A stretch of 64,000 nt of DNA from Macrostomum hystrix (lineage: Eukaryota > Animalia > Platyhelminthes): positions 2,356,001 through 2,420,000 of the forward strand of contig CATNEN010000030.1 of the NCBI GenBank assembly GCA_950097015.1, written 5' to 3'. A program made the translations under genes and the position numbers. A model generated the notes under the pieces. It did no database searches. It saw only the letters and a program-made list of their open reading frames with translations, and was not told the DNA's origin. Shown piece after piece: positions 1-64,000 of this stretch. Numbering within the stretch: the stretch's first letter is position 1; each line of letters begins with the position of its first letter.

Positions 1-22
1 AAAGCCTATATAAACCATATCA

Positions 23-1824
<1,802 letters not shown>

Positions 1825-2887
1825 CCACTCACTACTGAAATGCATCAGACATTGCAAAGTGAACATACAAAATAAAGCAGCTATTAAGTTTAAACAAAAT
1901 AACAATCAAGCTACTACAGATCACACTGAAATGCATTTGAACTGACTGAAATAAAAGATTCACTATAAAAATACAATTAATTATTAAGTTCTATTTATAT
2001 AAAAATAAATAGAACCTAAATATGGATATATAGCTAATTAGATCAGTAACATATAATTGTATATATATGCATAACAGATGGATAGAAATATATGTAGGCA
2101 CAAGCAAAGGAAATAACAATGTTTTTTATTCCAAGCCACTGCAAAGCAAAGTAGGATTAGCAAGTAAGATAGGCCTAGCATAAATAGGATATTGAATTAT
2201 TTTAAACTGACTGTAACTCTGTAAGAAATATCAATATCTCTTACAGAGAAAGACAGAATAATATATATCTTTGTCTTTTTCGATTGGTGCAAGCTATTAT
2301 CTAACTGGCTATAATAAATATTGGTATAGCTAATTGGTTAGAGCCAACTAAAAGTTAATGACTAGGTTACTATAGGTACATTTTACAACTCTAACAATTT
2401 TCCTAGTCTACAGCTTTTGCTTTTAACCTGGTTAGCTAAATTTGAGGTGTGTTGAATATTTGATAATTATTTTTTATATTGACATTCATAGGCCTAGTAA
2501 ATCTATTGTGACGGCTTTGGCTATATTATATTAATTTCTCACTAACAATAGCCATAGGCCTAGTTTTATGACAACATCAACAAACAGTAAAATAAGATAT
2601 AAAATTATAAGGCAATATAGAACATAAGCAAATCAAATGAAAACAAATTTAGGTAATTTAGGTTGTCTTATGTCCACTGCTTTTGATTTTCATAAAAATG
2701 GAGAGCTGAACTTTAAAGCAATGCTAAGTTGTCGAGACTGTTTGAGAAACTATGAAGCAAAAAATGTGTCACATTAAACTGTAATTAACTATATATTATT
2801 TCGTTTGCTTCTCGAACCTTTACTTTATGTAGAATGTACTGAAAAGCTACTTAAAAGTCTAGCTTATTATATGGTCTAGCAGTCGTA

Positions 2888-3170
2888 ATAATAATAATTG
2901 ATTACACCTGCCCCAATTGGGTCAGATGTGCAGCCGACAGCACAGCCACAGCTATTGCGCGGCGCATCGGAAGGCTGCGTACAACTGTTCAGTCCATGGA
3001 CTACCTTCAATTATCCCAGCTAATGCTGGTACACATTTAACAGCTGGGTGAACTGAAGCAATGCAGAGTTAAGTGTCTTGCTAAAGGGCACAAATTGTTC
3101 CAGTAGAGTCGGGAATCAAACCCCGATCTTCAAGTCGCGAGTCCGACGCCCACTAGGCTAGGCTACCACT
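2888..3170 (-). mobile_element. tRNA-derived CORE-type SINE, copy 1
   Basis: Minus strand reads a tRNA-like head (gtagcctagtgg...ggtttgattccc), a CORE-like segment (gcaagacacttaactctgcattgcttcagttcacccagctgttaaatg) and a 3' tail ...ggggcaggtgtaatcaatt(att)n. Aligns by eye to copies at about 7050 and 12720. Confidence 0.85.
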
Positions 3171-4977
3171 AGGCTACAATTCAAGTTCCTCTTACTAGGC
3201 TACAACCTCTTAGATAGATAGAAAGCTTTTAATGGAATTAGGTAGGATTTAATTTCTAGGTCTGCTAAGAATCGTAGATGACGTGAGACTATGCTAAAAA
3301 GTTGCAGCTGGCAGAAAGTGAATATCAAATTAAATATAAAAATGAAGTCATAAAAATTAAACCATTACACCAACGCTACCAACGCATTATAACTTTTAAG
3401 CATGTTTAGATTCAGAATTGAAGAATACAAAGTTAGTATTCTTATAATTAGATCGTTATTGGTCCAACTTATTTTTTGTAAAAAAAAGAAGCTAGCATTT
3501 AACGTTTTACAGCTGAACTAAGTTATTCTAAATTGTAAACTGCAAATTGTAAACTAAATGTTTACAACGGAGAAACAGAAACTCGGAAAATGCGTAGTAC
3601 CTGCGAACATGTAGAGGGATTTACTCGTGTCTTGAAGTCGAAGAACAAATCAATTAAGATGCTTTAACTACAGGTCAAAGGTCCCACTCGCATGTGCTGA
3701 AGCCTCAGGAGTCTATGTATGTCGAAGTCATTTCAATCTATGCAATGCAATGTGCTGGAGAAGCTCAAAGGTTTACTATATTATACATTTGAAATATGTT
3801 ATATAGTATTATTCTGTACTATATTTTAATTATCAGCTTTAGACCTTTACATACTTCATCGAATGAAGACATTCAGTATTATAGCTAGCTATAATGCCAA
3901 TTTCGGGCATTTCTAAAGTGCGCCATCGGGATAGCACGAAGTTTGCCAGCAGGGCGTCAGCCGAGGCTTGCTAGCGGGACATTTGCCAGCCGACGTTTGC
4001 TATCCGATGTTTGCCAGCCGATTGTAAATCGATCAGGAAATCGTAGATATGGGACAATTCCTGAAGTTAATAAACCATGCAGTGAGATATCTCTTGGATT
4101 TGAGACTTATCTCTTAGGGACCGGTTAAGGCATTGATCTTTAGCTCAGTTTGCAGCGCTGTTTCTGAGGTTCTGATGTTTTCTGAGCGGAATTGTCCGCA
4201 GATATTTGTCTCTAAAGACTCGATTTTTATGTGTTAATTATTCTCGAATAGGTCTACGACGATAGAAGTCTTACGAGACAATCGACCCTTCTGATCAAGG
4301 TCGCAGCAACGTTCAGTTTTCAGGTGTTTATTTCATGTATATTTATTTTAGGGGCGTGTCATCGGCGCCTCTTTAGGTTGGAGAGGTCATCCCTGAATGC
4401 TCTGAATTCGAACCTTCCACTTAACATCATCCCTTTAATTTGATTTTCGCTTACCAAGCTGTTTACTTATCCAAAATAATTAATTCACTTAAAAATATTT
4501 AAAATAATTAATTAGTTTGCTTACACCCTAGAAATAAGGATCGGACATATGGAAGTATAGTTTATAGAGTCGCAACATTGAATTCGCAAACTTCCGCTAA
4601 GTTTAGTGTTGAAAAAAGTATCTAGTTATCTAGCTAGCCTTCAGAATAATTTAGGGCGAGCATCTTGATAATTCGTAGCGAGAATTTTAATGAGGTTCGA
4701 ATTATGACTAATTATTGCCTTTGTTTATACTCGTACGACCTAAATATGTCTATTTGTCCGTCCCAATTTTACATAGTCATTGGCCAAATCTATAAACATT
4801 TCTAATGAGGCAAGATTTCGCGCAAACATCCTTCAAATTTTCGCAGTAATTATAGTCTATTTACGAGTAAAATCAGCTCGTCAAATATCTAAGCTTGTAA
4901 GCGCTTGTAAATAAAGTATTTCTTGGCGCCAATTTGAGGTTAGTACGCGATTAGCTGATACAGACATCAGCATCAGC

Positions 4978-7900
4978 ATGACGTCTGTATCTTCGGCATC
5001 ATTGGCATTCTCAGCCACAATTTTGTTCGCAGCGGCCTTCAGCTGGTTGTGCTCTGACTGTTGTAAGTTACTTTCTATGCTACAGTTACTATAATGAAGT
5101 ATATGACTAGCAAACTATCGTACAGGCGAACTTCCGATTCGGAAGATTAACGTGGAGGCAGCCTGGCAGTCCTCGTCAGTACAGCCGTCGGCTTGCTTTC
5201 ACACCAGAAGCGCTGAGGACGAGGCATTGGCAGTTGGCACTGACCGCTTCTTCCTCACAGCCCTGGGTGGCAATGAAATGATTAAATGGTTCGCCGTGAA
5301 ATTCACTAAGCCATTGCAACTGGCGTCTATGACTGTTGTCAGCGGAACTGGCGGTTAGTGCCGATTTCAGTGCAACAATACGGATCTTTTCAGCAACTAA
5401 ATGAGCAACTTAGTCGTCAATCTGTCAAAACCCACTGGGTCGCATTTCGTCTCTCCGCCTTTTAAATCACTCCGTCAATCTCATTCATTCCGTCTCCGTC
5501 TCTCTTCAGTCACTCCGTCAATCTCAGTCACTCCGTCAATCTCAGTCACTCCGTCAATCTCAGTCACTCCGTCAATCTCAGTCACTCCGTCAATCTCAGT
5601 CACTCCGTCAATCTCAGTCACTCCGTCAATCTCGTTCATTCCGTCTCCGTCTCTCTTCAGTCACACCGTCAATCTCAGTCACTCCGTCAATCTCGTTCAT
5701 TCCGTCTCCGTCTCTCTTCAGTCACACCGTCAATCTCAGTCACTCCGTCTCTCTGTAGTCACTTCTTCAATCTCAGTCACTCTGTCTCAGTCCCTCGGTC
5801 TCAGCCTTCCAATCGCTACGTCTCTAGGCAACAACTCATTGTTCTCGATGAATTTTCTTTGCAAATGAATTTTGTCTGAATTGTCGGATAACTGACCTAC
5901 AATACTTCAATTGAAAGATTTAATTTATTAAACTAACAAACTAAATTTTATTGACACGTGCTGTAAAATTTCTTAGAAACAGCTCATCGAGCCAGCGAGA
6001 ACATTGAGATCTGGGTCAGCGACTCCACTCTATTGGACTTCGGCGTGGAGCACTGCGCATCGACAGAAATTCTGCGGCTATTTACTGGAGTCGGTACTAC
6101 TAGGTCCAGTTGTCGCATTGCTGTTCGCGCCGATGGTAACCAAACAGCGGCTTGCGATGCTAGAAGGGCGGTGAGAAATGTACTAATTAATCATCGCCTT
6201 GACTCAGTCACTCAGCCGTAGTAAATTATTAAACTTATTATAAAAAACGGAATATTGTTTCTGAGCCAAAACGGCTGTGTACTTTTAACACCAGTAGATG
6301 CCTGCAAGATTGCACTTAAGTGATAATGCAGAAAAGTACAGCTTAAAAATGTGGGTTTCGCACAATCGCAGAAGCTTTTACCCAATGTAGCCAATCACAG
6401 AAGGTTTACCCAATGTAGCCAATCACAGAAGGTTTACCCAATGTAGCCAATCACAGAAGCCTTACCCAAATTGGCCAATCAAAGAAACTTTAACCAATGT
6501 AGCCAATCACAGAAGCTTTACCCAATGTAGCCAATCACAGAAGCTTTACCAAATGTAGCCAATCACAGAAGCTTTACCCAATGTAGCCAATCACAGAAGG
6601 TTTACCCAATGTAGCCAATCACAGAAGCTTTACCCAATGTAGCCAATCACAGAAGGTTTACCCAATGTAGCCAATCACAGAAGGTTTCACCTAATGCGTA
6701 GCCAATGCCAGCAGGTTTTGCCTGATTTGAGACATGAAAAATTTTGAAAAATTTCAGACCAGATTCCTTATAATTCTGAAAGAAGATTCTCGTCCTCTAG
6801 GCTTCGCTGATTTGCGCATTCAACTACAATCCCCAGAAGGTAAGAACACTGCAACTCGATGGTGTCATCCCAATCCCAAAGATTCGTATATCATATTCTC
6901 GCTTTAATAATGTTATCACTGCACTTGCATATCATTTTAAAACCAAACTTTTTATTATCTTTAATCTGATCCAACTCAGTTCAGGTGTATTCTACTATTT
7001 CAAATTTCATTCTATTATAACATATTATATTATATTGGGAGTTAGGGAATGTAGCCTAGTGGTTAGAGCGTCGGACTCGTGGCTTGAAGGTCGGGGGTTC
7101 GATTACCGACTCCACTAAAGCAAATAGTATTTTGACCATACAATTTTCTCTGCATTGCTTCAGTTCACCCAGCTGTTAAATGGGTACCAGCCTTCAGATG
7201 CACGCGCAATAGCTGCGGCTGTGCTGTCGGCTGCTCATTGCATGGTCCGCTTAGTAGTGGCAGTACGTAGCCTATTCTTGTTATCATATTTCATTGTGTA
7301 ATAATCGGCCTTTCTTTTCTATTCTATTCTATTCTATTCTATACTATTCTATTCTATACTATTATATTCTATTATATTCTATACTATTCTATAATATTCT
7401 TTTCTATTCTATTCTATACTATACTATTCTATTCTATACTATTATTTTCTATTCTATTCTATTCTATTCTATACTATTCTATTCTATACTATTATATTCT
7501 ATTCTATTCTATACTATTCTTTTCTATTATATTCTATACTATTCTATAATATTCTTTTCTATTCTATTCTATACTATACTATTCTATTCTATACTATTAT
7601 TTTCTATTCTATTCTATTCTATTCTATACTATTCTATTCTATACTATTATATTCTATTCTATTCTATACTATTCTTTTCTATTATATTCTATACTATTCT
7701 ATAATATTATTTTCTATTCTATTCTATACTATACTATTCTATTCTATACTATTATTTTCTATACTATTCTATTCTACTCTATTCTATTCTACTCTATTCT
7801 ATTCTATTCTATTCTACTCTATTCCCATTATAACAGACAGGCTATCCGGCAAGCTGAGAGTCACCAGTGTCTCCGTGAACTCCAGCTTCTCAGTGCAATG

Positions 7901-9723
7901 CCCCGAGTCCTGCGGCAGATGGTCAGGAATGAGTCTTCGGCAACAGCAGCAGCAGCAGCTCTGCCTGCCGAACGGCAGCTGCTTGGCCACCAGCCGGATT
8001 GTGGTGGACTTGGCCAGCCCAGCCGACTCAGGCGACTACAGATGCAGAGAAGGACCGGCGGCTGCACCTGAGCTGGTGGCCTCCATCGCTGTGGCTCGTG
8101 AGTTGCTGCTGCTGCTCATAACGAATTGGCCTAACTAGCAATAGCGGACAGCTGAGCACATATATTTGACTATTGGTGAAAAACATAAGCCTACTGAATG
8201 ACCAGATGAGGATTTGTGAGTCATTTAATGGCCAGATGAGGATTTGTGAGTCATTTAATGACCAGATGAGGATTTGTGAGTCAATGAATGACCAGATGAG
8301 GACTTGTGAGTCAATGAATAACCAGATGAGGATTTGTTAGTCAATGAATGACCAGATGAGGATTTGTGAGTCATTTAATGGCCAGATGAGGATTTGTGAG
8401 TCATTTAATGGCCAGATGCGGACTTGTGAGTCATAAATGACCAGATGAGGATTTGTGAGTCATTGAATGACCAGATGAGGACTTGTGAGTCAATGAATAA
8501 CCAGATGAGGATTTGTTAGTCAATGAATGACTAGATGAGGACTTGTGAGTCAATGAATAACCAGATGAGGATTTGTTAGTCAATGAATGACCAGATGAGG
8601 ATTTGTTAGTCATTGAATGACCAGATGAGAACTTGTGAGTCATTGAATGACCAGATGAGGATTTGTGAGTCATTGAATGATCAGATGAGGATTTTTGAGT
8701 CATTGAATGACCAGATGAGGATTGGTTAGTCATTTAATGGCCAGATGAGGACTTGTGAGTAATTGAACGACCATGTAAGGATTTGTGAGTCATTCAAGAA
8801 TCAGATAGGTAGGTATTTGGTGAGTGATCTAATGACCAGGTGTGTCACAAAATCCTGAACATGACCAGATGGTAGACGCGAATCCGATTATTGTTACGAG
8901 ATGAGATTTCTGAACTCTTAAAATGAAATTAGAGGCCAAAGTTAGCTTGGCTCAGTAAATAACGATGAGGCGCTCCCTCCCAGACCCGCCAGCCAGGCTG
9001 TTGGTGCTCGCTCCGGAGGACGGCAGCTGCTCGGGCTGTTGCTGTACCAGGAGTCGGCAAACTCCTACCCGCGGGCCGGATGCGGCCCTCGAAGTTCCCA
9101 AATCTGGCCTATTGACCTTTCCAACACCGATAGTATCCAGTCTGATCTTTCCGTTAACTCACCTCTCTCTCATCTCTCCTCGGTCTCATCTCTCCCCTTT
9201 CTCATATTCCTAGTGCCATGCGGCCTGCTGTCCAAAATTAAATAATCCAAATTAAAATCACAGTTAAGTACGCCATGAAACTTCAGACGCATCGCCGTTT
9301 TCATTATCGCCGTCACTGTTTCTGACAGCTACAATTGCCGTCGTTGTGATTTTAATCGTTCTTGTGGCAGCATCAACAGCGTTGGTAAATGAAGCTTCTT
9401 TTTAAGTATGGCCTAATTGTAGTAGAATTAAAATTTACCCCTGATTTGAATAATCGACGTTTAGATTATTCGGCGCAAGTGGTCGCAGCGTCATCGACAA
9501 CAGCTGCAAGGGACATCAGCCGCCAACCGTCCCGCACTACCGTTGGGTGCCGTTTCAGTCGGCCCAGCAGGTGCTATGAGCACAAAATTGCCAGCTGTGG
9601 TAAGTGCATGCTTTCACTTTTTAGACGGGATTGACATTTATGAATCTGTGGAATAAAATCTATATACTCGTACACTCAAATTTGCAGAACGAAACCTACG
9701 CTGACGCTTTCTACGAAGAATAA
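4978..9723 (+). CDS. Type-I membrane receptor: signal peptide, F-type lectin/discoidin-like (galactose-binding fold) domain, Ig-like domain, TM, short Tyr-containing tail
   Basis: Phase-consistent exons: 4978-5062 (signal peptide), 5126-5353 (AAWQSSS...KWFAVKF), 5983-6170 (RASENIEIWVSDS), 6758-6839 (TRFLII...LGFADLRI), 7837-8097 (FSVQCP...W...DSGDYRC, Ig), one unresolved GC-rich exon near 8955-9135, 9287-9384 (TM TIAVVVILIVLVAASTAL), 9465-9599 (IIRRKW...), 9688-9723 (NETYADAFYEE*). Domain names come from motif resemblance only. Confidence 0.72.
5490..5790. repeat. 18-bp minisatellite (tcagtcactccgtcaatc), intronic
   Basis: Tandem units visible inside intron 5354-5982. Confidence 0.9.
6380..6705. 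repeat. 28-bp minisatellite (cccaatgtagccaatcacagaaggttta), about 11 units, each with an AGCCAATCA box
   Basis: Tandem units visible inside intron 6171-6757. Confidence 0.92.
7045..7275 (+). mobile_element. tRNA-derived CORE-type SINE, copy 2 (internally deleted)
   Basis: gtagcctagtggttagagcg (A box), ggttcgattacc (B box), ctctgcattgcttcagttcacccagctgttaaatgggtaccagc, then the shared tail gcgcaatagctgcggctgtgctgtcggctgc. Confidence 0.85.
7310..7825. repeat. (attct)n-based 5-bp microsatellite
   Basis: Read directly; ends at the acceptor of the Ig exon. Confidence 0.95.
8195..8800. repeat. 30-bp minisatellite (gaccagatgaggatttgtgagtcatttaat)
   Basis: Tandem units visible; intronic. Confidence 0.93.
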
Positions 9724-10381
9724 TAATTCAAGTCGAACATAAATACCCACTTGACTGAGCGTACTTCAAGTTGATTCTGAATCGCTGCTTTAAAATCTCA
9801 ATATGTTTGTCAAGTATATTACAATTTAACGCAAAGATATGTTCTTATTTTTGTAAATTAACCATAGTAGGATTTACTTTGCCAACGATTTGAACACTAC
9901 ACTGGTTATCCTGGAGACAAATTAATTTGTTGTAATGTATTTTTTGGCTTGTATTCGTAATATTAGTTAAAGTTATACAGTGTTTAACAAGTTCACAGTG
10001 ACAACTTTTTAAATGTAAATTGATTAGAAAAATAACAGCGGTGCGTCATAGGACTGCGTACAGCTGTTCAGTCCATGGACTGGAAGTTCGGCTGAGATTT
10101 GAGGCTAAAAGCTTTTCTGTAACTTTCAAATTCATTTAACTATTCTGCACTTTCTATTCAGAGTTGATAGACACTCTTAATTTAATATTTGTTGTTTTTC
10201 TATCCATTACTCACTATTTGTTTTTTGTAGACGAAATTTTTCAGTATTTTTAATCGATTTGAAATAACATCTATTATTGATTCGAGCTTTGTTTTAAACA
10301 AGTTTTAAGCTTTGTCTTCGTTAATTGCAGGAAATTCATACTTTTAAACAAAAAAATGCTCTTATCTGTAATCCTTACTCA

Positions 10382-10730
10382 TAGGGGTTGAGTGGCAGAG
10401 CGGTCTAACGCGTTTGCCTCTCGAATCTTTGAGCTCGATTCCGCGGCGAGGCCACATTTAATTGGGGCGCAGCCGCAGAGAGAAGGCTAGGCGGCTCATT
10501 GTACAATTGACGCCCTTAAGGGGTAACCTCAATGCACAGTGAAAGTTTGCACTGCCTGACGATGAGAAAGTCAAGGGCAGATGTACTGACCTGAGCGTTC
10601 GCCTATGAACAGTATCTATGCGTGTGTGCTCAGGAGTCAGCGAAATGGGCAGAATTGCTTCCTGGCTGGCTGCGGGTCAAGTGTTATTGATGTACCATTG
10701 CCCGCAACCCTGCTGCAATAATATTTTTTA
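10382..10730 (+). mobile_element. Probable second tRNA-derived SINE family
   Basis: Head ggggttgagtggcagagcggtctaacgcg (A-box-like) and gagctcgattcc (degenerate B box). The internal motif gcgtgtg(tg)ctcaggagtcagc...aatgggcaga recurs near 24500-24535. Confidence 0.45.
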
Positions 10731-11922
10731 TTTAATGCTTAAATATTTATTATTGAAAATCAATGAACCGTTCAGCAAATAAAACAAACAACAAATCGAA
10801 AGGCGACACAAAAGCAATACATTTTTCCAGTGCATTTTTCTTTTCACAAAGAACTATGCGCGCGCGCCGTAAGCACAAAAATGCCACAATAAAAAACAAT
10901 GGACTAAACCTCGGATTAGACCATACCATAGATTATCATATATTTAATTAGCAATTGTTAGTGAATTACCAAGAACCTAGATTAATCAGAGCCTATAGTC
11001 TTGACGTTAACAATAAGCCAGGCTAAACAGGTCGGCAGTAGGCAGTCAAAGGTATATCAGGAATTCAGGTAAGCAAGCTGATTGATTAGGACAAACTAAA
11101 ATAACGCAGAAAAGTAAAAAAAGCTAAATTGAATTCAAGCCAAAAAGTCTTCAGTTGCAGACAGAAAAATAGTATTAAAAAAATAAAAGACCAAAATAGC
11201 ACAGGTCAATTAAAAGAAACAAACTAACAACTGATTAACACGGATAAAAGTTCTGTAAAAATTAAAGAATTAGAAAAAAACACAATCAACGCAATTCAAG
11301 TACGCGCACGCTGGGGGTGAAGATGAAACAAGAGGCTAGATAGAAGAACGTGAGCAGCCCGCATGTGACTTAATTTTGGATTTTAGTAGTTTAAAAAACT
11401 CTACCGATACGATTACTTTTATCGTAAGGATAGAAAAATGTGAAACTCACACCCACTTAGCAACAGAGACTGACAGTCGTACCTCATCATTTTAGACTGG
11501 CCTTTCCGTCTATAAACTGCACAGAAATGTAATGCCGCATACTGCTTATCAGTAATAAAATATACAATGGAAAAATGGATATTGAAGTTATTTTTCCAGA
11601 ACACTGGCGGATTTTTAAGACTGACACCAGACTGATGGGGTAAGCATTTTTGGTGACGCCGGCAAAAAAAGTGGCAATTCAAATTTATTTTGTATTCTTA
11701 AACAGACATTTTTCACAACTAAAACCAACTCTGTCCATACGTGACCGACCGACTGCCATCCGATAAAGCAGAATAGTGCCAATCCTGTAAGCCTGGCCGC
11801 GCGCGCATTTCAATCAGCATCAGCTATTGGCTTAGCTGGCTCTATTCGGCAGACTGAAGCGGGAGGAGGGAGTAGGAAATTGCTACTCATAGTAGACTAG
11901 CTATCAAAATTACTGGGTAAAT

Positions 11923-14900
11923 TCAGACTTTAACTATTTGCACCTTATCATTGGCCTGGGCGCCGCCACCCTCGCCACCTCCGCGCCGACGCTCGCCCTG
12001 ACCGCGACCGCCACGGCCTCTGCCGGCGCCGCCACCGGTTGGTCCGTCATTACGCCTGGGCGTGAAATAGTAGGCGTCACCGCCGCCGCCGCCGCCACCG
12101 CGATCGCCACCATAGCCACCGCGACCTCCGCGATCGCCACCAAAGCCGCCGCGACCGCGATATCCGCCGCGATCTCCGCGACCAGATGGAGACTCGGTAT
12201 AGCCGTCACCAGTCTATTGAATTAGGATAGTAAGCAGCGATGATTTTTGGGACTCATTATATTATAGATTTATCGTCAAAAGACGAGGTAGCCGCTTTAT
12301 AAGTTTCTGATTGGAGAAGTCAGTTTTAGGAATTTGTCAAAAAGCGTCTTTCACGAATTCGATGCTAAACTTCGGAGCATAAGTCCCAGACAGTGGAAAG
12401 TTGGCCTGATTCGCAGCTTGTTGCATAGAGCTTACATGGTTTGTAGCTCCTGGATCATCAATTTAAACATTGAAGTCAACTTGGTTTGTAAAAATCTTCC
12501 AAGTTCTGATTCTTAGCAAAAATCATTTTCGATAATCGTAAGTTCCTTATTCTCTTTAAATATGAATAGCGTTGAAGAAAGGGTACAATAAATGCAATAA
12601 GTTAGTTTAGAGGTTTGAAAAAATACTATCTGTCGATCTCAATGCCTTTGAGGTCTCAAATGAATCTAGAAAATTATCCCAGCCTGAAAAACTACATGTA
12701 GGGCACCACTGCCACCAGAGGTTGTAGCCCTGTGGTTAGAGCATCCGACTTACGACTTGAAGGTCAGGGGTTCGATTCTCGACTTCACCTGGAACAATTT
12801 GTGTCCAATAGCAAGACTCTTAACTCTGAATTGCTTGAGTTCACCTAGCTATTAAATATGTACCAGCATTAGCTGGGGTAATTGAGGGTGTGTGTGGCGT
12901 CCCCCAGTCCATGGAGTGAAAAACCGTAATCAACCTTCAGATATGCCGCGCAATAGCTGCGGCTGTGCTGTCGGCTGCACATCTGGCCCGATTGGGGCAG
13001 GTGTAATCAATTATTAATATGGCATTTACATGTATCTAAACTAAATCGACATAATTTTGTTAGCTCACTTTTCTAAGCAAAATCTCACAGTCACAACTTA
13101 TAACAAATAATAATAATATTTTTAGCCTGTTTCTTGTTCAATTCTTGTTTGACAGCAAGTCAAAATCGGATTTGTTTGTTTCGTGCCTTACTTTCTCTCA
13201 GCAAATTTTTGCCCAGTAATTTTGTCTCCCCTCTGCAATTTCGGCCGGCAAATTTGGGGATTTGCAATTTTTTCCAACGAGTTTGTCCTGCAATTTGTCT
13301 TAACTCTGCAATTACGTGCTCTGCATCGAGCTTGTGAGTGATTGACAGATTTGTGAGATTGGAATTCGAGAGCGTCTAAGTATATTAAACAATGGAACCA
13401 TCTAAAATGAAATGCAATTGACATACTTGGTCGGCGCCGCCACCAGAACGAAATCCGCCGCGACCCCGTCCTCCGCCGCCCCCACCTCCTCCGCGGTTGC
13501 TCTGCCTGTCAGCAGCATACTCGCTGCCCTTCACAGCACTGCCGCCTGGGCCAGTGACGTTGGCCGCCTCCAGGCCTTTGTCGCCCTGCACAACGTCGAA
13601 TTCGACCTGCTCGCCGTCGCCGACACTGCGTTGAAATTTGCGCGGATTGTTCTTGACGATGGCCGACTGGTGGACAAAAATGTCCTCCTTAGTGTCGTCG
13701 CGGTTGACGAAACCGTAGCCATTCTTCACGTTGAACCATTTGACAGTGCCGGTAACTTTTGTGGCTGGTTAGTTGGGTTTAAAAAATGAGACATTGGCTA
13801 TTGAATGTTTTTTTGTTTTTGAGAGAAAATCAACTTGTAGCTTATAGTTCCTAGGACATTCAATTATTCTTTAAACTCTGATCAAGAAACTTTGTGAAAA
13901 ATAAAAAAGCAAAACACTATAACCAGATTTGATTATAGTGTTTAGAAGAATCTTCTGTCAGAATATTTTTTCAAGTGATGTCAGCTGCATTTTTGCCTTC
14001 ACTTGCCAAGTTTCTGTGTGCTTTGCTTTGTGTATGACTACTCTTTGCTCTTTGGTCACTAAAGAGCAAGCTGCATTACAAAATTATAGTTTTTTTACTT
14101 GATTTAAACATTGGCATGCATTGGTGTACATTGCCAAGGTTAGCGGAAATAAGTTGGCATATTGGGCATAAGTTTGCCAGAAAAAATGGAGAAAATTTCA
14201 GTGAAGTGAATCTGATCACTCTGAGAAATTTTCTTGGAAACGCACGTGTAAAATTAACAGGTGACAGTAAGTTTCATGAAACATTTACAATTGTGCTAAA
14301 ATAGCAGAATTAGGGCCTAAGCATAATTACGGATTTAATGAAGGAAGCATGTCAAATTCATTCTGGCAAATGACCAGCATGATCTAGACTATGACCTAGT
14401 TATGAGACAAAAGAAAGCTTAAGAAAACCATACTTAAAAATTGACTAGATCACAAGTTCTAAAAAATGTACACCCAAAAAACCAAACTTAAAAATCTTAG
14501 ACATGTCAAGTTATATACTGTAATGAACATTCAACAGTTTATCAAAGAGAATGAGAATACAAGACAATTCATATTAGGACTACTTGTTATTCACTATCCA
14601 AAGTAGGCTTAGTACTAGTAGTAGGCCCTAATGTAATGTACATAATTTAGGTAAGAGAAGTAAACAAAAAGTTTGTATTGAATCTGAGTATTGTTGGCAT
14701 CTCCCTTTAAAATGTCCCCCAAAGTGTTGCAGCCCCTGGTGTTTGAGCCCATGACAACTTCATACCATATCAATCTCACAAATTAAAATTCAAAATATGC
14801 ATGTCATGATATCACAACAGAAATAGGCCTATAGGAACTAATTTAGTTGCTAGTCTATGTTAAATCAATTAGGATCCTAGACACTTTGTCATCTTACAAC

Positions 14901-15743
14901 TTTGTTATCCACTTGGAAGGTAGGACACTTCGTCATCCAGCCAATTGGCATGCTTTAAAGTTTGGTCAGTTTGTCATCTGCTAATAACAAGCAATCAAGT
15001 TTGTCATTAATAAAGTGAGGGTGGGGTGGTGGGGCAGAGGTGTGAACACACTTAACACTCTAAATTGTCAAAAAGAGGTGTCATTTAACTGATTTCATTA
15101 TAAGAGTTGAAAGATAGGTGCCAACACGATCACGATGTGAGGAGGTGCGGAGGGGTGGTTCTGTTCTAACTTTGAAAACTTTTGTTTTATAGAGGACGAA
15201 GTGTCCACAAGTCTAAGTCTCTTCGTCATCCACCCTCTGAGATATTGGACAGATCGTCATCTAGATGACGAAGTTGTATTTAAGATGACGAAGTGTCCAG
15301 GTACCAATCAATTAGGCCTACCTTACTCACTTAGTAACTGCAAATATAAATAAATTGAGATGAAAAAGAAAATAATTTAAACAACAATTCTATTTAGCAG
15401 AAAAAATATAAATATTATAATTGAACAAAACTTACACATTGCCAAGTAGATTTTATGGATCTACCCTACCATGGAAGAACCAGCTTAGTGACAAAAATAT
15501 TTTGATGTTAATAGGCCTATGAAATCTGAAAGTCATTAAAGATAAGACATCGAGGATAAACATTTATTGGTCCTTAGCATCTTGATATTGCAGAAATCTT
15601 TCTTTGTTACACAAAAAAATTTTCTAAAGTAAACTTAACTTATTATATTATTATTATGGAAAACAGCTAGTTGACTTACCGACGACCTTCTTTTCCGTTT
15701 TGATCTCCGTGTTGTCAGCCTTTGCAGTCTCGTTGGTCGCCAT
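11923..15743 (-). CDS. YBX: Y-box (cold-shock domain) protein with RGG/RG-rich C-terminus
   Basis: Exons 15743-15680 (MATNETAK...EKKVV), 13764-13427 ([36 protein letters not shown]...[26 protein letters not shown]) and 12213-about 11923 ([20 protein letters not shown]...). The last codons depend on whether AAG|GTGCAA at about 11944 is used as a donor. Confidence 0.93.
12300..12560 (+). mobile_element. Penelope-like retroelement fragment (RT thumb/linker region)
   Basis: Frame reads [26 protein letters not shown]...E, matching the P..WK.GLI..L..RA..ICS...L..E motif of Penelope-like elements. Confidence 0.6.
12716..13018 (+). mobile_element. tRNA-derived CORE-type SINE, copy 3 (full length)
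   Basis: gtagccctgtggttagagc (A box), ggttcgattctc (B box), CORE-like gcaagactcttaactctgaattgcttgagttcacctagct, same 3' tail as copy 1. Confidence 0.85.
14872..15305. mobile_element. Non-autonomous Mutator-like MITE in Y-box intron 1
   Basis: Imperfect TIRs GGATCCTAGACACTTTGTCATCTTA versus GGTACCTGGACACTTCGTCATCTTA (reverse complement of the right end). Exact 9-bp TSD aatcaatta at 14863-14871 and 15306-15314. Internal ggacacttcgtcatc-like repeats. Confidence 0.82.
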
Positions 15744-16229
15744 GGCACAGCTCCCGGATGGTAAACCTTCTCTTTGATGTTAATAAAACAATGCCGATGT
15801 AACCCTTAGTTCTTAGGCATGTGTTGTCAATTTGCCATGAACTTAAAATCTAAGAGTTTACTACATTTAAAGGAGAAATGATTGAGCTGCACCACACTGT
15901 AAAACAAAACTTACACTTTTTGAGAAATAATGTTGATACAAAGGGCTCAGAGCCCAAAGTATTAAAAATATAATATTTTTTCTTTGCAGTCAGCTTAAAA
16001 GGCAGCGCAGAAATTTTTATTTTACGAATTTTTATGCATGTTATTCACAAGGACCACTAGGAGTCTACTCAATAGTGGTCCTTGGGCGTGACTTGTAAAT
16101 TTTTTTAAGGCTGTTTTGCACGGAAAAAAATCCTGGCAAGATTTTTGACATTACAGATTACATTTTTACACTATAAAATTAGTTTTGATGCAAAACACAT
16201 TGCAGCTGACAGGTAGACGCAGACAAAGC

Positions 16230-17960
16230 GCTCAGGCCAATGGCTTCAAGGTCAGAATTCAGAGTTTTAACTAGAGAGACAGTTTGTCCACGACCGCGCC
16301 TCAATGGGTCAGTGGGCTGGTGCAGCCGAGCAATGGCAAGCGGGTTGCCTCTCCGCGGTTGAAGCGCCTGAGGACGATAGACCAGCGCATAGACCAGCGA
16401 CGGTTCGACGCCTGTGACGGAGAATCGTGCTGACGGCAGAGCGCCCGTCCGTCTTGCCAGGTCACGGTTGGAGGTGGTCTCTGGGTAGTGGACGCCGATA
16501 GCATAGCGAAGAAGGGCTCCGTGTGAGGCGTCGATACTTCTTTCTTTCGATTGAGTCACGGGGACCGCCTCCAGGGCGTAGAGCAGGATATGGTTTCGAC
16601 GGCAGCATGAAAAATCTTCATCTTTAATTTGTCGGGGGCAGCAAAGAAAAAATCAGGCGCAGCTTGATGGCAGCTTGCCATTCTTGCGTCATTCCATCGG
16701 CGATGATGGTCTCAGGGTCATGACGAGAAAACCTAGGTAGCGATCGAAAGTCGACCTTGGCCATGATTTGCTCACCACTCGGGAGAGTCAGCGATGGGAA
16801 GAACCTTTCGGGTCCCACGTGAAGAACCTCGGGCGGGCATTGACCATGAGGCCAACTCTGGCGGCTTCTTCACAAAGTCTGGTGACGGTGCGTTGAGCAG
16901 TCCTTGAAGGTGAGAGCGATGTCGTCAGTGAACTCAAGTGCACTGAGGGTGACGGAAGGTGGCGCGGACCTCGACGAGTGGTCATGATGTAGCCATCTTC
17001 CTTAGCGCGCGTCACAGGATGTAGTCGACGAACAAGATAAAAAAGAAAAGGAGCCAAGGTATCACATTGAAGAACTCCTGAGGAGGTGCCAAATTCGGCC
17101 GTTGGCCGGTCAGGAGTCTGGACGAAGGCATGCGTGTCCATGTAGAGGTCAGATACAGCAGTGATCAGCGCAGCTGGAACCCCCGTACTGGGCCAGCAAC
17201 CAGGAGATAATCGAGCGCGCCACCGAGTCAAAAGCCTTCCGGAAGTCTATAAACACGATTGAGACGGCCTTATGACGAGTCATACAGGCTTCGATGATGA
17301 TGCGGAGGATGACGATCTGCTCGGTAGTAGATCTTCCTGGTCTGAAACCGTTTTGAACGCCAAGGAGCAGATGATCAAGGCCAGGGAGCCAGTGGGTAAC
17401 GAAGTATAGAGTTGAGCAGCTTGCAGAGAGTACACTGGAGAGCAATGCCACGCTGATCAAGGCTTATTGACGGGCCCTTTCTTAGCGTGAGCATCTGGGT
17501 TTCCTCGATGGATGGTGTGCTTATTTAGCAAGTTTGTAATGACGTTCAAGAACTCAGGGAGCTTGAGCACCCGAGGAGGAATTTTGTCAACACCAGCTGC
17601 GGCATCGGAGCGTGCAGTGGCCAACGCTTGACGGACTTCAGTGACAGAAATGGGCCCAATGGGCCCACAATGACAGCGTTTGGAGTTCCGCATCTGTTTT
17701 TAAGGCGATGGCCATCAACAGGTAGAGTGGCATTAAAGTCGCCATTGATGAAGACCAGGTCGCGAGATGAAATCGAGTCTAGGATGTTCCCTAAAATTTC
17801 GTACAGGATGTTCAGTTTCAGAAGGGTCGACAGTGGTGCGAGAGCTGGTCGGAGCATTGACACAGACGACATGAAGACGCCTGTCAGCGAGAGCGAAAGA
17901 GGCGTGGCCGATGCGGTCAGAAGGAGAATTGATGTCAAGAAGAGCTCTGTTTGCCGCAGG
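16230..17960 (-). mobile_element. Decayed non-LTR retrotransposon (APE endonuclease plus RT; RTE/RTEX-like)
   Basis: Frameshifted fragments: INGDFNA (APE), QNGFRPGRSTTEQI, VFIDFRKAFDSV and GVLQCDTLAPFLF (RT motifs). Confidence 0.88.
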
Positions 17961-18369
17961 GGACAGAAGGAAACATTAAAAAATCAATGTAAATTTTTTT
18001 CAAATAAGGACAAAAAACGTAGGACAACTTTTGATATACTGTTCAGGAGCTAAATTATTTCACCATAAAATGGTCTTCGTATGTATTTTCCACAAGAATA
18101 AAAATATGATGCGTGCGAATAGCGTTCAGATTAAAAATAATATCAGCAACAAACTGAATGCAAACGTTTTTACAGACATTTGATACCACTTGATTTCAAG
18201 CTGCTAGTTTTAAGAAAAAACGAGCATACACGAATACTTAAAGGAACATTAAATAATAATCAGCACGCAATACTATACGTGGCATGTATTATCACAGAAC
18301 TTACCGCTAATTTCTGTGTAATTACCTGTGTAAACAAATAGGTTTTGTATGTATTATACGAGTGTCATC

Positions 18370-18861
18370 CTAGCTACTAAAGCGAGCCACACATGTAGAG
18401 TTAAAGCTGGTGTTTAATCTCAGCTTGTACTCATAAGCATTTTTATTAGCAAAGTGTGACTGCAGCTGCACTTGATTCTGATTCGGCTCACAAGAGACAA
18501 ACTGCCGCAGCACCGCCGGGACGGAGGGGTGCAGCGCGCATTCGCTGATGCCATTCAGATACGGCGGCAGGTTGGCCTCCCATTGGACTTTGGACGACTC
18601 AACCGGACAGCAGACCGGGATGAAACTGCCCTGAGATTCGCATTGCTCCGTGTCAGTTGCTGCGGTCATGAAGCGGATTGATCTTTTTGTCAGCAAAGCG
18701 CCAGAGAGTGACGCTGATGGCAGATGCACTGGCCTTCGGGGGAGCCAGAGATACGTGTCGAAATGTACTTGGTCTATTGAGTTGGTGCCAGGAAGTAACA
18801 CGGCGATCAGAATACATACGCTGCATACGCCGCTGATTAGTTTGATTCGCAGTCCTTTCAT
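18370..18861 (-). CDS. Candidate small secreted Cys-containing protein, unverified
   Basis: ATG at 18861 gives MKGLRIKLISGVCSVCILIAVLLPGTNS (signal-like), a KR site and six later Cys in a GC-richer island. No recognisable family. Possible donor T|GTGAGC near 18490. Confidence 0.3.
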   Translation of the reverse strand: MKGLRIKLISGVCSVCILIAVLLPGTNSIDQVHFDTYLWLPRRPVHLPSASLSGALLTKRSIRFMTAATDTEQCESQGSFIPVCCPVESSKVQWEANLPPYLNGISECALHPSVPAVLRQFVSCEPNQNQVQLQSHFANKNAYEYKLRLNTSFNSTCVARFSS

Positions 18862-20979
18862 GCCTAATCTCAATAAATGGTCGGTGGTCAATTGACGCTG
18901 GTTAGGCTTCGAAATATGAGAAACTGATCTCGGTTCAAGGATAATTAGTAATTTTTATACAGTTTGCAAAAGAGGCCTACTATTAATAGCGACGGAAATC
19001 TCGCGGAATAATTATTAATTGCGCAGATCGGTACAACAATTCAACAACACGGTACAGAGTATAGTGACGAGATCAATATTGAAACTACCTTAGGTAGCAT
19101 GCAAGAATAGGCTAACAAGGGGCTTTCCCGCTGCATGGCTTTCCACGGAAATCCATGGCCTATTGCTGTTGCACATTGATCGAGATAAGGAAAATAAGGC
19201 TGACCTGCAGAATAAACTGTATGAAACAGAAAAAGTTTTCACGTGCGCATTCTTCTAAATTCGATCACCAAGTAGATGAGAGTTCCTTCTTGTGAAAGAC
19301 TACTCCAGGGTGGTATTTCGAAATACCCACTGCATGCCTACTTCACTTTCTCTCAAAAAATGAATACTTAGACTAACATTAATGGTCATTTTAGAAAGAT
19401 TAATATTAATAAGATATAAGCATTCAGAGCCAGCCTTCAACCTGCCTCAACAATCTAAAAATTGTCAAAAAAAAAAATAATTATTATTATTAAAAACTGT
19501 TGTTCTCAACCAGCCTTCTGCCCCCGTTTACTTATGCACCTGCCGCAGTAACGTGACTTCTGTTGTTCCTTGTTATTTTTAGAATGCGATATACAATATG
19601 AGTCAAACTCTTCCACTTGTTTTGTTTATAATGCTTGCCTACGTACGAGTGACGTCATAGCTTAAAATAGTTGCTAATTTTAGAAACAACTTGACTTCTC
19701 ACTCTGGCCCTTTAGACGGCCGTCGGTTGTGTAAGAAGCGACGGTGTCTCCCCGTACCCCATCGACCATGCAGACAGCAGTCCGTGTAATATGAATGCAA
19801 CTAATCAGAGATATTTAGATATTTCCTAGAATTCCTAGAACTCCTTACGAGGACAAGATCTGCACAGTAGAAAACGAAGTCCATATTCTCTTTTCTATTC
19901 TCTCTTTGCAAAAAAGTTAAGACAGAAAGACTATAAAGCATTATTCATAAAAAACGTTTCCCCAGTGTTCTATTGTTGACTTTCGTTTTTACTGCACCTC
20001 GATACAGTTGTGACTAATTACGATTTAAATGATTAGTCACATATTAAAAAATTTGCATCTTTATCGAGTGTGTAGTTAGTAACAGCACTAACAAAAATAA
20101 TAATAATGAAGCTTGTTTGAAAGCAGCTTTGACGCGTAACCAGGCCAAATAATCAGATGAAAATCAGAATAAACAATGATTACAATGCAGAAATAGTTCA
20201 TTTCAAATAGTTATTTTTAGATTGCAAGCCAATTCATTGTATATAATAAAACGCCTGCAGAATGTTGAGCACGTGGGGGTAGTGCTCGGCTGTTTAAGCG
20301 ACAAAGAGGACTCAAGCTGCTGAAGAACGTGCGTGTTAATACTACTGACAATAACAAGTAACTAATTTGGGCATTTCGCTTTTTGAAGTTCAATTTCGTT
20401 TTTAGAATTTAGAGGGGAAAAAAATCATATCTATACATAAAGTATAAATGACGTCAGAATTAAGTAAATATTTAATGACGAGCTCAAACTGTTGCACTTA
20501 AAGTACAAAAAATGGTTTGCACAAAAGGAAAAAAGACAATCAGACAGGCAAAAATACTCAAATTATTATCAAAACTACCGACTGAAATTTTGGACGACTG
20601 AAAATGACAACAGAGAAGTTAAAATAAGTTAAAATTACATCAATATACATGAAAGTATAAAATGCGATGTGCCATGTCTAGCGAAAAGAAGATAGTAAAT
20701 AAGAAAACTGCAAAATTAGCAAGAAAAACAAAGTAGAATTTCAGAATAAAATTTCTTATAGAAAATAGATTCAGTCATGTACAAACTATGCGAAATGCGC
20801 CCTTTGTACACTACTTTGGAAGTAGCAAAGCACGATAACAAGCCAGATTAGCAGCAAATTAGCATCACAGAAAATATGCATTTATACAGCTGTAAGATTA
20901 CATAGATACAAATAAGCGGATTATTTGAACTAAAAATACCTGTTTAAAACTACTTCAGTGAGCTGAGCCTTAATTTAAT

Positions 20980-22678
20980 CAGTCCTTCAGGAAGATGACA
21001 GCTACTCACTCAGTCCTTCAGGAAGCAGAGAGCTACTCACTTAGTCCTTCAGGAAGATGACAGCTACTCCCTCAGTCCTTCAGGAAGATGACAGCTACTC
21101 CCTCAGTCCTTCAGGAAGATGACAGCTACTCACTCAGTCCTTCAGGAAGCTGACAGCTACTACCTCAGTCCTTCAGGAAGCAGAGAGCTACTCCCTCAGT
21201 CCTTCAGGAAGATGACAGCTACTCACTCAGTCCTTCAGGAAGCAGAGAGCTACTCCCTCAGTCCTTCAGGAAGCTGACAGCTACTCCCTCAGTCCTTCAG
21301 GAAGATGACAGCTACTCACTCAGTCCTTCAGGAAGCAGAGAGCTACTCCCTCAGTCCTTCAGGAAGATGACAGCTACTCACTCAGTCCTTCAGGAAGATG
21401 ACAGCTACTCACTCAGTCCTTCAGGAAGATGACAGCTACTCACTCAGTCCTTCAGGAAGCTGACAGCTACTACCTCAGTCCTTCAGAAAGCAGAGAGCTA
21501 CTCCCTCAGTCCTTCAGGAAGATGACAGCTACTCACTCAGTCCTTCAGGAAGCAGAGAGCTACTCCCTCAGTCCTTCAGGAAGATGACAGCTACTCCCTC
21601 AGTCCTTCAGGAAGATGACAGCTACTCCCTCAGTCCTTCAGGAAGATGACAGCTACTCACTCAGTCCTTCAGGAAGATGACAGCTACTCACTCAGTCCTT
21701 CAGGAAGATGACAGCTACTCACTCAGTCCTTCAGGAAGATGACAGCTACTCCCTCAGTCCTTCAGGAAGATGACAGCTACTCACTCAGTCCTTCAGGAAG
21801 ATGACAGCTACTCACTCAGTCCTTCAAGAAGCTGACAGCTACTACCTCAGTCCTTCAGGAAGCAGAGAGCTACTCCCTCAGTCCTTCAGGAAGATGACAG
21901 CTACTCACTCAGTCCTTCAGGAAGCAGAGAGCTACTCCCTCAGTCCTTCAGGAAGCTGACAGCTACTCCCTCAGTCCTTCAGGAAGATGACAGCTACTCA
22001 CTCAGTCCTTCAGGAAGATGACAGCTACTCCCTCAGTCCTTCAGGAAGATGACAGCTACTCACTCAGTCCTTCAGGAAGATGACAGCTACTCCCTCAGTC
22101 CTTCAGGAAGATGACAGCTACTCACTCAGTCCTTCAGGAAGATGACAGCTACTCACTCAGTCCTTCAGGAAGATGACAGCTACTCACTCAGTCCTTCAGG
22201 AAGATGACAGCTACTCCCTCAGTCCTTCAGGAAGATGACAGCTACTCACTCAGTCCTTCAGGAAGATGACAGCTACTCACTCAGTCCTTCAAGAAGCTGA
22301 CAGCTACTACCTCAGTCCTTCAGGAAGCAGAGAGCTACTCCCTCAGTCCTTCAGGAAGATGACAGCTACTCACTCAGTCCTTCAGGAAGCAGAGAGCTAC
22401 TCCCTCAGTCCTTCAGGAAGCTGACAGCTACTCCCTCAGTCCTTCAGGAAGATGACAGCTACTCACTCAGTCCTTCAGGAAGATGACAGCTACTCACTCA
22501 GTCCTTCAGGAAGATGACAGCTACTCACTCAGTCCTTCAGGAAGATGACAGCTACTCCCTCAGTCCTTCAGGAAGATGACAGCTACTCCCTCAGTCCTTC
22601 AGGAAGCAGAGAGCTACTCACTGAGTCCTTCAGGAAGATGACAGCTACTCACTCAGTCCTTCAGGAAGCTGACAGCTA
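20980..22678. repeat. 31-bp minisatellite (cagtccttcaggaagatgacagctactcact), about 55 units
   Basis: Head-to-tail units with no spacers, starting about 60 bp past the XPR1 stop. Confidence 0.97.
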
Positions 22679-22739
22679 ATATATGAGTTCTTCAGTCCTC
22701 AAAGCCATCAGAACACACTGAAGCGATAGGATATTCAGG

Positions 22740-25700
22740 TTAAACATTAAATTCGGCTTTGTCAGAAATCACATAGGCATCTGCCATGGACAAATTAGCG
22801 AAACGAGACGGTGAGTAACTAGACTGCTGCTGCTGCTGCTTCTGGCCTTCAAAAATCGTATCTGAGTCTTCGCGACCGACTCCGACGACACTTCCGACGT
22901 CATTGCCGAGGCTTCCGAGACGGCCGCTGCGCCATCGTCCACTACCGCCGCCGCTGTAGCCGCTGCGAATGCTTCGAAAGCTACGAAACAATAGCAGCTG
23001 CGACTGCTGGCGACTCTGCTGCTGCTGCTGCTCCTCCTGTCGTCTCTTCTGCGAGGCCCTGTACAGATGGGGCGCGTACCGCTTCGGCGCAATCGGACTG
23101 GCCCGCCCGCTGCCCGCCGAGCCAGCATCTGAGCCGCCTTCGCCGCCGTCACCGCCACCGCCGGCGCCACCAAGGCTGCCGCTGCCAGCGAAGTTGCTGC
23201 CATTAAAGCCAGGATCGGTGTCTCTGGGCAAGTCAACCGGTTTGATGTTGATGTCCCGCACAGCCCGGAACTGGCCGCAATTGTTCAGGTGCTCGTTCTC
23301 CAGTCGGAAATAGTTCCAGATGAAACGACGCAGCACCTCTAGCACGGCCAGGACGCTTAGCAGCACCTGAATAAAGTGATTGCAACTGGGGGCTGTGAGC
23401 ACTGACGCATTAGTTAGCGAGGCATTCTAATGTTAATTAATTAATGAATAGTTAATCATTGATAGAGAACAACCGATCGTGCGAGTTTTAACAGTAGGAC
23501 TACCAAGCCAAGTTGCCACCCGTTTTTATACCAAGGGAGAATTTCCTCCGATAAACTTTTTCGGTAGCGCCTGAATGCTAACAGCGTTGGGTGGTGACTG
23601 ATTGGTTGACAGACAAAGCGATGGTGTACTGTGGTTGAGCTGCGCCTAATATTTAGGCTTGATCACTGAAATTAGAGAAATTCGCGTCAGGGTGTCCATA
23701 GTGGCCTATTTCTACCTGTTGTAGCCCTTGAAGGTCCAGCAAGTCCGTCTAGATAAAGGTAGGTGACCATCAAAGATGGAGATAAGGCAGGCACATTCGG
23801 GTGACACGCTGTTAAATTTTGAAGGCCTGGCAAGGCCGCACTGAGGCACAGTGCTAATTCGTGTTTAGGGGTGTATGAAATACACTAGCGCTTATGGGAA
23901 AAATCCGACCTTCTGCCAGAACCATTGAATATCTCGACGGTCTTAAGGGCTGGCGACTTGATTATTGTTTCAGAAGATTCCAAACAAAAAGTTGGCTGGT
24001 GTTCTTGAGTTTCGTGTGCTTGCGTTTCTCAGTTCGGGTGCAGCACAAAAATGGTCAGAAAAATCCCCCTTGGTAGTTCTACTGATAAATTAGCCAGCTT
24101 CGTAAGAATACGAACTCGTTGTGTTTAAAGGCCACGGCAACAAAGTCTTCATCATCTCCAAATTGATTGCGAAAATAAACAATCAAGTCCCGAAAGACTG
24201 CAAGTATTTCAAAGACAATTAAGAGACACTGGAGACAAAAACAAGAAGACACTCATTAAAATACTCACTGGGAAAAATGTATCCCATACGAAAATCACAG
24301 ACCCCAAGTTCGGAAGAAGCTTGCGTGATGTTAATAGCTGCGAGATCTAAAGTCTCAGATGAAGACAGAACTTTGCAAAATAGAATGCAGAACAGAAGAA
24401 GAAAACGAAGCTGATAATCCAAAATTCGGTAATCCAAATTAGAATCCAATTAAATTTAAAAGCCAATCCGTGTACTCAAATCCAACAATTCCCTAGTGCC
24501 TGCGTGTGCTCAGGAGTCAGCAGAATGGGCAGATGTTCCATCTCGGCAGATAAGTCAAAATTGCGGTAGTTTTAATTCCGAAACACCTACCTGGTAGCTG
24601 CCCTCGGTCAGGTAGGATCTCAAGAATATTGCAGACAACCCGGACAGGCGAATGACAAGATTCTCCAGCATCGCGGCATAATAGAACCAGGTCCTGTTGT
24701 ACACCAGATCATCGCGCAATAACTGACCCTCTTTGGGCCGGTAGAGAAGGCCCCAGTCCATGAAGATGTCCCAGGCGTAGCCATAGGCTGAGGCTAGCAC
24801 GAACAAGCTGATGTGGATCGGCAGTATGACTGAGTCTGACGGGTGAAGGGTAATCAGGAACATATTGACTGATAGTTTCTTAGAGACTTAGTCTCAGATA
24901 CGAAATAAACTGCAATTAACTTACTGCCGGCAGTCTGATGCGCCACAGCACCAGCCGTAACAAAGAAGGTCATGCTGTACTTGCCGGCATTGACCAGGTG
25001 GGGAAATGCGTGCCTCTCAGGCATGTCCCAGTAGCGACGCAGGCACTGGACGAAGCGGAACCAGGCAGGCAGGCAGCCGAATAAGGGAGCGAGGCCGTAG
25101 GCCAGGCTGGAGCAGGAGTCCGCTGAGATGTGTGAGTTGAGCGAGTGAGTTGATGGATCTAGACATTTATCCCATTTCCAGAAGCCCTTTCCTTGATTTG
25201 AAACATCCGTTTCTAAAGTTTTATCACCTGTCCTATTATTAAAAACAATAACAAGAAAAAATTTAAATCATAGACTTTAAAACCGCATTCTTAGAGCCAC
25301 AATTGGCATTCCTAGATTCCAAACCCACACATTCCTAGAATCCAAATCAGCATTCCTAGAATCCAGACCCGCATTCCTAGAATCCAAACGCATATTCCTA
25401 GAATCCAAATGCGCATTCCTAGAATCCAGACCCGCATTCCTAGAATCCAGACCCGCATTCCTAGAATCCAAATCCACATTCCTAGAATCCAAATCCACAT
25501 TCCAGGAATTTATATCTACATTCCTAGAATTTAAATCCGCATTCCTACAATCTAAATCCGCATTCCTAGAATCTAAATCCGCATTCCTACAATCTAAATC
25601 CGCATTCCTAGAATCTAAATCCGCATTCCTAGAATCTAAATCCGCATTCCTATAATCCAAATCCACATTCCTAGAATCCAGACCGCATTCCTAGAATCCA

Positions 25701-28700
25701 AATCCACATTCCTAGAATCCAGACCCGTATTCTTAGATTCCACACCCACACATTCCTAGAATCCCAACCCGCATTCTCATAATCAGTAAGCAAGAAAGTT
25801 ACTGATACAAGTGACTGCTTAATCGATACTCTTGCTTACTGGTGGCCTGCGCTGAGGCGGCTGAGGTGGCGTTGACAGCGACCTCCACGCCAGCGAAACT
25901 GTTGGCTTTCCAATTGACGGAGCCGCTCGAATAATAGCAGACGCCGTAAGCGAAGTCGATGAAGAACATGGACATGCTGTTCAGCTGATCGGCTAGCCAG
26001 AAATCGGAAAAGGCCACAGGCCGAAACGGGGCCACCAGAATGCGGAACTTGACGGTGAGGAAAAGAGGTCACGTGGCAAGCTGAGACTGGCTGATCTTGT
26101 CTAGCAAAAATCCAGGCAAAGCTCAAATGTGAAAGAGATATTCTAACTAAATGGACCGACGGCGGAACACAAACCTAAGACTGTCTACAGCGAGACGAGA
26201 GGATTTTTCCTGTAAGGCTAATTAGGAGGATTAGAAATGAGGCATAAAATTTTACACGAGTGACTGCGAATGCTTGCATTAGTATTGCTTATGTCGCACT
26301 ATGTAGAACAGCTGACATGCAAAACGGAACGGCCCATGGAATTCTGTGGCCAAGCGTTTGAATTCACACGAGAAAGTAAGCCATAGACAACTCAATCTGT
26401 CATGCTATGTGGAACGATGAGCCAGAATAGAAGGAACCAGATTATATTTCTTTGCAGAAAGAATAAAAACAAGAAGAAACAGAACAGTTTTCTGAGTTGA
26501 ATTCAAATGAATCTTATTTTAAGTCTGAAACTGAAGCATCAAAGTTAAAAAATTTCAAACCCCAAAAAAAGATGTCGTTGCAAACACAATCCAAACAATC
26601 GATTGCAGCGCAGCTCCCAACCAGCGCACTTGTCAGCAGTGATTGCTTGACCAACAGCTTCAGTCGCCTCTCGTTCAAGTAGCATGAATCTCCACTGCTC
26701 AAGTGACACTCCTGGTGGAACTTGCTCATCCTCAACCATGCCGGCTTCCGCCAAACGGTTCTTGAGATTTGACTTCAACGCAGAGTTAGCAAATTCGGTC
26801 GGGTTTAGAAATGGTGAATAGGGGGTAGGATTCGTGTCTGTAGGATTCGTCCTTTTCTGTTCCGATGGTTCTCTCGGATCTCCACATTAATTCTTGAAAC
26901 CTTTGCTGCGTTTGGCCACCTCTCTGGATGACAGAATGCACCAACCCGAACTCCGACGAAATTGCCATGCAAACCGTAACGTTCGGACTCCTTTGGGTTG
27001 TTCACCGTGCGCTTCACTGGGTGTCCGACCTGTCCTGCGACCTCCGGGTCCACAAGTTAAAACCGGTCTCAACTAAGTAGACAGTGTGAACTCCTGGAGC
27101 TAAGTGGAGCATGAAGTTAGCGCATTCGCTTCTGGCGTCCAGGCTTTCAACTCGGTTGGTGTTTAGACGAATATCCGTCCCCTTGGTAGCAAGTTTAACC
27201 GTAAAGAGCAAACCATCCATTGTTCGATCAATTGTTTTAAGGCTCACCTGCGGCTTGTCAGGAAAGCATCCGATCAGCTTCTCAGCCATTGACTTTAGCG
27301 TTAGAAAGGGATTTTGCTGCTCCTTATGTTGTAAAAAATCTCGCATCTCTGCGTCCATTTTGCAGTTTGCTTCCTTGCGTCCTCCACGAGGCGAAGCTTC
27401 CAACCTGCCAGCTTCTTCGAATGTTGACCGAATACGGTGAACAGAAGTTTTGGATACTCCTAACAAGACTGAAACATCCTTCATCGACAGTCCACGGTGC
27501 AAGGCGGCGACGATGCGCTGTCGATCACGTACAGCAATTTGGGGCGCCATTGTTGCTTAACTGATCAAACGAAAGAAAATGAAAGCGTGTTGTTGTCTCT
27601 GAGAAAAGCTAAAATCGTTCCTTCTATTCTGGCTCATCGTTCCACATAGCATGACAGATTGAGTTGTCTATGGCTTACTTTCTCGTGTGAATTCAAACGC
27701 TCGGCCACAGAATTCCATGGGCCGTTCCGTTTTGCATGTCCGCTGTTCCACATAGCGCGACAAAAGCAATACTGAGCAGAACCTATTTCTATAGACAATT
27801 AGTCTAAGAAAAATACTATTTTAGTGTGAATGAGAAGCACACAGTTGAAGATAATTAATATAAAATTTCAGCATCATTATACGTCATAGTTCTACATTTT
27901 CTAAGAAGCAAATACAATTACTATTGCTTGACAATTCGTATTAAAAAGTTTGATTATCGATCCACTTTACAAACTGACACCAGGGTCTTCTACAAGAACC
28001 GCTGAATTTCTCAACGATGCTGACTTCTGACAGCTTTGAAAGTTAGTTCATCGTAAATGGTGGAAACTTTTACTGTATAATGGTGGACTTTCACGAAAAT
28101 CGGTCAGCGTTCCCCCAGGTGAAAAACTGGCATAGACTTTCTACTGTTAAAGCTTTCAGAGAAAGCAGCCATTTGGAAGGTTACCAGAATTCGGCACAGC
28201 CATCGCCTGGACTTGTGCTGGCAGACTGGTAGCGGATTGAGCAAATAGACTGGCAGGAAAGTCCAGGACATGAGAGGCACTGCGTAGGCGGGTAAGCCGG
28301 TCAGCCAGCCGGAGAACACAAACAGTTGCAGAGCGACGCACCAGGCAACAGCCAGCTCACCGCCTGCTCTGAGAATCTCCATGTGGTTCAGGTGATGCCT
28401 GGGATCGATTTCAAAGATCAGGACGTGATTCACACCGGCTGCGCGCCAGCCGTAGGTATTGACGCCAAGCAGGCAGACAAACAGTGGCACCAGAAATGCG
28501 GCGCGGAATAGCCGCAGACCCGGCTCCCATGGCCGGATGCCGGGGCCCAGGTAGAAGGCGCCAACAATTACAGACAGCGACTGCATTGAAAACACGCCGA
28601 ATAGAAAGCCGACTAGAAATGTTGTGCCTGGCTTCTCCTGGAATCAGAGGGTGCGAGAAGGGTGATTGCTGGTGCTCAAATTCGCTAGTTCTGCTGTGGT

Positions 28701-31700
28701 GCTCAAATTGGGATATTCGTTAGTTCTGCTGTGGTGCTCAGGTTGGAATATTCGCTGGTTCAGCTGTGGTGCTCAAATTGGGATATTCGTTAGTTCTGCT
28801 GTGGTGCTCAGGTTGGGATATTCGCTAGTTCTGCTGTGGTGCTCAGGTTGGGGTATTCGCTAGTTCTGCTGTGGTGCTCAGGTTGGGATATTCGTTAGTT
28901 CTTCTGTGGTGCTCAAGTTGGGATATTCGTTAGTTCTTCTGTGGTGCTCAAGTTGGGATATTCGTTAGTTCTTCTGTGGTGCTCAAGTTGGGATATTCGT
29001 TAGTTCTTCTGTGGTGCTCATTTTGGGATATTTTGCTTACCTGACGCACCCAACGCACGTACTCAACACAGCAGCGCAGCGTACCTACTCAACGCATCCA
29101 CCTGCGTACCTACTCCACCCTGCGAACCTACTCCACCCTGCGTACCTACTCCACCCTCCGTACCAACTCCACCCTGCGTACCTACTCCACCCTGCGTACC
29201 TACTCCACCCTGCGTACCTACTCCACCCTGCGTACCTACTCCACCCTCCGTACCAACTCCACCCTGCGTACCTACTCCACCCTGCGTACCTACTCCACCC
29301 TGCGTACCTACTCCACCCTGCGTACCTACTCCACCCTGCGTACCTACTCCACCCTGCGTCAGACACTCAAGAGGCAGTCAGCAGTATTGCTTCGGAAATC
29401 TCAGGTTGGGATATTCGCTGGTTCTGGTGTGATGCTCAGGTTAGGATATTTAGTTTATTATTCGGTTTAGCAATTTCCCTTTTTCTACTCCGTCTAAAAC
29501 GTCCGAAGGGATTAATCCGCACTGATTGTATTTTGCTTGATTCTCTCACCCGCTCAGTTAGCGGTGGCACTCGAAGCCTCTTCATGGCCGTGTGCCGATC
29601 GCCTCGTTCCAGGTCGCCAATGTACACCTGCTCAACCCGGTCAATGAATTCCGTGACATCTTTGCTGACATTGAAGCGGGCCGATTCCACGTTGCGCACG
29701 CGCCACTGGTAGCCAGATGACAGGCCGAATATCTGAGTGGGCAGCGGACACAAGTAGGCCAATTGAAAGCTCGAATGACTTGGCCCTTCAGATCTTCGAG
29801 AAACTCCTGAAGCTACCCTCCTGATCCTCCATAAAGCTGAAGCTACCCTCCTCTTCCTCCATAAAGCTGAAGCTACCCTCCTCTTCCTCCATAAAGCTGA
29901 AGCTACCCTCCTCTTCCTCCATAAAGCTGAAGCTACCCTCCTCTTCCTCCATAAAGCTGAAGCTACCCTCCTCTTCCTCCATAAAGCTGAAGCTACCCTC
30001 CTCTTCCTCCATAAAGCTGAAGCTACCCTCCAGATCCTCCATAAAGCTGAAGCTACCCTCCTGATCCTCCATAAAGCTGAAGCTACCCTCCTGATCCTCC
30101 ATAAAGCTGAAGCTACCCTCCTGATCCTCCATAAAGCTGAAGCTACCCTCCTGATCCTCCATAAAGCTGAAGCTACCCTCCTCTTCCTTCAGTTAGCTGA
30201 AGCTACCCTCCTGATCCTCCATAAAGCTGAAGCTACCCTCCTGATCCTCCATAAAGCTGAAGCTACCCTCCTGATCCTCCATAAAGCTGAAGCTACCCTC
30301 CTGTTCCTTCAGTTAGCTGAAGCTACCCTCCTGTTCCTTCAGTTAGCTGAAGCTACCCTCCTGTTCCTTCAGTTAGCTGAAGCTACCCTCCTGTTCCTTC
30401 AGTTAGCTGAAGCTACCCTCCTGTTCCTTCAGTTAGCTGAAGCTACCCTCCTGTTCCTTCAGTTAGCTGAAGCTACCCTCCTGTTCCTTCAGTTAGCTGA
30501 AGCTACCCTCCTGTTCCTTCAGTTAGCTGAAGCTACCCTCCTGTTCCTTCAGTTAGCTGAAGCTACCCTCCTGTTCCTTCAGTTAGCTGAAGCTACCCTC
30601 CTGTTCCTTCAGTTAGCTGAAGCTACCCTCCTGTTCTTTCTGTTAGCTGAAGCTACCCTCCTGTTCCTTCAGTTAGCTGAAGCTACCCTCCTGCTCCTTC
30701 AGTTAGCTGAAGCTACCCTCCTGTTCCTTCAGTTAGCTGAAGCTACCCTCCTGTTCCTTCAGTTAGCTGAAGCTACCCTCCTGCTCCTTCAGTTAGCTGA
30801 AGCTACCCTCCTGTTCCTTCAGTTAGCTGAAGCTACCCTCCTGTTCCTTCAGTTAGCTGAAGCTACCCTCCTGTTCCTTCAGTTAGCTGAAGCTACCCTC
30901 CTGTTCCTTCAGTTAGCTGAAGCTACCCTCCTGTTCCTTCAGTGAGCATAAGCAAGACGATTTTTGTCAATCACATTACTGCTTTGACTAAAAGCAGAAG
31001 GGCCGAAAATACTGATGCTATGATGAACCTCTCTCTGCTCGCCCATGAACGACAAACGGAGGTAATAGGGAGACTCGGGTGGAAGGGAGAATTGTATCGC
31101 GGCCTAGTTAGGGTCACGTGAAATGCAAAACCTTTGAGCCCTAACTATGCACTATTGGAGTTGCCATGAAGGCTTTTCTAATTTAGCAACCTACTATAGA
31201 AGACGGAAGGACTTAAAAAGGGACGCATTTCGTCCTCTTATCGATTTTCTGTATAGGAACTTTTGGAGTCCTACACTCAAACTAACAAACCTTGTCATGC
31301 TTCTTTAGTATCTTGCGAAAGCCAGTGAAGTTAAGCGTCTGATAATTCTGCAATAGGATCAGATTTAAATAGAACTCCTGGAAGGCCAGCTTGATCTCTT
31401 GCAGTTTTCGGACCCGTCCGCGTCGTTTTTTCAAATCGCGATAGCGGCGAATCATGGCACCAGGCAGCACAAGGCCAACGCCTTCAGCGTGCAGCTTCTC
31501 AGCGGCCAGTTGCTGTTTGAAAGTCTTGTACTCGGACAGTTCCTGCTCTAGGTCCTTTAGGCGGCGCTTTGCCTCGGCCACTTTCTCTTCAAAGAAGTCG
31601 TTAATTTTGCCCAGCTCCTCCTGACACATGCCGTAGAATTTTTCGTCTTTGGTCATGAAGTAGGCCAGCCGAGCCTCCTCATCTGTTGGGCCGGGGTGAG

Positions 31701-33334
31701 GTTGCGGTGCGGTCTTTGGCGCAAAGGTGTGATATGCTACTCACTGGTGTGATATGCTACTCATTGGTGTGATATGCTGCAAATTGCTGTGATATGCTAC
31801 TCACTGGTGTGATTTGCTACTCATTGGTGTGATATGCTACTCATTGGTGTGATATGCTGCAAATTGGTGTGATATGCTACTCATTGGTGTGATATGCTGC
31901 AAATTGGTATGATATGCTACTCATTGGTGTGATTTGCTACTCATTGGTGTGATATGCTGCAAATTGGTGTGATATGCTACTCATTGGTGTGATATGCTGC
32001 AAATTGGTATGATATGCTACTCATTGGTATGATATGCCACTCACTCGTGTGATACACTGCTCACTGGTGTGATATTCTTCTCACTGGTGTGATATTCTAC
32101 TCATTGGTGTGATATGCTACTCATTGGTGTGATATGCTACTCATTGGTGTGATATGCTACTCATTGGTGTGATATTCTACTCATTAGTGTGATATGCTAC
32201 TCATTGGTGTGATATATGCTACTCCCTGTGTGATAAGCTACTTCCTGTGTGATATGCTACTTCCTGTGTGATATGCAACTCATTGGTGTGATATGCTACT
32301 CCCTGTGTGATAAGCTACTTCCTGTGTGATATGCTACTTCCTGTGTGATATGCTACTTCCTGTGTGATATGCTACTTCCTGTGTGATATGCTACTTCCTG
32401 TGTGATATGCTACTTCCTGTGTGATATGCTACTTCCTGTGTGATATGCTACTTCCTGTGTGATATGCTACTTCCTGTGTGATATGCTACTTCCTGTGTGA
32501 TATGCTACTTCCTGTGTGATATGCTACTTCCTGTGTGATATGCTACTTCCTGTGTGATATGCTACTTCCTGTGTGATATGCTACTTCCTGTGTGATATGC
32601 TACTTCCTGTGTGATATGCTACTTCCTGTGTGATATGCTACTTCCTGTGTGATATGCTACTTCCTGTGTGTATGTGCATTGTAGAGAGAATATGCCTAGC
32701 AACGCAAGAAGAGACATGCTTTTGCAGAATGCCGCAGGTTTTAACTAGACTAACCATAACTATTGAAAACAATTAATGAGTTTGGCTAAAAAATACAATT
32801 GGTAAAGCAATTCTCCTGCACACTGCTGGCTAAGAATGTGAGCCTCACTGCTCAGAATTCGGCATAAAGGCCGAGCGCGGTAATTTCCATCTGTTGCTGT
32901 CTGGCTAGTTGGAAGGGCAGACACTTGTTATAGTCTTATATACTTCTCAGTTCTCACTGGGGTGATGTTCCACTCATTGGTGTGATATGCTACTCATTGG
33001 TGTGATATGCCACTCATTGGTGTGATATGCTACTCATATGTGTATTTTGCTCACTGTTGTGCAGTGTGAATATTTCTACAAAAATACAGTATAACACTGT
33101 ATCAGCCAATTAATATATTACCTGATTCAGTAGGAGTTTCATTCAAGCACTTATACAAAAAGTCCTTCAGATCCTGAAACACAAATACAGTGATACTTGA
33201 TGTTTCTGGCATAATATACTCTCGAATTTTATATCAGATGATTGTTTACTATAGTTTTTACTTACATCATATTTAATGTATTGAGTTCGCCATTCTGGAG
33301 TAAGATGTGCCTGGAGATGTTCAGCAAACTTCAT
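22740..33334 (-). CDS. XPR1: SPX-EXS phosphate exporter (XPR1/SYG1 family), complete 9-exon model
   Basis: Phase-consistent exons 33334-33266 ([23 protein letters not shown]), 33173-33122, 31682-31291 ([22 protein letters not shown]), 29732-29550 ([10 protein letters not shown]), 28637-28185 ([19 protein letters not shown]), 26047-25840 ([10 protein letters not shown]), 25122-24925 (FVQCLRRY...HLVNAGKY), 24835-24591 (WDIFMDWGL), 23366-22740 ([30 protein letters not shown]). Confidence 0.96.
25300..25790. repeat. 21-bp minisatellite (cgcattcctagaatccaaatc) in an XPR1 intron
   Basis: Tandem units read directly. Confidence 0.92.
26280..27774 (-). mobile_element. IS630-Tc1-mariner DNA transposon, defective, with about 158-bp TIRs, in XPR1 intron 5
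   Basis: 26281-26437 and 27617-27773 are near-perfect reverse complements (agtattgctt...ggcccatggaattctgtggcc...gccagaatagaaggaac). Internal transposase remnants present. Confidence 0.9.
26545..27550 (-). pseudogene. Frameshifted Tc1/IS630-type DDE transposase
   Basis: HTH ([20 protein letters not shown]), VYLVETGFN (first catalytic D appears as V), MAIS...GG...F.E and [12 protein letters not shown] sit in different frames. The second-D region is not found. Confidence 0.85.
28670..29030. repeat. 35-bp minisatellite (gctcaaattgggatattcgttagttctgctgtggt)
   Basis: Tandem units; the same unit recurs at about 29400-29450. Confidence 0.9.
29095..29358. repeat. 18-bp minisatellite (cctactccaccctgcgta)
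   Basis: Tandem units read directly; intronic. Confidence 0.92.
29800..30945. repeat. 30-bp minisatellite in two variant blocks (ctgatcctccataaagctgaagctaccctc, then ctgttccttcagttagctgaagctaccctc)
   Basis: Period 30 is visible in the line layout; intronic. Confidence 0.96.
31725..32670. repeat. 20/19-bp minisatellite (gtgtgatatgctactcattg, then gtgtgatatgctacttcct); fragment again at about 32955-33045
   Basis: Tandem units read directly; intronic. Confidence 0.95.
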
Positions 33335-36272
33335 CACACAAATCACTAGAAAAGAAAATATAGTTTTTAATTGCAGCTTTAAATTATGACACTTAAAAAA
33401 CTGAAAATATATTAATTTAAAGCTATTTTTCAAATACAATATAAGTTAAACCAGAAAAATAGTTTTATAAGACATCACAATGTCTCTAAATATTGTTACA
33501 TGACCATAGAGTAGGTGGCCTAGTTAAATTAGCTAATGAAATGCTTATAGCAAAAAATTTTAATAGGTGAATAATTTAAAACTTAGTAGGCTATAAAACA
33601 TACAAGTTAGGTCCCTACATAGTAAATATGTTGTTTAGATTGCCTAGTCTTGACCTAGCAGTTGGCAACCTCTTACTTAATGGATGCTTACTCAAGGAAC
33701 AAGGGAGTCAGCTAGCTTCCTTCTAAAAATAAGAATAGCTACTTTTTACATAGCTAGCACTTCATTAAAACACATTGCCTTCTGAATTCATAATGTAAAT
33801 ACAGTCCCCAATATGCTTATCACAGTGACATGCTTCTTAAAATGTAATAAATGTGAATTTACACATAAAAACATATAAGTTAATATAACTTTAAAATACT
33901 GAACATCTCATTTTAATGCCTAGAAGTATACTAATATTTCAACATGAAGACTTGAGAGCTAACTTTCATCAGATAGAATGATATAAATAGGTATTTCAAC
34001 TAGTTTGACAGATCTCAGTTCAAATTAAATATGAGAAGTACAAGTTCTAAAGTATACAATAATCTCATACTAAAATATTGAAAAGTATAGATATTTCGAT
34101 TCCATTTGAACTCAATCGATAATTAATACATCTTAAAATTTCTATTGTTAGTATCAATATGAACTAAAAAACTTTTTATTAAACAAAAATGTAAGTCAAA
34201 TGTAAATGAAGATGTCTTAATTGACACAAAAAGCTTTCAAAAATGAGTATAGAAAACTATTGATAATGAATACACGGCCAGCTATCACCAAATGAAAGTT
34301 TTACTACTCGGATTAGCCACATATAAAAATGCTTAGGCCTGTACATTCGTCATTAGCAAAGCATTGTAGAAATTATAATTTGGGATTCCTTATAGCCAAC
34401 AATAGCTTGCTATAGTTTTAATGACTATAGTTTTGGCACTCATTAAGGATTTTAGACGATAAGAACTAAAGGAGCAGCTTTATTTTAATTTTTATACACT
34501 AGACTACTACTATTAAGTTCACCAAGTTCGACATTGATAGAAACACACATGTCTTGAGCACTGTAAATCATGGAAAATAAAACGAAGTTTTGAAAAATCG
34601 CTTTAAACTTTTCATGACAAAGAAAAACAATTAAGTACAATGATACAACAAGGAAAATTACTGAGCAAGTGTGATTCACCAACCAATCGTTTCTTAACAT
34701 TTTTAATTTCATGTTTATGTGCAGTGTAATTCGTACACCTAGGTTATAGTAAATAAATACCGGCGTTGGGGCGTTTCTTTTTCACAATATATAGAAAAAA
34801 TGAAAAAGGCTGAGTAGGTAAGACATACGTGCCCTCTATGAGAGGACACAGATGCTTATCAACTGAGCAGATATTTTTGCCTACTGCATTTATACTAAGC
34901 ATTGCCTACTGCATGGGGATGCTAATTACCGCTATGAAAAACGTATTGCCAGTACACACTAGAGTACTCGTCATATGTTTATCCATGCAATGTAATGGCA
35001 GCAGCGCAGCACAGCATATGGAAACATTAAAAGGCTTTCTAGTATAATATATCCATCCTTTTTTATCGTAATTCTTTAAATTACGTTTGGACATGAGAAT
35101 ATCTGGAATTATAAATATAATTAGACCCGCAAAATTAAATCTCCAAAAATATAATAAGTGCAGGTGTACTATTGTTAAGATCGCTGTTATAGGCAACAAC
35201 ATCAAGGAAAACATTTTGAACAGGCCTCCAAGCTATCCATGCGCTTAATCATAGGAGAAACTAATAAGGTTCCTGGTCCTAGATCTGTTCTTGATCAGCA
35301 CCGAAAAAGTATATAGAGAGACAAAGATAGGAACGATCGAAACACAAAAAATATTATTTCAATGTGCGCGCAAAAATTTGACCCGTTTTTTATTTCGAAT
35401 CATGACTGTGTGGGCCAGGGATAAGAAAAAAAGAGAAGCAATTTCCAGCAAACCCTTACGAAACTATATAGTTTGCATGGCTTTCGAGAAGCCATGCAGT
35501 CAACCAAAAAAGTTTTCATGAATGCAAAAGCCTGGGGCCGGGTACACAACGGCCACTTCGCGGGACCGGCGTGTAACTCTCTTGGTGCGCAATTCTGGGA
35601 CCTCTTTACTTTTTCTCTCCACACGTCTTCCTCTACAGCAGCTAGATTCGCTACGTATAAAGATTCACAAAGTTGTTGCTTTATTCTGCAGTTATGAAAA
35701 CTCATGCCTCAGACTGAGTAGCATATGGAATTAGCTCTCGGCTAGCCAAATTGTCGAACGATTCGCGTGTTCACTGAACTATAACACAAGCGGCTTGCGT
35801 TTTGACAGTCACGAGTGCTTCTCATAAAACTAGGTGTGTTATAAGTGAAACATATCAGTGCCTTGTGACTATATGGCTGTGTCGCTCAGCGAATCGTTAA
35901 AATCAAGACACAACCCAGAAAAAGCGGCCAATTTATAAAGTCGCACGCAATAAATGATTTGCGCATACTATATAATTTAGCTATAAAAACAAATCTTTGT
36001 TTAAGTTTCTATGCGCTTAAGTAGCCAGTAGCTCAAGACTGCTGTCAATTGAAACAAAAGTGAGGCAAGCAGTTATTTTGGTTAGGATTGTAACACTTTT
36101 AATGGGTGTATTTTCAGAAACCTGCTGCATGTAAATATGCTCGCATTACAATGAGTTCTTCTAATGAGTGAAATGTACTAAAATAGCATGGCAATAAGAT
36201 GCAGTGCACTACTGTCCAGCACGAACGCCAGATTTGAGAAATGTTCAAGGGCGCCCTGCAGCAGGCCTTGAC

Positions 36273-37294
36273 TCAGGGCGGGCTCGCCGTTGAAGATTTA
36301 CGGCTGCCTGGCCCTCTAGCGGGCATCGGCACCACAATGATGGGCAGGTGGGCGTGGTGCAGCAGGTAGTCGGACACGCTGCCTAGGAAGGTGCGTCGAA
36401 GGGTTCCGTGACCCCGACTGCCCAACAGAATGAGGTCGGCGCGTTCCTCTTTGGCCACTTCGACAATAGCCGGCCCGGCCTGATTGCTCATCTTCTCCAC
36501 GAACTTGGTGGCATTGTGCAGGCCGAGGCGCTGGCACCTGCGATGGCAAAGCGAAGGGGCATCCAATGTAGCGCATGTAGCTGAAATCACTGTATAAGCC
36601 ATGCACCGTGCTAAGCGACGTCACTGTTCTAAGACGCAGTCCTAAAAGTAACGTCACTGTCATAAGACACTGTCCTAAGAGTGACGTCACTTTTATAAGT
36701 GACGAGCCTGTGGATGACTATGACGTCACTCTTGCTTTGGATAGTGACGTCATAGTTTTGAATGTACAGAGAGTGACGCCACTGTTCTAAGACTTCCTTA
36801 AAGTGACGTCACTATCGTAAGACACTGTCCTAAGAGTGACGTTATATTCTAACACAGTCTTAGAAGGGACGTCAGTTTTTTAAGTGACGAGATACTGATG
36901 ACAGTGAAATCGCTCTTTCCTTTAATAGTGACGTCATCATTTTGAGGGTTCGAAGAATTACGTCACTTTTTCTACGAATAAATTCACATATGACGCCAGT
37001 AGTTTAACGATGACGTCACTGTAAGCACGCCCGAAGATTTCCGACTCACCTGGCCCGAATTCGCTTGCCCAGCTCCTTGCCCTGCTCCAGGACCTCTCGC
37101 ATCATGCCGGAGTAGGCCTCGGACTCGGCTAGCAGGCTGGCGCCGGTGCCTCTTGGCAGGTTGGGCGGCTCGGCGGCGTAGGGAAAGATCAGCTGATCGG
37201 TTTCCCGGTGGGCGTGGCTGGCGTAATAGTCCAGCGCCAGGAAGCTGTTCTCGCTGCCGTCTATGGCAATCAGCACCCGACGATCTGACGACAT
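36273..37294 (-). CDS. Universal stress protein (UspA family), two exons
   Basis: Exon 37294-37050 (MSSDRRVLIAIDGSENS...) ends AG|GTGAGT in phase 2. Exon 36537-36273 carries DLILLGSRGHGTLRRTFLGSVSDYLLHHA, the G-2x-G-9x-GS ATP-binding motif. Confidence 0.93.
36610..37025. repeat. Degenerate repeat built around GTGACGTCAC palindromes in the USP intron
   Basis: Six exact TGACGTCA octamers (36682, 36721, 36745, 36804, 36929, 37011) plus several near-matches. Confidence 0.75.
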
Positions 37295-38223
37295 TGGTGC
37301 TCTAAAATGGATCGAGCTTCTTCGATAGAGCAGAGAGAAGTGAGGAAATGATGCTTGAAAGGCCAAGATAGCTTTAGTTCGTGCAGTTTTTATTTACTTC
37401 ACTCTCCAGCCAGCACCCTTTCCCTTGTCAGTGTTCTTTAAAAACACTCGGCCGCTTATCTTGTTGCCCTGTTTTGCTTTTTTATTCAATGACTATAGTG
37501 ACTAAAACGAATAGAAAAAGGGTCATCATTTTAGCATAAGATTTCCATTTCCGAATTGTAGGCAAAGAAAAATAAATTTTAAAAGGTAAAAAAGTCTGAC
37601 GCAGTCACTGGGAGCAGGCTAATTTACATTAATTCATATTCATTTAATGATATATTATTCAATAGGTCAGTAGTCACCTGTTTTGGCACCTTATCGCGTT
37701 GTTGTTGATTTCGGCTTATCAGTGAAAGCAAGTGACTAAGCTTGTTTTTTGTGCCGAATTATAATTAGGAGCGAATGAATTAAACTATGTTTTCTAGTTG
37801 AATCGGTCATGCCTACTTCATTTAGTCAGCAATTTAAAGTCAGACAGATTTAACGGACTAAATTCAAACTCTATTTTTTAGCTAGCAATGCTTCAAAAAG
37901 TCTCAGATTTGCGAGTCGATTCTTCAACGAAAATGAGAATCATATTTTTGAATTAGAGTTAGAAATTATATATTATAAATTATATAGAGCCAACTAACAT
38001 GGTCTAGTAACAAATCAGCCGAATATACCGATAGTGTTTTTGCAATGTACGAGTATATATAACTCTTTTCTGAAGATGCATAATAAACAAAGCGTTAGAT
38101 GTGTATTAATAGGCATCGCGTAAAGGTTCATTGTAGCTGAATAGTTGTTTTGGTTATTGGGCTGTTTATTATGTTGCCGTTAGGTTGTTGCTAAGCTGTT
38201 GCTATGCTATTGCTAGGCTGTTG

Positions 38224-38703
38224 CTAGGCCGTCTTAACGGGTGGCACAATAGCTACTGCCCGGTGTGAGTGATGCAGCACATAGTCGGACACGCTGCCAA
38301 GGAAGGTGCGCCGCAGTTTCCCGAGGCCGCGATTTCCCATTACAATGAGGTCGACTCGTTCCTCGTTGGCCGCCTCGACAATGGCCGCTCCAGGCGAGCT
38401 GGAGACCTTCTCCACAAACTTCAGCTGGTTGGCAATGGACATTGATTTACAGTGCTGCTTGACGCTTTTCTCAATGTCCCGCCCGGCTTGCATGGCTTCG
38501 CTCATCCGGTCCGAGAAGTACTTTGGAGCCTCAGCCGGGGTTAAGCTGGAGCTGCGAGCAACTCGAGGCTCGATGACCATCACAAACAGGATAACATCGT
38601 CGGCCGATAGCAGGTTGGCAACCAGCCAGTCGAGTGCGCGCTGGCTGTGCTCGCTACCATCCATCGCTACCATTATTTTGCTGCTGCTGCTGCTACTGCT
38701 CAT
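38224..38703 (-). CDS. Universal stress protein (UspA family), single coding exon
   Basis: MSSSSSSSKIMVAMDGSEHSQRALDW...DLIVMGNRGLGKLRRTFLGSVSDYVLHHSHRAVAIVPP; first ATG at 38703. Confidence 0.95.
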   Translation of the reverse strand: MSSSSSSSKIMVAMDGSEHSQRALDWLVANLLSADDVILFVMVIEPRVARSSSLTPAEAPKYFSDRMSEAMQAGRDIEKSVKQHCKSMSIANQLKFVEKVSSSPGAAIVEAANEERVDLIVMGNRGLGKLRRTFLGSVSDYVLHHSHRAVAIVPPVKTA

Positions 38704-39989
38704 GCTTGGACCGAATATCTGAATCGTTGTCCCGGCTTTTTGTAGACTAGATTCCAACACCTCCTGTCACTTTCGCTGTCCTATTTATCTCTAGGCCCTC
38801 GCTACATCCTACATGACTGTACGTCAAGTCAATAGACTATACTATTGGTCGCCTACAGAATTAGGGACGACTGTAAGCTAGCCCACTCTCGAATCCTGTG
38901 GTCCGGTAAAGGCACTCAAAATAAGCTAATGAGAAGCGAACTGCACAGTGCAACTTCTAAAGATTTTGTTGACTCGAAGAACTCTGGCGGGGCAGAGGGT
39001 GAAGGAAATGGTAATTGAGTGAGGAAGGAATACCGTTTTCCAACAGTAACCTGTTGTATCTATAGTGACAGTTTATTTCTACTGTGCATCAATAAATCGA
39101 TATAATTCTATTTGCTGTGCAGCCATTCAGACGCACCAGAAGCAGCAGCAGACACAACAGACTCTTTGCATGCTGTATGATGTTGATACGATCGTAATAA
39201 CAAGACTCATACAGCCCATGAAAATCGCAGAACTCGTATTTTACAATAAGGCTTCTTAGGCCAATTGGGCATTTGTTGCGCCTGGGGTCCATAAAAAGTA
39301 CAAATTTCCCGATACCACCCTGAACCAGGACTTCAGGCCGGCAATGTCGACTGGCATTTCGTTCTGGAAACTGCGACTCGCAACTCCAGGGTTTTTTGTC
39401 TCTTTTTTCCCCGCCTTTAGTTTTTAGTCCCGAATGGAGGAGCCGGTACCATACTGGGAAGCTGCTACGACCCATCGAGTGGTATGCCCCCTGTTTTCTG
39501 TCCTAACTGAATTCCGGCTTCCTTCCCAATTCTCTGTTTTCCTCCCCTCCTAACCACGCTGCATTGTCCTGCAGCTCCACGCGAAAAACAGCCCGGTGAA
39601 GTGGGGCCTGTGGGATAATATCTATCTTCAGCAGCTGATGCTACCATATGTAGAAGAGTCTGAAACAGGGCTTCGACCCATCATGCATCCTCCCCGCGCG
39701 CCCCGACATTCGGCTGGCCATTTAAAAATGCAGCCAGCTTGCCAGAAATGGCTGAAGGCCGCGCCATTTTTATAGAGGAAGCGATGCACAAAAACCTTCC
39801 CCTCACGCTTGCTTCTTTCCGTCTTGAATACAGGGGAGGGGGGAGAGGGCAGCGCCATCGATCCGCATCCACCCAGCCGGGCAGGTCGGGCAGATAAAGC
39901 CTAGGCGAGGCCAGCCCAGTAAAGGTCCTCGCGCTCGCTCCTACTTCGCTATCCCTCGAACTGCCGAACCGCCTTTCAAACTAGCAGCC

Positions 39990-40460
39990 ATGGCCGGCCT
40001 AAGCAAAGGTGAAATCGAGGACATTCGCGAGGTTTTCGACCTATTCGACTTCTGGGACGGTCGGGACGGCGAGGTGGACGCCGCCAAGGTGGCGGACCTG
40101 CTCCGCTGCGTCGGCATGAACCCGACCATCGCCACCTGCCTGAAGCACGGCGGCAAGGAGAAGATGGGCGAGAAGGGCTACAAGTTTGAGGAGTTCCTCC
40201 CCATCTACCAGGAGATCATGAAGGCCAAGGAGGAGGGCACCTTCGCCGACTTCATGGAAGCCTTCAAGACATTCGACAGAGAAGGCCAGGGCTACATCTC
40301 CGCGGCCGAGCTGCGCCACGTGCTCACCAGCTACGGCGAGCGGCTCGCGGACGGCGACGTCGATGTGATCATGAAGTTCACCGACACGCACGAGGATCTG
40401 GATGGCAACGTCAAGTACGAGGAGTTCATCAAGAAGGTGCAGGCCGGGCCAAAGGTGTAA
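39990..40460 (+). CDS. Myosin essential light chain (invertebrate muscle type), intronless
   Basis: 156-aa EF-hand protein with [33 protein letters not shown] and [25 protein letters not shown], typical of lophotrochozoan ELC; strong codon bias. Confidence 0.95.
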
Positions 40461-41732
40461 AGCCTTAACTAGTCAAGTGACAGATTGAACGCCTCACCAA
40501 CCCATGATTTACTGCAGAATTTAATCAGAATGTTATTTACGTAATCGAATCAGTGGGTGCGCGATCAGCAGGCGAGGCCCAGCTGCGCTCTCGCCAGCTG
40601 CAAAAGTCCCTTTCGCCTTGTTCCTTCTCCTTCCGTGACCAAGCCGCCGCTGCCTCAGACCTTTAACCCATCGCGAGTTCTCCTATGTTTTAGTAGAAAC
40701 CCCAGCTGATAAAAATACACTGATTGGCTGTTTAAAAAACTTTTTTGGATTATCTAATAGAAATATCACTTTAGGGGCAAATATAATGACGATGGCATAA
40801 AACTTTTCATTTCTTCTCTAGAACAAAACTTTCGCTTTCTATGTGTTTTCCTAGCCGCCTTTATAAATTAATAAACAAATTTTACGCTATGAATAATTTG
40901 AACAATAATACTGTTGGTCGTATTACTGGCTTTGTTTATTTAAAAGTACAACGCGGGTACTTTAAATCCTATATTTTTTCGGCATCTCTAAAAAATTCAA
41001 CTAATCGACATGAAAGTCCAGAACACGGGCTAAAATTTTCCGCTCTATTCGATGAAACAACTTCCAGAAAGTTGTTAGTTTAAACTTATTAAACATTTTT
41101 GTGTGCTTTTAAATATTTGGTGAAACGCCTGTGATAAGAAAGCTAGGATTTATGTTGCTATTTTTAGAAGAGTCCATGTGGAAAACTCTTTGAAACGACC
41201 TTCAAGAAAACAAAACATGTTACTGAACTCAGCCAATCAGACTTTACGAGCTGATATCGGGACAAACAAAATATACACGCATCTACATACCAAGCAGGCA
41301 AACAGAAACAGAATGAACTAATAGAAGAAGAAGGAAGATGTTTACAATAATTTAAATAAACATGTTAAATTAAGTTAATGAGAATCTTTAGCGAAATATT
41401 CTATTACAAGTATATTATTTGCGAGTTTCAACGAGCGTACGTTATTATAAAAATGCATGAATATTGGTGTGCATATTGATTGATTGTACGCATTTTCTAG
41501 ATTTCCTTACCCCAGTCAACCTCACTCCACCCCACTCCACCTCACTCCAATGTCGTTCCTATCTTTAATATAATTGGTTGAAACTTCAATCAAATTTGTT
41601 TACAATGTTATCTGAATGTTAAATTTCATTTTAATTGGCCTGACGATAAAGGATAGTCAATCAATAGTTTGGGCATGAATACACATGCGGTGGACAGTTG
41701 AACACAAAATGTGTTTTTGATTGGGCTTGACA

Positions 41733-42997
41733 ATGTCCTGTGCACAGAAGAGTATTCGTGCCTGTCATTGTGTCCAGCTGCTCCTGTGGCTTCTGCCGCT
41801 GCTCCACACGGCCCCAACAACTTCGCCAGCCGCCAAGGATCAAGCAGCGCCAGATATCCCGACGCCCGCCGTTGCCTTCTCGACAGTCGGCAACAGCAGC
41901 GGCTGTCCAATCAGCGTCCGGCCGCCAGCCTGCGCTGACGGGTTTCAGCTGACGATGCACCAGCAGCCTCAGCATCTGGGCGGCAGCGGCGGGTGTCCGC
42001 TGTTCCGCTGCGAAGCTGACAGGCGAGAGCCGGCTGCAGCCGAGGAGCAGCAGCTGTCGGCGTCCTCGTCCGTGTTTTTTAGCATCGGCTGTCCGGATTC
42101 TTCACCGGCATTGCAGCCCGCCTGTCCGGGCTCCCAGGTGGTCAAGACGGTGCTGCAACGATGGCCGGGCGCGCCTGGCGGCTGGTGCCAGACTAGACGC
42201 TGCGCCTGCCCGGAGCTCGACGGCCCGGCGGCCGCCTGCGCTGCCGACAATCGTACCCAACCGCTGATGGGCATCGAGAAGATCAGCGGCTGTCGCCTGC
42301 TGGTTGAGTGCCGACTGCTGCGTCAGCGAATCAGCTGCCAGTCGCTGCCAGTCTGCGGACCGGGCCTTATTCCGGAGCGTCGGGTTCGACAGTCAACGCA
42401 ATGTCCGTTGTACAGCTGCCCAACAAGTAGGCGATCTATATTCACTTCATTGGATTCTCTGATGCAGTATGTGGGCAATCTGATGCTATTCGACTGTGTG
42501 AAATCATTGCAGCGCCCGGCAGAAATTTCTCCAAGCCCGTCATCGCCAGCAATTCGTCTTGCTCGTCCGTGGCTCCAGCTTGCCCAGCTGGCTCTGTCAG
42601 CGTGATTGTCGACGAGGCTTCAATTGGCAAAGCAGCTGACGACTGTCCACCGTCGCATCGAGTCATCTGCGAGCCGAATGCGCCGCCGCAGCCACCCTGC
42701 CCGCCGGAGTTGGGCTGTCCGCAAGGTGAGCTGGCGGTGCCCCTCGTTGTGTCCAACGTTGCCGGAGTCGCCGCGACGGCTCGATGCCCGCAGGTGGCCT
42801 GCCTGACGCTGCGGCTGCCGCCCGGCCTGCCAGTCTGTCCGGGCGCGCCGCGGCTCTGCGACGCCGGCGGAGGCGACGGACCTGCTCGCACTGAGCTCAG
42901 CGTCACGGAGCATGGCATCCTTTGCGTTCGAGTTGTCTGCCACGAGGCAGTTGTGATGCAACTAACAGCTCAGGCAGAGCCGCTCGGCAGGCGATAA
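41733..42997 (+). CDS. Secreted Cys/Pro-rich protein with seven 4-Cys modules (about 392 aa)
   Basis: Exon 41733-42426 (signal-like ...CVQLLLWLLPLLHTA), phase-1 intron 42427-42512 (GTAGGC...TTGCAG), exon 42513-42997. Splicing restores a regular C-x(5-9)-C-x(~15-21)-C-x(4-7)-C module. Ends PLGRR*. Confidence 0.72.
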
Positions 42998-43069
42998 AAC
43001 TTCCAACTTCACGGAAGTACAAGTAGGCCACGCTGTTGCAGCTGTTACAGTTGGTAATGCTGCATTAGT

Positions 43070-44110
43070 TACAGGAGTTTTATGAGAGTTGCAGGTGTTG
43101 CAGTAGTTACAGGTGTTGCAGTAGTTGCAGGAGTTACAGGTGTTGCAGTAGTTACAGGTGTTGCAGTAGTTACAGGTGTTGCAGTAGTTACAGGTGTTGC
43201 AGTAGTTGCAGTAGTTACAGGTGTTGCAGTAGTTACAGGTGTTGCAGTAGTTACAGGTGTTGCATTAGTTACAGGTGTTGCAGTAGTTGCAGGAGTTACA
43301 GGTGTTGCATTAGTTACAGGTGTTGCAGTAGTTGCAGGAGTTACAGGTGTTGCAGTAGTTACAGGTGTTGCATTAGTTACAGGTGTTGCAGTAGTTGCAG
43401 GAGTTACAGGTGTTGCAGTAGTTACAGGTGTTGCAGTAGTTACAGGTGTTGCAGTAGTTACAGGTGTTGCAGTAGTTGCAGGAGTTACAGGTGTTGCAGT
43501 AGTTACAGGTGTTGCATTAGTTACAGGTGTTGCAGTAGTTGCAGGAGTTACAGGTGTTGCAGTAGTTACAGGTGTTGCAGTAGTTACAGGTGTTGCAGTA
43601 GTTACAGGTGTTGCAGTAGTTGCAGGAGTTACAGGTGTTGCAGTAGTTACAGGTGTTGCAGTAGTTACAGGTGTTGCAGTAGTTACAGGTGTTGCAGTAG
43701 TTGCAGGAGTTACAGGTGTTGCAGTAGTTACAGGTGTTGCAGTAGTTACAGGTGTTGCAGTAGTTACAGGTGTTGCAGGAGTTACAGGTGTTGCAGTAGT
43801 TACAGGTGTTGCAGTAGTTGCAGGAGTTACAGGTGTTGCAGTAGTTACAGGTGTTGCAGTAGTTACAGGTGTTGCAGTAGTTACAGGTGTTGCAGTAGTT
43901 ACAGGTGTTGCAGTAGTTACAGGTGTTGCAGTAGTTACAGGTGTTGCAGTAGTTACAGGTGTTGCAGTAGTTACAGGTGTTGCAGTAGTTACAGGTGTTG
44001 CATTAGTTACAGGTGTTGCAGTAGTTGCAGGAGTTACAGGTGTTGCAGTAGTTACAGGTGTTGCAGTAGTTACAGGTGTTGCAGTAGTTGCAGTAGTTAC
44101 AGGTGTCACG
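43070..44110. repeat. 18-bp minisatellite built of 9-bp subunits (gttacaggtgttgcagta)
   Basis: Tandem units read directly. Confidence 0.96.
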
Positions 44111-44619
44111 GATGCTACAGGTGCTACAGTAATTATCTGAGGCATTGGTGTTGTAGTGAGAAAGTTAGGGCTTGATTTAAAACCACAATACTTTGACTCA
44201 TTCACAACATTCTAAAACCTCTTTTCTTATTTTGCTTAAGTATTATCAAATGATTTAGAAAAAGATAAATTAACCTCGGAAAATTGGAAGCATACTCAAT
44301 ATTGATATTATTTTATAAAAGGGCCAAGCAGTTTGCATGATCGCTTTTTTGACTGTTTGATTGTTTACTTTTGTTATACTGTACTTGTCAGTGCAAAATA
44401 CACATTATGTGTCCCATCACATACCGGTCGATTCAGTTCAGTGCAATTCAAATCTCGTTTATGAAAATCTGATTTCGTAAAATCCCATGGATTTACGATA
44501 TGATTACTTATATTGTAAAATCCCATGCAAGTCAAATCCCACCAAGTTGAATCCCACCCAGTCAAATCCCACCCAGTCAAATACCTACTAGTCAAGTACT
44601 ACCCACTTAAATCCAACTC

Positions 44620-45520
44620 AGTCCCACACAGTTAGATCCCATCCAGTTAAATCCCATCTAGTTAAATCCCATCCAGTTAAATCCCATCCAGTTAAATCTC
44701 ATCCAGTTAAATCCCATCCAGTTAAATCCCATCCAGTTAAATCCCATCCAGTTAAATCCCATCCAGTTAAATCCCATCTAGTTAAATCTCATCCAGTTAA
44801 ATCCCATCCAGTTAAATCTCATCCAGTTAAATCCCATCCAGTTAAATCCCATCCAGTTAAATCCCATCCAGTTAAATCCCATCCAGTTAAATCCCATCCA
44901 GTTAAATCCCATCCAGTTAAATCCCATCCAGTTAAATCCATCCAGTTAAATCCATCCAGTTAAATCCCATCCAGTTAAATCCATCCAGTTAAATCCATCC
45001 AGTTAAATCCCATCCAGTTAAATCCCATCCAGTTAAATCCCATCCAGTTAAATCCCATCCAGTTAAATCCCATCCAGTTAAATCCCATCCAGTTAAATCC
45101 CATCCAGTTAAATCCCATCCAGTTAAATCCATCCAGTTAAATCCCATCCAGTTAAATCCCATCCAGTTAAATCCATCCAGTTAAATCCATCCAGTTAAAT
45201 CCCATCCAGTTAAACCCATCCAGTTAAATCCCATCCAGTTAAATCCCATCCAGTTAAATCCCATCCAGTTAAATCCCATCCAGTTAAATCCATCCAGTTA
45301 AATCCATCCAGTTAAATCCCATCCAGTTAAATCCATCCAGTTAAATCTCATCCAGTTAAATCCCATCCAGTTAAATCCATCCAGTTAAATCCATCCAGTT
45401 AAATCCCATCCAGTTAAATCCATCCAGTTAAATCCCATCCAGTTAAATCCCAAGTAGTCAAATCCCACTCACTAAAATTCCATCCAGTCAAATCCCACTA
45501 ACTTTAAACCCATCCAGTCT
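44620..45520. repeat. 15/14-bp minisatellite (aaatcccatccagtt)
   Basis: Tandem units read directly. Confidence 0.96.
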
Positions 45521-46119
45521 AATCCCATCCAATCCCATAGAAACTATTGTAAAAAAATCTGCGGGTAATAATTTCCTACCAAAAAGCAAATTTATTTGAT
45601 TACTTAAACAAAAAATCATTTAAGACGACACACCTGAGTAGGCTTCCGCAGGTGCCATATAATTCAATTTCATTTCAAGCCTCTAATATATAATATTATG
45701 GTAATTATATCGATTTCTTCAACAAATAGAACACCTCAGTATGAGCAAGCAGTTTCAAGCAGTTTGCATACAGACATGAACAGAATGAATCATCAAATGA
45801 CAAGAAAAAATTAACAGAAAGCTAACGTGCAATGTACAGATTTTGTACATGTGTCGCAAATTCTATGGTTTAAAGCTAGACAGATGCTCAGAGAATCCTA
45901 CTAAAGGACAGGTTTGTTGCTGTAATATTTTATGAACATGTACTTTTATTTGGAATCGCTGCATTACCTGATAGTGAGATCAAAGACAATTGTTTACCTT
46001 TTTACCCATGAAACAGTTACAGCACAATCACCTCTGAGTCTCCATCCCAAAAAATTATCTCAATTAAATCTAACTTCCCATCTGGAAACAACGTGCCTAT
46101 TGAATCCCCAGCATAAACC

Positions 46120-46435
46120 AACCAATATCCCAACGGAATCCCCATCTAACACCAATATCCGAACGGAATCCCCATCTAACACCAATATCCGAACGGAATC
46201 CCCATCTAACACCAATATCCGAACGGAATCCCCATCTAACACCAATATCCGAACGGAATCCCCATCTAACACCAATATCCGAACGGAATCCCCATCTAAC
46301 ACCAATATCCCAACGGAATCCCCATCTAACACCAATATCCCAACGGAATCCCCATCTAACACCAATATCCCAACGGAATCCCCATCTAACACCAATATCC
46401 CAACGGAATCCCCATCTAAAACGAATAACCTAACG
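46120..46435. repeat. 30-bp minisatellite (cccatctaacaccaatatccgaacggaatc)
   Basis: Tandem units read directly. Confidence 0.94.
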
Positions 46436-46625
46436 GAATCCCATAGCACATGAATTTTCCAATTCAAATTCCAATTCAAATTCCATATTAGGATCCCAAA
46501 AACGGAATTTTGTGGAGAAATCAACATCAGTCAATGCGCAGATGGTCTAGTCCTTAAATCTCTAGGACCAGACATTGCTGCTAACGAGGGAGTAAATATT
46601 GCTCCAAAGCGTTTCAAAGAAAGCA

Positions 46626-46873
46626 TCAAGCGTAAAACTCCCTCGTGGGCGCCTTCTGATACTCTGTAGTCGCTGGAGTCTTCTTGACCGGGTCCAGCGA
46701 ATACGAGCCCTCGTCCGCTTTTCGCACCCGGTAGATACAGAACGCTATCAGGCCTACTATAAGTAGGAGGGCCGCTACACCGCCGCCGACCAGGCCGGCT
46801 AGGGTGGCGGGCTGCAGCAGCGGCGACTCGGCCGGAGCCGCGGCCTCGGTTGTGCGGCCCGCCATGTTTGCGA
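46626..46873 (-). CDS. Sdc: Terminal exon encoding a syndecan-type TM and cytoplasmic tail
   Basis: Phase-1 acceptor ccttcacaacag|TC. Translation ...LAGLVGGGVAALLLIVGLIAFCIY-RVRKADEGSYSL-DPVKKTPATTEYQKAPTR-EFYA* shows GxxxG, the C1 region and the PDZ-binding EFYA. Confidence 0.9.
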
Positions 46874-49800
46874 CTGTTGTGAAGGGTTTGGGGATTGGGG
46901 TGCCGCGATTAGGAATAGAGGCTAGTCAATACCACAGGATCATTCACAACACATCTCTACACATCCCATCCCTTCACATCCCATCCCTTTACATCCCGTC
47001 CCTTGACATCCCATCCCTTCACATCCCGTCCCTTGACATCCCATCCCTTGACATCCCATCCCTTGACATCCCATCCCTTGACATTCCATCCTTTGACATC
47101 CCATCCCTTGACATCCCATCCCTTGACATCCCATTCCTTCACATCGCATCCCTTCACATCCCATCACTTGACATCCCATCCCTTAACATCCCATCCCTTC
47201 ACATCCCATCACTTGACATCCCATCCCTTAACATCCCATCCCTTGATATCCCATCCCTTGACATCCCATCCCTTCACATCCTATCCCTTGACATCCCATC
47301 CCTTGACATCCCATCCCTTAACATCCCATCCCTTGACATCCCATCCCTTGACATTCCATCCTTTGACATCCCATCCCTTGACATCCCATCCCTTCACATC
47401 GCATCCCTTCACATCCCATCCCTTAACATCCCATCCCTTGACATCCCATCCCTTGACATCCCATCCCTTGACATCCCATCCCTTGACATCCCATCCCTTG
47501 ACATCCCATCCCTTGACATTCCATCCTTTGACATCCCATCCCTTGACATCCCATCCCTTGACATCCCATCCCTTGACATCCCATCCCTTGACATCCCATC
47601 CCTTCACATCCCATCCCTTGACATCCCATCCCTTCACAACCTGTCTGATCCCATGCAGTCCTTGTGAATACTAAAAAATGAACAAACACAGGCAAGCGAA
47701 GATACGTGCGCATCATCAATACGTGCTCACCGTTGTGTCCTTTCACCGGCTTATTCTGGAATAAAAAAGTATTTGCTCTTTAGTTAGTTTTCTTACACTA
47801 AATGCTGCCCACGTACTAACTAATATTTCTCAAGCAGCCAACACTCGCAATGGACTAATTATATAAGAAAACAATAGCGGCAATTGGTTGAAACAGCTGC
47901 GAAAGACAGAAAAATCGATAATTCTATTTTTCAAGTGGGGTTTCGTTGTAGGCCTTCGCCCGTTGGCTGTCCATCATCATGCGAGTGTACTAGTGGGCGC
48001 TGCAGATCCCAAGGGGATAACACAAGCACGCATTACAGAACCACACAAATATTTTCTACCAGGGTAGGAATCGACTGGTAGGGGAGAAGTGTATTCATCA
48101 TTTTTTCTACTCCCCGCATCCCTAGTGCCACTCGAAAGTTTGGAGAATTCCGATTTGAAGATGGAATGCAAATAGACTAAGAAATGAGAAATTGGAGACG
48201 GGAGAGTAGGGGAGAAATTAAAGTAGGATAAGTGACCTCAAGGGCGTAAATTGCACAATTCAAGGGTGAGGTGGGTAGAGGGTAGAAGAAGGATAAAGGA
48301 AGGGAGAGTGTAAAAAGAGGATGGGGAAGGGACAGTGTAGAAGAAGGATGGGGAAGGGGGAGTGTAGAAGAAGGATGGGGGAAGGAAGAGTGATGGGGAA
48401 GAGAGAGTGTAAAAGAAGGATGGGGAAGGGAGAGTGTAGAAGAAGGATGGGTAAGGGAGAGTGTAGAAGAAGGATGGGTAAGAGAGAGTGTAGAAGAAGA
48501 ATGGGGAAGGGAGAGTGTAGAAGAAGGATGGGGAAGGGAGAGTGTAAAAGAAGGATGGGGAAGGGAGAGTGTAGAAGAAGGATGGGTAAGGGAGAGTGTA
48601 GAAGAAGGATGGGTAAGAGAGAGTGTAGAAGAAGAATGGGGAAGGGAGAGTGTAGAAGAAGGATGGGGAAGGGAGAGTGTAGAAGAAGGATGGGTAAGGG
48701 AGAGTGTAGAAGAAGGATGGGGAAGGGAGAGTGTAGAAGAAGAATGGGGAAGGGAGAGTGCAGAAGAAGGATGGGTAAGGGAGAGTGTAGAAGAAGGATG
48801 GGTAAGGGAGAGTGTAGAAGAAGGATGGGGAAGGGAGAGTGTAGAAGAAGGATGGGTAAGGGAGAGTGTAGAAGAAGAATGGGGAAGGGAGAGTGTAGAA
48901 GAAGGATGGGTAAGGGAGAGTGTAGAAGAAGGATGGGTAAGGGAGAGTGTAGAAGAAGGATGGGGAAGGGAGAGTGTAGAAGAAGGATGGGTAAGGGAGA
49001 GTGTAGAAGAAGGATGGGGAAGGGAGAGTGTAGAAGAAGGATGGGTAAGGGAGAGTGTAGAAGAAGGAAGGGGAAGGGAGAGTGTAGAAGAAGGATGGGG
49101 AAGGGAGAGTGTAGAAGCAGGATGGGGAAGGGAGAATGTAGAAGAAGGATGGGGGAAGGAAGAGTGATGGGGAAGAGAGAGTGTAAAAGAAGGATGGGGA
49201 AGGGAGAGTGTAGAAGAAGGATGGGTAAGGGAGAGTGTAGAAGAAGGATGCGGAAGGGAGAGTGTAGAAGAAGGATGGGTAAGGGAGAGTGTAGAAGAAG
49301 GATGGGAAGGGGAGAGTGTAGAAGAAGGATGGGGGAAGGAAGAGTGTAGAAGAAGGATGGGGGAAGGAAGAGTGATGGGGAAGAGAGAGTGTAAAAGAAG
49401 GAAGGGGAAGGGAGAAGGTAGAAGAAGGATGGGAAAGGGAGAGTGTAGAAGAAGGATGGGGGAAGGAAGAGTGTAGAAGAAGGATGGGGGAAGGAAGAGT
49501 GATGGGGAAGAGAGAGTGTAAAAGAAGGATGGGGAAGGGAGAGTGTAGAAGAAGGATGCGGAAGGGAGAGTGTAGAAGAAGGATGGGTAAGGGAGAGTGT
49601 AGAAGAAGGATGGGGAAGGGAGAGTGTAGAAGAAGGATGGGTAAGGGAGAGTGTAGAAGAAGGAAGGGGAAGGGAGAGTGTAGAAGAAGGATGGGGAAGG
49701 GAGAGTGTAGAAGCAGGATGGGGAAGGGAGAATGTAGAAGAAGGATGGGGGAAGGAAGAGTGATGGGGAAGAGAGAGTGTAAAAGAAGGATGGGGAAGGG

Positions 49801-52800
49801 AGAGTGTAGAAGAAGGATGGGTAAGGGAGAGTGTAGAAGAAGGATGGGTAAGAGAGAGTGTAGAAGAAGAATGGGGAAGGGAGAGTGTAGAAGAAGGATG
49901 GGTAAGAGAGAGTGTAGAAGAAGGATGGGTAAGGGAGAGTGTAGAAGAAGGATGGGGAAGGGAGAGTGTAGAAGAAGAATGGGGAAGGGAGAGTGTAGAA
50001 GAAGGATGGGTAAGGGAGAGTGTAGAAGAAGGATGGGTAAGGGAGAGTGTAGAAGAAGGATGGGTAAGGGAGAGTGTAGAAGAAGGATGGGTAAGGGAGA
50101 GTGTAGAAGAAGGATCGGGAAGGGAGAGTGTAGAAGAAGAATGGGGAAGGGAGAGTGTAGAAGAAGGATGGGTAAGGGAGAGTGTAGAAGAAGGATGGGT
50201 AAGGGAGAGTGTAGAAGAAGGATGGGTAAGGGAGAGTGTAGAAGAAGGATGGGGAAGGGAGAGTGTAGAAGAAGGATGGGGAAGGGAGAGTGTAGAAGAA
50301 GAATGGGGAAGAGAGAGTGTAGAAGAAGGATCGGGAAGGGAGAGTGTAGAAGAAGGATGGGTAAGGGAGAGTGTAGAAGAAGGATGGGGAAGGGAGAGTG
50401 TAGAAGAAGAATGGGTAAGGGAGAGTGTAGAAGAAGGATGGGTAAGGGAGAGTGTAGAAGAAGGATGGGGAAGGGAGAGTGTAGAAGAAGAATGGGGAAG
50501 GGAGAGTGTAGAAGAAGGATGGGTAAGGGAGAGTGTAGAAGAAGGATGGGTAAGGGAGAGTGTAGAAGAAGGATGGGGAAGGGAGAGTGTAGAAGAAGGA
50601 TGGGGGAAGGAAGAGTGATGGGGAAGAGACAGTGTAAAAGAAGGATGGGGAAGGGAGAGTGTAGAAGAAGAATGGGGAAGGGAGAGTGTAGAAGAAGGAT
50701 GGGGGAAGGAAGAGTGATGGGGAAGAGAGAGTGTAAAAGAAGGAAGGGGAAGGGAGAGTGTAGAAGAAGGATGGGAAAGGGAGAGTGTAGAAGAAGGATG
50801 GGGGAAGGAAGAGTGTAGAAGAAGGATGGGGGAAGGGAGAGTGTAGAAGCAGGATGGGGAAGGGAGAATGTAGAAGAAGGATGGGGAAGGGAGAGTGTAG
50901 AAGAAGGATGCGGAAGGGAGAGTGTAGAAGAAGGATGGGAAAGGGAGAGTGTAGAAGAAGGATGGGAAAGGGAGAGTGTAAAAGAAGGAAGGGGAAGGGA
51001 GAGTGTAGAAGAAGGATGGGGAAGGGAGAGTGTAGAAGAAGGATGGGGAAGGGAGAGTGTAGAAGAAGGATGGGTAAGGGAGAGTGATGGGGAAGAGAGA
51101 GTGTAAAAGAAGGATGGGGAAGGGAGAGTGTAGAAGAAGGATGGGTAAGGGAGAGTGTAGAAGAAGGATGGGTAAGAGAGAGTGTAGAAGAAGAATGGGG
51201 AAGGGAGAGTGTAGAAGAAGGATGGGTAAGGGAGAGTGTAGAAGAAGGATGGGGAAGGGAGAGTGTAGAAGAAGGATGGGGAAGGGAGAGTGTAGAAGAA
51301 GGATTGGGAAGGGAGAGTGTAGAAGAAGGATGGGGAAGGGAGAGTGTAGAAGAAGGATGGGTAAGGGAGAGTGTAGAAGAAGGATGGGTAAGGGAGAGTG
51401 TAGAAGAAGGATGGGTAAGGGAGAGTGTAGAAGAAGGATGGGTAAGGGAGAGTGTAGAAGAAGGATGGGTAAGAGAGAGTGTAGAAGAAGAATGGGGAAG
51501 GGAGAGTGTAGAAGAAGGATGGGTAAGGGAGAGTGTAGAAGAAGGATGGGGAAGGGAGAGTGTAGAAGAAGGATGGGGAAGGGAGAGTGTAGAAGAAGGA
51601 TTGGGAAGGGAGAGTGTAGAAGAAGGATGGGGAAGGGAGAGTGTAGAAGAAGGATGGGTAAGGGAGAGTGTAGAAGAAGGATGGGTAAGGGAGAGTGTAG
51701 AAGAAGGATGGGTAAGGGAGAGTGTAGAAGAAGGATGGGTAAGGGAGAGTGTAGAAGAAGGATGGGGAAGGGAGAGTGTAGAAGAAGGATTGGGAAGGGA
51801 GAGTGTAGAAGAAGGATGGGGAAGGGAGAGTGTAGAAGAAGGATGGGTAAGGGAGAGTGTAGAAGAAGAATGGGGAAGGGAGAGTGTAGAAGAAGGATGG
51901 GTAAGGGAGAGTGTAGAAGAAGGATGGGTAAGGGAGAGTGTAGAAGAAGGATGGGTAAGGGAGAGTGTAGAAGAAGGATGGGTAAGGGAGAGTGTAGAAG
52001 AAGGATGGGGAAGGGAGAGTGTAGAAGAAGGATGGGTAAGGGAGAGTGTAGAAGAAGGATGGGTAAGGGAGAGTGTAGAAGAAGGATGGGTAAGGGAGAG
52101 TGTAGAAGAAGGATGGGTAAGGGAGAGTGTAGAAGAAGGATGGGTAAGGGAGAGTGTAGAAGAAGGATGGGTAAGGGAGAGTGTAGAAGAAGGATGGGGA
52201 AGGGAGAGTGTAGAAGAAGGATTGGGAAGGGAGAGTGTAGAAGAAGGATGGGGAAGGGAGAGTGTAGAAGAAGGATGGGTAAGGGAGAGTGTAGAAGAAG
52301 GATGGGGAAGGGAGAGTGTAGAAGAAGAATGGGGAAGGGAGAGTGTAGAAGAAGGATGGGTAAGGGAGAGTGTAGAAGAAGGATGGGTAAGGGAGAGTGT
52401 AGAAGAAGGATGGGTAAGAGAGAGTGTAGAAGAAGAATGGGGAAGGGAGAGTGTAGAAGAAGGATGGGTAAGGGAGAGTGTAGAAGAAGGATGGGGGAAG
52501 GAAGAGTGATGGGGAAGAGAGAGTGTAAAAGAAGGATGGGGAAGGGAGAGTGTAGAAGAAGGATGCGGAAGGGAGAGTGTAGAAGAAGGATGGGAAAGGG
52601 AGAGTGTAGAAGAAGGATGGGGGAAGGAAGATTGATGGGGAAGAGAGAGTGTAAAAGAAGGATGGGGAAGGGAGAGTGTAGAAGAAGGATGCGGAAGGGA
52701 GAGTGTAGAAGAAGGATGGGTAAGGGAGAGTGTAGAAGAAGGATGGGAAGGGGAGAGTGTAGAAGAAGGATGGGGGAAGGAAGAGTGTAGAAGAAGGATG

Positions 52801-55800
52801 GGGGAAGGAAGAGTGATGGGGAAGAGAGAGTGTAAAAGAAGGAAGGGGAAGGGAGAAGGTAGAAGAAGGATGGGAAAGGGAGAGTGTAGAAGAAGGATGG
52901 GGGAAGGAAGAGTGTAGAAGAAGGATGGGGGAAGGAAGAGTGATGGGGAAGAGAGAGTGTAAAAGAAGGATGGGGAAGGGAGAGTGTAGAAGAAGGATGC
53001 GGAAGGGAGAGTGTAGAAGAAGGATGGGAAAGGGAGAGTGTAGAAGAAGGATGGGAAAGGGAGAGTGTAGAAGAAGGATGGGGGAAGGAAGAGTGTAGAA
53101 GAAGGATGGGGGAAGGAAGAGTGATGGGGAAGAGAGAGTGTAAAAGAAGGAAGGGGAAGGGAGAAGGTAGAAGAAGGATGGGGAAGGGAGACTGTATAAT
53201 AAGGATGGGGAAGGGAGAGTGTAAAAGGAGGATGGGGAAGGGAGAGTGTAGAAGAAGGATGGGGGAAGGAAGAGTGTAGAAGAAGGAGGGGGAAGGAAGA
53301 GTGATGGGGAAGAGAGAGTGTAAAAGAAGGAAGGGGAAGGGAGAAGGTAGAAGAAGGATGGGTAAGGGAGAGTGTAGGATAAGGATAAAGGAAGGGAGAG
53401 TGTAGAGAAAGGATGAGACTTAAAGGGAATGTCGAGGGTAGGAAATAATTGAAAATGCAAATACTGAAGCAGCAAGGAGTCATTCCCAACACGAGGCCTT
53501 CTGACCCAGAAACCAAATGCGGAATGGAATTTTAATTTCAAGTTTAAGTTAACTTACCAAACGTGGCTGCTCTCACTGCCCCACTGTCAATTACTCGTAT
53601 TATTTCGCTACGCTCGAGAAAGTTTTCGAACCAATTCCAAAACAGCTGCAAGCAGTGCAACTTAAAGAAGAAGAATTAGAAGCCCTAGTTGTGTTTTCTG
53701 TTTTAGCTGTTTGCTTGACTAATCCTGGGTCCGGCCTGTTGAGAAGCAGTCGGCTACCATGCCCTGTGTCTGAGTGGCTAGTTGGTCTAGTTGCTAGCCC
53801 GCTGCACTCGCGCACTCTTGGCCTCGCTTTCTCTTCACTCCTCGGCCTCTTCATAGTTCTCTTCGACTAGAAATGGCCCCGCCGATGCTTTGCCCTCCCC
53901 TATCCACTCCTCCTCCCCTCTCATTGCGGTCCCCGCTTTGCAAACGTGCGGTTGCCGGATTGGAAGCGACCGCCTCCCGGCCCAAATCCGGCAGACCTCC
54001 CCGCGCTGATGAGGCACTGAGGCTGCGGACGGGGAAGAGACGGGCAGCTGAGTGCCCCGGGGGGGGGTCGCGGGCGAGCGCTTGGCGGCGGGGTTGCCTG
54101 GCTGGGGAATCAAGAAAAGCGACACGGCCATAGTGACGGGGAGGAGGCGGCGGGTAGAGAAGGAGGTGGAGAGGGGCGGACATCGGCCCGCTGCCCGTAG
54201 CTCGGAGGCTTCGGAAATGAACGGCCGGGAATTGGAAATAGCTGGTGGGTAGCTTATTTGGTCAGCGTGTGATGCTGCCCGCTCCACCACCCCAACCTCC
54301 CCTTTCCTTCTGCATCACTCCTCCCACTGCGCGACACTCTCAACTTTCTCCACTGGTCATCATTCAGTTTGCGGCGCATGCATGGGAGAGTTCCCAGTTC
54401 CGTCTGATCCCAAAGATCCCAGCCTAAGAAACGAGTTCTGAGCCTCGGCTGCTGTTCGTGGCTGCTGCTTGGTTGGTGCTTTAGTTTCTCACCGGGCAAG
54501 ATCATGCAGGACTAAGAGCCTTAACTAGCGGCACAACTGCTAAATCTATAGGGGAAGAAGTTTTATTTGATCTTAATATCCCATGTACCCTCCCTAGTCT
54601 CCGAATATCCTAGATCCCTAGAAGCCAGGCGAGTCAATTGGAGCTATCAATCAAACACTTGAAGCGACACAAGCACAATGCATTCTGTCAGGCACCAACT
54701 GATCCTGGCTGGCTGAGAAATCAATAATGCAGATGATTTCAGCCATTGCGCCATAAAACTTTGTGCGCAAGGACACGGGGAAGCAGTAGTGATGAGGGAG
54801 AGATGAGGGGGAGATGAGGGGAGATGTGGGAGACGGGGGTGATGAGGGGGAGATGAGGACAAAATGATGGAAAGTAACGATGTATGAGACGAGAGAAAGA
54901 GAGCTAGAGAGAGGCGGCAAATGAGATACAGATGGGGATGAGAAAGGAAAAGGATTTGGATGGGATTGGAGGCTTAAAATGGGGTCAGAGAGATGGGGAT
55001 ACAGCTCGGCATGCTGCCTTGACAGAGCACGGGATTATTTTGATTTCATGGAACACTGACAAAAATAAATTGTGCATCGCCGCTTTCTTTCTTTAAGAAA
55101 AAGTACTTGTCTTTTTACTGAAAGCAAAACAGAAATCGAACGGGGAGAAATAAGCAATGTTAATTAGTGTTAATTAGTGGAGAGCGAGCAAGGAAATTTG
55201 AAATTAGAAAGTGGGGATCGAAGAAGTGGGCAAAAATTAGGAAGGTCTAAAGTAGGAAGAATATTGGAGCGGTGCATTAGCATCTGCCCAGGCTAATTTG
55301 TATTTCAAGGTGAAATTAGCAGTCTGTCCGGACTGCAGAAATTGCTTTGCACGCCTTCTTTTATCCCTTCCTTTCGCTCCCGGTCGGGCGGCTTCTAGTA
55401 GCAGAATTGCAAAGAAGCAAAGGGCTGAAAAGGGCCCCAGTAACTGCTTCAGCTATCAGCTTTTACTGCTACCCTGGCAAACTCGGTCCAAACCGGAGCT
55501 TGACCAGTAGCTTGCTTGCTTTGTTACAGTTGTTCCCTGCTTGCAGCAGGGGAGCTGTGTCGCTGAAAACACGGACTTTTTGTTTAATCATGGGGTAAAA
55601 CTTCTTGTTACAACGAAATCCCCATTTTTGTTAGGAATCCCCTGCCTCGTGAAGTGAGGAATCCCCTTCCTCATGAAGTGAGGAATCCCCTGCCTCATGA
55701 AGTGAGGAATCCTCTTTCTCATGAAGTGAGGAATCCTCTTTCTCATGAAGTGAGGAATCCTCTTTCTCATGAAGTGAGGAATCCTCTTTCTCGGTTGAAT

Positions 55801-58800
55801 CCCAGGAGAAATGAAACCGAATTCGGTAAAACGGTGGCCAGAGTGTTTTTATGCTTTCTTAAACAGGAGCAAGCAAATTAAGGGCCTGTTCTTCTGCTCT
55901 TCTTTCCAAGCCGTCTTTGGGATGGAAAGGAAAGTTTGGAGGCCATTTTGACGAGCAATGAAGGGGAAGCGAGCGAAGGGGATTTCGCTAGCGGCAAATT
56001 GCCCATTTGGGATTTGGAAAATAAGAGGGCCAGATCCCACTTCAACTGAATCAATTTGCAAGATTGGCTCAGAGGAGGCCCCGAGGGCCTGGGGGTGAGT
56101 CCCACCGCCTTCTTGTTCGTCTCTCATTTTCTACATTTCCGAACTCTCATATGAACTCTGCATCATCTCTCTACGTATTTTCTTCTTTGTTCAAAACCTC
56201 TATCTTTAATCGATTCATCCTTATCCCCATACATCTTTATCCCCATTTATCTTTATCCCCAAACATCTTTATCCCCATACATCCTTATCCCAATCCATCT
56301 TTATCCCCAATCATCCTTATCTCAATCCATTCTCATCCTAATACATCCTCATCCCAATCCATTCTTATCCCAATCTATCCTTATCCCCATTTATCCTTAT
56401 CCCAACCCACATTCATCCCAATCCATCCCTATCACTATCCATCCTTATCCCAATCCATCCTTATCCCAATCCATCCTTATCCCAATCCATGCTCATCCCA
56501 GTCTATCCTTATCCCAGTCTATCCTTATCCCAGTCTATCCTTATCCCAGTCAATCCTTATCCCAGTCTATCCTTATCCCAGTCTATCCTTATCCCAATCC
56601 ATCCTCATCCCAATCCATACTCATCCCAATCCATACTCATCCCAATCCATACTCATCCCAATCCATACTCATCCCAATCCATACTCATCCCAATCCATAC
56701 TCATCCCAATCCATACTCATCCCAATCCATACTCATCCCAATCCATACTCATCCCAATCCATACTCATCCCAATCCATACTCATCCCAATCCATCCTTAT
56801 CCCAATCCATCCTTATCCCAATCCATGCTCATCCCAGTCAATCCTTATCCCAGTCTATCCTTATCCCAGTCTATCCTTATCCCAGTCTATCCTTATCCCA
56901 GTCTATCCTTATCCCAATCCATACTCATCCCAATCCATCCTCATCCCAATCCATCCTTATCACTACCCATTATCATCATATTTCTTCCAAATCTTGGCTA
57001 TGCGTTTAATTTCAGAAACATTCCCGTCTCTTAATCTTGTTCTTTATTAAAACTACGAGTATTTCTCTTTACCTATCATAATCTTTACTTAGCCAAACCT
57101 CTACTCATTCCAATCAAACCGGCTGTTCTTATAGACAGGTACTCAAGAGAGGTTGAGAGTGACAGAATGAGGGTGGCACCAGTCAATGTCAATCAATATT
57201 GATTGATGGCCCATCACCTCACCAGTTTTGGGGAACAATTGAATTTTTCCTAAAATTTGGCATTTCTACTCCCCTAGAAAATTTCCCACTTTATCAAATT
57301 TAAATTTGATAATCACGCTATAAATGAAGAGACATTATGATAAAATAGACTACTTAGCCCAGTAGTAACAATAGAGTATGAATATAGCAATTTACCTCTT
57401 TCTTATCGCCGAGTTTTGCAGAATTTCCTTTGGAATCTAGTTCTGTAGTCTGGTCTGTAATTTTTTCAGTAAAAATATGTTTCAAAAAGCATTTCATAAA
57501 TTCCTAACCTTCTCGATCAATCAATCAATCCATCAACTAATCAATAAAAAACTTTAACTAATAATCAAATTTCATGATTCACTCAGGCAGTCAGTCCCTT
57601 GGTCAATAATTGACCCATTAGCCAGTGGAGCAAAAATCACTCAACTAATACTCGTAAGGTCAACCGCTCAATCAATCAACAAATCAGGTCGATCAATCAA
57701 TCAATAAATTATTCAGGTCAATCACTTGATCAATCAACCAATCAGGTCAATCACTCAATCAATCAACCAATCAGGTCGATCAATCAATCAATCAACCAAT
57801 CAGGTCAATCAACCAATCAATCAACCAATCAGGTCAATCAACCAATCAATCAACCAATCAGGTCAATCAACCAATCAATCAACAAATCACGTCAATCACT
57901 CAATCAATCAACCAATCAGGTCAATCACTCAATCAATCAACCAATCAGGTTGATCAATCAATCAATCAACCAATCAGGTCAATTCACTCGATCAATCAAC
58001 CAACAAGGTCAATCACTCGATCAATCAATCAACCAATCAGGTCAATCACTCGATCAATCAACCAATCAGGTCAATTCACTCGATCAATCAACTAATCAGG
58101 TGAATCACTCGATCAATCAACCAATCAGGTCAATTCACTCAATCAATCAACCAATCAATTCGAACCAATTGCTTCTCTCACCAATGCTCTGTTGCTGTGG
58201 TTCCGGAACTGGCCCGAACCAGAACGAACCGGACAGAACCGGTATGTTGGCAAAGCTGCCATCGTCAAACTCGCTCTCCAACAGCTTGCGGATGGCCGCT
58301 ACCGTGTCCTCCGAGGCCGGGTGGCCCACGGAGGTAATGTTTGCCGTCACCAGCACGACGCTCATTTTCCTGTTAAGCGTTGAGATTAATTATAGAATTA
58401 TAAAGCTTTTGCTTAGAAGGCCCGATTTTCGATAATGAGGTCAGTTTGTTGATAAGAGTAGGCAGTTTATTGGTTAGAGTGTGCAGTTTGTTGATTAGAG
58501 TAGGCAGTTTATTGGTTAGGGTGGGCAGTTTATTGATGAGAATAGGCAGTTTATTGATAAGAGTAGGCAGTTTATTGGTTAGAGTGGACAGTTTATTGAT
58601 AAGAGTAGGCAGTTTATTGGTTAGAGTGGGCAGTTTGTTGATAAGAGTAGGCAGTTTATTGGTTAGAGTGGGCAGTTTTTCGATAAGAGTAGGCAGTTTA
58701 TTGGTTAGGGTGGGCAGTTTATTGATAAGAGTAGGCAGTTTATTGGTTAGAGTGGGCAGTTTTTCGATAAGAGTAGTCAGTTTATTGGTTAGAGTGGACA

Positions 58801-61800
58801 GTTTATTGATAAGAGTAGGCAGTTTATTGGTTAGAGTGGACAGTTTATTGATAAGAGTAGGCAGTTTATTGGTTAGGGTGGGCAGTTTATTGATAAGAGT
58901 AGGCAGTTTATTGGTTAGAGTGGACAGTTTTTCGATAAGAGTGGTCAGTTTATTGGTTAGGGTGGGCAGTTTATTGATAAGAGTAGGCAGTTTATTGGTT
59001 AGGGTGGGCAGTTTGTTGATAAGAGTCATAGACTAGCTGTTGTCGCCGATAAAAAAATTCAAGTTTCAGTTGGCACTTTCGCTCTTTGGCACTCTCGAGA
59101 TGGTTAACGACACTTGCGTCATACATTTAGGCCAGCCTATAGGACACAATTTCGAGAGGCTGAAAGTGTCGCATTGCAGGCCTATTTGTCGAAAACAAAT
59201 CTATCTTCGCTGAGAGTCCGTCTTGAACAAAAGCTTTGTGGATACACACTGAAGTGTAGCAACTTCGCAACGGAATAGGCTAGTCAGGAAATGGTCCACT
59301 ATGGTTATAGAACAACTTTTAGAACAAGTGTTTGCTGCCCATTTGCTGCACTGCAAACTGACGCACTCGATTTTTTTGCAAGCATCTGTAAGGCATTATG
59401 ATCTGAGTGTTTCATGTGAATAGCGTGGGAAAGTCCGAATAAAGAAGAAGAGAGACAGGAAGAGACTGGAATGGAAGATAAGAGGCTGGAACGGAAGCTA
59501 AGAGGCTGGAACAGAAGATAAGAGGCTGGAACGGAAGCTAAGAGGCTGGAACAGAAGATAAGAGGCTGGAACGAAAGATAAGAGGCTGGAACAGAAGATA
59601 AGAGGCTGGAACGGAAGATAAGAGGCTGGAATGGAAGATAAGAGACTGGAATGGAAGATAAGAGGCGGGAATGGAAGATAAGAGGCTGGAATGGAAGATA
59701 AGAGACTGGAATGGAAGATAAGAGGCGGGAATGGAAGATAAGAGGCTGGAATGGAAGATAAGAGACTGGAATGGAAGATAAGAGACTGGAATGGAAGATA
59801 AGAGGCGGGAATGGAAGATAAGAGACTGGAATGGAAGATAAGAGACTGGAATGGAAGATAAGAGACTGGAATGGAATATAAGAGACTGGAACGGAAGATA
59901 AGAGGCTGGAACAGAAGATAAGAGGCTGGAATGAAAGATAAGAGACTGGAATGGAAGATAAGAGGCGGGAAAGGAAGATAAGAGACTGGAATGGAAGATA
60001 AGAGGGGGAATGGAAGATAAGAGGCTGGAATGGAAGATAAGAGGCTGGAATGGAAGATAAGAGGCTGGAATGGAAGATAAGAGACTGGAATGGAAGATAA
60101 GAGGCGGGAATGGAAGATAAGAGACTGGAATGGAAGATAAGAGACTGGAATGGAAGATAAGAGACTGGAATGGAAGATAAGAGGCTGGAATGGAAGATAA
60201 GAGGCGGGAATGGAAGATAAGAGACTGGAATGGAAGATAAGAGGCTGGAATGGAAGATAAGAGACTGGAATGGAAGATAAGAGGCGGGAATGGAAGATAA
60301 GAGGCTGGAATGGAAGATAAGAGACTGGAATGGAAGATAAGAGACTGGAATGGAAGATAAGAGACTGGAATGGAAGATAAGAGACTGGAATGGAAGATAT
60401 GAGACTGGAATGGAAGATAAGAGGCGGGAATGGAAGATAAGAGACTGGAATGGAAGATAAGAGGCTGGAATGGAAGATAAGAGACTGGAATGGAAGATAA
60501 GAGGCGGGAATGGAAGATAAGAGGCTGGAATGGAAGATAAGAGACTGGAATGGAAGATAAGAGACTGGAATGGAAGATAAGAGACTGGAATGGAAGATAA
60601 GAGACTGGAATGGAAGATAAGAGACTGGAATGGAAGATAAGAGGCGGGAATGGAAGATAAGAGACTGGAATGGAAGATAAGAGACTGGAATGGAAGATAA
60701 GAGACTGGAATGGAAGATAAGAGACTGGAACGGAAGATAAGAGACTGGAACGGAAGATAAGAGGCTGGAATGGAAGATAAGAGACTGGAATGGAAGATAA
60801 GAGACTGGAATGGAAGATAAGAGACTGCAATGGAAGATATGAGGCTGGAATGGTGCAGCCTCGCTGTCCCAAGAAGTTTAGTGGGCCCGCCTTCTGGCTG
60901 ATCGTCACTGAATTGATTTGTCGATCCGTGCTTCTCAAGATTATGGGGGAGTGCTTTTCTGAGTGAGAGTGAGTCAGGAGTAGATGGTCCTTCCAGTTGG
61001 GAAATATATATTTTTTATCTCCATTCGTCGGAACTAAATCGAGTAGCGCCCCTCCGACTGGATCTAACAATTTCTTGAACGGACCAGCGGACAGAGAGCA
61101 TTGTAAGAGCATTATGGGTACTTTACGAAAATTGATGTTGAATTATGGCAGCCGTGTGCAAGAAGCGCAGGGACAGAGAGTAGGACCTTAGATTTAGAGT
61201 AAACAGGCATGACATATAGGACAGCAATGACCCCAGATGTGACAGCAAGGTGACAGCAATGACCCCAGATGTGACAGCAAGGTGACAGCAATGACCCCAG
61301 ATGTGACAGCAAGGTGACAGCAATGACCCCAGATGTGACAGCAAGGTGACAGCAATGACCCCAGATGTGACAGCAAGGTGACAGCAATGACCCCAGATGT
61401 GACAGCAAGGTGACAGCAATGACCCCAGATGTGACAGCAAGGTGACAGCAATGACCCCAGATGTGACAGCAAGGTGACAGCAATGACCCCAGATGTGACA
61501 GCAAGGTGACAGCAATGACCCCAGATGTGACAGCAAGGTGACAGCAATGACCCCAGATGTGACAGCAAGGTGACAGCAATGACCCCAGATGTGACAGCAA
61601 GGTGACAGCAATGACCCCAGATGTGACAGCAAGAACCTCAGATGTGACAGCAAGAACCTCAGATGTGACAGCAAGAACCTCAGCTGTAACAGCCAACATA
61701 TCAGATATGACAGCTAACACATCAGACATGACCGCTAACACATCAGATATGACAGCCAACACATCAGATATGACGGCTAACACGTCAGATGACAGCCTAT

Positions 61801-63654
61801 ATCTCATGTATGACAACCAAAACCTCAGGTATGACAGCCTATATCTCAGGTATGACAGCCTATATCTCAGGTATGACAGCCTATATCTCAGGTATGACAA
61901 CCTATATCTCAGGTATGACAGCCTATATCTCAGGTATGACAACCTATATCTCAGGTATGACAGCCTATATCTCAGGTATGACAGCCTATATCTCAGGTAT
62001 GACAGCCTATATCTCAGGTATGACAACCTATATCTCAGGTATGACAACCTATATCTCAGGTATGACAGCCTATATCTCAGGTATGACAACCTATATCTCA
62101 GGTATGTCAGCCTATATCTCAGGCATGACAGCCTATATCTCGGATAAGAGAGTCAAAGCTCACCGGAAGTTCTCGACCCGCACCAGCTGAGAGCCCTGGA
62201 AGGACTTAAAGAGTTTGTTAAGCTCAGTTTCAATACTTTTGGCGCAGTTTTGAAACACTTTGCTTCTCGGATTGTGCAGGTTGTGTTTCCACTTGTAGTG
62301 TAGACCGATCGTGAATCTGAGCTTCAGTTGGCGACAGCTCGATGCCAGCTGTCCTGGCGGGCTGTGGGTGCCCGGAATCGGCCGGCCCGTCAAGGCGTCG
62401 ACGCAGTAGCAGAAGGACCTCGGCGGACTTTCGCACTGCCAACCAGCGTAGAGACTGGAGTTGCTCAAGCTGCAGACTGGCCGGTAGGGCAGGTGGCTCA
62501 GCTGCGTTGCCAGGTAGGCTGAGCACGGGACAGCTGGGGTGCGAAATAGGATCACAAAATGGGGATCTGGGATCATTGTGACGTAATATTGGGATCTGGG
62601 ATCATTGTGACATTACTGAGGGATCTTGGATCATTGTATAAAAATTTAGGGATATGGGATCATTGTAGCATAATATGGGGATCTAGGATCATTGTAGAAA
62701 AAATTAGGGATCGGGATCATTGTAACAGAATATTGGGATCTGGGATCATTGTGACATTCAGTGATCTGGGATCATTGTGACATAATATGGGGATCTGGGA
62801 TTATTGTAGCATAATATTGGGATCTGAGATCATCGTGACATAATTTAGGGATCTGGGATCATTGTGACATAATTTAGGGATCTGATATCATTGTGACATA
62901 ATATGGGGATCTGGGATTATTGTAGCATAATATTGGGATCTGAGATCATCGTGACATAATTTAGGGATCTGGGATCATTGTGACATAATTTAGGGATCTG
63001 ATATCATTGTGACATAATATGGGGATCTGGGATTATTGTAGCATAATATTGGGATTTGGGATCATTGTGACATAATATAGGGATCGGGGATCATTGTGAC
63101 GTCATATGGGGATCTGGGATCTTTGTGACTTAATTTAGGGATCTGGGATCATTGTGACATAATATCGGGATCTGGGATCATTGTGAAATAATTTAGGGAT
63201 CTGGGATCATTGTGACATAATATTGGGATCTGGGATCATTGTGAAATAATTTAGGGATCTGGGATCATTCTAACATAATTTAGGGATCTGGGGTCATTGT
63301 AACAAAACTTATCGATCTGAGATAGTTGTGAAATAACATGGCGATCTGGAGCGGCATATTTGTTTTAGTTATGCATTTGGGAGAATTTGGCGCCATTAGT
63401 TGAGCTTTGATAATTGCGTCTTGATGGAACATGAAAGAAAAAACTTTTTCTTTAAAATCATGGAAATTTAAAGTCTTTAAGATCTCATCTTTAAATATTT
63501 AAACGTTTGCCTCAAACTAAAGCTATATTTATGGCTCGCAGATTTTAGTTAAAAGTACAAAGTGACCTCAATTAGGCCGAAGCCCTTCAGCCGCAGCAGT
63601 ACAAATTGCACTTTAACCGATTACCTCGAGTTAGATTTGCTGCGTTAGATTTTT
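46626..63654 (-). CDS. Hypothetical joined model: thyroglobulin-1, SEA, stalk, syndecan TM/tail; 5' end probably outside the window
   Basis: Phase-compatible GT-AG exons 63654-63625 (1/1), 62533-62164 (1/2), 58369-58182 (2/1), 57454-57396 (1/0), 47755-47731 (0/1), 46873-46626 give one open frame. The small exons and the joins are inferred. Confidence 0.55.
46960..47640. repeat. 15-bp minisatellite (gacatcccatccctt)
   Basis: Tandem units read directly; intronic. Confidence 0.96.
48290..53410. repeat. About 5.1-kb 27-bp purine-rich minisatellite (ggatgggtaagggagagtgtagaagaa) with higher-order variants
   Basis: Tandem units; + strand almost free of C. Source of the 1700-aa artefact ORFs. Confidence 0.97.
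55630..55790. repeat. 24-bp minisatellite (gaagtgaggaatcctctttctcat)
   Basis: About six tandem units. Confidence 0.9.
56200..56970. repeat. 16-bp minisatellite (cccaatccatactcat) with degenerate flanks
   Basis: Tandem units read directly. Confidence 0.9.
57665..58160. repeat. (caat)n-based compound repeat with caggt interruptions
   Basis: Read directly. Confidence 0.9.
58182..62533 (-). CDS. Thyroglobulin type-1 domain plus SEA domain exons
   Basis: Exon 62533-62164: PC...YRPVC...Y...QC...FCYCVD...G.PIPGT...C (six-Cys TY), then LRFTI...W...L.NP.S..F......IE..L..LF (SEA N-half). Exon 58369-58182: KMSVVLVTANI...VAAIRKLLESEFDDGSF...SGSFWF (SEA C-half). The phases (2) match. Confidence 0.85.
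58440..59030. repeat. 21-bp alternating (42-bp dimer) minisatellite (gataagagtaggcagtttatt / ggttagagtgggcagtttatt)
   Basis: Tandem units read directly. Confidence 0.94.
59455..60855. repeat. 20-bp minisatellite (gaggctggaatggaagataa)
   Basis: Tandem units read directly. Confidence 0.96.
61215..62145. repeat. Compound array: 32-bp (gacagcaatgaccccagatgtgacagcaaggt) grading into 21-bp units (atgacagcctatatctcaggt)
   Basis: Tandem units read directly; shared gacagc core. Confidence 0.95.
62560..63335. repeat. 30-bp minisatellite (gggatctgggatcattgtgacataatttag)
   Basis: Tandem units read directly; begins next to the TY exon acceptor. Confidence 0.93.
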
Positions 63655-64000
63655 CTAAAACAGTAGAAAAAAAGTGTGAAATTCGCTCATGAAAGCAAGT
63701 TTAACAAAACCAATATTTGCCAGCAATTTGTTGACTCTTCAGCAAGCAGTCTCCTATTCAAATACTGGCATGCTGGCTAGATGCTAGATAATGATTTTCC
63801 TCCACAATGAGTTTGAGGAACAATGCCCAACTTGAGTGCTATCGCCTCTATTCCTCACACTCGCTATTATCTATATATCGGAAAACCAGGGAGTTTCTTG
63901 GGACATGAGAGCTTTGACAGCTCTGCTTTTTGACAAAGGCAAAAGGAGGAGAGTTTTACAGTATGCTTTCCTTTTGCTGCTAAGTGCCTTCTGCTAATTC

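Follow-up and report, generated by a model that had tools for sequence, protein, structure and literature searches.

A 64,000-nucleotide stretch of DNA was analysed at its full length (the window), and we put at about 0.88 the probability that its minus strand carries the 3' part of a syndecan gene from a Macrostomum-like flatworm, with a thyroglobulin type-1 (TY) plus SEA ectodomain and an internal short transcript. The TY-SEA exons and the exon encoding the syndecan transmembrane (TM) segment and EFYA tail are one gene. A TY+SEA syndecan is ordinary for flatworms; comparable proteins from other flatworms and clams are already in public databases, and what is new here is only a second, internal start site that gives a transcript without the TY and SEA domains. 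Syndecans are type I transmembrane proteoglycan core proteins. Judged against the Macrostomum lignano ortholog, the window appears to cover about the final two thirds of the coding region, and the true 5' exons should lie past the window end and encode a signal peptide and acidic Ser-Gly sites for glycosaminoglycan attachment; the proteoglycan status of the gene is thus taken from the ortholog.

Exons and domains of the window gene

The sequence-only reading had proposed six minus-strand exons that join in phase, and a base-by-base check found all six, with GT-AG borders and phases that chain. The most upstream is a candidate 30-nt exon, recognized by splice sites and phase only (63625-63654; ttttag/..CTCGAG/gtaatc), which reads ..KSNAANLTR and leaves in phase 1. 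It is followed by an exon for the complete TY domain and the N-terminal half of SEA (62164-62533; ccccag/..CTTCCG/gtgagc), ending ..ENFR with the split codon cg/g, and by the SEA-C exon (58182-58369; taacag/..GCATTG/gtgaga), which holds the C-terminal half of SEA (KMSVVLVTANITSVGHP...) and opens the stalk. The stalk continues in a 59-nt exon (DQTTELDSKGNSAKLGDKKE; 57396-57454; ttacag/..AAAGAG/gtaaat) and a 25-nt micro exon (NKPVKGHN, phase 0 to 1; 47731-47755; ttccag/..ACAACG/gtgagc); since these two sum to 84 nt, they must be used together or skipped together. The last coding exon (46626-46873; acaacag/..TGA) encodes a juxtamembrane stub, the TM segment, the C1, V and C2 regions and the stop codon. 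Beyond it lies a presumed 3' UTR (45575-46625, end point inferred) with a 30-mer minisatellite at 46121-46442 and an AATAAA near 45592-45597. Between 35 and 76% of sampled words of 45550-46880 are contained in runs X2-X5, whose RNA origin we infer from spliced joints and zero depth over introns, and X2 contig 5 reaches ~157 nt beyond the stop codon into the presumed UTR.

Pfam recognizes Thyroglobulin_1 on the 62-kb exon (E 1.9e-7, 30.8 bits, cut-off 20.6), the N-terminal half of SEA on the same exon (E 6.9e-6, 26.6 bits, cut-off 26.4) and Syndecan (PF01034) at 46629-46865 on the minus strand (E 1.2e-17, 64 bits, cut-off 25.2). The TY domain has the six cysteines of PF00086, spaced C-x16-C-x12-QC-x8-CYCVD-x21-C, and a family profile search matches saxiphilin TY domains at 1.2e-5. 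The last exon reads GLVGGGVAALLLIVGLIAFCIY-RVRKADEGSY-SLDPVKKTPATT-EYQKAPTREFYA up to the stop, with a syndecan GGxxG TM motif (GLVGGGVAAL), RVRKADEGSY as C1 and EFYA as C2. As the sequence-only reading had noted, the SEA domain lacks the autocleavage glycine: the site is FRKM/SVVL in place of G/S[VI]VV, and this SEA is predicted from its sequence to be non-cleaving. The in-window exons have no acidic Ser-Gly site; their sole Ser-Gly (VLSGSF, SEA-C exon) has no acidic residues beside it and, in the alignment, falls in the final strand of the ortholog SEA model. The earlier remark that such sites are missing holds for these exons; for the gene, the absence would be an effect of the window edge, the ortholog carrying its Ser-Gly sites in its first two exons.

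Tandem Repeats Finder shows the introns to be filled with minisatellites, including a 100%-identical 32-mer array and a 5.1-kb array of a 27-mer unit (48277-53415) that takes up the greater part of the 9.6-kb intron separating the stalk exon from the micro exon. Introns made almost wholly of such repeats are hard to assemble, and an assembly mis-join across them, which would put unrelated exons side by side, had been named beforehand as a danger to the proposal. We consider this hardly credible, as RNA contigs splice across both repeat-filled introns in the assembled order and in M. lignano the exons follow one another in the same order, again with very long introns (71.5 kb).

RNA joins and the internal start

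A single contig, X3 contig 8, from a run of the same species, carries the RNA link from SEA-C to the tail. This contig (101 nt, depth 3.9, one run) consists of 12-13 nt of the SEA-C end, the stalk exon, the whole micro exon and the TCGC of the last exon, and it confirms the predicted junctions 58182>57454, 57396>47755 and 47731>46873; its anchors of 12-13 nt and 29 nt fall just short of the 31-letter bridging rule of the tool, but both match exactly. Part of the ectodomain and the tail, from SEA-C through the last exon, are thus present in one transcript. The remaining junction, 62164>58369, from the TY exon to SEA-C, is supported by homology only, through a conserved intron. In runs X2, X3 and X4, loose-end letters equal the micro exon exactly and continue into the TCGC or TCGCA of the last exon.

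The micro exon is common to a second form of transcript. An alternative non-coding first exon (53558-53837, minus strand) is joined to the micro exon and then to the last exon in X2 contig 5 (710 nt), X3 contig 7 and X4 contig 9; its donor at 53558 (TTG/GTAAGT) fits the consensus. Short-transcript contigs begin at 53837, 53827 and 53790, positions that give the 5' end approximately, contigs showing neither abundance nor true transcript starts. Directly upstream of the alternative first exon is a GC-rich island (53800-54400; GC 0.64-0.66, CpG o/e 0.8-0.9), presumed to be an internal promoter from its composition and its position relative to the contig starts. The alternative exon carries stop codons in the frame that continues into the micro exon, and an ATG at 46865 in the last exon would start a 79-aa product, so that the short transcript could encode at most a 79-aa, ectodomain-less syndecan consisting of stub, TM segment and tail.

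These short contigs bear on whether there are two genes here, an upstream TY-SEA gene and a syndecan gene transcribed from a promoter at ~53.84 kb, with the SEA-tail contig a product of rare read-through splicing. EFYA-exon contigs do start at 53790-53837 without SEA exons in three runs, and they are deeper (5.5-11.8) than the SEA-linked contig (3.9), although contig depth cannot rank isoforms. However, the 53.8-kb exon has stops in its onward frame and no signal peptide, and a separate gene would therefore lack a normal syndecan ectodomain. Moreover, TY, SEA and tail occur in one product in M. lignano and in flukes, where the transcript contig is uninterrupted, and the intron positions are common to M. 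lignano. Two separate genes are accordingly very improbable. The sequence-only reading had conceded that it would suffer if transcripts with the EFYA exon had a start of their own and never included SEA; they do have such a start near 53.84 kb, with a non-coding first exon, but a SEA-containing form exists beside them.

The M. lignano ortholog and the EpCAM layout

Among 1.84 billion representative proteins, the only match spanning TY and SEA of the 62-kb exon in one stretch is M. lignano PAA65095.1 (P0009 below; BOX15_Mlig001759g1), a protein with signal peptide, acidic Ser-Gly sites, TY, SEA, TM segment and EFYA tail. Its record reads hypothetical protein, and its UniRef name is 'Thyroglobulin type-1 domain-containing protein'. 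P0009 is 32% identical to the 62-kb exon over residues 166-278 (E 5e-18) and 68% identical to the last exon in its tail. It contains Syndecan (7.5e-17), SEA and a Cys module, its tail ends ..YRIRKADEGSYSLDP..REFYA, and its first two exons read MKALQISLLLVAIQ.. and GSGSGSG..DDEDLG..SGDG. The two proteins are alike in stalk, GGxxG TM segment and C1/V/C2 tail (RKADEGSYSLDP..REFYA), and in the alignment the window SEA-C falls on V(T/V)SVGH, a motif conserved between P0009 and the fluke proteins.

Gene structure agrees as well: three intron positions with their phases are common to both genes together with the micro exon itself, which is 28 nt in M. lignano and sits in the same place and phases. 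Introns at identical codons and phases lie before TY, inside SEA (FR, cg/g) and around the micro exon. In both genes the micro exon is preceded by a very long intron (introns reach 71.5 kb in M. lignano), while the window gene has one intron more, between SEA-C and stalk. At the SEA cleavage position the G-S is kept in M. lignano (FRRG/SILA) and replaced by KM/SVVL in the window, and Pfam, which detects the TY of the window, misses that of M. lignano as too divergent. One-to-one orthology is putative, given an ectodomain identity of only ~32% and the presence of a second syndecan-like locus in M. lignano.

On this model, the ectodomain is, like that of other flatworms, more than a disordered Ser-Gly stretch: the Ser-Gly part would be followed by one TY, one canonical SEA, a short hydrophilic stalk, the GGxxG TM segment and the C1-V-C2 tail. 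Glycosaminoglycan chains at the tip of the ectodomain would capture ligands, and TY and SEA would build a folded, membrane-proximal pedestal in which, by analogy with other proteins, SEA may serve as a rigid spacer resisting shedding and TY as a protease-inhibitor or binding module. The conserved tail, ending in the PDZ-binding EFYA, would couple to syntenin/CASK-type PDZ proteins.

The sequence-only reading saw in the gene a candidate chimera, a receptor in which an EpCAM-like TY and SEA ectodomain was joined to a syndecan TM segment and tail; we weighed it as a lineage-specific receptor related to EpCAM/TROP2. The order TY, SEA-like domain, TM is indeed that of EpCAM, in which the C-domain counts as a divergent form of SEA (PMC7349879). 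In a Foldseek search with the model, EpCAM takes rank 8 (E 2.5e-3) with ~200 aligned columns, and atlas feature scores are 0.80, to be read as a lead only. The likeness does not extend beyond layout. The P0009 model, judged to have the beta-alpha-beta-beta-alpha-beta fold of SEA (PF01390), matches MUC16 SEA5 at Z 14.1, TMPRSS6 SEA at 13.9, 1ivz at 12.8 and 2e7v at 10.7; mucin and TMPRSS SEA domains thus stand at Z 11-14, whereas EpCAM (Z 7.2) and TROP2 (Z 6.5) lie in the ferredoxin-fold background, unrelated folds matching at 7.6 or less. Overall confidence in these structural models is low (pLDDT 55-58), and their TY part is poorly modelled. In the profile search EpCAM appears at E 0.028, through TY only and below the saxiphilin and IGFBP TY domains, and Pfam finds neither the EpCAM N-domain (PF18635) nor the EpCAM/Trop-2 C-domain (PF21283) in the window exons or P0009. 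The tail is the syndecan EFYA, and the EpCAM cytoplasmic tail is absent from the window gene. Distant flatworms share the architecture, and molluscs and echinoderms have parts of it, so that it does not represent a recent fusion, and we regard a lineage-specific chimera as having little to recommend it, slightly less even than two separate genes. The one-gene part of the earlier proposal stands, as RNA joins SEA-C to the EFYA exon and M. lignano has the same domain order; the chimeric part gives way to an orthologous flatworm syndecan with the same domain order and intron positions in M. lignano.

Folded ectodomains in other syndecans

Two further statements of the earlier reading need revision. 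The view that syndecans have no globular domains is true of vertebrates and model ecdysozoans only, and the architecture is not undescribed: TY plus SEA-like syndecans in flukes, TY+Syndecan in bivalves and SEA+Syndecan in echinoderms are already on record. A broader proposal takes jointly an ancestral bilaterian syndecan with folded TY and/or SEA domains, descent of the EpCAM/TROP2 cassette and a regulatory 79-aa isoform; we hold this combination to be unlikely, if less so than the alternatives weighed above. If true, flatworms kept TY+SEA, bivalves TY and echinoderms SEA, with loss in vertebrates and model ecdysozoans; the 'intrinsically disordered ectodomain' of syndecans would be a derived state; the EpCAM/TROP2 TY-SEA-TM cassette would descend from the same ancestral receptor as syndecans; and the flatworm 79-aa isoform would compete for PDZ partners or dimerise with the full-length syndecan.

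Like the window gene, EpCAM and TROP2 have a single TM segment and no SEA autocleavage motif, but EpCAM differs in having an N-domain of its own and a short, unrelated tail without EFYA, and is no proteoglycan. Among echinoderms, a mid-ectodomain SEA occurs in syndecans of Ophiocoma wendtii (contig 358; PMC4336488) and of holothurians and sea stars (PMC10381214), published in 2015 and 2023, and the combination has already been called unusual in print; these are of the deuterostome lineage, with no TY reported in those papers. Many bivalves have syndecans with acidic Ser-Gly sites, TY domains, TM segment and EFYA tail (PF00086 + PF01034), examples being Magallana gigas K1PIE7 'Syndecan', Mya arenaria 'SDC-like protein', Mactra 'Cell surface proteoglycan', and proteins of Mercenaria and Dreissena. 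They carry two TY domains where the window gene has one, and Pfam found no SEA in the single member scanned (P0035).

The same layout is found in liver flukes, Clonorchis sinensis (GAA51344.1 'syndecan') and Opisthorchis viverrini (XP_009167809.1), which combine TY, a SEA-like fold and the syndecan tail. Pfam does not detect SEA in the fluke syndecans and model support is weaker (Z 8-11), the top three structural matches of the fluke model being SEA domains. The fluke stalk is far longer, and the N-terminus is without an obvious acidic Ser-Gly cluster. A transcript contig without interruption encodes the whole 422-aa fluke syndecan, from signal peptide to EFYA; in this protein TY is recognized by Pfam at 3.7e-5 and the beta-alpha-beta-beta-alpha-beta domain has the VSVGH motif.

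Exon structure and domains of the gene

The six minus-strand exons proposed from the sequence alone (63625-63654, 62164-62533, 58182-58369, 57396-57454, 47731-47755 and 46626-46873) were all recovered with exact junction coordinates when the DNA was read base by base and the junctions recomputed; the 30-nt exon at 63625-63654 is a candidate by its splice sites and phase. Every exon is bordered by an AG acceptor and a GT donor, and the phases chain without a stop through KSNAANLTR(g/ct)A-VPC, ENF(cg/g)R-KMSVV, QQSI(g/ac)D-QTTEL, GDKKE/NKPVKGHN(g/tc)V-ANMAGRTTE and on to the terminal EFYA and its stop codon. At the predicted junction 62164>58369 the exon bearing the thyroglobulin type-1 (TY) domain and the first half of the SEA domain ends in GAGAACTTCCG and would meet the exon bearing the second SEA half, which begins GAAAATGAGC (minus strand). 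The 59-nt stalk exon (57396-57454) and the 25-nt micro exon (47731-47755) sum to 84 nt, and must therefore be both used or both skipped. A double skip would still join the second SEA exon to the last exon in frame, in the length class of the M. lignano arrangement; the inclusion form is the sole form observed.

Pfam assigned Thyroglobulin_1 to the exon at 62164-62533 (E 1.9e-7, 30.8 bits against a cut-off of 20.6), the first half of SEA to the same exon (26.6 bits versus a cut-off of 26.4) and Syndecan to the last exon (E 1.2e-17). The TY domain has six of six cysteines together with QC and CYCVD. The second SEA exon alone had no Pfam match, and neither had the open reading frame over the stalk exon a real one, PTP2 being sub-threshold at 15.6 bits versus a cut-off of 27. 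Minisatellites fill the introns, including a 5.1-kb 27-mer array and, in the intron between the TY and second SEA exons, a 32-mer array (61220-61633, 12.9 copies, 100% identity) that is either of very recent origin or an assembly collapse.

A Macrostomum lignano ortholog and the EpCAM comparison

All searches and alignments took the window exons singly. A phmmer search of 1.84 billion representative proteins with the exon carrying TY and the first SEA half gave just 23 matches, most of them unrelated multi-TY proteins, and only M. lignano PAA65095.1 (UniRef name 'Thyroglobulin type-1 domain-containing protein') gave a single continuous match across TY and SEA. This protein is complete at 445 aa, with a signal peptide, acidic Ser-Gly sites (GSGSGSG..DDEDLG..SGDG), a six-cysteine module, SEA (24.1 bits in Pfam), a stalk, a transmembrane helix and Syndecan (7.5e-17), its C-terminal part running through YRIRKADEGSYSLDPAKK to YEKAPSREFYA. 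Identity to the window gene is 32% over the TY/first SEA exon (E 5e-18) and 68% over the last exon (E 1e-26). A word-index search with its TY-SEA part returned the protein itself and nothing else, because this ectodomain evolves too fast for a word index.

Exact-match mapping of the protein onto its 89-kb gene (L001) revealed several points of agreement in gene structure between the two species. The intron preceding TY has phase 1 in both and comes three codons ahead of the first cysteine (Y-LPC in M. lignano, A-VPC in the window); the intron within SEA interrupts one and the same Arg codon, which follows a Phe (TTTCG/gtgagc and CTTCCG/gtgagc, respectively); and a micro exon (28 nt in M. lignano, 25 nt here), entered in phase 0 and left in phase 1, is found a few hundred bases ahead of the last exon and behind a very long intron (71.5 and 9.6 kb, respectively). 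A 216-aa 'gene' called within this long M. lignano intron (84576-85480 of L001) is a minisatellite open frame and not a real gene.

The two orthologs differ at the SEA autocleavage position, where M. lignano keeps Gly-Ser in FRRG/SILA (residues 276-283), whereas the window has FRKM/SVVL (58360-58369), which lacks the glycine as had been noticed from the sequence alone. Judging from these residues, the sister species may differ in ectodomain self-cleavage. The lack of a clear acidic Ser-Gly site in the window does not hold as a property of the gene: the ortholog carries its sites in its first two exons, so the corresponding exons of the M. hystrix gene must lie upstream of the window end. Fragments P0017, P0053 and P0054 point to a second M. 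lignano syndecan-like locus with Ser-Gly sites and SEA and with TY largely gone, whose gene models all end at the conserved FR intron. There seems to be a second syndecan-like gene in Macrostomum with Ser-Gly sites, SEA and a decayed TY. The presence of two syndecans in one invertebrate would be at odds with the 'single invertebrate syndecan' of PMC8061687 and PMC1464127.

To examine the proposed EpCAM likeness, the M. lignano TY-SEA region was folded from an alignment in which the window exons entered as separate rows. The model had a mean pLDDT of 58, with 65-84 in the SEA part, which forms a beta-alpha-beta-beta-alpha-beta fold. By VIA-align this SEA model matched MUC16 SEA5 (Z 14.1, rmsd 2.2, 109 aligned), the TMPRSS6 SEA domain (Z 13.9), 1ivz (12.8) and 2e7v (10.7), while unrelated ferredoxin-like folds reached Z values of at most 7.6, a group in which EpCAM (7.2) and TROP2 (6.5) also fell. 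The weaker fluke model had SEA domains as its best three matches (Gpr126, Z 10.7; TMPRSS6, 8.5; MUC16, 8.3). Foldseek did align the M. lignano model with EpCAM over ~200 columns (rank 8, E 2.5e-3, TM 0.28), because in both a TY domain is followed by a SEA-type domain, the EpCAM C-domain being classed as a divergent SEA (PMC7349879). In a profile search of PDB sequences, EpCAM (0.028) was matched via TY only and ranked behind the saxiphilin TY domain (1.2e-5), the ADGRF1 SEA domain (2.3e-5) and IGFBP-2 (0.0016). The EpCAM-like layout is therefore real, but neither the fold nor the profile comparison gave any sign of a specific relationship, and a closer kinship with EpCAM than this common layout was rejected.

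Two kinds of transcript from the locus

Four small sequencing runs from one study contained 35-76% of the words sampled from the last exon and presumed 3' UTR (45550-46880). A 30-mer minisatellite within this presumed UTR (46121-46442, 10.7 copies, 97% matches) is apparently transcribed, as the runs contain as many as 76% of the words sampled from 45550-46880. Three of the four runs were aligned to 53,450-58,450 and yielded contigs at least 99% alike to the window; as these runs showed no intron depth and contained spliced joints, we regarded them as RNA from the species of the window. Another run, X1, labelled 'RNA?' and from another organism, was uninformative on the gene, giving only 21-25-nt GATT-type repeat scraps (57515-57536 and 58135-58159), and its apparent joint 57536>58135 holds 62 foreign letters between its sides, reflecting chance repeat matches rather than splicing.

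In run X3, contig 8 (101 nt, short and of low depth, each of its strings checked against the window) passes from CAACAGAGCATT at the end of the second SEA exon through 57455-57396 to AATAAGCCGGTGAAAGGACACAACG, the whole micro exon, and then to TCGC, with which the last exon begins. Three of the four junctions predicted from the sequence (58182>57454, 57396>47755 and 47731>46873) are thereby borne out, and the SEA and EFYA exons are linked in one contig, supporting a one-gene model for the TY/SEA exons and the syndecan exon. The contig ends 29 nt beyond the stalk exon, probably because a second form with the same micro exon would force a 31-mer graph to branch there.

Such a form is present in all three runs, whose contigs begin at 53837, 53827 or 53790, extend on the minus strand to 53558, where the genome has a consensus donor (TTG/GTAAGT), and continue into the micro exon and then the last exon; in X2, the 430 nt past 53558 comprise 25 + 248 + ~157 nt of 3' UTR. 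The staggered starts, with no loose end upstream of them, fit a first exon at 53558-53837, although contigs cannot prove a start, and a GC-rich island (53800-54400; 600 bp, 64-66% GC) lies directly above it. The frame into the micro exon is interrupted by stops, the last of them five codons before the junction. No signal peptide or Ser-Gly sites were found in the alternative first exon, nor any open reading frame with either on the minus strand of 53.5-57.4 kb. The first in-frame ATG of the short transcript is at 46865 (gcaaacATGg), and the predicted product of 79 aa comprises a 22-residue stub, the transmembrane helix and the full tail. An 84-aa open reading frame (53600-53854) and a 13-codon uORF (ATG 53760) lie in or just above the alternative leader. 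No counterpart of the alternative first exon emerged from the 71-kb intron of M. lignano, where blastn gave nothing and tblastx repeat matches only.

The locus thus gives two kinds of transcript. No conventional syndecan can be encoded by the short one, which argues against two genes and in favour of a single gene with an internal promoter. The sequence-only reading had held that EFYA transcripts with their own start, never including the SEA exons, would speak against a single gene; contigs beginning near 53.8 kb do occur in three runs, but so does the SEA-linked contig in X3. If translated, the short form would correspond, as a genetically encoded product, to the membrane stub remaining after syndecan shedding, and by analogy its 79-aa product might compete for tail partners. 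The short transcript lacking an ectodomain, with its presumed internal promoter, is new here, and a modest addition.

Syndecans with folded ectodomains

Direct observation covers which domains are present, how the second SEA exon is spliced through to the tail, the alternative first exon and the gene structure shared with M. lignano. From established syndecan knowledge, glycosaminoglycan chains would be carried on N-terminal Ser-Gly sites, GGxxG would mediate dimerisation and the EFYA tail would bind PDZ domains. By analogy, SEA may act as a rigid membrane-proximal module, predicted here to be non-cleaving, and TY may serve in protease inhibition or in binding.

The second-best relative of the M. 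lignano protein (P0024), encoded on an uninterrupted 2-kb transcript contig, clusters with 'syndecan [Clonorchis sinensis]' GAA51344.1 and with Opisthorchis viverrini and O. felineus proteins; the fluke proteins have TY (Pfam 3.7e-5), a region with the same VSVGH motif and an EFYA tail. A clam transcript with two TY domains and Syndecan, used as a query, retrieved bivalve proteins combining PF00086 and PF01034 from Mercenaria, Mya ('SDC-like protein'), Dreissena, Mactra ('Cell surface proteoglycan') and Magallana gigas (K1PIE7, 'Syndecan'), and a mostly molluscan 72-member ESM Atlas cluster with this architecture provides a lead only. A SEA domain in a brittle star syndecan was called a 'novel' combination in 2015 (PMC4336488), and SEA in holothurian and sea star syndecans was reviewed in 2023 (PMC10381214). 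The planarian and mollusc syndecans in a 2006 comparative study were represented by their cytoplasmic domains alone (PMC1464127), neither 'thyroglobulin' nor 'SEA' occurs in the text of a 2021 syndecan review (PMC8061687), and our literature search found no paper describing TY-bearing or flatworm syndecans. The TY/SEA syndecan architecture is thus in databases, partly published and little discussed.

The chimeric, undescribed architecture proposed from the sequence is not borne out, as syndecans with TY, SEA or both are already recorded in M. lignano, flukes, bivalves and echinoderms. We conclude that this is an ordinary syndecan gene of a flatworm and not a new chimeric receptor, an identification that removes a false lead. 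The textbook picture of the syndecan as an unstructured proteoglycan stalk rests on vertebrates, flies and nematodes; in flatworms, bivalves and echinoderms the protein bears folded modules of the TY type, the SEA type or both.
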